A DNA stretch of 62,955 nt, filler included, from Basidiobolus ranarum (taxonomy: Eukaryota), in NCBI GenBank assembly GCA_040143965.1. It is 49 parts of 49 records of this genome, joined end to end, with 100 filler letters (N's around TTAATTAATTAA, not from the genome) between each part and the next. Parts side by side here need not be neighbours in the genome. Positions count along the whole stretch, not along the records: positions 25,802 to 26,989 come from JASJQH010012958.1; 48 more parts are not named here. One strand, given 5' to 3'. The notes under the pieces were generated by a model, which was given only the letters and a program-made list of their open reading frames with translations, had not been told where the DNA came from and made no database searches. The position numbers and the translations under genes were made by a program. The stretch's first letter is position 1; the number at the start of each line of letters is the position of its first letter. Positions 1 through 62,955 of this stretch are shown here, piece by piece.

Positions 1-211
1 CAAAACTACTGGTGTTTTGTAATGCAGGAGCTGTTGTGCCCAATTGAAAATCAGGATACTGTGTTAGTGAGGGATAAATGATTGGCCTAAAAACATGTGA
101 ATGTCTTGGTTATACATTTGATTGGGTAAAATACAGTATAAATTGTTTATTATTACATATTCAGTAATTTGTAAGTTACAAATTAGGGGATGAACTTGCT
201 TTGTTAGTTAC

Positions 212-442
212 CCAAAATTGTAATTTGGCAATACTAAATCCAGTAACTTGGTATGGGTTGGCACAATATCTCCAATAAAATTATCATGTCAAATTTTGGT
301 GTGATAGTGCCATATTGTTCCTTATAGTGTCCAATCAAGTGTTATAGGACCCAGCCATGGTACTTGACAGATCATGCCAGATGGTGTACTAGTAGGCTGG
401 ATCAAGTGGCACAATCTGACCTGGTCTGATGGAACAAGTCTA
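212..442. mobile_element. PIF/Harbinger-like transposon end A (terminates ...ATGGAACAAGTCTA, followed by TTA)
   Basis: Same terminus at 38671-38901, also followed by TTA; inverted match to TAGACTTGTTCCAT at 900; interrupts the CACTA accessory ORF. Confidence 0.75.
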
Positions 443-899
443 TTATGGTGTTCTGCATGCAATTCCCTTGTTGTCATAATTTTATCCAAATTTTCTATGT
501 AGGGTTGTTCAATAGTGGGCAAAGTAACCATTTTAGAAGTCAATGGTCTTGACAGTATTTTGATTGAACTTTGCTCAACTATTGACTTATTATGTAATTG
601 GGGGGCTACAATCTCTTTACTTGCACCATTGCTGGAAATGTACATATCTGGTAAACTGATTAATGCTTCTTCCTTACCTGAGTTAGTTACTGGCATATTA
701 ATGCCTTTCAAAGTGGATAATGGAGTGCTAGACTGCTCATCAACTAAGTTGTTTGTTCTTGCTGGTTTCTTTCCTTTTGTGCTAACAGGATCTGGTTTGG
801 AAACTGATTTTGATTTAGATTATAGATGCTTTTTGAATGGCATTGACATTTTCAGATGGTAAGCTTGGTGTAATGAAATTGCTTAGAAACAGCTTATAA
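443..899 (-). pseudogene. Fragment of CACTA accessory ORF (5' part and upstream region)
   Basis: Colinear with 22303-22760 (LPD..SNGA..EIV.PQLH.KS.VEQSS.K..SRP.TSKM). Confidence 0.8.
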
Positions 900-1192
900 T
901 AGACTTGTTCCATTTTATTGAGCCAGATCTGGCCAGCTAAAAAGTGTGCCAGCACAGATTGGCATGATTGGGCACTATCCAGCACAATGTTATTTACTGT
1001 TTTGGAAACAGTTTATTTTACTTTTGTGGTATATTTAAGAAAAGTACTTTTAGACATTATTGCACATTCAAAAGATGATGGAAGCTTTATTCATAGTGTC
1101 TTAAGTCTAGAGCTCTCAATGGATATCTTTGAGTATGGATGTATTGAGAATTAATCAAGATTTTGACTACTTTGCCTAACTTTGATTGAGGC
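900..1192 (-). mobile_element. PIF/Harbinger-like transposon end B (downstream of the transposase)
   Basis: Starts TAA|TAGACTTGTTCCAT; reverse complement of about 29820-30096, which follows the transposase C-terminus. Confidence 0.75.
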
Positions 1193-1292
1193 NNNNNNNN
1201 NNNNNNNNNNNNNNNNNNNNNNNNNNNNNNNNNNNNTTAATTAATTAANNNNNNNNNNNNNNNNNNNNNNNNNNNNNNNNNNNNNNNNNNNN
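1193..1292. other. Artificial contig linker (first of 48): 44 N + TTAATTAATTAA + 44 N
   Basis: Identical 100-bp spacer recurring about every 1.29 kb; TTAATTAATTAA gives stops in all six frames; contig lengths fall monotonically from 1192 to 1182 bp. Confidence 0.99.
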
Positions 1293-1401
1293 ACCAAAAT
1301 GTATAAATGCTTAATTTCTGGTCAATAAATAATTATCTCACAAAGCTATTCACAACTCCACTTTTCTAAAGTTCCTCCAAACAGCCCATATTTTCCCAAT
1401 A
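1293..1401 (+). mobile_element. Copia LTR family A, 3' fragment
   Basis: Matches the 3' end of 8531-8907; ends CCCAATA. Confidence 0.85.
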
Positions 1402-2378
1402 ATAACAGTTGCAGCCAAGGTGAATTCACTGTGGCCTCAGATTTAAAATGTGCTGCTGATAATCAGCATTGGTTGCAGTAATGATTTGAATATTCCCTAA
1501 TGCCAAATAGCTTGAGCAAGCTTAGTTTCGTTCATGAACATTCATTAGCCTCTGTTGCAGTCACTATCTTGAATATATATATTTCATTTTGCCATACAGG
1601 TAATGATTTAAATAAGCAAGCCTGTAGAAATAATATGAAGATCAACATAATATGGAGATGTGGCCATATACTTGCTCAAGTTAATAACAATACAAATCAA
1701 GAAGCTTTCTGATTCCACTCCCTTGAGATTTCTCTACGCTGTCAACGGAGCTGAACCATCCCTGATAATTGCCTACTGAAATTTGAACATATTGCTTTAA
1801 CTTTGGGTATGAAACTTCTATTTTCTATCAATCATAAGAGCCAAAGTCAATAGACTGCTTATTTTTACCTTTTTGTGAATAATAATCTTTATTTTGTTTA
1901 GATGATGCTGAAAGATGTTGATAGTTGGACTATGGCATGCTCTTCTTTCTTAGGTAAAACTGTTGAGTCGGCCTCATGACTTGGGATGCCTTCAATAGGA
2001 ACCAAACCTTTTATTTACACATATATAGAATACGAGTATATATAGATGGTAATGATGTATATAGCTTACTGTAGAAACAGCTATAATAAAGCTTGGTGGA
2101 GAAGGATAGAAAATTACAACAATACAAATACAATGTGTAGGAACCGAATAATTCCGTTCAATGCTAGCCACAGACAAGTATGTCACCTTATGGATAATGA
2201 AGCTGCGTCAAGGTAGTTTCGGGCTTTTAAAGTACGAATCATGACTAGCTTAAGGTCAAAATCAAACAAAAGAATGAAGGTGGCATGCGGCTCAGGTCTG
2301 TGGAGCGTTGTGAGAGATCTCATGAGAATTAGACATGTATCAAAAGAGTTCAGATATATCCAGAGAAACCTGGCCGGA

Positions 2379-2484
2379 TCAAAGCTTTAATTCGCTCAGG
2401 ATTTTGGAACAGGCATTCTTATATTCCCAGGGATTTCCAACTAGTCTTCTAAACCTGATTCCATGAAGACCTGGTAGCCACGTG
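2379..2484 (-). CDS. C-terminus (KA1 domain) of a MARK/Kin1-type protein kinase, partial
   Basis: Manual translation TWLPGLHGIRFRRLVGNPWEYKNACSKILSELKL*, typical KA1 tail; not in ORF track. Confidence 0.8.
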
Positions 2485-2584
2485 NNNNNNNNNNNNNNNN
2501 NNNNNNNNNNNNNNNNNNNNNNNNNNNNTTAATTAATTAANNNNNNNNNNNNNNNNNNNNNNNNNNNNNNNNNNNNNNNNNNNN

Positions 2585-3776
2585 TCTTAAAGTTTTGATG
2601 AAATCACCCAAATATAGATCATTGATCCAATACCAAAGTACTCACCATAAAGCTGATGGTATTACCAATATACTTGATGGATATCACTACCAGAATCTGA
2701 AAAGTCAAGGTTTCTTTGAGAACACGTATGATCATGCATTTGCATTGGCTCTGGATGGTTTCTCACTAAACAAATATACCGTTGGAAAGGCTTGCTGGCC
2801 AATAATTTTAATCAACTTAAATCTTCCTCCTTCTGAACGGTATAAGAGTCATAATATTTTGATACTATCCATCATATCTGGACCTAAATCACCAGTGCTT
2901 ATAGATAGCTTCTTGGAGCCTTTGATTGCGGAATTTGAACGGTTATCTAATGGGGTTCAGATGGGTGAATATTTTATTAAAGCTAATATCATTGTATGTA
3001 TTGGTGACACTCCTGCCATCAGTAAACTTGGAGGTTTTCGCGGGCACAATGCACTATCTTGCTGTAGATTTTGTCAAATCAATGGAGTTTACTCTAACAG
3101 GCATACGCATTACTACTATCCAAATACAACACTAAACTCCATGATTTTACCGTCAAGAGCCCGGTCAGATTTCAACATGATCACTGATATCAATTCACCA
3201 AATAGTCAGTCTAACATCAAACTTGGTATTAGCCGTAAGCCTAAGATTATATTGCTAAAGGGGATCAGCTGGAGCCAGAGCTTCCCATTAGGCACCATGC
3301 ACTTACTATTCAACAACATTCCAATACTACTTACTCAGCTATATAGTGGAAAATTCAATATGAATGAGCCATTTGAGATAGGATCAAATTTGAATTGATT
3401 GGGAAAATGCTTGAAAACGTCAAGATACCATCATATTTTACCAGGACTCCCATCAATATCCACTTGTCTAGGCATTTATTCAGATGCAAAGACTGGAAGT
3501 ATTGGATTGGTATATATTCAAGTGGAATTTTGAAAAGATTTCTGCCTGATAGGTATTGGCAACATTGGGAGATGTTTGTGTATATTGTTAATATATTCTT
3601 ATGGCATCAACTCACATTGGGAGATCTCAGGCAGATACAGCAACTGTGCAAAGATTTTGTAATTCGATATGAAAAACTTTATTACAGGTTTAAAGAAGAT
3701 AGACTGAATCTATGGCGGTATTAAATACATTCCCTGCTGCATCTTTCACGATGCTTAGAGATTATAGGCCCTTGCT
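2585..3776 (+). pseudogene. CACTA/EnSpm (Transposase_21-type) transposase core, frameshifted
   Basis: Motifs ALDGF, WPIILINLNLPPSER, ISGPKSP, GDTPAISKLGGFRGHNALSCCRFC, MHLLFNNI, CKDWKYW. Confidence 0.9.
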
Positions 3777-3876
3777 NNNNNNNNNNNNNNNNNNNNNNNN
3801 NNNNNNNNNNNNNNNNNNNNTTAATTAATTAANNNNNNNNNNNNNNNNNNNNNNNNNNNNNNNNNNNNNNNNNNNN

Positions 3877-4058
3877 TTGCCCCAAAGATAGCTCATTTTA
3901 CTCCCACAGATGTTCTGAACACAACCCCAGTGTTAGTTTTCTGTATATCCACCAAAAAGTATAAATGCTTTATTTCTGGACAATAAATAATTATCGCACA
4001 AAGCTATTCACAACTCCTCTTTTCTAAAGTTCCTCCAAACAGCCCATATTTTCCCAAT
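3877..4058 (+). mobile_element. Copia LTR family A, 3' half
   Basis: Matches 8531-8907; ends CCCAATA. Confidence 0.85.
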
Positions 4059-4059
4059 A

Positions 4060-4905
4060 ATTTATACAAATTGTTGGTCATAATTTTGGCATAAATATGA
4101 CATATACAATGCATCCAAAGATCCTCAAATGTTTTAAATCAGGTTTAACTCCAAACCAAGCTTAATATGATGTAAAGTTAGATACACTTCAGGTCAAACC
4201 CCTATTCTTCAGATATATAGCTGTAGCAACATAATTTGTGCAAAAGTTGTGAGATAAATTTTGTGCACATATCATAGATTTTGCAATTTATACTGTAGTC
4301 CTGTTACCTCTTTCATCATCTCCATTTGTGTTGAGGTCATTAGGGGCTAGTAGTTTGTTGCATAATAACATGAACTTTGCAAAAGGGATTATATTGTATT
4401 GCAGCATATTCTCCACCATTATCAGTAAATACTTCATTGATTCTAGTTCCAGTTTCAGTCTTCATAAGTATTTTAAAATCTTTAAAGATAAAGAGAGCTT
4501 TTTCTTTCTGACCTATAAAGTTGACCCAAGTGTATCTCTTAAAGTTGCTAATAAGCGTAATTATATTTGTTTTTCCACCTAAAGATAAACTTTGTGTAGT
4601 TCCACACAAATTTCAATGAATTAATGAATTAGATCCAATTTTTTGACAGATTTAGTTTAAGCTATTAGATGGCTGCCTGGCTTGTTTTCCATATTTGCTA
4701 CCATCACAAATATCTATATTGACTGGGGGGTTAATTTTAATTCAATACCAGAAATTAGATGAATTTTCTTCATTTTGCTCAAATTATCAAATTTAAAATG
4801 GCCAACTCCTTAATGCCATAATAGAATAGTTTCTTGATTGGCATAACTTATGCTTAAACATAAACCTCTTGGATTATATCCAAGTTTTTATAAGTTCAGA
4901 ACCTT
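4060..4905 (-). pseudogene. Degenerate Copia integrase region
   Basis: CGTTQSLSLGGK..TDNGGEY; homologous to 48275-48846. Confidence 0.85.
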
Positions 4906-4923
4906 TGCTTCAAAAGCTTAATA

Positions 4924-5059
4924 ATATGGAGATCTTGGGTTCAGGAGTTGGATTTGCAGGATAGTTAGGTGGAGCTGGATTCTGTACTTGGGTGAGAGAA
5001 GCACAAAGCTCTTGATTTTCTTGCTGAAGCTGAGTAAGAGCTTGCATGATATCTTCCAT
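4924..5059 (-). pseudogene. Ty3/Gypsy gag N-terminus
   Basis: Manual translation MEDIMQALTQLQQENQELCASLTQVQNPAPPNYPANPTPEPKISI (coiled coil followed by EPKIS motif). Confidence 0.6.
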
Positions 5060-5722
5060 TGTAGGGGNNNNNNNNNNNNNNNNNNNNNNNNNNNNNNNNN
5101 NNNNNNNNNNNTTAATTAATTAANNNNNNNNNNNNNNNNNNNNNNNNNNNNNNNNNNNNNNNNNNNNATGACCATGCTGTATCATTTACCTAGCCTGTGA
5201 TAAAAACCTCAGAAGTGTCTAGTTCCAGTTATTCTCTCTTCTGTTTCACTTGCTCAATGGGGCAAAATTTTATAAGGTAATAATCTTGGTAAACTAACAT
5301 GATTTGATCAGATAACACCTTTTTGAAATTTTCATTTTACTTGATAATATATATATTCTTTACAGTCTACGAACGTAAAAAGATGTAGCGAGTGACCTTT
5401 AGGTGCATATTGGTAGGAATAATTGGTCATAAATCATTATCAGATTTGGGAGATGTAAGTATTGGGCAAAGTTCCCCAATATGGAAAATCAGATAATTAA
5501 AGAAATATATCTGATGTAAACTCAGTAAGCTATTATTAAAAGAAGAATACTGAATACTAAACAAAGGTAACGCTACAGAATAGTAAAATGCGATCGGCAA
5601 ATGAAGAAATATAGCCTTACACAATATGGATATCATAATGACAAATGGAATCAAATGTTGAATTTTTGCCTAACAAGTTGTTCACTAAGAGACCAGAGCT
5701 CACGGGCATTGGCTTTGTCTAG

Positions 5723-5899
5723 TTCATATTCCATGATAACGGCGTTAGGAATCGTGACCTGACTGCTGCTTTGAACTTTAGACATATTATTTTTAAATTG
5801 CGCCCAAGTGGGAAAAGACCAGAACGTTTTTACAGATTGAAGGAACCTCTCTCCACCGAGTATAAAAGAAAGGGTATCTCATCAGCTAGCAGCAGTTGA
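5723..5899 (+). pseudogene. Fanzor/TnpB-like nuclease C-terminal remnant (RuvC-III region)
   Basis: Manual translation FIFHDNGVRNRDLTAALNFRHIIFKLRPSGKRPERFYRLKEPLSTEYKRKGISSASSS*; NRDxxAAxN motif plus GxRPERF tail. Confidence 0.65.
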
Positions 5900-6500
5900 C
5901 CAACTCAAAAAGCAAACAATCCTGTGTGGTTATCGCTACGTTAAACATTTGAAACAGAGTAAATCTTTGAACATTTTTTCTTTTGTCATGTGTCTTCACT
6001 TATCTCCAATTTTTTGCGATCGTCCTATTCATTTTTTTAATTCATCTCATTTTAGATTAAAACACTGTATGAATGGATTCTGTATAACTTCGAATCGTTG
6101 CTAGCGTTCCAATTCTTTCCTTACGATGCATCCATTCATGCAGCTTTTCTCGGTACTTGGCTTAACAGATACATTCATACGGAGCTATGAGTTCGAAACC
6201 CATTCGATTCATTTATTTTACAATGAATAAGATACGTATTGATCATTTTCTATTTGGAATTAATATTGGTTATGTTCACATGTTTGATAAATGGTAGATT
6301 GTGATTTCTCAAGTCAGTAAACGGTGAACTACCCGGGTTGCAATCCGAGCTCACCTGGNNNNNNNNNNNNNNNNNNNNNNNNNNNNNNNNNNNNNNNNNN
6401 NNTTAATTAATTAANNNNNNNNNNNNNNNNNNNNNNNNNNNNNNNNNNNNNNNNNNNNTTGTCGCAGGCTACTCTACGTACGCAAAATATCTATACTTAC

Positions 6501-6590
6501 CCGAAGTCGGTGTTGATTCAAAATGTTTACATTGACTACTTCTCTTCGTGTGATGCCCAGGTTTACTACAATCCATGCATCTGACTACAA
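6501..6590 (-). CDS. Probable small exon encoding a CxxC-GH-C zinc knuckle
   Basis: TTTAG acceptor and GTAAGT donor flank VRCMDCSKPGHHTKRSSQCKHFESTPTS. Confidence 0.4.
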
Positions 6591-7749
6591 CTAAACACGG
6601 TAGTATGTATATTAAACAAACCGTACACTATATATATGGTAAACCTTAAAAAGTTTATCTTCTTCTATCTCTTTCTTTCGATTCCAGACCCTTTTTAAAA
6701 TATCATGAATTCTTTCTCTAAACATTTGGTTTTCTGTAAAGACAATTGATGAATTTTTCGTGTTATATATAAATCATGTATTTCTAATTTATGATTGGTC
6801 AAAGATCACTGTATCATTTGCAAAAGGCTCTTTATATCAGTGTTTCTTATGATTAATGATTTTTGTTTCAAGTCCAATGGACATGTAAGTATAAGGGGAA
6901 AGCTAAACTAACTGATCGGTCATAGCACACCAGCACCATCCAGAGGAAAGTAAACGTCAATCACCAGCTGCATAATAAAAATAAGTAATGCAGTACTGGG
7001 AGTGGGACGGGTTTTATTCTTATCATAGCTACCCTGATGGCCATCCAATAAAAATAGTCAAAATATCCAGAAATAACTTGGAAATATCCAATAAAAAAAG
7101 TGTACCATCCAAAAAAAAGCTTAAATACTATAATAAGCCACAAAATAAAATATACTCATTAAACAATGATTTATGTCGTATTTACTTCGAACGTTCCTGT
7201 TAACATGCTCACTCTCTAGAATTTTGATGCCCTTACCCTTAATAAATAAAGTATGCTTTAGCTAAATAATTATAAAATTTAGAAACGGCATCACAGTATA
7301 GACACCTATTTATTTGTCAAAAATTATGGTAGTGTAATGAATTCAAGATGTAACTACGAACATAGTGTAGTGCAGAAGAGATACTGCAGTAATTATTAAT
7401 ATATATCACAAATACTGGCTTTAAGGCACCTTGGCATGTAGAAAAGTTATGCAAATAGAATGAAGGCTCGTTCATCGATGTGGCCACCAATGTTAGTTGT
7501 GTTGTCTTGTCTTCTTACTTTCCGAATCAACTTGGGAACGATGATAAATTGTAGAGAACATAAGGAAATGGGTCATTTAGATATACCTGCTCAGCAAATG
7601 TATTTACACCCGAATGGCCCAAGGCTTCTCCCCTTCTTTGCGTTCGATCNNNNNNNNNNNNNNNNNNNNNNNNNNNNNNNNNNNNNNNNNNNNTTAATTA
7701 ATTAANNNNNNNNNNNNNNNNNNNNNNNNNNNNNNNNNNNNNNNNNNNN

Positions 7750-8124
7750 ATGTGCATATGTAGAGACTAAACACAACAAGATTCTTGCATTTTTTGATTC
7801 TCATTATGGCTGGAATACAAGCCTAAAATATCTAAATAAAGGCATGCATATCAATTTGAATTCCTAGAGCAGTAAACCCTGTAATTTGCCGTTCAAAAAT
7901 TATACTTTGCAAAAATTGCTGGATATTGAAAAACGCATGCCAAATTTGAGGATCAATATTTTAACATGTATGAAATTTGTAACAATACCATCAAGAAACC
8001 ACTGTCACACCATCAAAATCCCTGGTCAAATGCAAGCCACTAATATTGTGATGGTTATCTGACGGTTTTGCTCTGTTGGAGGGTGGATCCAATCCAGATC
8101 AAATCAAGTATATCTTTGTTAGAG
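7750..8124. mobile_element. CACTA right-terminal region
   Basis: Reverse complement of 56104-56480; also matches 27090-27292. Confidence 0.8.
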
Positions 8125-8530
8125 GAATAACACATGGATCCTTGAGGACATACCTACTGGAGGAAAAACCATTGGTAATAGATGGGTGCTGAAACTGAAA
8201 CTTAACTCAGATGGATGTACCCTACTGGTACAAAGCAAGATTAGCAGGAAAAGGCTCTGCTCAGGAACATGGCATTGACTACAACAAAACATTTTCTCCC
8301 ATTGCTAAGTTTACCTCAATCAGAGTAATACTAGCCATTACTACCCACCAAGGAATGCTGATTGAACAAATGGATGTTAAGACAGCATTTCTTACCTGGG
8401 AAACTGATGAAGATAAATAGATGGATCAACCAGAGGGATATATAGCCAAAGGAAAAGAAAATCAAGTATGAAAGCTACAGAGTAGTCTGTATGGTCTGAA
8501 ACAGGCTCCTTGTGCATGAACTAACAAAAT
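8125..8530 (+). pseudogene. Copia reverse transcriptase fragment
   Basis: YKARL, GIDYNKTFSPIAK, QMDVKTAFL, SLYGLKQAP motifs with stops. Confidence 0.9.
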
Positions 8531-8919
8531 TGTTGAAGTTTATTGTCTTTATCATATTTGTTATCTCTATCTTTATACACCTAGCTATTTCATATATCAC
8601 ATGTAAGCTAGTTAAAGTTACTTAGTCAAATATCACTTAACTAAAAATCAGAACATATATTATATATATATGTGAATAATGTGAGAATTAGCAATTCCAT
8701 ATTGGAAATTTCAAACTCATCCAAATTGCCCCAAAGATAGCTCATTTTACTACCACAGATGTTTTGAACACAACCCCAGTGTTAGTTTTCTGTATTTCCA
8801 CCAAAATGTATAAATGCTTTATTTCTGGACAATAAATAATTATCTCACAAAGCTATTCACAACACCACTGTTCTAAAGTTCCTCCAAACAGCCCATATTT
8901 CCCAATAGGTTATGAGCCC
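8531..8919 (+). mobile_element. Complete Copia LTR family A (8531-8907, TGTTG...CAATA) plus PBS GGTTATGAGCCC
   Basis: About 10 copies in the window; followed by PBS here and at 60323; preceded by a purine tract in other copies. Confidence 0.9.
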
Positions 8920-9040
8920 CATGTTATAACCTTTAAAGCANNNNNNNNNNNNNNNNNNNNNNNNNNNNNNNNNNNNNNNNNNNNTTAATTAATTAANNNN
9001 NNNNNNNNNNNNNNNNNNNNNNNNNNNNNNNNNNNNNNNN

Positions 9041-9600
9041 GAGCAAGTCTATCAAGAAACTCTGCACCATAATGCTCATAAATCACCTCACCCCGAACTG
9101 CCTATATCCCAACCAAATTGACCTCGTACATAAGCTACAGAATGGCTTTGGACAGATACAAATTGAACAAACAATGAACCTATTGAAAACCTTATTGCTC
9201 AAGATTAAGATTGATATAGAGAAACAAGCTAAGACTTGCCCTAGTTGGCAAATCAATCAGAGACAAACCCAAGGACCTGTAGAAATATTCCATGTGAAAC
9301 CAGTAGGACTATTTGAAAGATAAAGAACTGATTTCATTGTAAAACTACTCACTACCAGAAGCAGCAACCAGTGGATTCTTGTTACCATTGATCATGTAAC
9401 TTAGTGGCCAGTTACCAAAGAAGTTCCAATTGTCAGTGAAGAAGAAGTTGCAAATTTCCGATACCATGAATTTTGATGGAGGTTGGATGCCCTGTTGAGA
9501 TTCTAATGGACTTCTAAGCAAACCCTTACTACATATGTGAATGTGACTAAGACTTTCTAGCCAAGCAGAATAAGTACTGGATCATTAAGCCTACACAGCA
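9041..9600 (+). pseudogene. Degenerate Ty3/Gypsy integrase
   Basis: KTCPSWQINQ..FER, then DFI...SNQWILVTIDHVT.WP in manual translation. Confidence 0.7.
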
Positions 9601-9639
9601 ACCTAAAATTGGTTAGAAATATATTGGTAGAGTTCTTAT

Positions 9640-9890
9640 ACAGGAGCCACAAACAAAATGCTCTGCATGGCACAGCTGCCATGACTTGTGCTGATGACAA
9701 CTAGTTTAACAATTTGGAAACTGTGCAGACTGAAGCCCCAAATCACCTTGATTTGAGCCAAACATGGAAAACAAGCAACTGGATGTTACTTGGAGCATTC
9801 TTGACTTTTTTTAAGTAGCCTGTCCTGGGTGCTGGCAAGCATGTGACAATTGGGCCAGTATTGACCAATTCATAAAACCTCTCACAACTA
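9640..9890 (+). pseudogene. Diverged fragment of CACTA accessory ORF
   Basis: Similar to 44850-44995 (GCTGCCAT.ACTTG..CTGATGA...AATCACCT.GATTTGAG). Confidence 0.6.
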
Positions 9891-9896
9891 TAAATC

Positions 9897-10230
9897 TGTT
9901 GAAATTAGGTAAATAGCAACTCATTATTTAGTAGATAGTTTATTCATATTCTAATTATTTAGTACTCAATTCTGTCATTCAAAAATGTGTGTTTATTGCT
10001 CTAATTGATAGAAATATCAATTAGATCACTTTTGCCAATTTTCACTATTTTCTCAAAACTTCTCCAAATCATCTCAAATTTGCACCCATGCGTAACAGGC
10101 GTGTTTGTTATGATCTAAGCACGTCCAATAGTCCTATTTCATAGTAAACTATAAATAGGACATATTCAATTCAATAAAACTTAAGTGTCTAATTCACAAA
10201 TCCAAATCTTGACCAAAACACTTCCAAATC
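9897..10230 (+). mobile_element. Copia LTR family E
   Basis: Matches 40266-40616, which is followed by PBS and gag. Confidence 0.85.
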
Positions 10231-10330
10231 NNNNNNNNNNNNNNNNNNNNNNNNNNNNNNNNNNNNNNNNNNNNTTAATTAATTAANNNNNNNNNNNNNN
10301 NNNNNNNNNNNNNNNNNNNNNNNNNNNNNN

Positions 10331-11520
10331 AGGATTGGGTGATCGCGAAGAATAGTCTCCCAAGTGCTTTCAAACTTGATAAGATCAAAATCGCCAACAA
10401 GTTCAAACTGTTGTTGAATGTGATAATAGTCCGCATCCTTGAACATACCGGCAATGAGACCTTCCTGAAGTGGAGTACATGGAAGGATGTCTTCGATAAG
10501 ACCGCGATCAACTCCGATACTCGGCAGACTTTCGTTGTAGAAATGATTAAACTCTTCTTCAGAAAAGCTCAGCATGCTGAAATCACTTCGAGTATGCTCA
10601 GTGGTGTATATCTTGGCACAACAGTCTATTACATCACTAAGAGAGTCTTGCCATAAGAGAAGCCATTGAGACACAGATTCGTCTGAATGCAGATTGCTAT
10701 TATACGTAACTTCAGCTTTGAAGCAACCATGGTCCACACTTGCATTGATATCAAATACATGGTCTCGTCTCAGCTCATTGTCTACGTCGCCTAGATCAAA
10801 ATCGAAGGGTGCTTCAACGGGTTGGAAGAATGAGTTCTGATTCTCCAGCTGTTGGAAACGACCAAGATAGTTGAACCCAATTTGAATAATATCATCCTTG
10901 AACGGATTCTCTGGCTTGTTGCTCAGATATCGAAGTAGCCCATAGACAATTCCATTTCCTGGTAGGAGTTTTCGTTGATCCTTGACCCGCTTCAGAACAC
11001 TCAACTGATCGCAGTTTGCTCCAATCTCCACCACAAACGGATAGATTGTGGTGAACCAACCAACAGTTCTTGACACATCAATCCCATCGCGCCAGGCTTC
11101 TCTCCCATGCCCTTCCAAGCCAATAGTCATGCTATCCACACTGAATGCTTTGCAGTATGCAATAGCCAACGACGATATCATCAGATCGGTCGCTTCAGTT
11201 TGGAATGGACGGTTGCATTTCCCAAAGAGTTGCTCTGTTTGAGTGGGTGATAGTGTGAAGGACACATACTTGCTTGAGCTCATAGTATTGAGATCTAAGA
11301 GTGTTATATCATTCACGACAGGCTCAGAAATCTTCTGAGATGGCCACATGTTGAAATCCAGCTCTTGCGCATATTCATTCAACATCTCACTCCATTGCAT
11401 GAATGTCATTGACTTGTATCCGCACTCTTTCCCTTGAAGCAGTAGCTCCAAATCCTCCCAAATGATACGCCATGACACCAGATCAACGACCAAATGATGT
11501 ATGGTCATGAATAGCAACTG
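10331..11520 (-). CDS. Non-ribosomal peptide synthetase fragment: epimerization (E) domain followed by start of a condensation domain
   Basis: Open across the whole contig; HHLVVDLVSWRII, EGHGRE, SRTVGWFTTIYP, YGLLRY, FNYLG E-domain motifs, then PCTPLQEG. Confidence 0.93.
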
Positions 11521-11620
11521 NNNNNNNNNNNNNNNNNNNNNNNNNNNNNNNNNNNNNNNNNNNNTTAATTAATTAANNNNNNNNNNNNNNNNNNNNNNNN
11601 NNNNNNNNNNNNNNNNNNNN

Positions 11621-12413
11621 TGATGGCCAAACATAAAGAGTCAATCAAGTTTTGGAACAATATTTGCAATGCACTATCAACTATAATCAGGATAATTGGA
11701 CACAACTCTTGCCTCTTGCTGAATTTGCTTACAACAACTCTTATCATACCTCAACAAAACAAACTCCCTTCTTTGCAAATTATGGATTCCATCCTTGTTT
11801 CACTATTCACCCACCATCCAATCTACCTTGCCCTGCTGCCTCAGACCATGCCACTTACCTTAAGGACATCCATAAACAATTAATATCTGAGTTGGAGCAT
11901 GCTCAATCCCAATACAAGAACTTTGCTGATAAGAAAAGAAAGCCAAGCCCAGATCTCAAGCCAGGAGATTATGTTTGGCTACTCCGGAAGAATATCAAAA
12001 CCACTAGACCTTGTGATAAACTTGATCATAAAAGACTAGGGCCTTTTAAGATTATTAAGCAAATCAATTCAGTAGCCTTCTGCCTTGAACTCCCAGCCCA
12101 TTTCAAAGTCCACAATGTATTCCATGTGTCTCTCTTAGAGCCACATGCCAGAAACACCTTCCAGGGCCGATCCATTGACCAACCACCAGCAATCCAAGTG
12201 GAAGAACACCCTGAATATGAAGTTAACAAAATTCTAGATTCCAGAATTTACCGACGTAAATTGCAATATTTAGTGGACTGGAAAGGATATTCAACAAATG
12301 ATCAATCATGGGAGCCAGCAACAAATCTTTCTAATTCCAAGGAACTTTGCCAGGAGTTTCATGAAGCCTACCCAGAAAAACCTGGCCCTATGATGTCTGG
12401 AAGCCATCACTAA
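11621..12413 (+). mobile_element. Ty3/Gypsy chromovirus integrase C-terminus with chromodomain
   Basis: LLPLAEFAYNNS, KLDHKRLGPF, HNVFHVSLL, EYEVNKILDSR..QYLVDWKGY..SWEP. Confidence 0.95.
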
Positions 12414-12425
12414 AGAAGGGGATAC

Positions 12426-12810
12426 TGTCATGATTCTGATCTTGGCATACTGATCCACTACAAATAAAACTTCTCTATTATTAGATTATGACATCATATC
12501 TGCTGTGCCATCCCTTCTTGGCAATCTGGTGTTAGTTCATCCAGATTACCTTATATGGAAGTCATGTTCTTTGGAACATTCCATGAAACCTAACCAATCA
12601 TGTCATCCCACACATAGTGTATTTCCACCAAGACCTTTCATGGAAGGTCTCATGATCATCCTTACATCATCCCTCTTTGTATTGGTCCTTGTAGTCCCTT
12701 ACACCCCAACTCTTGAACTTGCCACAGTATATTCCCTTTAAGTATATTATGTTTCATCTTGCAATATCTATATAAGCCCCATGTATTCCTTGATCAGACC
12801 TCAGACTGAT
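12426..12810 (+). mobile_element. Gypsy 3' LTR (family F) after a polypurine tract
   Basis: AAAGAAGGGGA tract then TGTCA; reverse copies at 54861-55261 and about 21622-21745. Confidence 0.85.
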
Positions 12811-12910
12811 NNNNNNNNNNNNNNNNNNNNNNNNNNNNNNNNNNNNNNNNNNNNTTAATTAATTAANNNNNNNNNNNNNNNNNNNNNNNNNNNNNNNNNN
12901 NNNNNNNNNN

Positions 12911-13558
12911 AGCAAGAATATGTTGCTACTCCTCCCATTGTTTATCTCCTCCAACTGGTTCTACTCCTGCCGATTCGGAGGTATCAATGAAATATTGTTC
13001 AATGTTCGTACCCGTTCTTTCAACAGTGCTTTCTACTGGGCCAGTCAAATGGTCGGTGCTTATGGTATTGGTATGCTTTTGGATGACGTCAAGCTTGACC
13101 GTCGCACTCGTGCTATCTATGGATTAGCTGTAGTAGCTCTTCTTAACACCATCACCTGGGGTGGTGGTCTTGCCTCTCAACTCAACTACACTCGTGAGAA
13201 TCACCCCAAGAATATTGACTTCCTCAATGGCCCTGGCTACGGACCTGTATTCACCTTGTTCTTATCGTATGGTCTTTGTGGCGCTCTTTTGCAGACTTAT
13301 GCCTACTGGTTAATGAGTACTCTATCTGACGACCCCCATGTTCTTGCTCGTTATGCAGGATTCTACAAGGGAGTTCAATCAGCTGGTGCAGCCATTGCCT
13401 GGGATATTGATGCCAAAGGTAACACCTTCATGACTCAATTCGTTGTCAACTGGGTATTGTTGACTGTTTCTCTTCTATTATCATTTGTCATCGCTAGAAG
13501 CATCAAAGAACCTTCCTATGATGGTTACGAGAAACTTATTGAAGATATCGAGTATTAA
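12911..13558 (+). CDS. UNC-93-like (DUF895) MFS membrane protein, C-terminal half
   Basis: FNVRTRSFNS..YW..Q..GA, LARYAGFYKGVQSAGAAIAW motifs; multiple hydrophobic helices. Confidence 0.88.
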   Translation, partial: SKNMLLLLPLFISSNWFYSCRFGGINEILFNVRTRSFNSAFYWASQMVGAYGIGMLLDDVKLDRRTRAIYGLAVVALLNTITWGGGLASQLNYTRENHPKNIDFLNGPGYGPVFTLFLSYGLCGALLQTYAYWLMSTLSDDPHVLARYAGFYKGVQSAGAAIAWDIDAKGNTFMTQFVVNWVLLTVSLLLSFVIARSIKEPSYDGYEKLIEDIEY

Positions 13559-13938
13559 TCTGTAGTTGATCGCATGTAATTAGTTGTATCATTAGAGTTA
13601 GTTATTAGGGAAAACCAGACGTAATATTCATTATTAAAATAGAATCTATATATTTTTCCAACACAGAAATCGCACACTAAGAATTTATTGGTAACCTAGC
13701 CATCATACTGTTATACCACATATTCCCGAATCACTGTATTCCTGATTGAGATTGTCAAGTGAAACTTGTCACATCCTGCTTGTTTCCCAGACTCCATTCA
13801 TCAACTACCTTTTTTGTCAGGGTATTTCCAATATTACCATCTATATGAATAACCAATCAATTACTTCTGTTACCAACCAGTATTGTTCCTGTCCTGTTAG
13901 AATGGGTCACCAACTCGTTGTATGGCTCAGATTTGCCT

Positions 13939-13990
13939 ATACCCTTCTTCCTATTTACTTCTAGATACCCTTCTTCCTATTTACTTCTAG
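13939..13990 (+). repeat. 26-bp direct tandem duplication within an LTR-like segment
   Basis: ATACCCTTCTTCCTATTTACTTCTAG twice. Confidence 0.85.
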
Positions 13991-14200
13991 GTGGCCGACT
14001 AATCCACTGTCAGAGTCTTCTTGGGTGTATAGGAGCTGGAAGGCTTCAAGTCGTGGGACTGGGGAATACCAATAATACTTTGGATATTTCACATCTGCCA
14101 NNNNNNNNNNNNNNNNNNNNNNNNNNNNNNNNNNNNNNNNNNNNTTAATTAATTAANNNNNNNNNNNNNNNNNNNNNNNNNNNNNNNNNNNNNNNNNNNN

Positions 14201-15070
14201 ATATGGGCTTTGTTGCTGTTATTGTGCTCAAACAATGCTAAAACCCATGAGCACATTGAAAAGAGCCCTTTGTTGACAGGTTAATATACTCTGGAGTCTC
14301 CTTAACCCATTGCATTACCTCCATCACTGATTTTAATGACATATTGTTAATCAGATTAGCATATGGTAATACTGACAATTTCAGATGGAGCAGCAATTCA
14401 CTGCAGGTGCGCTCCATTGGGAACTCCCAGAAGGTACAGCCAGGGCCTATAATCTCTAAACATTGTGAAATATTCAGCAGGGAGTGTATTGAAAACTGGC
14501 ATAGATTCTGTCTATCTTCTTTAAACCTGTAATAAAGTTTTTCATATTCAATTACAAAATCTTTGCACAGTTGCTGTATCTGCCCAATATCTGCCAATGT
14601 GAGTTGATGCCATAAGAATATATTGATAGTATCCACAGACAACACCCAATGTTGCTAATACTTACCCGGCAGTAATAGTTTCAAGATTTGACTTGAATAT
14701 ATGTATATTCAATATTTCCAGTCTTTGCATGTGAATAAATGCCCAGATGAGTGAATAATGATGGGAGTCCTGGCAAAACATGATGGTATCTTGGCATTTT
14801 CCAGTATTTTCCCAATTGATTCAAACCTTCAACCTATCTCAAATGGCCCATTCTTATTGAATTTTCCACTATATAGCTGAGTAAGTAGAATTGGAATGCT
14901 GTTGTATAGTAAGTGCATGGTGCCTAATGGGAAGTTCTGGCTCTAGCTGATCCCCCTTAGCAATATAATCTTAGGCTTATAGCTAAGGCCAAGCTTCATG
15001 TTAGACTGACTATTTGATGAATTGATATCAGTGAGGAAGTTGAAATCTGACCAGGCTCTTGATGGTAGGA
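14201..15070 (-). pseudogene. CACTA transposase C-terminal half, degenerate
   Basis: YEKLYYRFKEDR..C...IHSLL...WEFPMER; homologous to 51837-52649. Confidence 0.9.
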
Positions 15071-15089
15071 TTTGATTTTAATCATTTTA

Positions 15090-15390
15090 TCAATATCTCC
15101 AGCAAAGCCCACCATTGTATTAGCATTGCTGAATTAACATTCTTCCGGCTATCATGTGGATACCCTGGGATATTGTGCCACTCTGTATTAAGGTCTTCAC
15201 AGATATCTGCATTGTCAACACCAAAATGCATGTCAAGTTGAATGTTAATTTTCTGAAGCCACTATCTGCCTACTTGCACTGCATTTTTCCCTTCAGATTA
15301 GTGAAAATACTTCCCAAGTACTTTTACTATTTTCATACATCCTTGTAGTGTGACACTCCTGAGGCTGCCTAGTGGTGTTTGTGTGGGGTT
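15090..15390. mobile_element. CACTA left-arm fragment
   Basis: Matches 37930-38215 and 22878-23125. Confidence 0.7.
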
Positions 15391-15490
15391 NNNNNNNNNN
15401 NNNNNNNNNNNNNNNNNNNNNNNNNNNNNNNNNNTTAATTAATTAANNNNNNNNNNNNNNNNNNNNNNNNNNNNNNNNNNNNNNNNNNNN

Positions 15491-15770
15491 CGAAATGACT
15501 CATGACGAGCCTGGTCGAACACTAGGCCAGAGAATCAGTGAAACTGGATATGTTTGGAGCAACATTGGTGAGAATGTGGCTGCAGGGTTTGGTGATGAGG
15601 TTTCAGTCATGAATGCTTGGATGAACTCACCTGAACATCGTAGAAATATCCTAAACCCAATCTTCACTCAAACTGGTATGGCGTACGACCCCCAAGGTAG
15701 CTATTGGACTCAGGATTTCGGTCGCCCTATGACTTTAAGAAGACGGTCAGCTAGAGTCTCCAGAAAGTAA
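15491..15770 (+). CDS. CAP/SCP domain protein, C-terminal part
   Basis: GENVAAG..VMNAWMNSPEHRRNILNP.FTQTG..YWTQDFG. Confidence 0.9.
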
Positions 15771-16937
15771 TGACTCATTAAAATAGATGTTAAGTAATAG
15801 ATGAGATGTATGTATTAATAGTATCATATTCCACATAAATAAATTATACCCACAATTTAATACCTATTTTATTTCAATTCTTCATATTTTACTTTGGTAC
15901 TCATCTGCAGTACCTGAACACTGAATATAGATGCAACAATGCCTTGCCTATATAATGTGGGTAATTCTATAATATGCCAAGTCAAATGTGTAAATTCCTG
16001 AAAGTTTATTCTGGATATATTCTTTCTCGCACTGGACTATTTATAAGTATTTCAGATCACCGCTACATACAAATCTATATATGTGCTTTCTATGTTATAA
16101 ATAAAACAAATTTTCATGCTCTTTGCAGTTTTGCCAATTGAGAGGTTATCTAAGGAGATTATCGGCAGGTAAATATTACTTTGTTGACACTTAAACTCAT
16201 CATCGACTATTTGATAAAAGAAAAAAGAATAGCAACGTGGAGCTAAAGTCGTTCTTAATAAGAAATGAAGTATGGAATCTCAGACATACAATCCCCAATG
16301 CATAAAGAACATGAAGATTTTCAAAATTGAAATTTGTTTCATGTCTTCACCTCCACAAGTGTGCTAACATGTATGTAAAGACTAAGAACATTCTAATTGC
16401 AAGTGGTTCACTCATTCACCTAATATTCTCAATATGTTCAATTACAGTTATAAAAACATATTTATTACATAGTAATGAATTTGAATCTTCAAAGTATGTC
16501 AGCTATTACTCAGGTGATACATTTTTTCTTTAGGTTCCTTTATCTCAATCTCATGAAGGCAGAGATTCGTTTGACCTGCAAAACGACTCCCATAACTTCT
16601 TAGTGGCACAGAGACACATCAACATGGGCAATACCTAGTAGCTTAGCATTGGCAATTAGAGCCGGACATCCTGCATTGCCNNNNNNNNNNNNNNNNNNNN
16701 NNNNNNNNNNNNNNNNNNNNNNNNTTAATTAATTAANNNNNNNNNNNNNNNNNNNNNNNNNNNNNNNNNNNNNNNNNNNNATAATCCAAACTTGCCATTC
16801 ATTACCAGAAATTTCTTCTAAATCTCCTGATGACTCATCTGTGACACCATCTCAGAATCAGCTGATGATAATGATGGGCTATACCTAAAATACTATCTTT
16901 TCATGGGAGGTGTTCTTTTTTCTACAAAATCCTTCTT

Positions 16938-17969
16938 ATGCCACAACACAAAGGTTTAAAGAAGCACTGCTATGATTGTCACAAATTCTTGTGCTATGAA
17001 AGCCAGAGGCTGCATAGAAAAAATAATCACAAGCACAGTCACAGTACAAAGCCCCCAGCTGCACAAGCCTGGTGTATAACAACAGTAATAAGTCTACTAA
17101 AGCAACTGTATTTTTGCCTATTGAGTCCACTGAATGTAGTTTGCCTCAAAGTTTTGGTAACACTGCCAAAAGTCAAGACACCATGGAGTTACCGTAGTTA
17201 TATGACCAGAATGATGTAGATCAAAATGTAACTTTGGTCAAACCAGTAAGTCCAGATAACTTTGACGACGTGCTGCTAGATGTTGACCTTGGCTATTCCA
17301 GTACCAATGGTAGTATATCAGAATATGAAGAACAAGACAACAGTTTTGTTATGGAATCTTTGTTATTGGCAAACATTAGTCCACTCATAATATTTACTGT
17401 AAAGGAAGCAGCTTTGATTATTGAGGAGTGGAGAGTTCAATCAAATCTTAGCAAACAGGTGTTTATTGATTTTCTTACACTTTTACCACATTTGATTGGC
17501 AACTGTTGCTTGCCACAGACCTGGTAAAAATGGAAAACACTTGTCAATTGTATGACTTATAATCCTTCTGTAATTAAACTACCTTCATGTCCAAATGGTT
17601 GTTTGGCTTTCTCCGGTGATCTGGAAAACCTGAGTCATGTACTGTTTGCACACAATTGGCAATCACTGAATCAGGTAAATATTGCTCATATTTGGCTTAG
17701 ATACCATTGATTCCCCATCTTAAAGTTTTGATGAATCACCCAAATATAGATCATTGATTCAATACCAAAGTACTCACCGTAAAGCTGATGGTATTACCAA
17801 TACACTTGATGGATATCATGACCAGAATCTGAAAAATCAAGGTTTCTTTGAGAACACTTATGATCATGCATTTGCATTGGCTCTGGATGGTTTCTTACTA
17901 AACAAATATACCATTGGAAAGGCTTGCTGGCCAATAATTTTAATCAACTTAAATCTTCCTCCTTCTGAA
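16938..17969 (+). pseudogene. CACTA transposase N-terminal region
   Basis: Continues through LPQTW and CPNGCLAF into sequence matching 2595 onward; upstream 16781-16890 matches 22757-22870. Confidence 0.85.
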
Positions 17970-18069
17970 NNNNNNNNNNNNNNNNNNNNNNNNNNNNNNN
18001 NNNNNNNNNNNNNTTAATTAATTAANNNNNNNNNNNNNNNNNNNNNNNNNNNNNNNNNNNNNNNNNNNN

Positions 18070-19258
18070 ACAGGCTCCCAAATACTTTAACAGGTTATGA
18101 GCCCTGGGCTTGCACTCTCTGTAATGTCTACTTCTCAAATCTATGGAACTTTTCCCTCTTCTGAAAAATTGGATGGAACCATTTATCAAGTTTGGAAAAT
18201 TAAAATCAAAATGCTGCTGCAAGAAAAAGAACTTTGGGACATTGTTGTAGGAGAAGCAAACAATGCAAAACTATCTGAAACCAAAGTTTTACTCCTGGTT
18301 GAAAAAGAACAAAGTGCCTTTAAAACAATTTGTCTTAATGTTAAAGACAAATTGCTAGTTCAATGTTCAAGAGCTAAAACTGCCAGGAAGGTATGGAAAG
18401 CCTTGAAAGACACCTACCAATCAAGTTCTGCTACCAACAAGATGTTTCTAAGAAGACAATTCTTTAACTTATAGATGAAGCAAGGAGAAGACATTAAATC
18501 ACTAATTAATAGAGTCACTATTTTAGTGAATGAAATGGAATGCATTGGAGTACCTACTACTGATCAAGATATAATAGTTACAGTCCTGAATAGCCTGCCA
18601 CATGAGTTTCAGAGCCTAGTAATGGCTCTAGAATCAAGAACTGAAAATATGACTTTAAATTATATATTTGGCAGACTTCTGGATGAAAATATGTGCAAAT
18701 CAGGATCCAACCAAAAGAATGAAGAAAATGCTTTAATAGGCTATGGGAAACCTTGCTATAAATGGTCAAAAGCACTTTAAGAAGAAAAGTAACACATTCT
18801 GTGATTACTGTAAAAGAACTGGTCATTTAAGCAAAGATTGCTTTAAAAGAATTGTAAAAAAAGAAAACCATACTGAATCTGGAAATGTGATCACAACAGA
18901 AGATCACTTGTTCATTTCTGCTCTATCTATGACTACCAACATGGATGCTCAGACATGGTATATTGATTCTGGAGCTTCCCAACATTACACAAATGAAAAA
19001 CATTGGTTTGTGGATTATGAAGAAATCCCATTTAGAAAGGTTTTCATGGGAGATGACTGCATATTGGATGCTATTGGAATGGGAACAATTCAAGTCAATT
19101 TAACTGGAGCTTCTGAAGAGAAAGTATATACTTTTAAGGATGTACTACATGTTCCAGATATTGCCAAGAATTTAATATCTGTATGCAAGGCCACCTCAGA
19201 AGGGCTAAAATTCAATTTTGATAAGTCAGGATGCACCATCACTGATCAAAATGGGAAT
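18070..19258 (+). mobile_element. Copia family B 5' end: LTR tail, PBS, gag and protease (stop and frameshift)
   Basis: TTTAACA|GGTTATGAGCCC; EKLDG..YQVWKIK, CDYCKRTGHLSKDC, WYIDSGASQH. Confidence 0.93.
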
Positions 19259-19358
19259 NNNNNNNNNNNNNNNNNNNNNNNNNNNNNNNNNNNNNNNNNN
19301 NNTTAATTAATTAANNNNNNNNNNNNNNNNNNNNNNNNNNNNNNNNNNNNNNNNNNNN

Positions 19359-20547
19359 CCATTGGGAACTCCCAGAATGTATAGCAAGGGCCTATAATCT
19401 CTAAGCATTGTGAAAGATGCAGCAGGGAATGTATTGAATACCGGCATAGATTCAGTCTATCTTCTTTAAACCTGTAATAAAGTTTTTCATATCCAATTAC
19501 AAAATCTTTGCACAGTCACTATATCTGCCTGAGATCTGCCAATGTGAGTTGATGCTGTAAGAATATATCAACAATATCAACAAACAACTTCCAATGTTGC
19601 CAATACTTATCAGGCAGAAATCTTTTCTGAATTCCACTTGAATATACACAAATCTAATACTTCCAGTCTTTGCATTTGAATATTCACCTAGATGAGTGGA
19701 TATTGATGGGAGTCCTGGTAAAATATGATGTTATCTTGACATTTTCAAGCATTTTGCCAATTGATTCAAACTTTGATCCTATCTTGAATGGTGCGTTCAT
19801 ATTGAATTTTCCACTATATAGGCAAGTAAGTAGTATTGGAATGTTGTTGAATAGTAAGTGCAGGTGCCTAATGGGAAGCTCTGGCTCCAGCTGATCCCCT
19901 TTAGCAATATAATCTTATGCTTACAGCTAATACCAAGTTAGATGTTAGACTGACTATTTGGTGAATTGATAGCAGTGACCATGTTGAAATCTGGTCAGGC
20001 TTTTGATGGTAAATCATGAAGTTTAGTGTTGTATTTTGATAGTAGTAATGTGTATGCCGGTTAGAGTAAACTCCATTGATTTGACAAAATCCACAGCAAG
20101 ATAGTGCATTGTGCCTGCAAATACCTCCAAGTTTACTGATGGCAGGAGTGTCACCAATACATACAACAATATTGGCTTTAATAAATTGTTCACCTATCTG
20201 AACCCCATTAGATAACCATTCTAATTCCGCAATCAAAGGCTCCAAGAAGCTATCTGTAAGCACTGGTGATTTAGGTCCAGATATGATGGAATAGTATCAG
20301 ATTATTATGACTCTTATATCATTCAGAAAGAGGAAGATTTAAATTGATTAAAATTATTGCCCAGCAAGCCTTTCCAACGGTATATTTGTTTAGTGAGAAA
20401 CCATCCAGAGCCAATGCAAATGCATGATCATACATTTTCTCAAAGAAACCTTGACTTTTCAGATTCTGGTAGTGATATCCATCAAGTATATTGGTAATAC
20501 CATCAGCTTTACAGTGAGTACTTTGGTATTGATTCAATGATCTATAT
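19359..20547 (-). pseudogene. CACTA transposase core, degenerate
   Basis: Close match to 2620-3776. Confidence 0.9.
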
Positions 20548-21326
20548 NNNNNNNNNNNNNNNNNNNNNNNNNNNNNNNNNNNNNNNNNNNNTTAATTAAT
20601 TAANNNNNNNNNNNNNNNNNNNNNNNNNNNNNNNNNNNNNNNNNNNNCAGTCTTTGTTTCCCAACAAAGACACTAATACCAAGCTGGTTGATGAGTAGTA
20701 GTGCGCCGTCCGTAAAGGGAAGTGTGGGATGTGTTCGTTTAGCTCTTCGGAACTTCTGAACTATCTCAGTTGATGATCTTGCCGGTCGATTATTCCAACG
20801 ACCAGGCGAGGATGGTCTGCACATTCTGACAGCTTGTTATCTACTTCAAATATCATTTGCTTTCTATACAAAAACTAAACGTTATCCAACATTTTAAATC
20901 TGCTATTCATGTAAGCATAAAAAGATTGAATCTTAAGCAATTTGTCAGCAAGTGACGTGAAGTGAACAGACATCTAACATTCATGTCAAAGATCTATTTC
21001 GATATAGACAATAATTCGATTTGTGATCAACAACATTAGGAATACACATGAAAATGAAATTACTAGTGATGAAACTGCCTTTCCCAATCCTTACCATACT
21101 TCACGGTTGTTGGCTAATGGTCATCCATTTACAATGATTTTTAAATATTGAATCTAATGAATTAATTGTTTGCTGTTGAATCTATACTTCAATCAACAAC
21201 TTCGAAACATGACCCACCTTAAAATTTAGAATATCAATCAATGTATTTACTACTTGGTACTTGGAACAATAACTGCACTTTCTAAACTAGATAAGTCTGT
21301 GGAATCAATCACCTATATATTAGTAT

Positions 21327-21836
21327 TGTTGAAATTAGCATTGCTTAATCACCTTTATAGTCATATATAGCTTAGTACTTAGTTATCTTATAATTCACAA
21401 AGATATTATCCATTATTCTCACAAGGAGTTTACTTAGAATATTTTTACCAATTTAGAAGTTCTCAGATATACAGATTTTTCAAACTTGCGCTAGAAGCCC
21501 TAAGCTTTGCACGCATGTTCCTGGGACCTTCCCAAACACTTTCTACACATTAGTTTCTTTACATGTTGACAAAACTATAAATGTTAACTTTCTACTCAAT
21601 AATGTTAAAGTATTTGAGAGTATCACAATAAGGAACTGGACAAGGACCAGAAACAACAACAAGAGGCAAGAAGGCAGGAGAGTACTTGGGTGTAGACCAC
21701 AAGACAAGACAAGACTGGACAAGGAAGATACTTTGGCAAGAATATGTTGGAGGATCTTGACATAATGGGGGTAGACTTTGAGTATTAGAAGCAACTTATG
21801 ATAGTGTGTTTTTAGTTACTTTATTCTTAAGAGTAT
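21327..21836. mobile_element. Nested LTR fragments: family B (+), family F (-), family H (-)
   Basis: Matches to 26243-26589, 54861-54980 and 50922-51238. Confidence 0.8.
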
Positions 21837-21936
21837 NNNNNNNNNNNNNNNNNNNNNNNNNNNNNNNNNNNNNNNNNNNNTTAATTAATTAANNNNNNNN
21901 NNNNNNNNNNNNNNNNNNNNNNNNNNNNNNNNNNNN

Positions 21937-22715
21937 ACATTCAGAGTCTTTTGGTTTGCCGGTTTTCCTATGAGATTTCTACTTTCATGTGCCCAAGCAA
22001 TTTTGGGTCTTTGTGTAGGCTTAATGGTCCGACACATATTCTGCTCTGCTAGGTTGTCATGGTGACATTCATATGTATGGTGTGGGATTGATTGAAATCC
22101 TGTATGAGAATGGATGGAGGGAGCAGCATGTTGCTGTAGCTCAAGTACAGCATTCTGAAGGTCTTGTATCATTGTTGAGTAACTCTCTAACATTTGACTA
22201 GTTGCTTCCAAACATTGCATTATTTGCAATATTGCAGCATTATTGCTTTTCATGGCTTGTATAGCAACTTCATGGTTTTTACTTATTATTGCATACAAAT
22301 CTTTATGGTGTTCTGCCTGCAATTCCCTTGTTGTAATAATTCTATCCAAATTTTCTACAGTGGGTTGTTCAATAATGTGCAAAGTGGCCATTTTGGAAGT
22401 GGATGGTCTTGATGGTGTTTTGGCTGAACTTTGTTCAACTAATGATTTACTATGTAATTGAGGGATTACAATCTCTTCATTTGCACTATTGCTCAAAAGG
22501 AACACATCTGGTAAATTGATTAATGCTTCATCATTACTTGAGTTAGTTTCTGGCATGGTAATGTCTTCCAAAGTGGATAGTGGATTATTAGACTGCTCAT
22601 CAATTAAGTCCTCTGTTCTTGCTGGTTTTTTTCCTCTTGTACCACCAGGCTTTTGCTCAGAAGCCAATTTTGACTTAGATTTTGAACACTTTTTGAATGG
22701 CATTGAAATTTTCAA
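21937..22715 (-). CDS. Accessory ORF of the CACTA element, unknown function, partial
   Basis: Open for about 260 codons; multicopy (443-850, 44447-44995); upstream region overlaps the transposase upstream region in contig 16781-17969. Confidence 0.7.
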
Positions 22716-23225
22716 ATGGTAAGCTTGGTGTAATGAAATTGCTTAGAAACAGCTTATAATAAACCAAAATTGCCATACATTGCAGAAATATCTTGTAAAT
22801 CCCCTGATGACTCATGTGTGACACTATCTCAGAATCAGCTGATGATATTGATGGGCTGTAACAAAAATACCACCCTTACAAAGCCCACCATTGTATTAAT
22901 GTTGCTGAATCAACATTCATCCAGCTATCTGGCAGATACCCGGCAATATTGTGCCACTCTGTATTATGTTCTTCCCAGATATCTGCATGGTCAACACCAG
23001 ATTAAATCTCAAGTTGAATGTTCTTCTTCTGAAGCCACTTTCTGCATACTTGCACTGCGTTTTTCCTTCATACTTTTGAAAATACTCCTCAAGCACTTTG
23101 ACTATTTTTGTACGTCCTTGTAGTGNNNNNNNNNNNNNNNNNNNNNNNNNNNNNNNNNNNNNNNNNNNNTTAATTAATTAANNNNNNNNNNNNNNNNNNN
23201 NNNNNNNNNNNNNNNNNNNNNNNNN

Positions 23226-23369
23226 CACCATACCACGGAATGGGAAAGGGAAGTTAGCAATGACAATGCCTGTAATGCCTGTACCCATATTGACAGCAAA
23301 CCATCCTGGAATGAAACCTCTAACAATATCGCGAGGATGTTTTAGTTCTGAAAAGAGGCCCTTCATCAT
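23226..23369 (-). CDS. SLAC1/TDT family (Ssu1/Mae1-like) transporter, N-terminus
   Basis: PGWFAVNMGTGI motif. Confidence 0.85.
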
Positions 23370-24185
23370 AGAATATAAAAGTTATTCAAGAATAATGCTT
23401 CATCAAGGAAGCGGGCAAAGCAATATTTATACTACATAATCATCGACAAAGCTTCTTAATGGAAAATGGGGAGTTTTGATTTCTGCAATCCAATTAGCTT
23501 ACGGATTATGAACTGTTACAAAATAGATCTACCGCAATTGGTAATTTTCTATTGCTTACATAGTGAATTTCCCTACGATATGATTTGAGAGTCATTTCCA
23601 TATATGGTGATACGACTGAATACTTATCCCGGATTTATATTTTAAGTAAATGGACCAAAAGGTTTATCCGACTTTGATGGAATTTTAGTTAGATGGTACG
23701 TTTGTTTGTAAACTATTTCTAGCAAAGTTGTCACAATTCACCACAATATTTTGGCAACGGATGATCACAAAACGAAATATATTAGTTACTATGGGGCGCT
23801 TAATGGCTAACCTTATCTTATGTCCAAGTATCCGGCTTTTAGCTGGAGAAACAAAGCTATGCAATGCTATTGTTAGGATAACTTTAGACCAAGTTAGTTT
23901 ATCACGTAGATATCTAACTAACTTAGAGTTTTTTATGTATCACTGAGAGTAACTAAACATGGATTTCTTCTTGGAGTGAATTATCATAGCTATCTCGATG
24001 TTACCAATCAAACATACTGTGTATCCCTATTTGTGCACACGACTTGACCCCGTTACAAATTAGAAGTAGAATGGTTTTATTGATATTGACATTATATTAA
24101 ATATAAACATGTGTAGGTTACAAGAATATGCTATTTGATTGTCTAATAAGCTATGGGTGTAATATCCAATCTGACTTAAACTTGT

Positions 24186-24413
24186 CTAATCTGTGCAGGC
24201 TTGCATTTCAGGATCAGCAGCATTTACTTGACAAGGTAGTTGTTGAAGACATGGTGCGTTAAAGACAGTACCAGAGTATATTCCACGCAAGGTATGAAAG
24301 GATACAGTGAACCAATTGAGAACCAACCAACAGACAAAGAATGATGTCAACCCATGGAAGAATCGAGAGTCAGTAGCAATAGCGATGTTGAGAGTACCAG
24401 CGGTAAACACACC
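24186..24413 (-). CDS. SLAC1/TDT family transporter, C-terminus of an upstream copy
   Basis: GVF..GT...W..V..HTLRGIYSGTVFNAPCL, typical Ssu1/Mae1-like C-terminus. Confidence 0.75.
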   Translation of the reverse strand, partial: GVFTAGTLNIAIATDSRFFHGLTSFFVCWLVLNWFTVSFHTLRGIYSGTVFNAPCLQQLPCQVNAADPEMQACTD

Positions 24414-24513
24414 NNNNNNNNNNNNNNNNNNNNNNNNNNNNNNNNNNNNNNNNNNNNTTAATTAATTAANNNNNNNNNNNNNNNNNNNNNNNNNNNNNNN
24501 NNNNNNNNNNNNN

Positions 24514-25701
24514 TTTGATACAAAACTAAGAGTAAATGAGCAGTCAGGTTGACAGAGATGCGTGGGTTATCCCCAGAAATAGCTCGCAAGATAAGAGATA
24601 TTTGGGAACATTATGCAAATGAATAATTACATAGGGATATATTTCCAATTTGGAACTTGGTAATAATCCACTTGTTGTGATTTGAAATCGATTTGATCTG
24701 AGTTCTGGGCTGTGAGTTAATTATAGGCTATGAGTTAATTATGGGCTATGAGTTAATTATGGGCGATGAAATTAGCTAATTATGGGCTATGAGTTATGGG
24801 CTGTAATTCTACTTTATGCACGTCGCTTGTTTGGGATTTCAAGCAAGTGCTTAGTAATAAAAGAATCAATGTTCATAAGATTGAAAGAGAGATATTCGTT
24901 TTAGAAAGGCGACTTCCAAATTAGTTAAGTAACTGTTGTAACATTATTAATAGGGTTAGCAAGGATAAGGTGGAAGTTATATCGGATGGTGAGTCCTCAT
25001 TCCATGAAAAGGTTGGATTGACTCAGGTAATGCCTGGAGTGGGAGTGAGATCCTTGCGATACAGTATGTATATTGATGATGAAGTTGTCAAAGTTCTCAA
25101 CATTGAGGAACCCAGACCATCAAGCTACAAAATCTCTGGCCCCAATCATATACTCAAAGATCTTGAAGAATTAGGTGTCAATAGATATGCGTATATATTA
25201 TATTAATAAATATTACTAATGGATGCTATCACCATCTAACACTCGAGGCTATTCAAGTTTTTTATGTAATCCATATTGAAAGTTACATAATACAAGAAGT
25301 ACTAAATCAAATATAAGTATATCATAGTTGACTCTAGTAAATGATTTTCATATATTATTTTCTGTTGACTCTAGTAAATGATTTTCATATATTATTTTCT
25401 GTGGACGTTATACTACTATGTGAAGATTTAGTTACCTTAACTAATTCCATTAAGCTACCAACCGATGAATATATATGATAGATTGATAAAGGGTCGGTAG
25501 ATACATAGAAGGGCTATTTAATCAGGATATACGGGGAGAAGTCTACATCCCGAATATGTCATCTAAATATTGAAGTTCGATGCTTCAATCTTTGATACAA
25601 AACTAAGAGTAAATGAGCAGTCAGGTTGACAGAGATGCGTGGGTTATCCCCAGAAATAGCTCGCAAGATAAGAGATATTTGGGAACATTATGCAAATGAA
25701 T
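24514..25701. repeat. Contig with an exact 111-bp terminal direct repeat (1077-bp circular or tandem unit)
   Basis: 24514-24624 is identical to 25591-25701. Confidence 0.93.
24954..25206 (+). CDS. Type II peroxiredoxin (Prx5/Ahp1-like) last exon
   Basis: DKVEVISDG...F..VGL...GVRSLRYSMYIDDEVVKVLNIEE...S; preceded by a TAG acceptor. Confidence 0.75.
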
Positions 25702-25801
25702 NNNNNNNNNNNNNNNNNNNNNNNNNNNNNNNNNNNNNNNNNNNNTTAATTAATTAANNNNNNNNNNNNNNNNNNNNNNNNNNNNNNNNNNNNNNNNNNN
25801 N

Positions 25802-26106
25802 GTCATGCATCAGCTGAAGTCTTGGCAGTGAAAGATCATTGGTTATGAATCTTGTGACTCATATTGACTTGTGTCTAGGTAGATGACTCAGAGGTTAATA
25901 CTGATTGGATAATGATCATGTGATAGGTCATATGATCTGATAGAAGGGATAAGCAAATAGATAGTTGGTCAGGTGATAGGTCACATGATAAAGTCACTGG
26001 ATGAGGTCAGGTGACTAATTAGCAATAATGATAAACTAAACAGATATTCATGCAAGTTGTATAGATATGGCGTAAGTTAAACAACTTTGTATGTTGGTGC
26101 ACAACA
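25802..26106 (-). mobile_element. LTR family D, terminal part
   Basis: Matches 44142-44446 and the reverse of 43642-43710; shared terminus TGTTGTGCACC. Confidence 0.75.
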
Positions 26107-26242
26107 AAGTTGATTAAAATTATTGGCCAGCAAGCCTTTCCAATGGTTTATTTGTTTAGTGAGAAACCATCCAGAGCCAATGCAAATGCATGATCATATG
26201 TGTTCTCAAAGAAACATTGACTTTTCAGATTTTAGTTGTAAT

Positions 26243-26589
26243 TGTTGAAATTAGCATTGCCAAAACACCTATATAGTCATATATAGCTTAACACTTAGTT
26301 ATCTTATAATTCACTAAGATATTATCAATTATTCTCAATCAGAATTTACTTAGAATATGTTTACCAACTTAGAAGTTCTCAGATAAGTAGATTTTTCAAA
26401 CTGGTGCTAGAAGCCCCAAACCTTGCAAATATGTTCCTGGGACTTTCCTTAACATATTCTATATGTCAGTTTGTTTACATCTTGACAAAACTATAAATGT
26501 CAACTTTGTACTCAATAAATCAATAAGTGAAACCACCAATTCCTCTAATTCTCCAAACCACTTCCAACAGGCTCCCAAATACTGTAACA
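26243..26589 (+). mobile_element. Complete Copia LTR family B (TGTTG...AACA)
   Basis: Copies at 36698-37007, 46695-47042 (-, next to PPT) and 45305-45632 (-); followed by PBS. Confidence 0.9.
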
Positions 26590-26934
26590 GGTTATCAGCC
26601 CTGGTTAGTGCCAAATCCAGAAATCCTGCTTGAGGGGGAATGCTGAAAGTCTGGTGACTTGTGGTACAAGCAGTAATTCCTGAAGAGGAAAATATGGAGT
26701 ATGGTGACTGCATCTGAACACAAAGTCTAAGGACAATCAGTTGCTTGTGTAGCTGAAATGCCAAAGTACCATACATTGACAGACTAGGTTAAGGTTCCCT
26801 AGCAATATAGGCATAGCATACAAGGACTGGTAGCTCAGTGGTTAGAGCACCTTGCTGGAGTGAAGGAGGTCCCAGGTTCAAACCCTGGCCAGACCAATAT
26901 TTCTCCCTTGATAATTTCAACAGGTTATAAGCCC
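26590..26934 (+). mobile_element. TRIM-like miniature LTR element: PBS, about 30 bp, PPT, 282-bp LTR (family C) containing a tRNA-like sequence, PBS
   Basis: GGTTATCAGCCC at 26590, GAGGGGGAA at 26632-26640, LTR 26641-26922 TG(C/T)TGAAA...TTTCAACA, GGTTATAAGCCC at 26923; second LTR copy at 33527-33658 (-). Confidence 0.75.
26824..26896 (+). tRNA. tRNA-derived 73-nt cassette (pseudo-tRNA) inside an LTR
   Basis: Acceptor stem GGACTGG/CCAGACC (1 mismatch), D arm GCTC/GAGC, A box TAGCTCAGTGG, T arm CCAGG-TTCAAAC-CCTGG; anticodon arm imperfect. Confidence 0.75.
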
Positions 26935-27089
26935 CAAGCTTGCACTCTCTGTAATGTCTACTTCACAAATTTATGGAACTTTTCCCTCANNNNNNNNNNN
27001 NNNNNNNNNNNNNNNNNNNNNNNNNNNNNNNNNTTAATTAATTAANNNNNNNNNNNNNNNNNNNNNNNNNNNNNNNNNNNNNNNNNNNN

Positions 27090-27292
27090 CCGGATATTGA
27101 ATAATGCATGCCAAATTTGAGGATCAATATTTTAACATGTATGAATACCATCAAAATACCATCAAGAAACTGCCGTTACACCATCAAAATCCCTGGCAGA
27201 ATGCAAGCCACCTGAATTGTGAAGGTTCTATGATGGTTTGCTCTTTTGAAGGGTGGATCCAATCTGGATCAAATCAATTTTTTTTGTTAGGG
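27090..27292. mobile_element. CACTA right end (...TTTTGTTAGGG) inserted in a Copia protease region
   Basis: Reverse complement of 56104-56310. Confidence 0.8.
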
Positions 27293-28222
27293 GTTTATGT
27301 CAGTTTTGAGTGTCTTAAACTAGTTTTTTGATTAGAGAAATGTTGAGAGGCTCCAGAATCAATATACCACAACCTACAGTCTTGTTTAGAGGTCACTGAT
27401 AGGGCAGGAACGAATAAAACTTCCTCTTTGGTTGAAACCTGATTTGCTTGTTCTGACTTCTCACTTTTATTGTAATTTCTTGATTTGCAATATTTTATCT
27501 GGTGTCCTGGTTTGTTACAACTATAGCATAAACCTGGTTTCCTTCTTTTGTAACCTTTGTACTTGCCAAAGCTATGTTTTCTAGCTCCAAAAAGAGCCAC
27601 TTCCTCAGATTCTTTTCCCAAATTCTTACTTCTGAGTTGTTGACCCATTAGTCTTACTACCACAAACTCCAAAGACAACTTGTCAGATCTTGCTTCCAAA
27701 GCTGTGCCCAAGTTCAAATACTGTTCTGGTAGACTACTTAGAAGAGTCATAATGACATCTTCTTCCTGTAAAGTTGCACCAATATTTTCCAGTTGTTTTG
27801 CCAAAGACCTCACATTTTCAATATGAGTAACCATGCTTTCAGGCTTTTCCATCTTTATATTGAAGAATTTTTGTTGGAGAAAGAGTAAATTAGCAAGACT
27901 CTTTGCTTCATAACACTCTTCTGATATAGTCCAAGCTTGATGGGAAGTCTTTGCATATTGAATACTCACAAGTTATGAATCCTTCAAACTTTGACAAATG
28001 ACATTAAAGGCCTTCTTGTCGCTTATCTTGTAAGCTTCCAATAAGGAAGGGTCAGAAGGTTCCTTTTCATCTCCAGAGAATACATCCCAAAGCTACCTGT
28101 CTTCCAGCATGATTTGCATCTCAAACTTCCAGAAGTTGTAATTTTCTCCATCAAGCTTTTCAACACTTGAGTTAATAAAAGTGGTAGTAGTGGTTTTGTC
28201 ATGCTGTAAAGGTTAGAACATG
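27293..28222 (-). pseudogene. Copia family A gag and protease
   Basis: VEKLDGENYNFWKF, CYSCNKPGHQIKYC, WYIDSGASQH. Confidence 0.9.
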
Positions 28223-28377
28223 CCCTAATAGAAATTTGAGGATTGTTATTGTAGGAACACCGTCACAATTTTAATCCNNNNNNNNNNNNNNNNNNNNNNN
28301 NNNNNNNNNNNNNNNNNNNNNTTAATTAATTAANNNNNNNNNNNNNNNNNNNNNNNNNNNNNNNNNNNNNNNNNNNN

Positions 28378-29565
28378 GATATCATCTTCTGTTGACTACT
28401 TTTGCTTCTTGAGTTGATTCCAGGGTAGACTATATCTGTTAGAAATTGAAGGCGTTTGACTAAGTCTTCAGTGTTGATTGGTTTGAGTAGAACATCTTGA
28501 TAGTTCTGTAGTGGGTTGAACATTCTTCCAAACATAAGTGAGAATGGAGTGGATCCATGGAGTGCAGCAATCTTGGTATTGATAGCATATTGAACCATTG
28601 GGATTGACTTGTCCCAATTTTTCTTGACTCCTTTGATGGATTTACGGATTATGTTCACAGAAGTTTGAACATGTCTTTCTGCAAGTCCATTAGCTTTAGG
28701 ATGATAGGGAGTGATCAGTCTGTGATCAATGGCAGAGTTACGGCAGAGTTCTTTGATGACTTGGTTAACAAACTCAGTTCCATTATCAGATTGAATGATT
28801 TTGGGGAATCCAAAGAGGCAGAATAGCTTGAATAAGGCTTGGGCAATGGTAGTAGCAAATTTGTCTGGTAGAGCTTTGAGAAAAACAAAACGTGTACAAA
28901 CATCTACTATCACAAAGAGGTAGTGATTTCCATCATCACTGGTTGTGAATGGTCCAGCTAGATCAATAGCAATATGATCCATAGGGAGTTCAGCATGTAT
29001 TGCAGTCAAAGGGTGAAATCCATGGCATGTGATATTGTAAAGTTGACATTCTCTGCAAGACTTTACATAATCAAGGCAGTCAGACTTGATGTTGGGCCAG
29101 TGGTATCCATTGGAGTGCAACTTCTTCATAAGTGTATCAGCTCCAAAGTGTCCTAGTAGGTGGCATTGCTGAATGAGATTGTTCCTTTCATTTTGCGGTG
29201 GGCAAATTCTGGAATCTGGGTCTTGCTGGGGGATTGAGTTGGTAGTAGTTGTAAGTTTGCTGATTACATCAGTAATCACATGTCCCTCCCAGGGGGAAGT
29301 TGGAAAGAGTCTGGAGAGGTGATCAGGTAGAATATTGAGAATTCCAGGGCGGTGAATTATAGTGTAATCATAATCCAGTAGAGTATCCAGCCAGTTGGTC
29401 AGCATTGGTGTTAGAGTCTTCTGAGTGTGAATGTAAACAAGTGCTCAGTGGTTGGTGTAAAGAGTAAAATGATTTCCCCAGAGGTACTGGTGAAATTTCT
29501 TGAGGGCAAACACAATGGCTAGTAATTCCTTCTTAGTAGCAGAATAATTACGTTCAGCAGGCTGC
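28378..29565 (-). mobile_element. Ty3/Gypsy pol fragment (RNase H and integrase)
   Basis: NYSATKKELLAIVFAL, HLLGHFG..CRECQ, IDLAGP, IIQSDNGTEF, PYHPKANGLAER. Confidence 0.95.
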
Positions 29566-29665
29566 NNNNNNNNNNNNNNNNNNNNNNNNNNNNNNNNNNN
29601 NNNNNNNNNTTAATTAATTAANNNNNNNNNNNNNNNNNNNNNNNNNNNNNNNNNNNNNNNNNNNN

Positions 29666-30096
29666 CTAACAAGAGGCCCTAAGGATGGATACTGGCAAAG
29701 AGGCAAAAGCTTTATAATGACATATTCACCCATTTTAGAGCAAGAGTAGAACATAGCTTTGGTTTCCTAAAGAGATATAGCATTGTAGAAGGAAAGTATA
29801 GAGGAAAAGCATTTTGTGGGCCTCAATCAAAGTAAGGCAAGGAGTTAAAATCTCAAATAATTCTCAATACATTCAGACTCAAAGGTATCCATTAAGAGCT
29901 CTAGACTTAAAACATTATGAACAAAGCTTTCATCATCTTTTGAATGTGCAATAATGTCTAAAAGTAATTTTCCTAAATATATCTACTGCTCTGGAGATGG
30001 TAAGTAACATCATGCAGATAGTACCCAATTGTGCCAATTTGGGCTGGCATATTCTTTAGCTGGCCTGATCTAGCTCAATAAAATGAAACAAGTCTA
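29666..30096 (+). mobile_element. PIF/Harbinger-like (DDE_Tnp_4/IS5-type) transposase C-terminus and end B
   Basis: Manual translation KRP*GWILAKRQKLYNDIFTHFRARVEHSFGFLKRYSIVEGKYRGK; terminus ...AACAAGTCTA. Confidence 0.75.
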
Positions 30097-30852
30097 TAGA
30101 ATCAAGATCAGAGCCATTGACAATGGAATATAGTGGTGCTAGGCTTTTCAATGAGCAATTAAGGAGATATAATTCTCAGCACAATAAGGCAAATCAATCA
30201 TCTTCAATTATTGTATGAAGTCAGGCTTTTTATTCAAAGATTGCACAAAATGGTTTTTGCCTAAAAGCTAAAATCTTAACATGCAAACTGGCAAACACAG
30301 AGAGGGATCATCTATTTGTGTCTGCCCTATCAGTAACCACTGTGTAAGACTTGTAAACATGCTGTATTGATTCAGAGGCTTCCAAGCATATGTCAAACAA
30401 GTAAGATTGGATTTCCAGCTTAAACTACATCTAAATAAGGACAGCTTACTTTTGTGATGACTATGTGCTAGATGCAGTTGGTAAGGGCACAGTTGTTCAC
30501 TTCTTAGACCAAAATTGTGCTACATCATCAGTAAAATTGGATGCTGTACTCTTAGTACTAAAGACAGCCAAGAATCTACTGTCAGTAAGCCAAGCACCAG
30601 CTCAAGGATTAAATTTGGGGCTAGCAGGGCTGGTTGCACCAACACAGAGCAGTTTAATATGAAAATAGCTATGGGATCAAAACTTGTGCAAGCTGGAAAT
30701 CAACAAACTGCATTTTGAGTATGCAGGCTTGGCCATGAACCTATTCTCATTACTTAGCACCCAATTCTGTCATTACAAAATGTGTGTATTGCTCAAACTG
30801 ATAGCAATATCAATTACGTCACTTTTACCAATTTTCTATTTTCTCAGAACTT
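30097..30852 (+). pseudogene. Degenerate Copia family E gag-protease plus LTR E fragment
   Basis: Homologous to 57190-57827 and to 9960-10060. Confidence 0.8.
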
Positions 30853-30952
30853 NNNNNNNNNNNNNNNNNNNNNNNNNNNNNNNNNNNNNNNNNNNNTTAA
30901 TTAATTAANNNNNNNNNNNNNNNNNNNNNNNNNNNNNNNNNNNNNNNNNNNN

Positions 30953-32139
30953 AAGTAACTTGTATAAGCTTCATTATATTAGGCCAATTTATGAACAAGT
31001 CAATACTGCCACAGCTGAAGAGCTAGACTTTACAGTCTGGCATAGGAGATTGGGTCATATATGAGCTGAAAATATGAGCAATTTAATCAAAAGCTAAATG
31101 GCTTTGGGACTAAATTTTGTAATTCCACCAGATCTGGAGCTATGTGAAGGTTGCCTATATGGGAGGCAACACGTATAGCTGCTTGTGGGCTCTGGAATGA
31201 GCAAAATTGATCAAAAATTGGGCCTGATATACTCAGATCTGTGTGGCCCAATGCAGACAAAATCCTTGGGTGGAAAAAGGGATTTTATGACCTTTATTGA
31301 TGATGAGACAAAGTATTCTTGGGTGTACTTTCTGGCCTGTGAGGATGAAGCCTTTGATTCCTTCAAGAAATTCTAAGCAATGGTTAAGCCTGAAACAGGT
31401 CTAAAGATCAAGATTTTCCATACTGATAATGGAGAGGAATATTCCTCAAAACTCTTCTCTAACTTCTGCTCAACACATGGGATAGAACAGCAGACTACAG
31501 TGACGTATTCCCCACAGCAGAATGCAGTAGCAGACTGTGCAAACAGATCAATAATGGAAAAGGCAAGATCAATGCTTCTTAATGAAGATTTACTAAAACA
31601 ATTCTGAGCTGAATTGGTTACAACTGCAGTATATATTAGGAATAGATGTCCTTCTAGATCTCTATTGGCTATGACACCATATCAAGCTTAGTTTGAAAGA
31701 AAACCTGATAAGGCTAATCTCAGAGTTTTTGGATGTACTTCACATGCAATGATTCCAGACCAGAAGAGATCAGAATTAGACTAAAAAAGCCAGAGATGTC
31801 TTTTTTTTGGGATATTGTGATGGTACCAAAGGGTACAGACTGTATGACACTGTAAATAAGAGGCCATTCAAGTCAAGGGATATGGAATTTGCTGAAGAAG
31901 AAAAATTTTCAATCAAAACAAACCAGGATCAAGGAAAACAAGCAAAAGTGATGAAAATTTTTCTTTCTCTCACCAGATTTTGATCAGTGAAGAAAACACT
32001 GGAAATTCCACTTCTTCAGTCTCCTCAACCAAGTCTGAGGTGGTTTCATTGCCTAAATTGGTACCAGAAGCTTTAGTGCTAATTTAGCACTTTCTTATGA
32101 ACCCAAATCAGTACAGGAGGCTGTGGAGAGTCCCAACAC
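30953..32139 (+). pseudogene. Copia integrase, degenerate
   Basis: WHRRLGH, SDLCGPMQTKSLGG, HTDNGEEY, YSPQQN. Confidence 0.92.
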
Positions 32140-32239
32140 NNNNNNNNNNNNNNNNNNNNNNNNNNNNNNNNNNNNNNNNNNNNTTAATTAATTAANNNNN
32201 NNNNNNNNNNNNNNNNNNNNNNNNNNNNNNNNNNNNNNN

Positions 32240-32696
32240 ATGACCTTCTTACGGAGATCGGGCTTACCCTTCTTGACAGTGGCCATGCCCATGTCTCCAA
32301 CACCGGCGGCAGGGAGACGGTTTAATCTACCCTTAATACCAGTGACGGCAATGATGTAAAGATTCTTGGCTCCAGAGTTGTCGGCACAATTGATGACGGC
32401 ACCAACTGGGAGACCGCGAGACATACGGAATTTGTTACCAGAAGCTCCTCCGCGTCCTAATCATAGACAGAAAACATTAGCAAAAGTGATAGCTGCATTG
32501 ATTGCTGCACGAAAGAAATAATATGAATGTAGAGATGATTGTATGAGCTATCGATCAATATTCTCTACTCATCCATCCACATACAATTACAACTCTACTA
32601 CAGAAAGAAGTTTTTAAACACATTTCTAGCAGATGTCTACAACTAACATAATAGAGACCTATGCAAGCTAATACAATACATACCGCGCTTAGACAT
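32240..32696 (-). CDS. RPL23: 60S ribosomal protein L23 (uL14), 5' part; exon 1 32684-32696, intron 32457-32683, exon 2 from 32456
   Basis: [36 protein letters not shown]...[18 protein letters not shown]...TTAG intron. Confidence 0.95.
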
Positions 32697-33138
32697 GTTG
32701 AAACGGTAAGTGGTGGAAAAAGAAAGAAGTCCTTAGGCCAAAGTATCCATTTTGTTCTTGTGTAGGATCCATTTCTCACAACAAAAATGTGCACGTCACG
32801 GGATGAATTTTTTTCTTTCGATTCAGTGATTTTTTTGATCTGTACTCAATATATTCAGACTACCTTATTAATAACTGTCTAGTATATGTTAGATTTTAAA
32901 TCCAACTGAGATACTTGGCTGCAATATTATCACAGAAATTTTTTCCGGACGTTTGCACCCAATTCTACTAGGTAGAATTCTTTTAGTGTCAATGATATTT
33001 AATTCGAGACTGAAGTAAGGCTGTATTATTTATAGATAATTCATTTGAATATGATGTTATAACGATTTCTATAGCATGCAATTTTTTAATTAAAAATAAA
33101 TGGGGAGAATGTGGTCAAGAATATTCGGTTTGACATGT

Positions 33139-33426
33139 TTACAAAATCATATTAATTGGGTTTTCCATGTAGAACTTGAACTTGTTCAAGAAGTTACCAG
33201 CAATGGAAGCGTCAACAACACGATCATCAATACTGAGGTTAACTGTCATGACTTGTCTGGTTTTCAAACTTCCATTAACTGGGGTATTGTATGAGAATTT
33301 GGACTCGCCTGATAGATAGTCGAACATATCAGGCTCAAAGGTAGATTCAACAATAGTCTCTGTTTATCTTGGAATTAAATAAGTGTCGTCTTCACTTAAT
33401 TCTATATTTGTTCCACCGACAGCCAT
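33139..33426 (-). CDS. 2-oxoacid dehydrogenase E2 / E3-binding-protein-like C-terminus, with an in-frame stop
   Basis: MAVG...VMTVNLSIDDRVVDASIAGNFLNKFKFYMENPINMIL*. Confidence 0.7.
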
Positions 33427-33526
33427 NNNNNNNNNNNNNNNNNNNNNNNNNNNNNNNNNNNNNNNNNNNNTTAATTAATTAANNNNNNNNNNNNNNNNNN
33501 NNNNNNNNNNNNNNNNNNNNNNNNNN

Positions 33527-33658
33527 ATGGGTCTTAGGTATTTCAGCTATACAAGCAACTGATTGGCCGTAGACTTTGTGTTCAGATGCAGTCACCATAC
33601 ACCATATTTTCCTCTTTAGGAATAACTGACTGCACCACAAGTCAGCAGACTTTCAACA
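33527..33658 (-). mobile_element. 5' part of LTR family C (the tRNA-bearing LTR)
   Basis: Reverse complement matches 26641-26772 and begins TGTTGAAAG. Confidence 0.85.
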
Positions 33659-34149
33659 GACATATATTGGAAAGCTCATGAATCAATGTATCACATTTCT
33701 GCATCCTCTTTATTGGTTACTGATGGGGCAGACATAAATAGATGATTCCTATCAGTTCTCACTGTATTTGCTTGTACTTATAACTATTAAATAGGACTAT
33801 TGGATATGCTTAGAGCATAAAAAACATGCCTGTTAAGCATGGGAAAAAATTTGAGGTGATTAGGGAAGTTTTGATAAAATAGTAAAAATTGGTAAAAGTG
33901 ACCCAATTGATATTTTTATTCATTAAAGCAATATGCTCACATTGTGGTATTGCTGCTTCTCATTATGGCTGGAATATAAAGCCAAAAGTATCTGAATATT
34001 TGCATGCATAGTGTTTTGAAATTGTATTGAAGTACACTCAGAAATTTGCCATTCAATAGTTGGTTTTTCCCATCAATGTTGTAAACTTAGATAGCATATG
34101 CTAAATACATTGACAACTCTGGCAATAGTGTCCTAACATATTATTTTGT

Positions 34150-34601
34150 GATCTGCCATCACCATCAAAAGTTGCTTCATAGTCTCATTGGGCAGTGGTA
34201 GATATTTACTTAGAGCATCATTTGTCTTTCAAGTTGAGGCTACAATGGTTGATCTGTTCCATACATGCAAAAGTGCCACTGGAATTATAACTCTGCAGTC
34301 CCAAAGCCAAATTTTCTATTTCTCATTTCATGCTTTCTATCCATTTGAGTTTTTTTGTACATTTTCTTGCTGACATCTTAAGGCATGAAGATGGAGTATT
34401 CTTTTCAAAGTAGAGTCAATAGTTGCTTCCACTTTTGTCAAATGCCCCTTTCACCAACTCTGTGAAATTTATTACCAACTCCCATGTTTCTAAGCTAGAA
34501 TTCATAGTGAATTCCTGGGCATCTGTAAAATCAATGTGCATGCACTGCTTTGCACCACCTTCACCTTGATTTGACTACACATGCAACATTTTGGAAGTGG
34601 T
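34150..34601 (-). pseudogene. Degenerate copy of the Myb/SANT-like ORF
   Basis: Colinear with 57980-58433. Confidence 0.8.
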
Positions 34602-34712
34602 ATTGGAATTAAAATTTCGTAAAGTCCGTAATTGGGTTTGAGAAATAAAATCCGAAAGATTGGAATTAAAATTTCGTAAAGTCCGTAATTGGGTTTGAAA
34701 AATAAAATTCGA
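34602..34712. repeat. About 57-bp tandem repeat, two copies before the contig end
   Basis: ATTGGAATTAAAATTTCGTAAAGTCCGTAATTGGGTTTGA.AAATAAAAT.CGA twice. Confidence 0.85.
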
Positions 34713-34884
34713 NNNNNNNNNNNNNNNNNNNNNNNNNNNNNNNNNNNNNNNNNNNNTTAATTAATTAANNNNNNNNNNNNNNNNNNNNNNNNNNNNNNNN
34801 NNNNNNNNNNNNACCCATGCCTATATTTTAAGAATTAAGGTTTAAGTTAGAATTAAGATATATGAATATTTAGTTGACTGGGAG

Positions 34885-35998
34885 AGTTGAAGCTTATTGT
34901 CTTCATCATATTTGCTCTCTATCTTTATTCACCTAACTATCTCATATATTACATTTAAGTTAGCTAACATTACTTAGTCAAATATCACTTAACTGCAAAT
35001 CAGAACATATATTACATATATATGTGAAAAATGTGAGAATTAGCAACTCCATATTGAAAATTTCAAACTGGTCCAAATTGCCCCAAAGATAGCTCATATT
35101 ACTCCCACAGATGTTTGGAACACAACACCAATGTTAGTTTTTGGTATTTCCACCAAAATGTATAAATGCTTCACTTTTGGACCATAAATAATTATCTCAC
35201 AAATCTATTCTCAACTCCACTTCTCAAAAGTTCCTCCAAACAGCCCATATTTTCCCTATATTAAGATTCAGTCAAGTACATAGGCAATTTTTTCATATAA
35301 TAGTTTCACACTATTATACCTTAGATGACCCAAGCACTGATGCTAAGTCATCAAGTTCTCAGAAGTAATTGTTGCAAAGTTAGAAACAGTCTCAGTTATT
35401 GGTGCAATATCCAGGTGATGTAGATTCCCAATTCTTGTTCCAGATGCTACTATATTTCCTTGTAGTCATGCATTGTGTTTCTATTGTGACACATATGCTC
35501 ACTTGCACCAGAATCTAGAATCCATACATCAACAGAGTCATTTCCCTATTCAGATGTTTCCTTAAGTACACAGAGTTCATTTCCTCTTTTAGTGGTGTTA
35601 TATGCTTCCTTTTTCTTTGAAACCCATTTCTTCTTTAATCTGCAATAAAATGCTATATGTCCCAGTTTTCCACATTTGTAACATCTCACAGTGCTCCTTT
35701 CTGGTTGGCTATTTTGAGAATAAAATGCTTGTGTAGTTTTTGTTGCATCTGCAAGCTGACTTTTGTCTTTCCTTTTGAATTCATCTTGACATAGACAAGA
35801 GATCAGATAATGCTGAGTAAGCTTATCCCCAATTGCTTGCAAAGTGAGTACAAGGGCTGAATATCATTCAGGGAGACCATTGATTAAGGTAAGAATTATA
35901 TCCATTTCAGGTACTTCATAATTCACTGATTCCAGTTGTTGGGCAAGTTTCTTGACACAATTTACATATGTCATAATATCTGAATCCTCAGACATACA
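34885..35998. mobile_element. LTR family A (34885-35260) followed by a Copia gag-protease fragment (-)
   Basis: LTR match; CYKCGKLGHIAFYC, WILDSGAS. Confidence 0.85.
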
Positions 35999-36697
35999 NN
36001 NNNNNNNNNNNNNNNNNNNNNNNNNNNNNNNNNNNNNNNNNNTTAATTAATTAANNNNNNNNNNNNNNNNNNNNNNNNNNNNNNNNNNNNNNNNNNNNTC
36101 TTGGAATGTTGATATTTTAAATGGTAAATAAATATACATTAAAAGCGGAAAATATTCATTATCAGGCGCTAAATTCCAGTGTTTATACACTCCTGAGGCC
36201 ATTGAACTTTTTATATCATTTGATTAGTACTAATAAAAAACCAAAGTCATGCTTAACAAGGTATAATTATTATTTAAATAATAAATCATGATGATATTGG
36301 ATTTATGTTGATTCTGTACGGAATGAACTGGAGAGGGGTTATTTGCAATCATAATGTAAAAAACTTGCTGCAGAATATTAGCATGATTGGTGTTGAAACA
36401 ATGATTTATATTTGTTTTCATATTCCTTGGGATTACACTTCATAAATGAATCGTTCAACTTAATACTTGCTCAAAACATACATCCGATATTACAAGCACT
36501 TCTAAAGAATCCTACCAAGGTGATACTTCTATACTTGTAATGTATCGAAATTTCGATTTAAAATGGTTACATCTAGCTATTTGAAGAGTGGAATAGAGTG
36601 TCTAAGTATCTAGTTTAGTGGAATGAGACAGACTTGGTGCTAGAAGATATACGATAGTCAAAGACAACATTAAGAAAGCTTAAATATTAGTTAACAA

Positions 36698-37007
36698 TGT
36701 TGAAATTAGCATTGTCTAAACACTTATATAGTCATATATAGCTTAGTACTTAGTTATCCTATATTGAACTAGGATACTTCCTCAAGAGGAATTTACTCAG
36801 AAGTTCTCGGATATATAGATTTTTCAAAGCCCTAAACTTTGCACACATGTTTCTGGGATCTTCCTTGACACATTCTACACGTCAGTTTGCTTATATCTTG
36901 ACAAAGCTATAAATGTTAACTTTCAAATCAATAAATCAAAAAGTGAAAGCCACCAATTTCTCTATTTCTCCAAACCACTTCCAACAGGCTCCCAGAATAC
37001 TTTGACA
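36698..37007 (+). mobile_element. Solo LTR family B
   Basis: TGTTGAAATTAGC...TTTGACA; matches 26243-26589. Confidence 0.85.
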
Positions 37008-37384
37008 ACAATGTACTTATCCTATTCAGCTTAAAAAGCAATCAATGGTTGTATTCACTACATCTGTGGGTGTAAAATGGTCAATTTAATTGACTTTGAA
37101 ATACCAAGTATGACATTAAAAATTCTTAGATAATTCACCATTATACCAAGTATATGTTCCGATTTTCAGTTTAGCAATAATTGACTATATAATGCTACCT
37201 AACTTAGATGTGAAGTAGGGAATAGTGAGATGTATAAAGATAGAGATAAAAAATACAATAAAGATACTAAACTTCGACATAAACNNNNNNNNNNNNNNNN
37301 NNNNNNNNNNNNNNNNNNNNNNNNNNNNTTAATTAATTAANNNNNNNNNNNNNNNNNNNNNNNNNNNNNNNNNNNNNNNNNNNN

Positions 37385-37561
37385 ATGGAGCCTTGTGGAG
37401 ACTGGGGAAGTCATTGAGAAAGGTAGTAAACAGAATAGGGCCAAGAATGGATCCTTGCACTACACCATTAGGCACAGAGTAGATAGCAGACTGCTCAGAA
37501 GGATGGGGAATGTTTGCATGTGGGTCCAGGAAGAGTGATCTAACCAGGAGAGTGAGAGAAG
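37385..37561 (-). pseudogene. Non-LTR (LINE) reverse transcriptase fragment
   Basis: Manual translation SVPNGVVQGSILGPILFTTFLND. Confidence 0.8.
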
Positions 37562-38570
37562 CCTTAACAGATATTGGAGGATTGTTATTGTAGGAAAACC
37601 ATCACAATTTTGATCCATTAGGGATTGACTGTTTGCTTACTGTCATAAAATTATCAAGTTAGATTTATTTTAATCAATATTTGCAGTTTCAGGAGTGAAA
37701 TTTCAAGACCTTGCAAAATAGTTGCACATGATTGGCTACAATCTCAGAGAACTATGGATCAATGCATGTGCAAAAAATGTAACTGAAATTTTACACATTT
37801 ACCACTTAAACACTGATTTGTTACCTTCAAAATCCCTAGTTCCTTTGCAATATTCTCCTGAATATTTTTATAGAGCTCTTCATACCCAAGGTTTAGCTCA
37901 TACCCAACACAAGTTTGTATCAATACCTCCATCAAAGCCCACTATTGTATTAACATTGTGGAATCAACATTCTTCCAGCTATCTGGCAGATACCCTGTGA
38001 TCTTGTGCCACTCTGTATTAAGTTCTTCCCAGATATCTCCATGGTCAACACTAGACTGAATGTCAAGTTGAATGTTCTTCTTCTGAAGCCACTTTCCGCA
38101 TGCTTGCATTGCATTTTCCCTTCATACTTTGAAAATAATCCTCAAGCACTTTGACTATTTTTATACATCCTTGTAGTATGACAGTAATGAGGGTGCTTTG
38201 CAGAGTTTGTGTGGCTTTTTGCTTGCCTGTAACTTTGGGGCTAACTTCAACACATTGAAAAGTGCCAGTTGAGGTTGCCCTAACAGAAATTTGAGGATTG
38301 TTATCGTAGGAAAACCGTCACAATTTTAATCCATTTGGGGTTGACTGTTTACTTACCGTCATAAAATCGTCAAGTTAGATTTGATTTTAATCACTTTTTT
38401 CAGTTTCAGGAGTGAAATTTCAAGATCTTGCAAAATAGTTGCAAATGATTAGCTAAAATCTCAGAGAACTATGGATCAACACATGTGCAAAAAACGTAAC
38501 TCAAATTTTACACAATTCCCACTTGAACGCTAATTTGTCACCGTTGACATCCCTAGTCTCTTTGAGGTAT
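37562..38570. mobile_element. Two CACTA left ends, the second (38278) inserted within the first (37562)
   Basis: CC(C/T)TAACAGA.AT starts; further copies at 28223, 49535 and 54558 (-). Confidence 0.8.
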
Positions 38571-38670
38571 NNNNNNNNNNNNNNNNNNNNNNNNNNNNNN
38601 NNNNNNNNNNNNNNTTAATTAATTAANNNNNNNNNNNNNNNNNNNNNNNNNNNNNNNNNNNNNNNNNNNN

Positions 38671-38901
38671 CCAAAATCGTAATTCAGCAATACTAAATCG
38701 GGTAACTTGGTACGGGCTGGCACGATATCTCCAAAAAAATCATCGTGTCCGATTGTGGTGGGATAGTGCCATATTGTTCCTTATGGTGTCCGATTGAGTG
38801 TTATAGGACCCAGCCATGGTAATTGACAGATTGCGCCAGATGGTTTAGTAGCAGGCTGGATCGAGCAGCATGATCTGACCTGGTCCGATGGAACAAGTCT
38901 A
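38671..38901. mobile_element. Harbinger-like end A (CpG-intact copy) inserted into LTR A at TTA
   Basis: Matches 212-442. Confidence 0.78.
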
Positions 38902-39855
38902 TTATATATATATGTGAAAAATGTGAGAATTAGCAATTCCATATTGGAAATTTCAAACTTGTCCAAATTGCCCCAAAGATAGCTCATATTACTCCCACAG
39001 ATGTTTTGAACACAACCCAAGTGTTAGCTTTCTGTATTTCCACCAAAAAGTATAAATGCTTTATTTCTGGACAATAAACAATTATCTCACAAAGCTATTC
39101 ACTACTCCACTTTTCTAAAGTTCCTCCAAACACCTCATATTTGCCCAATAGGTTAGGAGCCATGTGTTCTAACCTTCACAGCATGACAGAAACCACTACT
39201 ACCACTTTTATTAACTCAAGTGTTGAAAAGCTTGATGGAGAAAGTTACAATTTTTGGAAGTACTGCATGTGCAGTGATTCCAGACCAGAAGAGATCAAAA
39301 TTAGACCAAAAAAGCCAGAAATGTCTTTTTTTGAGATATTGTGATAGGACAAGAGGGTACAGACTGTATCACACTGAAAATACAAAGCTAATCAAGTCAA
39401 GGGACATGGAATTTTCTGAAAAAGAAAAATTTTCAATCAAAACAATCCAGGATCAAGAAAAACAATCAAAAATTGATGAAAATTCTTGTTTTTCTCAGCA
39501 GATCCTGATCAGTGAGAATAACATTGAAAATCTCACACCTGCAGTGTCCTCAACCAAGCCTGAGGGGGTTTCATTGCCTAAACAGGTACAAGAAACTGTA
39601 GTGCCAATTTCCGATCTTAGGAGATCCCATTGCATGAGATCTCCACCTGATTACTACTCTCACACAAGCCAAAAGGAGCCTAGTGCTAAATTAGCCTTTT
39701 CTGATGAACCCAAGTCAGTACAGGAGGCTATGGAAAGCCACAACACAAAGTTTTGAAATGCGGCAATGGCAGAGGAGTATCAGTCACTCACAAATAACCA
39801 AACATGGACTTTGGTTAAGTTACCTGATAACCGAAAATCAATTGGATGCAAATGG
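38902..39855 (+). mobile_element. Internally deleted Copia A: LTR, PBS and gag start fused to integrase end and RT start
   Basis: VEKLDGESYNFWK joined directly to IPDQKRSKLDQKSQKCLF; EPKSVQEA. Confidence 0.85.
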
Positions 39856-40265
39856 NNNNNNNNNNNNNNNNNNNNNNNNNNNNNNNNNNNNNNNNNNNNT
39901 TAATTAATTAANNNNNNNNNNNNNNNNNNNNNNNNNNNNNNNNNNNNNNNNNNNNTCAGAACAGGTCGGCAATGGAAGCTATTACACAGTTGAACTTGAT
40001 GGAACAGAACTCCAACTACCAGTTGCAGGGAACCTACTAAAGCTATTCAAGCCTAGGGAAAATGATTCAACCAGTTGAGTTTGAGGTGTAACTTGATTTC
40101 AATACTAAGAGAGGGGTGGATGTAGTGGAGTAGCATTGCTACCAAATGGCAGGTTGCCTTATTCCCATTCCCATCTTTTATCATTACTATCGCACAGATT
40201 CTATTTTATTAGAGTTATTTGACTTACTCATATTTTCTACGCAATCATTTCTCACAACTAGTATT

Positions 40266-41100
40266 TGTTGAAATTTAGTAAATACCAACTCATTATTTAC
40301 TAGTTAATTTATTCATATTCTAATTATTTAGCACTCAACTCTGCCATTCAAAAATGTGTGTTTATTGCTCTAACAGATAGAAATATCAATTAGATCTCTT
40401 TGACCACTTTTCACTTTTTTCTCAAAACTTCTTCAAATAACCTCAAATTTTCACCCATGCTTAACAGGTATGTTTGTTATGATCTAATCATGTCCAATAG
40501 TTCTATTACATAGTAAACTATAAACAGGACATATTCAATTCAATAAAACTCAAGTGTCTAATTTGCATATCCAAATCTTGTCCAAAACACTTCCAAATCT
40601 GGTAAACACTTTATTAGGTTATGAGCCCCAAGCTTGTTGCTAAAGGAATCTCTACCAGTACTATACAAATATTTTTTCATCCGCAGAGAAGTTTGATGGT
40701 GAAGGCTGTGAACTTTGGAAGTTCAAGATGCAAATGGTGCCAGAAGACAAGGACCTTTGGGGATTTGTCACAGGAGAAGAAATAGAGCCAAAGGGACCAC
40801 TAGAAGCTATGCTTGCCTTTCACAATAAGCAGAGGAAAGCACTCTCCAAACTTTTTGTACATCTCAGAGATTCCCAATTGAGGCACATACCATCAGCCAA
40901 AAATGTCTTGAATGCTGGGGAAACACTTCAGGGACTATGTGAGACTAAAAGTCTGGCTAATAGGCTATGTCTTAGGCAAATAGTATTCTTAATTCAGATA
41001 AATCCTGATGATTGTATGCTTGATCATATAAATTGGATAAAAAGTATGACAGATCAGCTCTTGTTCTTTGGAGTATCTTTTATTGAAGATGACTAAGTCA
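40266..41100 (+). mobile_element. Copia family E LTR (40266-40616), PBS and gag
   Basis: GGTTATGAGCCC at 40617; EKFDGE..LWKFKMQ. Confidence 0.88.
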
Positions 41101-41240
41101 TGACACTCCTCACCCCACAAGATTGCCACAAAATTCTACTNNNNNNNNNNNNNNNNNNNNNNNNNNNNNNNNNNNNNNNNNNNNTTAATTAATTAANNNN
41201 NNNNNNNNNNNNNNNNNNNNNNNNNNNNNNNNNNNNNNNN

Positions 41241-42425
41241 AAGGCAATTGGGTTCTTCACCATCATGATTGACTATAGCTTCTACTTCATATGATTCTGT
41301 AGATATTGGATCCTGTGAAGTAAGTTTTAGTGAAGAAAGTGGAAAATTCTTGGGTAGTAAGGCTCCAGTGTTATCTTGAAGTATGTAAGATCCTCCAGTG
41401 GTTCTTCTGATAATCTTGAAGGGACCTTCATACTTGAGATTAAGTTTAGATTGGCAGATAGGATCAAAAGCCATGACAAAGGAATCTTCAGGAAAACTAG
41501 TGGTCCTGTGCCTAGAAGTGTGCTTAGATATCATCATCTGTTGACTACTTTTGCTTCTTGAGTTGATTCCAGGGTACACTATATCTGTTAGAAATTGAAG
41601 GTGTTTGTCTAAGTCTTCAGTGTTGATTGGTTTGAGTAGAACATCTTGATAGTTCTGTAGTTTGTTGATTATTTTTCCAAAGATAAAGGAGAATGGAGTG
41701 AATCAATAGCAGAGTTATGGTAGAGTGCTTTGATGACTTGGTTAACAAACTCAGTTCCATTTTCCATTTGAATGATTTAGGGAAATCCAAAGAGGCAAAA
41801 TAGCTTGAATAGGGCTTGGGCAATGGTAGTAGCAAATTTGTCTGGAAGAGCTTTGAGAAAATCAAAACATGTACAAAGATCTACTATCACAAAGAGGTAG
41901 TGATTTCCAGGGTCACAGGTTGTGAAAGGTCCAGCTAGATCAATAGCAATATGATCCATAGGGAGTTCAGCTGTATTGCAGGCAAAGGGTGACATCCATG
42001 GCATGTGATATTGTAAAGTTGACATTCTCTTCAAAAACTCTACATAATCAAGGCAGGCAGACTTGGTGTTGGGCGAGTGGTATCCATTGGAGTGCAACTT
42101 CTTCAAAAGAGTATCAGCTCCAAAGTGTCCTAGTAGGTGACATTGCTGAATGAGATTATTCCTTTCATTTTGCAGTGGGAAAATTCTGTAATCTGGGTCT
42201 TCCTGGAGATCAAGTTGGTAGTAGTTGTAAGTTTGCTGATTACATCAGTAATCACATGTCCCTCCCAGGGGGAAGTTGGAAAAAGTCTGGAAAGGTGATC
42301 AGGTAGAATATTGAGAATTCCAGGGTGGTGAATTATAGTGTAATCATAATCCAGTAGAGTATCCAGCCAGTTATTCAGCATTGGTGTTAGAGTCTTCTGA
42401 GTGTGAATGTAGACAAGTGCTTGAT
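41241..42425 (-). pseudogene. Gypsy integrase and chromodomain start, degenerate
   Basis: Paralog of 28378-29460; YEGPFKI, ESYEVEAIVNH. Confidence 0.9.
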
Positions 42426-42525
42426 NNNNNNNNNNNNNNNNNNNNNNNNNNNNNNNNNNNNNNNNNNNNTTAATTAATTAANNNNNNNNNNNNNNNNNNN
42501 NNNNNNNNNNNNNNNNNNNNNNNNN

Positions 42526-43142
42526 CCTACGCCTACTGAGTCCAGAAATAAGGAAGGAACTCTGCTAGATGCTGTGTCCCACTTTTCCGCATTACCTGGT
42601 GGTGTAGAGGCCTTGGCTAAAGTCGCCTTCGGTAAAACAAAACGGGAATACTTGAAAGCCCATTCAGCCATTATTCAAAAGCCGGTCACAAAACAAGGAA
42701 TCCAGGTTCTCCGAAATGCTTTAGCCAAAGCCCCTGGATAGTAAGTACTCATTTATATGAGAATCATTATGTAATCTAATTTATTAAATCCATTTTCAAT
42801 TATAGTGGTTACTTTTTGTTCGATCTCTATGGCGGAGCAGTTGCCAGAGTTGATCCCAAAGCTACAGCCTTTGTCCATCGTGAAGATACCAAACTCGTGG
42901 TTCAAATGATTATTGAGCCACCACAGGGTAGCTCTAAAACTCAAGCTTGGTTATCCGAGGCTTACAAATCTGTAAAACCACATTTCTCTTCTTCAGCTTA
43001 CCAGAATTATATCGATCGTGATTTAAAGGATTGGCAATCAGCATACTTCAGAGTAAATTTTAAACGTCTGGTAGAGATCAAGAAGAAATATGATCCCACC
43101 AATGTATTCAATTTTGCCCAAAGTATTCCTGTTAAAGCCTAA
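42526..43142 (+). CDS. Berberine-bridge-enzyme-like FAD oxidoreductase, C-terminus; intron 42741-42805
   Basis: YGGAVARV...TAFVHR, AYQNYID, RLVEIKKKYDPTNVFNFAQSIP; GTAAGT...TAG intron keeps frame. Confidence 0.92.
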
Positions 43143-43810
43143 CATTCTTCATACTCAATTGGCGTCCAGTCAACTTTTCATCTGCAATCTTCACTATTTT
43201 CATATTGGTTTAACATTTTTGATACAATATTGATGATTTTCAATTATACAAGACAGAGTAAACAATGGAACTGGAAAATCTTCAACTATACCTGTAGCTA
43301 TAGATATTTTTTCATTGCAAATATTGATATATCAAATACTCAGGGTAGATTTCAAGTTTGTTATTTCATTCTTAGTGCAATATGCTGTCACTATTTTGGA
43401 ACAACACAAAGTGCTCTGAAAATTTCAAAGAAATATCCAGCTTATACTAGATACCCCAACAAAAATAAAATCAATTTGATCCATATCAGATCCACCATTC
43501 TGGATTGCAAAATCATCAGAGGACCATCACATTATTGGTGGCTTGCATTCTGCCAGGGATTTTGATGGTGAGACAGTGGCTTTGTGACAGTATTTTGATG
43601 GTAATCATATATGGTAAAATATTGATCCTCATAGTTAGCATTGTTGTGCACCAACATACAAAGTTATTTAACTTATGCCATATCTATACAACTTGCGTGA
43701 ATATCTGTTTNNNNNNNNNNNNNNNNNNNNNNNNNNNNNNNNNNNNNNNNNNNNTTAATTAATTAANNNNNNNNNNNNNNNNNNNNNNNNNNNNNNNNNN
43801 NNNNNNNNNN

Positions 43811-44995
43811 AGCAGATCTAACTAATATATGTCTTGGGAATAGCAGTGGGTTGCTATGTTACAGTAGAGAGTAGGTTTGCTAGGCAGCTAGGCTTGGTGT
43901 TCTCTAGATGCTAGTGGATACTAGGCTTGGATAAAAATGAGAGGGGAATATTGAATTTGTTGAGAAACATTGAGAAGTGCTGTGATCCTATATTCATAGA
44001 GACACACACTAAACCAAAAGGTTCAGTTAGCTTTATTAAATACTTTTTGATAGCAAGGTGAATTAGTCAGTGCCAAGATATTAGATGACCAATTCTGATA
44101 AAAGAAAATTTGATTGGATAGATAGATAGATAGATAAGTGAGTCATGTATCAGCTGAAGTCTTGGCAGTGAAAGATCATTGGTTATGAACCTTGTGGCTC
44201 ATATCAACTTGTGTGTAGGCAGATGACTCAGAGGCTAATACTGATTGGATAATGATTATGTGATTGGTCATATGATCTGATCGAAAGGATAAGGAAATAG
44301 ATAGTAAGTCAGGTGATAGATCACATGATAAAATCTCTGGATAAGGTCAGGTGACTAGTTAGTGATAATAATAAACTAAACAGATATTCATGCAAGTTGT
44401 ATAGATATGGTGTAAGTTAAACCACTTTGCATGTTGGTGCACAACAAACCCTCAACAGAAAATTTGGATAGAATTATTACAACAAGGCAATTGCAGGCAG
44501 AACACCATAATGATTTGAATGCAATCATAGGAAAAAACTACAAAGTTGCTATACAGGCCATGAAAAGTAATAATGCCGCAATATTGCAATTAATGCAGCA
44601 TTTGGAAGCAAGTAGCCAACAGTTAGAGAGTCACTTGACAATGATACAAAACCTTCAGAATGCTTAACTTGAGCTACAGCAACATGCTGCACCCTCCATC
44701 CATTCTCATATGGAATTTCAATCAATCCCACACCATACATATGAATGTCACCATGACAATCTAGAAGAGCAGAATATGTGTCAGACCATTAAGCCTACAC
44801 AGCAATCTGAAATTGCTTAGGCACATGAAAGTAGAAATCTCATAGGAAAACCAGCAAACCAAAGAACTCTGAATATCAGAGCTGCCATCACTTGCTCTGA
44901 TGATGAGTGGCTTAACATTTTGGAAACTGTGCGGAATCTTGCCCAAAATCACCTGGATTTGAGTCAATCATGGAAAAACCAAAAACCAGGCGTTA
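43811..44995. mobile_element. LTR family D (to 44446) inserted in the CACTA accessory ORF (44447-44995, +)
   Basis: Matches 25802-26106; ENLDRIITTR..QAEHH matches the 21937-22715 product. Confidence 0.8.
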
Positions 44996-45095
44996 NNNNN
45001 NNNNNNNNNNNNNNNNNNNNNNNNNNNNNNNNNNNNNNNTTAATTAATTAANNNNNNNNNNNNNNNNNNNNNNNNNNNNNNNNNNNNNNNNNNNN

Positions 45096-46279
45096 ATGTT
45101 GGAAATTTCAAACTCATCCAAATTGCCAAAGATAGCTCATTTTACTCCCACAGATGTTCTGAACACAACCCCAGTGTTAGTTTTCTGTATTTCCACCAAA
45201 AAGTATAAATGCTGTATTTCTGGACAATACACAATTATCTCACAAAAGCTATTCACAACTCCACTTTTCTAAAGTTCCTCCAAACAGCCCATATTTTCCC
45301 AATAGTTAGAAGTGGTTTGGAAGATTTACAGAAATTGGTGGTTTTCATTTGGTGATTTAATGAGTGGAAAATTGATATTTATAGTTTTGTCAAGATGTAA
45401 ACAAACTAATGTGTAGAATGTGTTAGAGAATATCCCAGGAACATGTGTGCAAAGTATGGGTCTTATAGTGCAGGTTTGAATAATTGTGAAGTCTAAGAAT
45501 TTCTAGGTTGGTAAAAATTATTGAAGTAAATTCCAATTGAGAATAATGAGTAATATCTTAGTGAAGTATAGGATAACTAAATACTAAGCAATATATGATC
45601 ATATAGGTGGTCAGGCAATGCTAATTTCAACAATTTCTTTGGCATAATGAGGCTACATCTTGGAATTTAAAGCAACCACCCACTGTAGTAATTTCAACAA
45701 CCAAAGCTCTATACATGGCTGGTTGTGAAGCAGCAAAAGAAGCAATATGGTTAAGAGTACTCCTACCAAATATGGGCTATTCTGAGAATTTGTTAACTAC
45801 AATATTTCAAGATAATCAAAGTTGTATCACATTGGCTAGATATCCCTCATTTCATACTTTAAGCAAACATATAAATTTTAGACATCAATTGGTTAGAGAG
45901 TCTATAGAGAATAAGCTTATTAACTTACCTTATTATTCTACAGAAGACATGATTGTTAAGGTTAGCATTGCCTAAACACAGATATAATCATATATAGCTT
46001 AATATTTTGTCATGGTATATTTCACTATCATATCATCAGTTATTCTTAATGGGAATTTACTTAGAATATTTTCATCAACCAAGATGTTCTCAGATATGAA
46101 CATTTTTCAAACTTGTAGTAGAAGGCCTTATTGGGAAAATGTGGGCTGTTTGGAGGAACTTTAGAAAAGTGGAGTTGTGAATAGCTTTGTCAAATAATTG
46201 TTTATTGTCCAGAAATAAAGCATTTATACTTTTTGGTGGAAATACAGAAAACTAACACTGGGGTTGTGTTCAGAACATC
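45096..46279. mobile_element. Nest of LTR A and LTR B pieces with a Copia RNase H fragment (45640-45960)
   Basis: EAAKEAIWL, QDNQSCI, SKHI. Confidence 0.85.
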
Positions 46280-46694
46280 NNNNNNNNNNNNNNNNNNNNN
46301 NNNNNNNNNNNNNNNNNNNNNNNTTAATTAATTAANNNNNNNNNNNNNNNNNNNNNNNNNNNNNNNNNNNNNNNNNNNNCACATGTTCCTGGGACTTTCC
46401 TAAACACATTCTACATGTTAGTTTGCTGACATCTTGATAAAACTATAAATGTCAACTTACAACTCAATACATCAATAAGTGAAAACCACCAATTTCTCTA
46501 ACTTTCCAAACCACTTCCAACAGACTGCTAAATACTTTAACATTCAGACTCAAGACTCTAGCTTGGCAGAAAAGATATAGTTTGTAGTGGATCATCTATC
46601 TACATAAGTGCCTTCATTTTCTATGTCACTAATCCTTGACATTGGCTTGCTTGGTAACCATCTTTAGATTCATTATATACATTTAAGATAGTTA

Positions 46695-47563
46695 TGTTAA
46701 AGTATTTGGGTACCTGTTGGAAGTGGTTTGGAGAGTTAGAGGAATTGGTGGTTATCACTTACTGATTTATTGAGTAGAAAGTTGACATTTATAGTTTTGT
46801 CAAGATGTAAACAAACAAATGTGTGGAATGTGTTAAAAAAGGTCCCAGGAGCATGTGTGCAATGTTTGGGGCTTCTGGCACAAGTTTGAAAAATCTATAT
46901 ATCTGAGAACTTCTAAGTTGGTAAAAATATTCTAAGTTAATTCCAAATAAGAATAATGGATAATATCTTAGTTCTATATAAGATAACTAAGTACTAAGCT
47001 ATATATGACTATATAAGCATTTAGGCAAAGCTAATTTCAACACTCTCCCTCAACCAAATAGTCATATAAACTAATCCTAATAAAGGTCTAAATTTCTCAA
47101 ATTTCTGTCTAGCTAATGGTTTGGTTAATATATCAGGAATAATGTCTTCTGTGAAACAATAAGTTAAGTCAATAGACTTATTCTCTGTAGTCTCTCTAAT
47201 GAAGTGATGCTTAATATCTACATGTTTGCTTCTATTATGAAATGTGGGTTTTTTAGATAATTTGATACAACTTTGATTATATTGAAATATTGTAGTTGGT
47301 GAATTTTGAGAATAATCCAAATCTGTTAAGAGTTATCTTCAACATATTGCTTCTTTTGTTGCTTCACAGGCAGCCATATGTTCAGCTTCAGTTGTTGAAA
47401 GTGCTATGGTAGGTTGTTTCTTTGAATTCTAAGAAATAGCTCCATTGCAGCAAAGAAATAAGTATCCCGTTGCACATCTCCTGTCTTCAATATCTCTTCC
47501 CCAATTTGCATCTTTCAAATATTGGAAAATCCACTTAACTGCTATGATTTGATCAGATCCATT
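46695..47563 (-). mobile_element. Copia family B 3' end: RNase H, PPT and LTR
   Basis: RSKHVDIKHHFIRE, DILTKPL; GAGGGAGAG then TGTTGAAATTAGC. Confidence 0.9.
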
Positions 47564-47663
47564 NNNNNNNNNNNNNNNNNNNNNNNNNNNNNNNNNNNNN
47601 NNNNNNNTTAATTAATTAANNNNNNNNNNNNNNNNNNNNNNNNNNNNNNNNNNNNNNNNNNNN

Positions 47664-48846
47664 TAAATTATGTATTTGGCAGACTTCTAGATGAAGATTT
47701 ATGCAAATCCGGACTTAACCAAAAGAATGAGGAAAATGCTTTAATAGGCTATGCAAAACTTTCCTATAAAGGTCAAAAGCACTTTAAGAAGAAAAGTAAC
47801 ACATTCTGTGATTACTGTAAAAGAACTGGCCATGTGAGCAAAGATTGCTTTAAAACAATTGCAAAAGAAGAAAAACATGCTGAATTTGGAAATGTGGTTA
47901 CAGCAGAAGATCACTTGTTCATATCTGCTCTATCTATGGCTACCAACAAGGATTCTCAGACATGGTATATTGATTCTGGAGCTTCCTGACATTTCACAAA
48001 TGAAAAACATTGGTTTGTGGAATATGAAGAAATCCCAATTACAAAGGTTTTCATGGGAGATGACCACACATTAGATGCTATTGGAATGGGAACAATTCAA
48101 GTCAATTTAACTGGAGCTTCTGAAGAGATGGTGTATACTTTTAAGGATGAACTACATGTTCCAGATATTGCCAAGAATTTAATATCTGTATGCTAGGCCA
48201 CCTCAGAAGGGCTAAAATTCAATTTTGATAAGTCAGGATGCACTATCACTGATCAAAATGGGAATTATCTAGCTTTGGGAGAAAAGGATCAAAACTTATA
48301 CAAACTTACATATAATCCAAGAAATTTATGTGTAAATATAAGTTATTCCAATCAAGAAACTATTCAATTATGGCATAAGAGATTTGGCCATATTCAATTT
48401 GATTATTTGAGCAAAATGATCAAAAATTGCCTAATTACAAGGATTCAAATTAACCTCCAAACCAAAATGGAAATTTGTGAGGGTTGTATATATGGAAAGC
48501 AAGCCAGGAAATTGTTCAAGAGCTCTGGTTTAATCAAATCTGTCAAAAAATTGGATCTAATTCATTCAAATTTGTGTGGACCCATGCAAAATTTATCTTG
48601 AGGTGGAAAAAGATATTTAGTCACATTTATTGATGATTATACAAGATACACTTGGATCTACTTTATGGAAAGAAAAGAAGAAGCTCTCTCTATCTTTAGA
48701 GATTTTAAAACACTTGTGGAGACTGCAACTGGAATTAAAATCAAGAAAATACATACTGATAATGGTGGAGAATATACTTCAACACTATTTAAGCACTTTT
48801 GCAAAGTTCATGGAATTAAGCAAGAAACTACTGCCCCCTATTCACC
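47664..48846 (+). pseudogene. Copia family B gag-protease-integrase
   Basis: Overlaps 18655-19258; LWHKRFGH, CEGCIYGKQ, HTDNGGEY. Confidence 0.92.
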
Positions 48847-48946
48847 NNNNNNNNNNNNNNNNNNNNNNNNNNNNNNNNNNNNNNNNNNNNTTAATTAATT
48901 AANNNNNNNNNNNNNNNNNNNNNNNNNNNNNNNNNNNNNNNNNNNN

Positions 48947-50129
48947 ACTTGGGGATAAGCTTACTTAGCATTATCTGATCACTTGCCTATGTCAAAGAAG
49001 AACTTAAAAAGAAAGACAAAAGTCAGCTTGCAGATGAAACAAAAACTACACAAGCATTTTATTCTCAAAATAGCCCATCAGAAAGGAGCACTATGAAAAG
49101 TTACAAATGTGGAGAACTGGGACACTTAGCACTTTATTGCAGATCAAAGAAGAAATGGGTTTCAAAGAAAAAGGAAGCATATAATCCCACTAAAAGAGGA
49201 AATGAACACTATGTACTTATGCAACCTCTAAGTCAGGAAATGACTCTACTGATGTATGAATTTTGGATTCTGGTGCAAGCTATCATATGTGTCTCAATAG
49301 AAACATAATGCATCACTATAAGGAAATAGCATCTCTGGACATCATGGTAGCTAGAAGAAATAAACTGGTTGCATATGGAATGGGAGAGGTCACACTTGAC
49401 TTACAAATAAGTAAAACCAAAAGTGTAATGGTAACCTTGGAAGATGGCTTTATACATTCCATCATTTATAACAAATCTGTTTTCAATTGGAGCAATTGAA
49501 AAGAAACATTATGATGTCAAATTCAGCCAAGGAACCCTAATACAAATTTGGGGATTTTTATTGTAGGAAAACCATCACAATTTTAATCCATTTTGGATTG
49601 ACTGTTTACTTACCATCATAAAATCATCAAGTTGGAATTGCATTTAATCAATTTTTTCAGTTTTGGGAGTGAAATTGCTAGATTTTGCAAAATAGTTGCA
49701 CATGATTGGCCACAATCCCAGAGAACTATGTATGGGAAAATATGGGTTGTTTGGAGGAACTTTAGAAAAGTTGAGTTGTGAATAGCTTTGTGAGATAATT
49801 GTTTATTATCCAGAGATAAAGCATTTATACATTTTGATAAAAATACAGAAAACTAGCACTGGGGTTGTGTTCAGAAAATTTGTGGGAGTAAAATGAGCTA
49901 TTTTTGGGGCAATTTGGACAAGTTTGAAATTTCCAATATCAAATTGCTAATTCTCACATTATTCACATACATATACATAATATATGTTTCAATTTTCAGC
50001 CAAGTGATATTTGACTAAGTAATGTTAACTAAATTATATGTTATATATGAAGTAGTTAGGTGTATAAAGATAGAGATAACAAATATGATATAGACAAAAA
50101 ACTTCAACACTCCCACTCAACTAAATATT
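48947..50129. mobile_element. Copia gag-protease, CACTA left end (49535), LTR A (-, 49731-50109) and PPT
   Basis: LDSGASYHM; repeat matches. Confidence 0.85.
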
Positions 50130-50229
50130 NNNNNNNNNNNNNNNNNNNNNNNNNNNNNNNNNNNNNNNNNNNNTTAATTAATTAANNNNNNNNNNNNNNN
50201 NNNNNNNNNNNNNNNNNNNNNNNNNNNNN

Positions 50230-51238
50230 CCTTACCATAGTGCAGTTGGAAGTCTCATATATGTAACAAGGCCTGATGTTGCTGCAGCAGTAAGCATAGA
50301 AAGCAAATATATGGAAAATCCTGTAATGGAACATTGGATAGCTGTGAAACAGATAATACACTATCTGAAAGGAACAATACATCATGGAATTCAATTTAGT
50401 AAGCAGTACAACATGTCACTTATTTTGGAAGGATATGTTGCTGCACACTGGGCTAACAATACAGAAGACCGTAAATCCAGAACTGGATATGTGTTTAAGC
50501 TAGCAGGTGGGCCAATAAGCTGGATTAGCAAGAAACAACAAACTGTCGCATTATCAACTACAGAAGCAGAATATATGGCAAGCTCTATGGCTGTTCAAGA
50601 AGCTATATGGCTAAGGAATCTTCTCAAGGAACTAGGATATGCTTAAGTTAGTCCTATCCCAATACATCAAGATAATATTAGTTGTATTTGGATCACCAAA
50701 AATCCTGAGTATCACTCAAGGATGAAACATATTGACATAAGACATCATTTTATACTAGAGAAAGTTCAAGACAAAGAAGTGAACTTCATTTATTGTAATA
50801 CTGAAAACATGCTTGCAGATATACTAACAAAACTACTCAAAACTTCAAGCTTTGAGAAGTTAAGAGCAGGAATAGGCATTAGTGAATATAAGCACAATGC
50901 TGAATAAGAATTAAGGGAAGGTGTTGGATCATTATTCTTTATTCAACATCACAGTTAACTTTAGTTATGATACATATATCAGAAACAGAAAGCAACATAT
51001 CTATAGCCCCTATATTCAAAATAGGAGTATCTGTATATCTATATAACAAGTATGTCATATTACCCCCACTTATCTATTATAACTTATTATACAAACTCAT
51101 GAATATCTCAAACAATTGATTTACTTTTCTACTATAGAAGTCACCATATACTTTTAATAATAAAGTAACTAAAACACACTATTATAAGTTGCTTCCAATA
51201 CTCATAGTCAACCCCCATTATGTCAAGATCCTCCAACA
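50230..51238 (+). mobile_element. Copia RT-RNase H end, PPT and LTR family H (50922-51238, TGTTGGA...TCCAACA)
   Basis: TRPDV, DRKSRTGY, SKKQQTVALSTTEAEY, KHIDIRHHF, ADILTK. Confidence 0.93.
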
Positions 51239-51512
51239 AATTCATAATATCTTAGTGAATTATAAGACAACTAAGTATTAAGTTATATATGACTATATAG
51301 GTGTTGAAGTTTATTGTCTTTATCATATATGTTATCCCTATCTTTATACACCTAACTATTTCATATATCACATATTAGTTAATCAACATTATTTAGTCAA
51401 ATATCACTTAGCNNNNNNNNNNNNNNNNNNNNNNNNNNNNNNNNNNNNNNNNNNNNTTAATTAATTAANNNNNNNNNNNNNNNNNNNNNNNNNNNNNNNN
51501 NNNNNNNNNNNN

Positions 51513-52695
51513 TAACTCAACAACATCAATATGCTTTACCAGCAAACTAATGGTGGAAAAATTGCTAAACATCTGAAATTTTGAATAGCACTGACTCTTG
51601 GCAAATAGCTGACTCTTGTTACCATTCACAATGAGAATAAGCTCTTGGATTTTGGCAAATTTCCAAAAAGAATTCAGCCAATATATCCCCAACTTGCAGT
51701 CAACAAATGTCCTGCCAGAAGTAGATGTATCATTGCTGGAATAGATTACCCCATGGCTAAAACAATAATATTGCATATCTTGATCTATCTCACCAAGAAG
51801 TCTGTCTTGCAGTTTCCTAAAAGTACCATCAGATTATCACACATGCAAATTAGTCCAATTATAGAGGTACTCACTCTGTGTCCATAGATTGGGCTTTGTT
51901 GCTGTTATTGTGCTCAAACAATGTGAAAACCAATGAGCACATTGAAAAGAGCCCTTTGTTGGCAGGTTAATATACTTTGGAGGCTTGTTAACCTGTTGCA
52001 TTACATCCATCACTGATTTAGCTGATAAATTGTTGATCCAATTAGCATATGGTAATACTGACAATTTGGCACAGAGCATCATTTCACCACAGGTGTGCTC
52101 CATTGGGAACTCCCAGAATGTATAGCAAGGGCCTATAATCTCTAAGCATTGTGAAAGATGCAGCAGGGAATGTATTGAATACTGGCATAGATTCAGTCTA
52201 TCTTCTTTAAACATGTAATAAAGTTTTTCATATCCAATTACAAAATCTTTGCACAGTTGCTGCATCTGCCTGAGATCTGCCAATGTGAGTTGATGCTGTA
52301 GGAATACATTAAAAATATCCACAAACAACTCAAAATGTTGCCAATACTTATCAGGCAGAAGTCTTTTCAAAATTCCACTTGAATATATACAAATCCAATA
52401 CTTCCAGTCTTTGCATTTGAATAAATACCTAGATGAGTGGATATTGATGGGAGTTCTGGTAAAATATGATGGTATCTTGATGTTTTCAAGCATTTTCCCA
52501 ATTGATTCAAACTTTGATCCTATCTTGAATGGCTCATTCATATCGAATCTTCCACTATATAGCTTAGTAAGTAGTATTGGAATATTGTTGAATAGTAAGT
52601 GCATAGTGCCTAATGGGAAGCTCTGGCTCCAGCTGATCCCCTTTAGCAATATAATCTTAGGCTTAAGGCTAATACCAAGTTTGATGTTAGACTGA
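51513..52695 (-). pseudogene. CACTA transposase C-terminal region
   Basis: 270-aa ORF; 51513-51560 overlaps 56498-56544, linking it to the right end. Confidence 0.9.
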
Positions 52696-52795
52696 NNNNN
52701 NNNNNNNNNNNNNNNNNNNNNNNNNNNNNNNNNNNNNNNTTAATTAATTAANNNNNNNNNNNNNNNNNNNNNNNNNNNNNNNNNNNNNNNNNNNN

Positions 52796-53580
52796 TACAT
52801 CATTACAAATATCTATACCACCAGAGTCAGATATAGAGGCAAAAAGGCTTGATTTTACCATGCAACCAAGTACACCAGTTGGAAGTTTATTGAATATCTG
52901 GCACCACTCAACAAGCTGAAACACCAGCAAATAAAACTCACAACTCTCCAACCTCAAGTGATACTTTTTAAAGTGCCATAATTAGCCCCAAACTGAAAGG
53001 CATGCAAATAGCCACTCAAACACCATAATGCATACTGAGTAGTGTCACACTACTAGTATATATAAAAATAGTAAAAGTGCTTGAAGAGTATTTTCAAAAG
53101 TATGAAGAAAATGGCTTCAGAAGAACATTCAACTTAAAATTCAATCTGGTGTTGACCACGCAGATATCTAGAAAGAACTTAATACAGAGCAACAAAATAT
53201 TGCAGGGTATCCATCAGATAGCTAGCAGAATGTTGATTCAGCAATGCTAATATAATGATGGGCTTTGATGGAGATATGGATACAAACTTGTGTTGGATAT
53301 GAGCTAAATCTTGAGTATGAAGAACCCTATGAAAATATTCAGGAAAATATATCAAAGAAACTAGGGATTTCAAAGGTGACAAATTAGTGTTCAAGTGGTA
53401 AATGTGTAAAATTTGAGTTACATTTTTTGCACATGTGTTGATCCAGAGTTTTCTGAGATTGTAGCCAATCAGGTGCAACTATTTTGTAAAATCTTGAATT
53501 TTCACTCCTGAAACTGAAAAAATTGATTAAAATCAAATCTAACTTGACAATTTTATGATGGTAAGTAAATGGTAACCCTA
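52796..53580. mobile_element. CACTA left arm (reverse orientation)
   Basis: Reverse match to 37620-38277. Confidence 0.75.
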
Positions 53581-54078
53581 ATCTCAAGCTTCTTGTTTGA
53601 CCTTCTTGTAGAAACTCTTTGGTTTTCCACTTGTGATTCCAACAAGAAATATATTTGTTGAGGATATAAATACAGCATGGCCTAGTACAGCTGGACATCT
53701 GTCTGTAGATTGGAAATATCCTGAGCTAGAATATAAAAGACTTGCCTACATAAGAGTTGATAAAACATGTAGTGTCAGTAATACAACAAAACTTCTTCAA
53801 TTTTTGTGGAAGCTATGATTAATTATTTGATTTTTTATATATATAAGAAGCCCCAATGGGCTTGGCATCACCTAGAGGTAGTGCAATACTAGGGACACCT
53901 GTGGGCAGACAAGTGTGCAAGCAGGGACTTGTCACCCGTTGTTCAAAAATAAGTTTAATATCGAACTGGACTATGTCCNNNNNNNNNNNNNNNNNNNNNN
54001 NNNNNNNNNNNNNNNNNNNNNNTTAATTAATTAANNNNNNNNNNNNNNNNNNNNNNNNNNNNNNNNNNNNNNNNNNNN

Positions 54079-55261
54079 TGCAGATATCTGGGAAGAACTT
54101 AATACAGAGTGGCACAATATTGCAGGGTATCTGCCAGATAGCTGGAAGAATGTTGATTCAGCAACATTAATACAATGGTGGGCTTTGATAGAGATATTGA
54201 CACAAACTTGTGTTGGGTATGAGCTAAACCTTGGGTATGAAGTACTCTATAAAAATATTCAGGAGAATATATCAAAGAGACTAGGGATTTCCAAGGTGAC
54301 AAATTAGCGTTCAAGTGGTAATTGTGTAAAACTTGAGTTATGTTTTTTGCACATGTGTTGATCCATAGTTCTCTGAGATTTTAGCCAATCATTTGCAACT
54401 ATTTTGCGAGATCTTGATATTTCACTCCTGAAAATGAAAAAATTGATTAAATCAAATCTATCTTGATGATTTTATGATGGTAAGTAAATGGTCAACCCCA
54501 AATGGATTAAAATTGTGACGGTTTTCCTATGATAACAATCCTCAAATTTTGGTTAGGGAGTTGTAAAAGAAGAAAAACATACTGAATCTGGAAATGTAGT
54601 TACAACAGAAGATCACTTGTTCATTTCTACTCTATCTGTGGCTACCAACAAACATTCTCAGATGTGGTATATTGATTCTGGAGCATTGCAACATTTCACA
54701 AATGAAAAACATTGGTTTGTGGAATATGAAGAAATCCCAATTAGAAAGTTTTTCATAGGAGATGACCACACATTGGATGCCATTAGAATGGGAACAATTC
54801 AAGTCATTTTAACTGGAGCTTCTAAAGAGAAAGTATATACTTTTAAGGATGTACTACATGTGTCACAATAAGGAACTGGACAAGGACTGGAAACAATGAC
54901 AAGAGGCTAGAAGACAGGAGAGTACTTGGGTGTAGACCACAAGACAAGACAAGACAGGACAGGGAAGATACTTTGGCAAGAATCTTTATTGATAACTGGC
55001 ATTGATCTGACTGAGGTCTGATCAAAGAATACATGGGGCTTATATAGAAATTGCAAGGTAAAGCATAATGTACTGAATAGGGAATATACTGTGGCAAGTT
55101 TGAGAGTTGGGGTGTTAGGGACTACAAGGACCAATACAAAGTGGGATGAAGTAAGGATGATGTAAGGCTGATGTAAGGATGATCAGGTGACCTTCCATGG
55201 AAAGTTTTGGTGGAAATACACTATGTGTGTGATAACATGATTGGCTATGTTTCATGTATCG
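54079..55261. mobile_element. CACTA left end (to 54558), Copia B protease (54559-54860), Gypsy LTR F (-, from 54861)
   Basis: Repeat matches; WYIDSGA. Confidence 0.85.
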
Positions 55262-55361
55262 NNNNNNNNNNNNNNNNNNNNNNNNNNNNNNNNNNNNNNN
55301 NNNNNTTAATTAATTAANNNNNNNNNNNNNNNNNNNNNNNNNNNNNNNNNNNNNNNNNNNN

Positions 55362-56103
55362 GGTCTAAATTTGATCCAAAAAGTAAGAAATGCATATTTC
55401 TGGGTTATTGTACTCAAACTAAGGCCTACAGCCTCTATGATACAAAAGCTTCTAAGTTAATCAAGTCCAAGGATGTTTTTTTTGATGAAAATGAAAAATT
55501 TTCACCCAGAATGACCTCAGATGATGATGTAAATCAATTTTCTCCTGATCCAATCATTCAAATTGATTCAAACCAAAACAATGAAGAAAATAGCATTCCT
55601 GTGGACCTTTCAACCAAATTTTGCTTACTGAAGTGCCCAATACAATGCCAGAAGTTTTAGTACCTTTATCCCAAACCAGGAGATCAAATTGGATCAGAAA
55701 TAGCCCTGAATGCTATAACACTTAGTCTCAAAATTGGGCCTACGCCTGCACAGCTCAAATACATGATCCCCAGACTGTAAAAGAGGCTCTGAATGACCCT
55801 AATACAAAATCTTGGATATCTGCAATGGCTGCTGAGTACCAGGCTTTGATTAATAATCAAACTTGGATTTTAACCAACTTGCCTGATGATAGAAAATCAG
55901 TTGTCTGCCAATGAGTGTTTAAAGTTAAATACAACATTGATGGCAATATAGAAAGGTACAAGGCTAGACTAGTAGCCAAGGGATATTCCCAAGCACCAGG
56001 AATAGATTATCCAGAAACTTTTGCACCTGTAGCAAAGTTTAATTTAATCAGATTGATTTTAGCTACTTCAGCTGAATATCAGTTTATTATACATCAATTA
56101 GAT
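55362..56103 (+). pseudogene. Copia integrase end and RT start
   Basis: [40 protein letters not shown]. Confidence 0.92.
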
Positions 56104-56544
56104 CCCTAACAAAAATGAAATTGATTTGATCCGGATTGGATCCACCCTCTGAAATAGCAAAACTGTCAGAGAACCATCACAATATTGTTGGCTTGCATTC
56201 TGCCAGGGATTTTGATGGTGTGACGGCGGTATCTTGACAGTATCTTAGCGGTATTCATACATGTTTAAATATTCATTCTCAAATTTGGCATGCGTTATTC
56301 AATATCCGGCAATTTTTGCAAAAATATAATTTTCAAATGGCAAATTACTGGGTTTACTGCTCTAGGAATTTGAATAAATATGCATGCCTTCATTTAGATA
56401 TTTTAGGCTTTGTATTCCAGCCATAATGAGAAGCAAAAAATACAAGAATCTTGTTGTATTTAGTCTCTACATATGCACATATTTGACTGATTAGACATAA
56501 CTCAACAACATCAATATGCTTTACCAGCAAACTAATGGTGGAAA
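56104..56544. mobile_element. CACTA right end (CCCTAACAAAAAT...)
   Basis: Interrupts Copia RT; overlaps the transposase 3' contig. Confidence 0.85.
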
Positions 56545-56644
56545 NNNNNNNNNNNNNNNNNNNNNNNNNNNNNNNNNNNNNNNNNNNNTTAATTAATTAA
56601 NNNNNNNNNNNNNNNNNNNNNNNNNNNNNNNNNNNNNNNNNNNN

Positions 56645-57827
56645 ATTTTTATCAGGTTATGAGCCCCAAGCTAGCTGTTAGAGGAATGTCTGCCAGTACT
56701 AATACCAACACTTTTGCATCCACAGAGAAGTTTGATGGTGAAGACTTTCCCCTCTGGAAGTGCAAGATACAAATGGTGCTAGAAGACAAGAACCTTTGGG
56801 GACTTGTTACAGGAGAAGAAATAGAGCCAAAGGGACCACCAGAAGGTATCCTTGCCTTTCACAAGAAGCAGAGGAAAGCACTCTCTACACCTTGTCTACT
56901 TCTCAGAGATTCTCAATTGAGGCACATAAAATCAGCCAAAGGAATCCAAAATGCTTGGGAAACACTTGAGAGACTATATGAGACTAAAGTCTGGCTAATA
57001 GACTGCATCTTAGGTAAAAATTACTCTCAATTCAGATGAGTCCTGATGAATCTATGCTTAATCATATAAATTGGATAAAAACTATGGCAGTTCAGCTCTC
57101 ATTCATTGGAGCACCTCCAAATGGGGATGACTTAGTCCTGACACTACTTGGAATCCTGCCAGACAAGTGTGGGAACCTCATAATTGCCCTAGAATCACAA
57201 TCAGAGCCATTAACAATGAAATATGTTGGTGCTATACTTTTAAATGAAGGATTAAGGAGATCTAATTCCCAGCAAAATAATGCAGTACAGGGATCTTTTG
57301 GAGATGTAAAATGTCCAACAGGCTTCAATAATGGTGCCTCTAATAGTAAATTGATCATCTGCAAGTACTGCAAGAAACCAGGCTATTGAATCAAAGATTG
57401 CAGAAAAAGATTTTTGCCAAAAAGCTAAAATTGGAACAAGTAAAACAAGTAAGCACTTACAAAGATCTTCTATTTGTGTCTGCCCTATCAGTAATCACTA
57501 AAGAAGACACAGAAATATGGTACATTGATTTGGAAGTTTCCCAGCATATGTCAAACAGGAAAAATTGGTTTTCAAGCTTAAAACCAATCCACACAAGGAA
57601 AGTCTACTTGCATGATGACTATGCACTAGATGTAGTTGGTAAGGGCACAGTTGTACTCAATTTAGACCAAAATTCAGCTACACCATCTGCAAAATTAGAT
57701 GATATACTATATGTACTAAATAAAGCCAAGAATTTACTCTCTGTAAGCCAAGCAATAACTCAAGGACTATATTTTGTGTTCAGTAAGGCTGCATGCTCTA
57801 CCACAGATCAAAATCATACCAAATGAG
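56645..57827 (+). mobile_element. Copia family E PBS, gag and protease (frameshifted)
   Basis: TATCA|GGTTATGAGCCC; CKYCKKPG; WYID. Confidence 0.9.
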
Positions 57828-57927
57828 NNNNNNNNNNNNNNNNNNNNNNNNNNNNNNNNNNNNNNNNNNNNTTAATTAATTAANNNNNNNNNNNNNNNNN
57901 NNNNNNNNNNNNNNNNNNNNNNNNNNN

Positions 57928-58485
57928 CTTTACACCTCTGTTGATTACTCTTGCCATAGTATCCTGAAATGTTGTTTTGAACTCTGCAACCTCCATCAAC
58001 AGTTGCTGCAAAGTCTCATTGAGCAGTGGTAGATATCTATTTAGAACATCTTTTGTCTCTAAAGTTGAGGCTGCAACAGTTGCTTCCGGTCCATACAGGC
58101 AAAAACGCAATTGGAATTGTGTCTTTGCGGACTTGAAATTGAAATTCCTATTTCTCAATTCACACTTTCTATCCTCATGAGTCTTATTGTATATTTTCTT
58201 GCAGACTTCTGAAGGCATGAAGATATAGTATTCTCTCCAAAGCAGAGTTGAAAGTTGCTTCCACTTTTGTCTAATGCCCCCTTCCCCAGCTTCTGTCAAG
58301 TTTATCAATAACTCCCATATATCCAAGCAAGAATTCATAGTGGATACCTGGGCATCTGTAAAATCATTAGGCGCGCGCTGCTTTGCGCCACCCACACCTT
58401 CATTCGACTGCGCGCGCGAAATTTTGGAAGTGGTGGTTTCCTGTACCAAAGTAGGTTGTGAATCAGGAAGAATCTGCTTTGACAT
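57928..58485 (-). CDS. Myb/SANT-like (trihelix-like) transposon accessory protein, partial
   Basis: RAPNDFTDAQV...KWKQLSTLLWREYYIFMPSEVCKKIY; degenerate second copy at 34150-34601. Confidence 0.5.
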
Positions 58486-58849
58486 GATACGTAACTACCA
58501 TATATATCTATGATGTTAGACTTTATTGGTTTCAATCAGAATTAGGGATCTTTTTATATTATTGGTTAAAATGTCAAAGTTAATTTCCTATAGTGTGATC
58601 AAGCATAATGCATTCCGCTTTGAGCCGTTTCAATATATGCGCTAAATAAATTGATTCGGATCAAACTATGATTAACTTTGCTGATGCAGTTTATTATATA
58701 ATTTCCATGCAATTACACATAATTGAAATAATTAGGATAATAAATGCAAACAGAAATTTTATTATACAGAATGTAGGGAATTTTACCATGATAATTGAAA
58801 TTCTTAGATAAATAACTTGTGCATGCCAGATCAATACAAGATTAATATC

Positions 58850-59109
58850 ATGCTCTCCATCTACTCTAAATGGTCAGTCCTCATTACTCCAAAAGCAACT
58901 ACTGGCTTTCCTATCACCACCCTAGAGACTATATTTGAGAAATACTGTGGCTCATATACTCCAATACCTACCAGAAGGCAGCTAGTCAATTTGTTTTATT
59001 ACTACAAAAACTATTGTCCAATCAGATTACAGTGCACTATTAATGGTAGCAAAAGTGGGAGAAGCTTCCATACCAGGCTTCAAGTAAGTGAGAATTATCT
59101 AGCTTCAGT
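58850..59109 (+). CDS. Probable N-terminal HTH region of a Harbinger/IS5-type transposase, partial
   Basis: TTGFPITTLETIFEKY...RRQLVNLFYYYKNY..IR; divergent from the Myb-like ORF. Confidence 0.45.
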
Positions 59110-59573
59110 NNNNNNNNNNNNNNNNNNNNNNNNNNNNNNNNNNNNNNNNNNNNTTAATTAATTAANNNNNNNNNNNNNNNNNNNNNNNNNNNNNNNNNNN
59201 NNNNNNNNNTTTATTGGACCTTGGATCAATATATTAGAGTAAATGTGATTGAAATTGGTCATGCCAGAGGGTGATGGATAGTGCCAAATTGTGCCGCATA
59301 AATTTTAGAATACTTTATCCGATATAATATATACAGCACAATCTGGCACTATCACAGAAAACAAGTCCAGTATATATAAGTCCAATACTTCCAGTCTTTT
59401 CATCTTAATAAAGACCTAGCTGAGTGGATGCTTATTGGAGACCTTGTAAATTATGTTGTATCCTGAAGTTTTAATCATCTTACCAACTAACTCAAGCTTT
59501 GTTGCTATCTCACATGCTTTGTATAAATTGAACTTTCCCTGTAGAACTGAGTCAGTTATATTGGAGTTGATTT

Positions 59574-59889
59574 TGTTGGAGAATCTTGACATAATGGGTG
59601 TAGACTTTGGGTATCAAAGCAAGTTATGATTGTATGTTTAAGTTACTTTATTATTAAGAGTATATGGTGACTTATATAGTAAAAAAGTAAATCAATTGAT
59701 TGAGATATTCAGGAGTTTGTGTAATAAGATATAATAGATCAGTGGGGGTAATAAGACATACTTTTTATATACTTATAGAGATAATCCTATTTAGAATATG
59801 AGGGCTATAGATATATAGCTTTCTATTTCTGATATATGTATCACAACTAAAGTTAACCACATTGTTGAATAAAGATTAAATATCCAACA
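59574..59889 (-). mobile_element. Solo LTR family H with 5-bp target-site duplication GATTT
   Basis: GATTT at 59569-59573 and 59890-59894; matches 50922-51238. Confidence 0.9.
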
Positions 59890-59944
59890 GATTTAGGTCC
59901 AGATATGACTGATAATATCACAATGTTATCACTCTTGTACCATT

Positions 59945-60391
59945 TATTGAAGTTTATTGTCTTTATCATATTTGTTATCTCTATCTTTTTACACCTAACT
60001 ATTTCATGTATCACAGATAAGCTAGTTAAGATTACTTAACCAAATATCACTTAGCTGAAAATCGGAACATATATTATATATATATGTGAATGATATGAGA
60101 ATTAGCAATTCCATATTGGAAATTTTAAACTTATCCAAATTGTCCCAAAAATAGCTAATTTTACTCCCACAGATGTTCTGAACACAGCCCCAGTGTTAGT
60201 TTTCTGTATTTCCATCAAAATGCTTAAATGCTTTATTTCTGGACAATAAATAATTATCTCACAAATCTATTCACCACTCAACTTTTCTAAAGTTCCTCCA
60301 AACAGCCCATATTTTCCCAATAGGTTATGAGCCCCATGTGCTAACCTTTACAGCATGACAGAAACCACTACTACCACTTTTATTAACTCAA
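59945..60391 (+). mobile_element. LTR family A (TATTG...CAATA, 59945-60322), PBS and gag start
   Basis: Matches 8531-8940 and 39150-39220. Confidence 0.9.
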
Positions 60392-60491
60392 NNNNNNNNN
60401 NNNNNNNNNNNNNNNNNNNNNNNNNNNNNNNNNNNTTAATTAATTAANNNNNNNNNNNNNNNNNNNNNNNNNNNNNNNNNNNNNNNNNNNN

Positions 60492-61673
60492 TATTCCATA
60501 TAGTGCCAAACAAAATGGAGCTGCAGAAAGGATGAAAAGGACTTTGCTAGAGAAAGCATGTACAATGCTGATTGATTCAGATCTGCCTAAGACCTATTGG
60601 GGTGAGGCTATTTTAACAGCTACATATCTCCAAAATAGAAGTCCAACATGTAGCAACCATGACTCTAAAACTCCTATTGAAATCTGGACTGGAAACAAGC
60701 CTAATCTGAATCATCTCAGAATTTTTGGATCAATAGTCTATGCTCACATTCCTTAACCTCAGCATAGGAGATTGGACAAAAAGGCAAGTAAATATATCCA
60801 ATTAGGATATCAGAACAAAGGCTATCATCTCCTAATTGCTGGCACAAATCAAATCATCAACTCCAGAAATACTATATTACTTGAAGAATATCTCAAATCT
60901 TCTAATCAAGGGAATTTGATTTTGGCTGAAAATCAATTTCTGAATAACTCAAAATCTGAGTTAACAAGTTCTGAAACCAGTCTTGCGCTAATGAGTACTG
61001 AAACCAACTTGGAAAATGATACATTGGAAATAGATACTGGAGTTAGGCCAAATTTGGAATCTGAAACTATCTATCAACATTATCCAAATTTAGAAAATGT
61101 CACATCTGGGACAAGGTCTAAAACATCATCCACCAATGAATATATGACAAAGCTCAAATCATTACCAATCCCTGTGGTGAATATTCCTAGCAGAAAACCA
61201 ACAAGCAATAATCCTGTCTCAAACTTCACTACAAGTACTGAAACCAAGGAGAACAAACTATTATATGATATTCTGGAATCAAGCAGCTATACAAGTAGTG
61301 AAACATTAGGCAACACTGGAAATGCACCAATTTATACCAGAAAACCTGATAATTACTCTGAGGATACTGATAATTTGGAACCAGCTTCTGGAAATCAGCA
61401 TATTATCTCTGCCAATGAAAAATATGGTAATCAGAAAAAGGATATTTTTCCAGCCAATCAGGAATCAGGAAATTGGGCTCAGAAACAAGGCAATAATTTT
61501 CTGACCAATCACATACCTAAGAAATATCCTACTCTCAATCTGGCTGATATTGGATGCAATCAATTATTGGAAGTATGCAATCAATCACAACAAGTATTCA
61601 ATCAATCACAAAATTCAGGCAATCAGGTCTCAGAAATCCTACCAAGTGGAAATCAGAAACATCCTGTAAGTGA
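60492..61673 (+). pseudogene. Copia integrase C-terminus and long low-complexity linker
   Basis: QNGAAERMKRTL, WGEAILTATYLQNRSP, HLRIFGS. Confidence 0.9.
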
Positions 61674-61773
61674 NNNNNNNNNNNNNNNNNNNNNNNNNNN
61701 NNNNNNNNNNNNNNNNNTTAATTAATTAANNNNNNNNNNNNNNNNNNNNNNNNNNNNNNNNNNNNNNNNNNNN

Positions 61774-62944
61774 CCCATGGCTAAAACAATAATACTGCGT
61801 ATCTCCATCTATCTCACCAAGAAGTCTGTCTTGCAGCTTTCCTAAAAATACCGTCAGATTATCACACAAGCAAATTAGTCCAATGATAAAGGTACTTACT
61901 CTGTGTCCATGGATTGGGCTTTGTTGCTGCTATTGTTCTCAAACAATGCAAAGTCCTGTGAGCACTTTGAAAAGAGCCCTTTGTTGGCAGGTTAATATAC
62001 TCTGGAGTCTCCTTAACCCATTGCATTACATCCATCACTGATTTAGCTGACACATTGTTAATCAGATTAGCATATGGTAATACTGACAATTTTGCATGGA
62101 GCTTATCTCAACCTATCTCACCAAGAAGTTTGTCTTGCAGCTTTCCTAGAAATGCTGTCAGATTATTACACCAACAAATTATTCCAAATCATAGAGGTAC
62201 TTCCTCTGTGTGCATGGATTGGGCTTTATTGCTGTTATTGTGCTCAAACAAAGCAAAAATCCATAGGCACATTGAAAAGAGCTCTTTGTTGGGAGGTTAA
62301 TATCCTTTAGAGTCTCCTTAACCCAATACATTACATCCATCACTGATGTTGCCAATATATTGTTAATCAGTTTAGCATACAGTATTACTGACAATTTCAT
62401 ACAGAGCATCATTTCACCACAGGCGCATTCCATTGGGAACTCCTGGAATATATAATATAGGCCAATAATCTCTAAGCATTGTGAAAGAAGAAGCAGAGAA
62501 TGTATTGATTGATGGCACAGATTCAGTCTCCCTTCTTTGAACCTGGAATAATGTTTTTCATATCCAATTACAAAATCTTTGCATAGCTGCTGCATCTGCC
62601 TGAGATAAGCCAATGTGAGTTGATGCCATAAGAATATATTAACAATATCTACAAACAACTCCCAATGTTGCCAATACTTATCAGGCAGAAATCTTTTTAG
62701 GATTCCGCTCAAATATATACAAATCCAATAGTTCCAGTCTTTGCATTTGAATAAATGCCTAGATGAGTGGATATTGATGGGAGTCCTGGTAAAATATGAT
62801 GGTATCTTGATGTTTTCAAGCATTTTTCCAATCAATTTAAAATTTGATCCTATCTCAAGTAGCTCATTCATATTGAATTTTCCACTATATAGCCAAGTAA
62901 GTAGTGTTGGAATGTTGCTGAATAGTAAGTGTATGGTGCCTAAT
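61774..62944 (-). pseudogene. CACTA transposase 3' region, partially duplicated in tandem
   Basis: 61810-62095 and 62110-62400 are paralogous; homologous to 51750-52615. Confidence 0.88.
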
Positions 62945-62955
62945 CCGTAACAAAA

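Follow-up and report, generated by a model that had tools for sequence, protein, structure and literature searches.

The closest described systems are the Helenus elements, also termed TRIMp3, which are TRIMs with a tRNA-derived sequence in their LTRs (Kojima 2024, PMC10886601). Fungal Helenus elements depend on Copia and are associated with 5-bp target duplications, and most of their families have a PBS for the tRNA anticodon loop, with iMet as the dominant type (PMC10886601). In the accessible part of DataS1 of that paper, ggttatgagccc appears 48 times and opens internal portions, the LTRs with a visible start mostly begin with tgttg, and the polypurine tracts (PPTs) end in ggggg(aa); the tRNA-like part, in the sequences accessible there, lies near the 3' end of the LTR and is followed by a T-rich stretch and then by a terminal aca (PMC10886601). 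In the visible rows of Table S1, fungal Helenus LTRs measure 116-274 bp, with internal portions of 51-237 bp, and the hosts named in the accessible parts of the paper are Pucciniales and three Agaricomycetes (Agaricus, Coprinopsis and Amylostereum), those same parts making no mention of Basidiobolus, Zoopagomycota or Mucoromycota (PMC10886601). In rusts, tRNA predictions are inflated by LTR-borne pseudo-tRNAs (Helenus paper, PMC10886601). Two further systems are relevant, namely Cassandra, a plant TRIM with a 5S rRNA Pol III promoter in its LTRs, and Ty5 and Drosophila copia, in which the PBS pairs with the anticodon-loop region of tRNA-iMet and not with the tRNA 3' end (PMC10886601). In the literature on TRIMp3, Kojima 2024 was the sole relevant paper among the matches listed, and the literature on Basidiobolus retrotransposons contained no such element by title or by the start of the abstract among the matches listed.

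The DNA analysed here, referred to as the window, is a stretch of 62,955 bases in which 49 separate contigs, each about 1.18-1.19 kb long, are arranged with the longest first and joined by linkers (N44-TTAATTAATTAA-N44) across which adjacency is meaningless. The tRNA-bearing unit lies on contig 25802-26989, and all comparisons within the window cover 58 kb of real sequence. Two ORFs with host genes are present. ORF 10333-11520 (minus strand, 396 aa) spans an entire contig, and Pfam (E 2.5e-35) identifies its product as the condensation domain of an NRPS; the proteins that match it best are from Basidiobolus ranarum, with 66, 56 and 44% identity, this species accounts for 7 of the 16 top rows, and bacterial NRPSs come next. 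ORF 42780-43139 (plus strand) encodes the C-terminal BBE (berberine-bridge) domain of a FAD-linked oxidase and matched three proteins, the top two from B. meristosporus (77%) and B. ranarum (65%). From these NRPS and BBE genes we read the source as a Basidiobolus-like fungus and not a rust.

The arrangement described on this contig by the sequence-only reading, namely a PBS, about 30 bp of internal sequence, a PPT, a 282-bp unit with inverted termini and a second PBS, is present in all its parts when the sequence is read directly (Table 1), and the unit, here called LTR2, behaves as an LTR. Indeed, its TG..CA termini carry an 8-nt terminal inverted repeat, a PPT adjoins it on the 5' side and a PBS on the 3' side, and an independent copy has a matching 5' boundary. 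Both flanking signals are rare: the PBS motif AGGTTATNAGCCC is found 7 times in the window versus 0.28 expected, and G-rich purine runs of at least 9 nt number 13 in 2 x 58,155 (116,310) strand-positions, one of them ending exactly at the 5' base of LTR2. Since a rare PBS and a rare PPT abut the opposite ends of one unit, chance is excluded as an explanation of the LTR2 features. The right PBS variant is unique in the window, and the left and the right PBS are both altered at the base opposite the first position of the anticodon. The 27-nt spacer between the left PBS and the PPT had no significant second match in a word-size-7 BLAST search of all 49 contigs.

Table 1. Coordinates of the LTR2 locus, of its second copy and of other transposon features in the window
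Feature	Position	Strand	Basis or remark
LTR1, 347 bp, TGTTGAAATT...CTGTAACA, Copia-A family	26243-26589	+	5'-LTR position: PBS downstream, no PPT upstream
Left PBS GGTTATCAGCCCTGG	26590-26604	+	Read directly
Spacer, 27 nt	26605-26631	+	Read directly
Polypurine tract GAGGGGGAA	26632-26640	+	Directly adjoins LTR2 5' end
Mini-internal region, 51 bp (PBS, spacer and PPT)	26590-26640	+	
LTR2, 282 bp, TGCTGAAAG...TTTCAACA	26641-26922	+	Bounds from abutting PPT, PBS and second copy
U3-like part of LTR2, 183 nt 5' of the tRNA-like start	26641-26823	+	Inferred from LTR layout
tRNA-derived segment, 73 nt	26824-26896	+	ARAGORN, Rfam
A box TAGCTCAGTGG	26831-26841	+	Intact
Anticodon position GGA	26857-26859	+	
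B box GGTTCAAACCC	26875-26885	+	Intact
LTR2 tail, 26 nt (AATATTTCTCCCTTGATAATTTCAACA region)	26897-26922	+	T-rich start, LTR terminus at end
Second (right) PBS GGTTATAAGCCC	26923-26934	+	GGTTAT-AGCCC type; adjoins LTR2 3' end
Copia-A leader and gag codons 1-12 (ATG at 26954)	26935-26989	+	Contig end at 26989
Partial LTR2 copy, first 132 nt	33527-33658	-	88.6% identity over 132 nt (BLAST)
tnp2/CACTA-type transposase fragments (Pfam Transposase_21)	2586-3395	+	Second fragment at 19904-20296, strand -
Gypsy/chromovirus integrase C-terminal SH3 and chromodomain	11637-12410	+	
Gypsy/chromovirus integrase zinc finger and core	28380-29444	-	

The partial copy lies at the start of contig 33527-34712. 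Its identity with LTR2 begins exactly at TGTTGAAAG, next to a flank that is unrelated and non-purine; this exact start in unrelated sequence fixes the 5' boundary of LTR2, as had been claimed for the copy from the sequence alone, and the lack of a PPT in the upstream flank makes it a 5' or a solo LTR. The copy is on another contig, however, and it breaks off at LTR position 132, short of the tRNA-like segment (184-256), so that it speaks for the boundary and not for the cassette. Only two copies of LTR2 are present in the 58 kb, and the tRNA position is reached in one of the two. Both are embedded or cut by contig ends, and an LTR2-internal-LTR2 unit or a target duplication is visible in neither. 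Exact-word scans of metagenomes, with one 22-mer from LTR2 and one from the junction between the tRNA-like part and the tail, and a scan of prokaryote genome contigs returned no match.

The cassette itself is supported by two tools. ARAGORN finds a single tRNA in the window, 73 nt long with anticodon GGA, and with the Rfam tRNA model the segment reaches 58.5 bits, where the gathering score is 29 and the window-wide E value 4.4e-10, in agreement with the tRNA-like segment noticed earlier, with its A and B boxes, imperfect anticodon arm and GGA without the long arm. In the Rfam alignment, two pairs are non-standard (acceptor 3:70 and the inner pair of the anticodon stem) and the variable region is short. 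A Ser anticodon normally comes with a long variable arm. The short variable region is thus at odds with GGA, which makes the segment a tRNA-derived relic and not a credible functional tRNA. When the RNA of the segment is folded alone, its MFE structure is not a cloverleaf and is no better than that of shuffled sequences (z = -0.21). The T-run behind it consists of just TTT (26900-26902), and the T-rich start of the tail that separates the segment from the 3' end of LTR2 is a possible weak Pol III stop. A word-size-7 BLAST search of the contig against all 49 contigs found no second copy of the tRNA part in the window, and a weak Rfam search (E up to 10) found no further tRNA-like or 5S-like segment there.

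LTR2 has several hallmarks of Helenus, as it contains a tRNA sequence with A and B boxes inside the LTR, a PBS after the LTR and a PPT before it. The agreement extends to detail in the accessible sequences of fungal Helenus elements (LTR-1_PGr, Helenus-1_AmAr and Helenus-1_CCin), where, as in LTR2, the A/B-box segment is near the 3' end and is followed by a T-rich tail and ..ACA. Likewise, LTR2 begins with TGTTGA, has a GGTTATGAGCCC-type PBS for the tRNA-iMet anticodon loop, and is preceded by a G-rich PPT ending in ..GGGGGAA, all as in the accessible fungal sequences. Its 282 bp fall in or just above the Helenus range visible in the table, and the internal 51 bp match the shortest value visible there. 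In the accessible entries, comparison by eye gives Helenus-1_AmAr from Amylostereum the same termini as LTR2 (tgttgaaa...tttcaaca) and a tRNA-like part in which, with one gap, 60 of the 73 aligned positions agree, and Helenus-1_AB has a 21-nt stretch of the T arm in common with LTR2. Such resemblance of termini and tRNA module to Agaricomycete Helenus, as judged by eye, would imply a lineage that is very old or that was horizontally transferred between fungal phyla; the tRNA-like modules could also be similar through independent capture of one conserved tRNA. Five words of 12-15 nt from LTR2 and the spacer had no match in the accessible DataS1, in which line breaks can hide matches, as they did for the T-arm word; since it is improbable that line breaks hid all five, the accessible DataS1 appears to hold no near-identical published family. 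Unlike the Helenus elements in the accessible parts of the 2024 paper, the present one appears to be hosted by a Basidiobolus-like fungus, and unlike Helenus, in which two like LTRs enclose a short non-coding interior and the whole element is under 1000 bp, the locus has an unrelated left LTR and a Copia gag start on the 3' side.

The other described systems are more distant. Like Cassandra, the LTR2 element is a putative miniature LTR element whose LTR contains the promoter of a small-RNA gene for Pol III, the promoter role being assigned here by analogy; unlike Cassandra and Ajax, its module is tRNA-derived, with no 5S match in the window (Rfam, E up to 10), and the host is a fungus and not a plant. 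SINE2 elements have a tRNA head at the 5' end, a LINE-dependent tail and no LTR features. LTR2 has in common with them a tRNA-derived A/B-box part as a putative internal promoter and differs in that this part lies 183 nt inside the unit, in the TG..CA termini, PPT and PBS, and in the lack of a LINE-type or A-rich tail. As in Ty5 and copia, the PBS motif here is of the tRNA-iMet anticodon-loop type and stands next to Copia gag starts, in keeping with the earlier proposal of half-tRNA-Met priming, this being the type used by Copia; unlike the LTR2 element, Ty5 and Drosophila copia-type elements are autonomous and have Pol II promoters in their LTRs. All in all, LTR2 is rather likely to be the repeat that ends a non-autonomous LTR retrotransposon of the Helenus type (TRIMp3) in a Basidiobolus-like fungus. 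The suspicion that the class might not be new, voiced earlier with reference to Helenus, was justified, as Helenus/TRIMp3 has been in print since 2024 (PMC10886601), and LTR2 is probably an additional member in a fungal lineage not listed there.

The immediate surroundings of LTR2 belong to another family, referred to as Copia-A. Upstream lies LTR1, with six other alignments on four contigs at 76-88% identity (BLAST), and the PPT TTGAGGGAGAG stands in front of the LTR1 copy that contig 46380-47563 bears on its minus strand. The G+C content is 44% in LTR2 versus 31% in LTR1; the two agree in roughly their first 8 nucleotides and resemble each other loosely at the end, and their bodies align no better than shuffled sequences, which rules out LTR2 as an LTR1 with an insertion. 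Downstream of LTR2, the PBS, leader and gag start at the right end of the contig match contig 18070-19258 with 89.7% identity over 78 nt; that contig opens with the final 23 nt of an LTR1-type LTR and continues with a PBS and a Copia gag-protease ORF. Among the 36 coding nucleotides of gag, three differ, all of them synonymous and at third positions. The ORFs of contig 18070-19258 contain Retrotran_gag_2, DUF4219 and Pol_BBD, and an overlapping partner contig contains gag_pre-integrs (Pfam), by which Ty1/Copia gag and pol domains are borne out for the flanking Copia-A family. In the protein search, the best match of the Copia gag-protease had 64% identity and gave no information on the host taxon.

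The locus thus runs LTR1, PBS, 27 nt, PPT, LTR2, PBS, Copia-A leader and gag, and the free-standing miniature element with LTRs on both sides of 51 bp that the sequence-only reading had proposed is not what is found, the left LTR being unrelated and the 3' side running into Copia gag. The same reading had named a coding element beside this LTR as the observation that would count against it; this is in part the case, as the 3' flank of LTR2 is visible in one copy only and there consists of Copia PBS, leader and coding gag sequence. A 16-nt direct repeat that contains the PBS (26586-26601 and 26919-26934, 15 of 16 positions identical, spacing 333) brackets exactly one 333-bp period made of the mini-internal region and LTR2. 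The simplest description of the locus is therefore a Copia-A element with one 333-bp miniature period between its 5' LTR and a duplicated PBS. A SINE-type insertion with the 16-nt repeat as its target duplication was rejected, as the second copy of LTR2 puts the 5' end at 26641 and not at 26602. The absence of TTTT from the 333-nt period was also discarded as a signal, since 222 of 2107 windows of 333 nt likewise lack TTTT. Elsewhere in the window, five more AGGTTATGAGCCC PBSs are found on the plus strand, at 8907, 18092, 40616, 56654 and 60322, after at least three different LTR ends, and a Copia gag start comes after each one that no contig end truncates. Their occurrence after at least three LTR ends indicates that several Copia families here use one tRNA-iMet anticodon-loop primer.

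Other explanations of the locus were weighed against the Helenus-type reading. The most serious of them takes LTR2 as a normal LTR that belongs to an autonomous Copia subfamily and happens to include a tRNA-derived segment, with the 51-bp internal region as a deletion derivative in a tandem or recombinant array and with no miniature Pol III family at all. It would account for the PBS, leader and open gag start directly after LTR2, the three synonymous differences from contig 18070-19258 hint at functional ancestors, and "not a few" Repbase LTRs have tRNA-like pieces, only some of them being TRIMs (Kojima, PMC10886601). The same leader and gag family is, however, tied to LTR1 on contig 18070-19258, and LTR1 is found just upstream here; moreover, a PPT adjoins the 5' end of LTR2 after a mere 51 bp of internal sequence, and an extra event is needed to bring LTR1 to the left. 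We consider this explanation unlikely, yet not negligible. In a highly fragmented and repeat-rich assembly in which several families have one PBS in common, a chimera that jumps from family to family at this PBS might be suspected, in which case the order of parts seen here would not exist in the genome. Nevertheless, identity between copies is 76-90%, none of the three junctions is spanned by an exact match of at least 16 nt to other contigs of the window, and the right PBS is unique in the 58 kb compared; this combination of divergent copies, no junction-spanning match and a unique PBS makes a graph chimera of contig 25802-26989 very improbable.

The remaining two explanations concern the cassette. 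A one-off tRNA pseudogene or SINE head in a single LTR2 copy, in a family normally without it, is compatible with the fact that the segment is visible in one copy and that the other is cut at LTR position 132. Against it, neither a target duplication nor an A-rich tail or SINE body is found around 26824-26896, and the segment is placed as in the fungal Helenus LTRs accessible in the 2024 paper, with a similar T-rich tail and terminus (PMC10886601), so that we hold such an insertion to be quite improbable. As for a working tRNA gene amid transposon debris, the high Rfam score is set against a GGA (Ser) anticodon without long variable arm, two non-standard stem pairs, a fold no better than shuffles whose MFE structure is not a cloverleaf, and a position between matched LTR termini, which leaves this explanation with hardly any credit.

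If LTR2 belongs to a Helenus-type element, its mode of propagation can be proposed by analogy with known systems. As in Cassandra and Helenus, the A/B-box module may act as an internal Pol III promoter, with a start at about 26824 and a U3 of about 183 nt. Pol III transcription from the 5' LTR would read past the weak T-rich stop and on through PBS, mini-internal region and PPT. In the 3' LTR, the leaky T-rich stop behind the module would end the transcript and define R, which would measure about 75-80 nt, with about 20 nt for U5. Acting in trans, a Copia partner would carry out reverse transcription from the PBS, primed by a tRNA-iMet fragment, and from the G-rich PPT, and the integrase of this partner would recognise the common TGTTGAAA...AACA ends.

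The composite locus itself could be derived from such a cycle in a single step of copy-choice, which is the most economical route that we infer. The minus strand on Copia-A RNA would reach the PBS, switch there to the PBS of a co-packaged miniature RNA and copy its U5-R; it would then jump to the 3' R of the miniature RNA, whose U3, PPT, spacer and PBS would be copied once. Normal plus-strand transfer would come last and give the product LTR1, PBS, spacer, PPT, LTR2, PBS, gag ... LTR1, a predicted order that equals the observed one up to the contig end. Such an origin would point to Copia-A as the partner. That the locus is a fossil of copy-choice by reverse transcriptase between a Pol III-type miniature RNA and a packaged Copia RNA, with Helenus-type elements present in an early-diverging, Basidiobolus-like lineage from which none is reported, is a tentative proposal to which we give a modest chance. 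If true, it would identify, by direct physical evidence, the autonomous element that mobilises a Helenus-type parasite. The autonomous partner of such elements is usually only guessed from PBS similarity, and a composite locus of this kind could name the partner, here Copia-A, through a recombination scar.

The LTR2 locus opens no new class, and its copies look old and inactive. In particular, the repeats on contig 25802-26989 differ by 4-24% from their relatives in the window (BLAST), and this divergence, together with the mutations in both PBSs, indicates old copies and does not suggest present activity; the LTR2 element is thus probably old and inactive. If confirmed genome-wide, the finding would extend the range of Helenus/TRIMp3 beyond Basidiomycota to a Basidiobolus-like fungus, and in genomes of this kind LTR-borne pseudo-tRNAs may swell the number of predicted tRNAs.

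The rest of the window is a dense mosaic of repeats, with 356 rows of BLAST matches between contigs. Pfam searches of 22 ORFs identified Copia gag, protease and integrase, Gypsy/chromovirus integrase and chromodomain, and tnp2/CACTA transposase, besides the NRPS condensation and BBE domains. Contig 45096-46279 is nested, in that two inverted arms (contig positions 1-210 and 1033-1184) from another Copia LTR family surround a 320-bp middle piece as well as two LTR1 copies that are themselves inverted. Two tandem 54-nt copies of 96% identity (34602-34712) lie at the end of the contig whose start is the partial LTR2 copy. A U3 snoRNA match at 20644-20834 (plus strand) opens a contig that also has an LTR1 copy; it scores 43.2 bits with the Rfam U3 model, above gathering, and 42.3 bits with Fungi_U3, below gathering, a weak match that agrees with a fungal origin.
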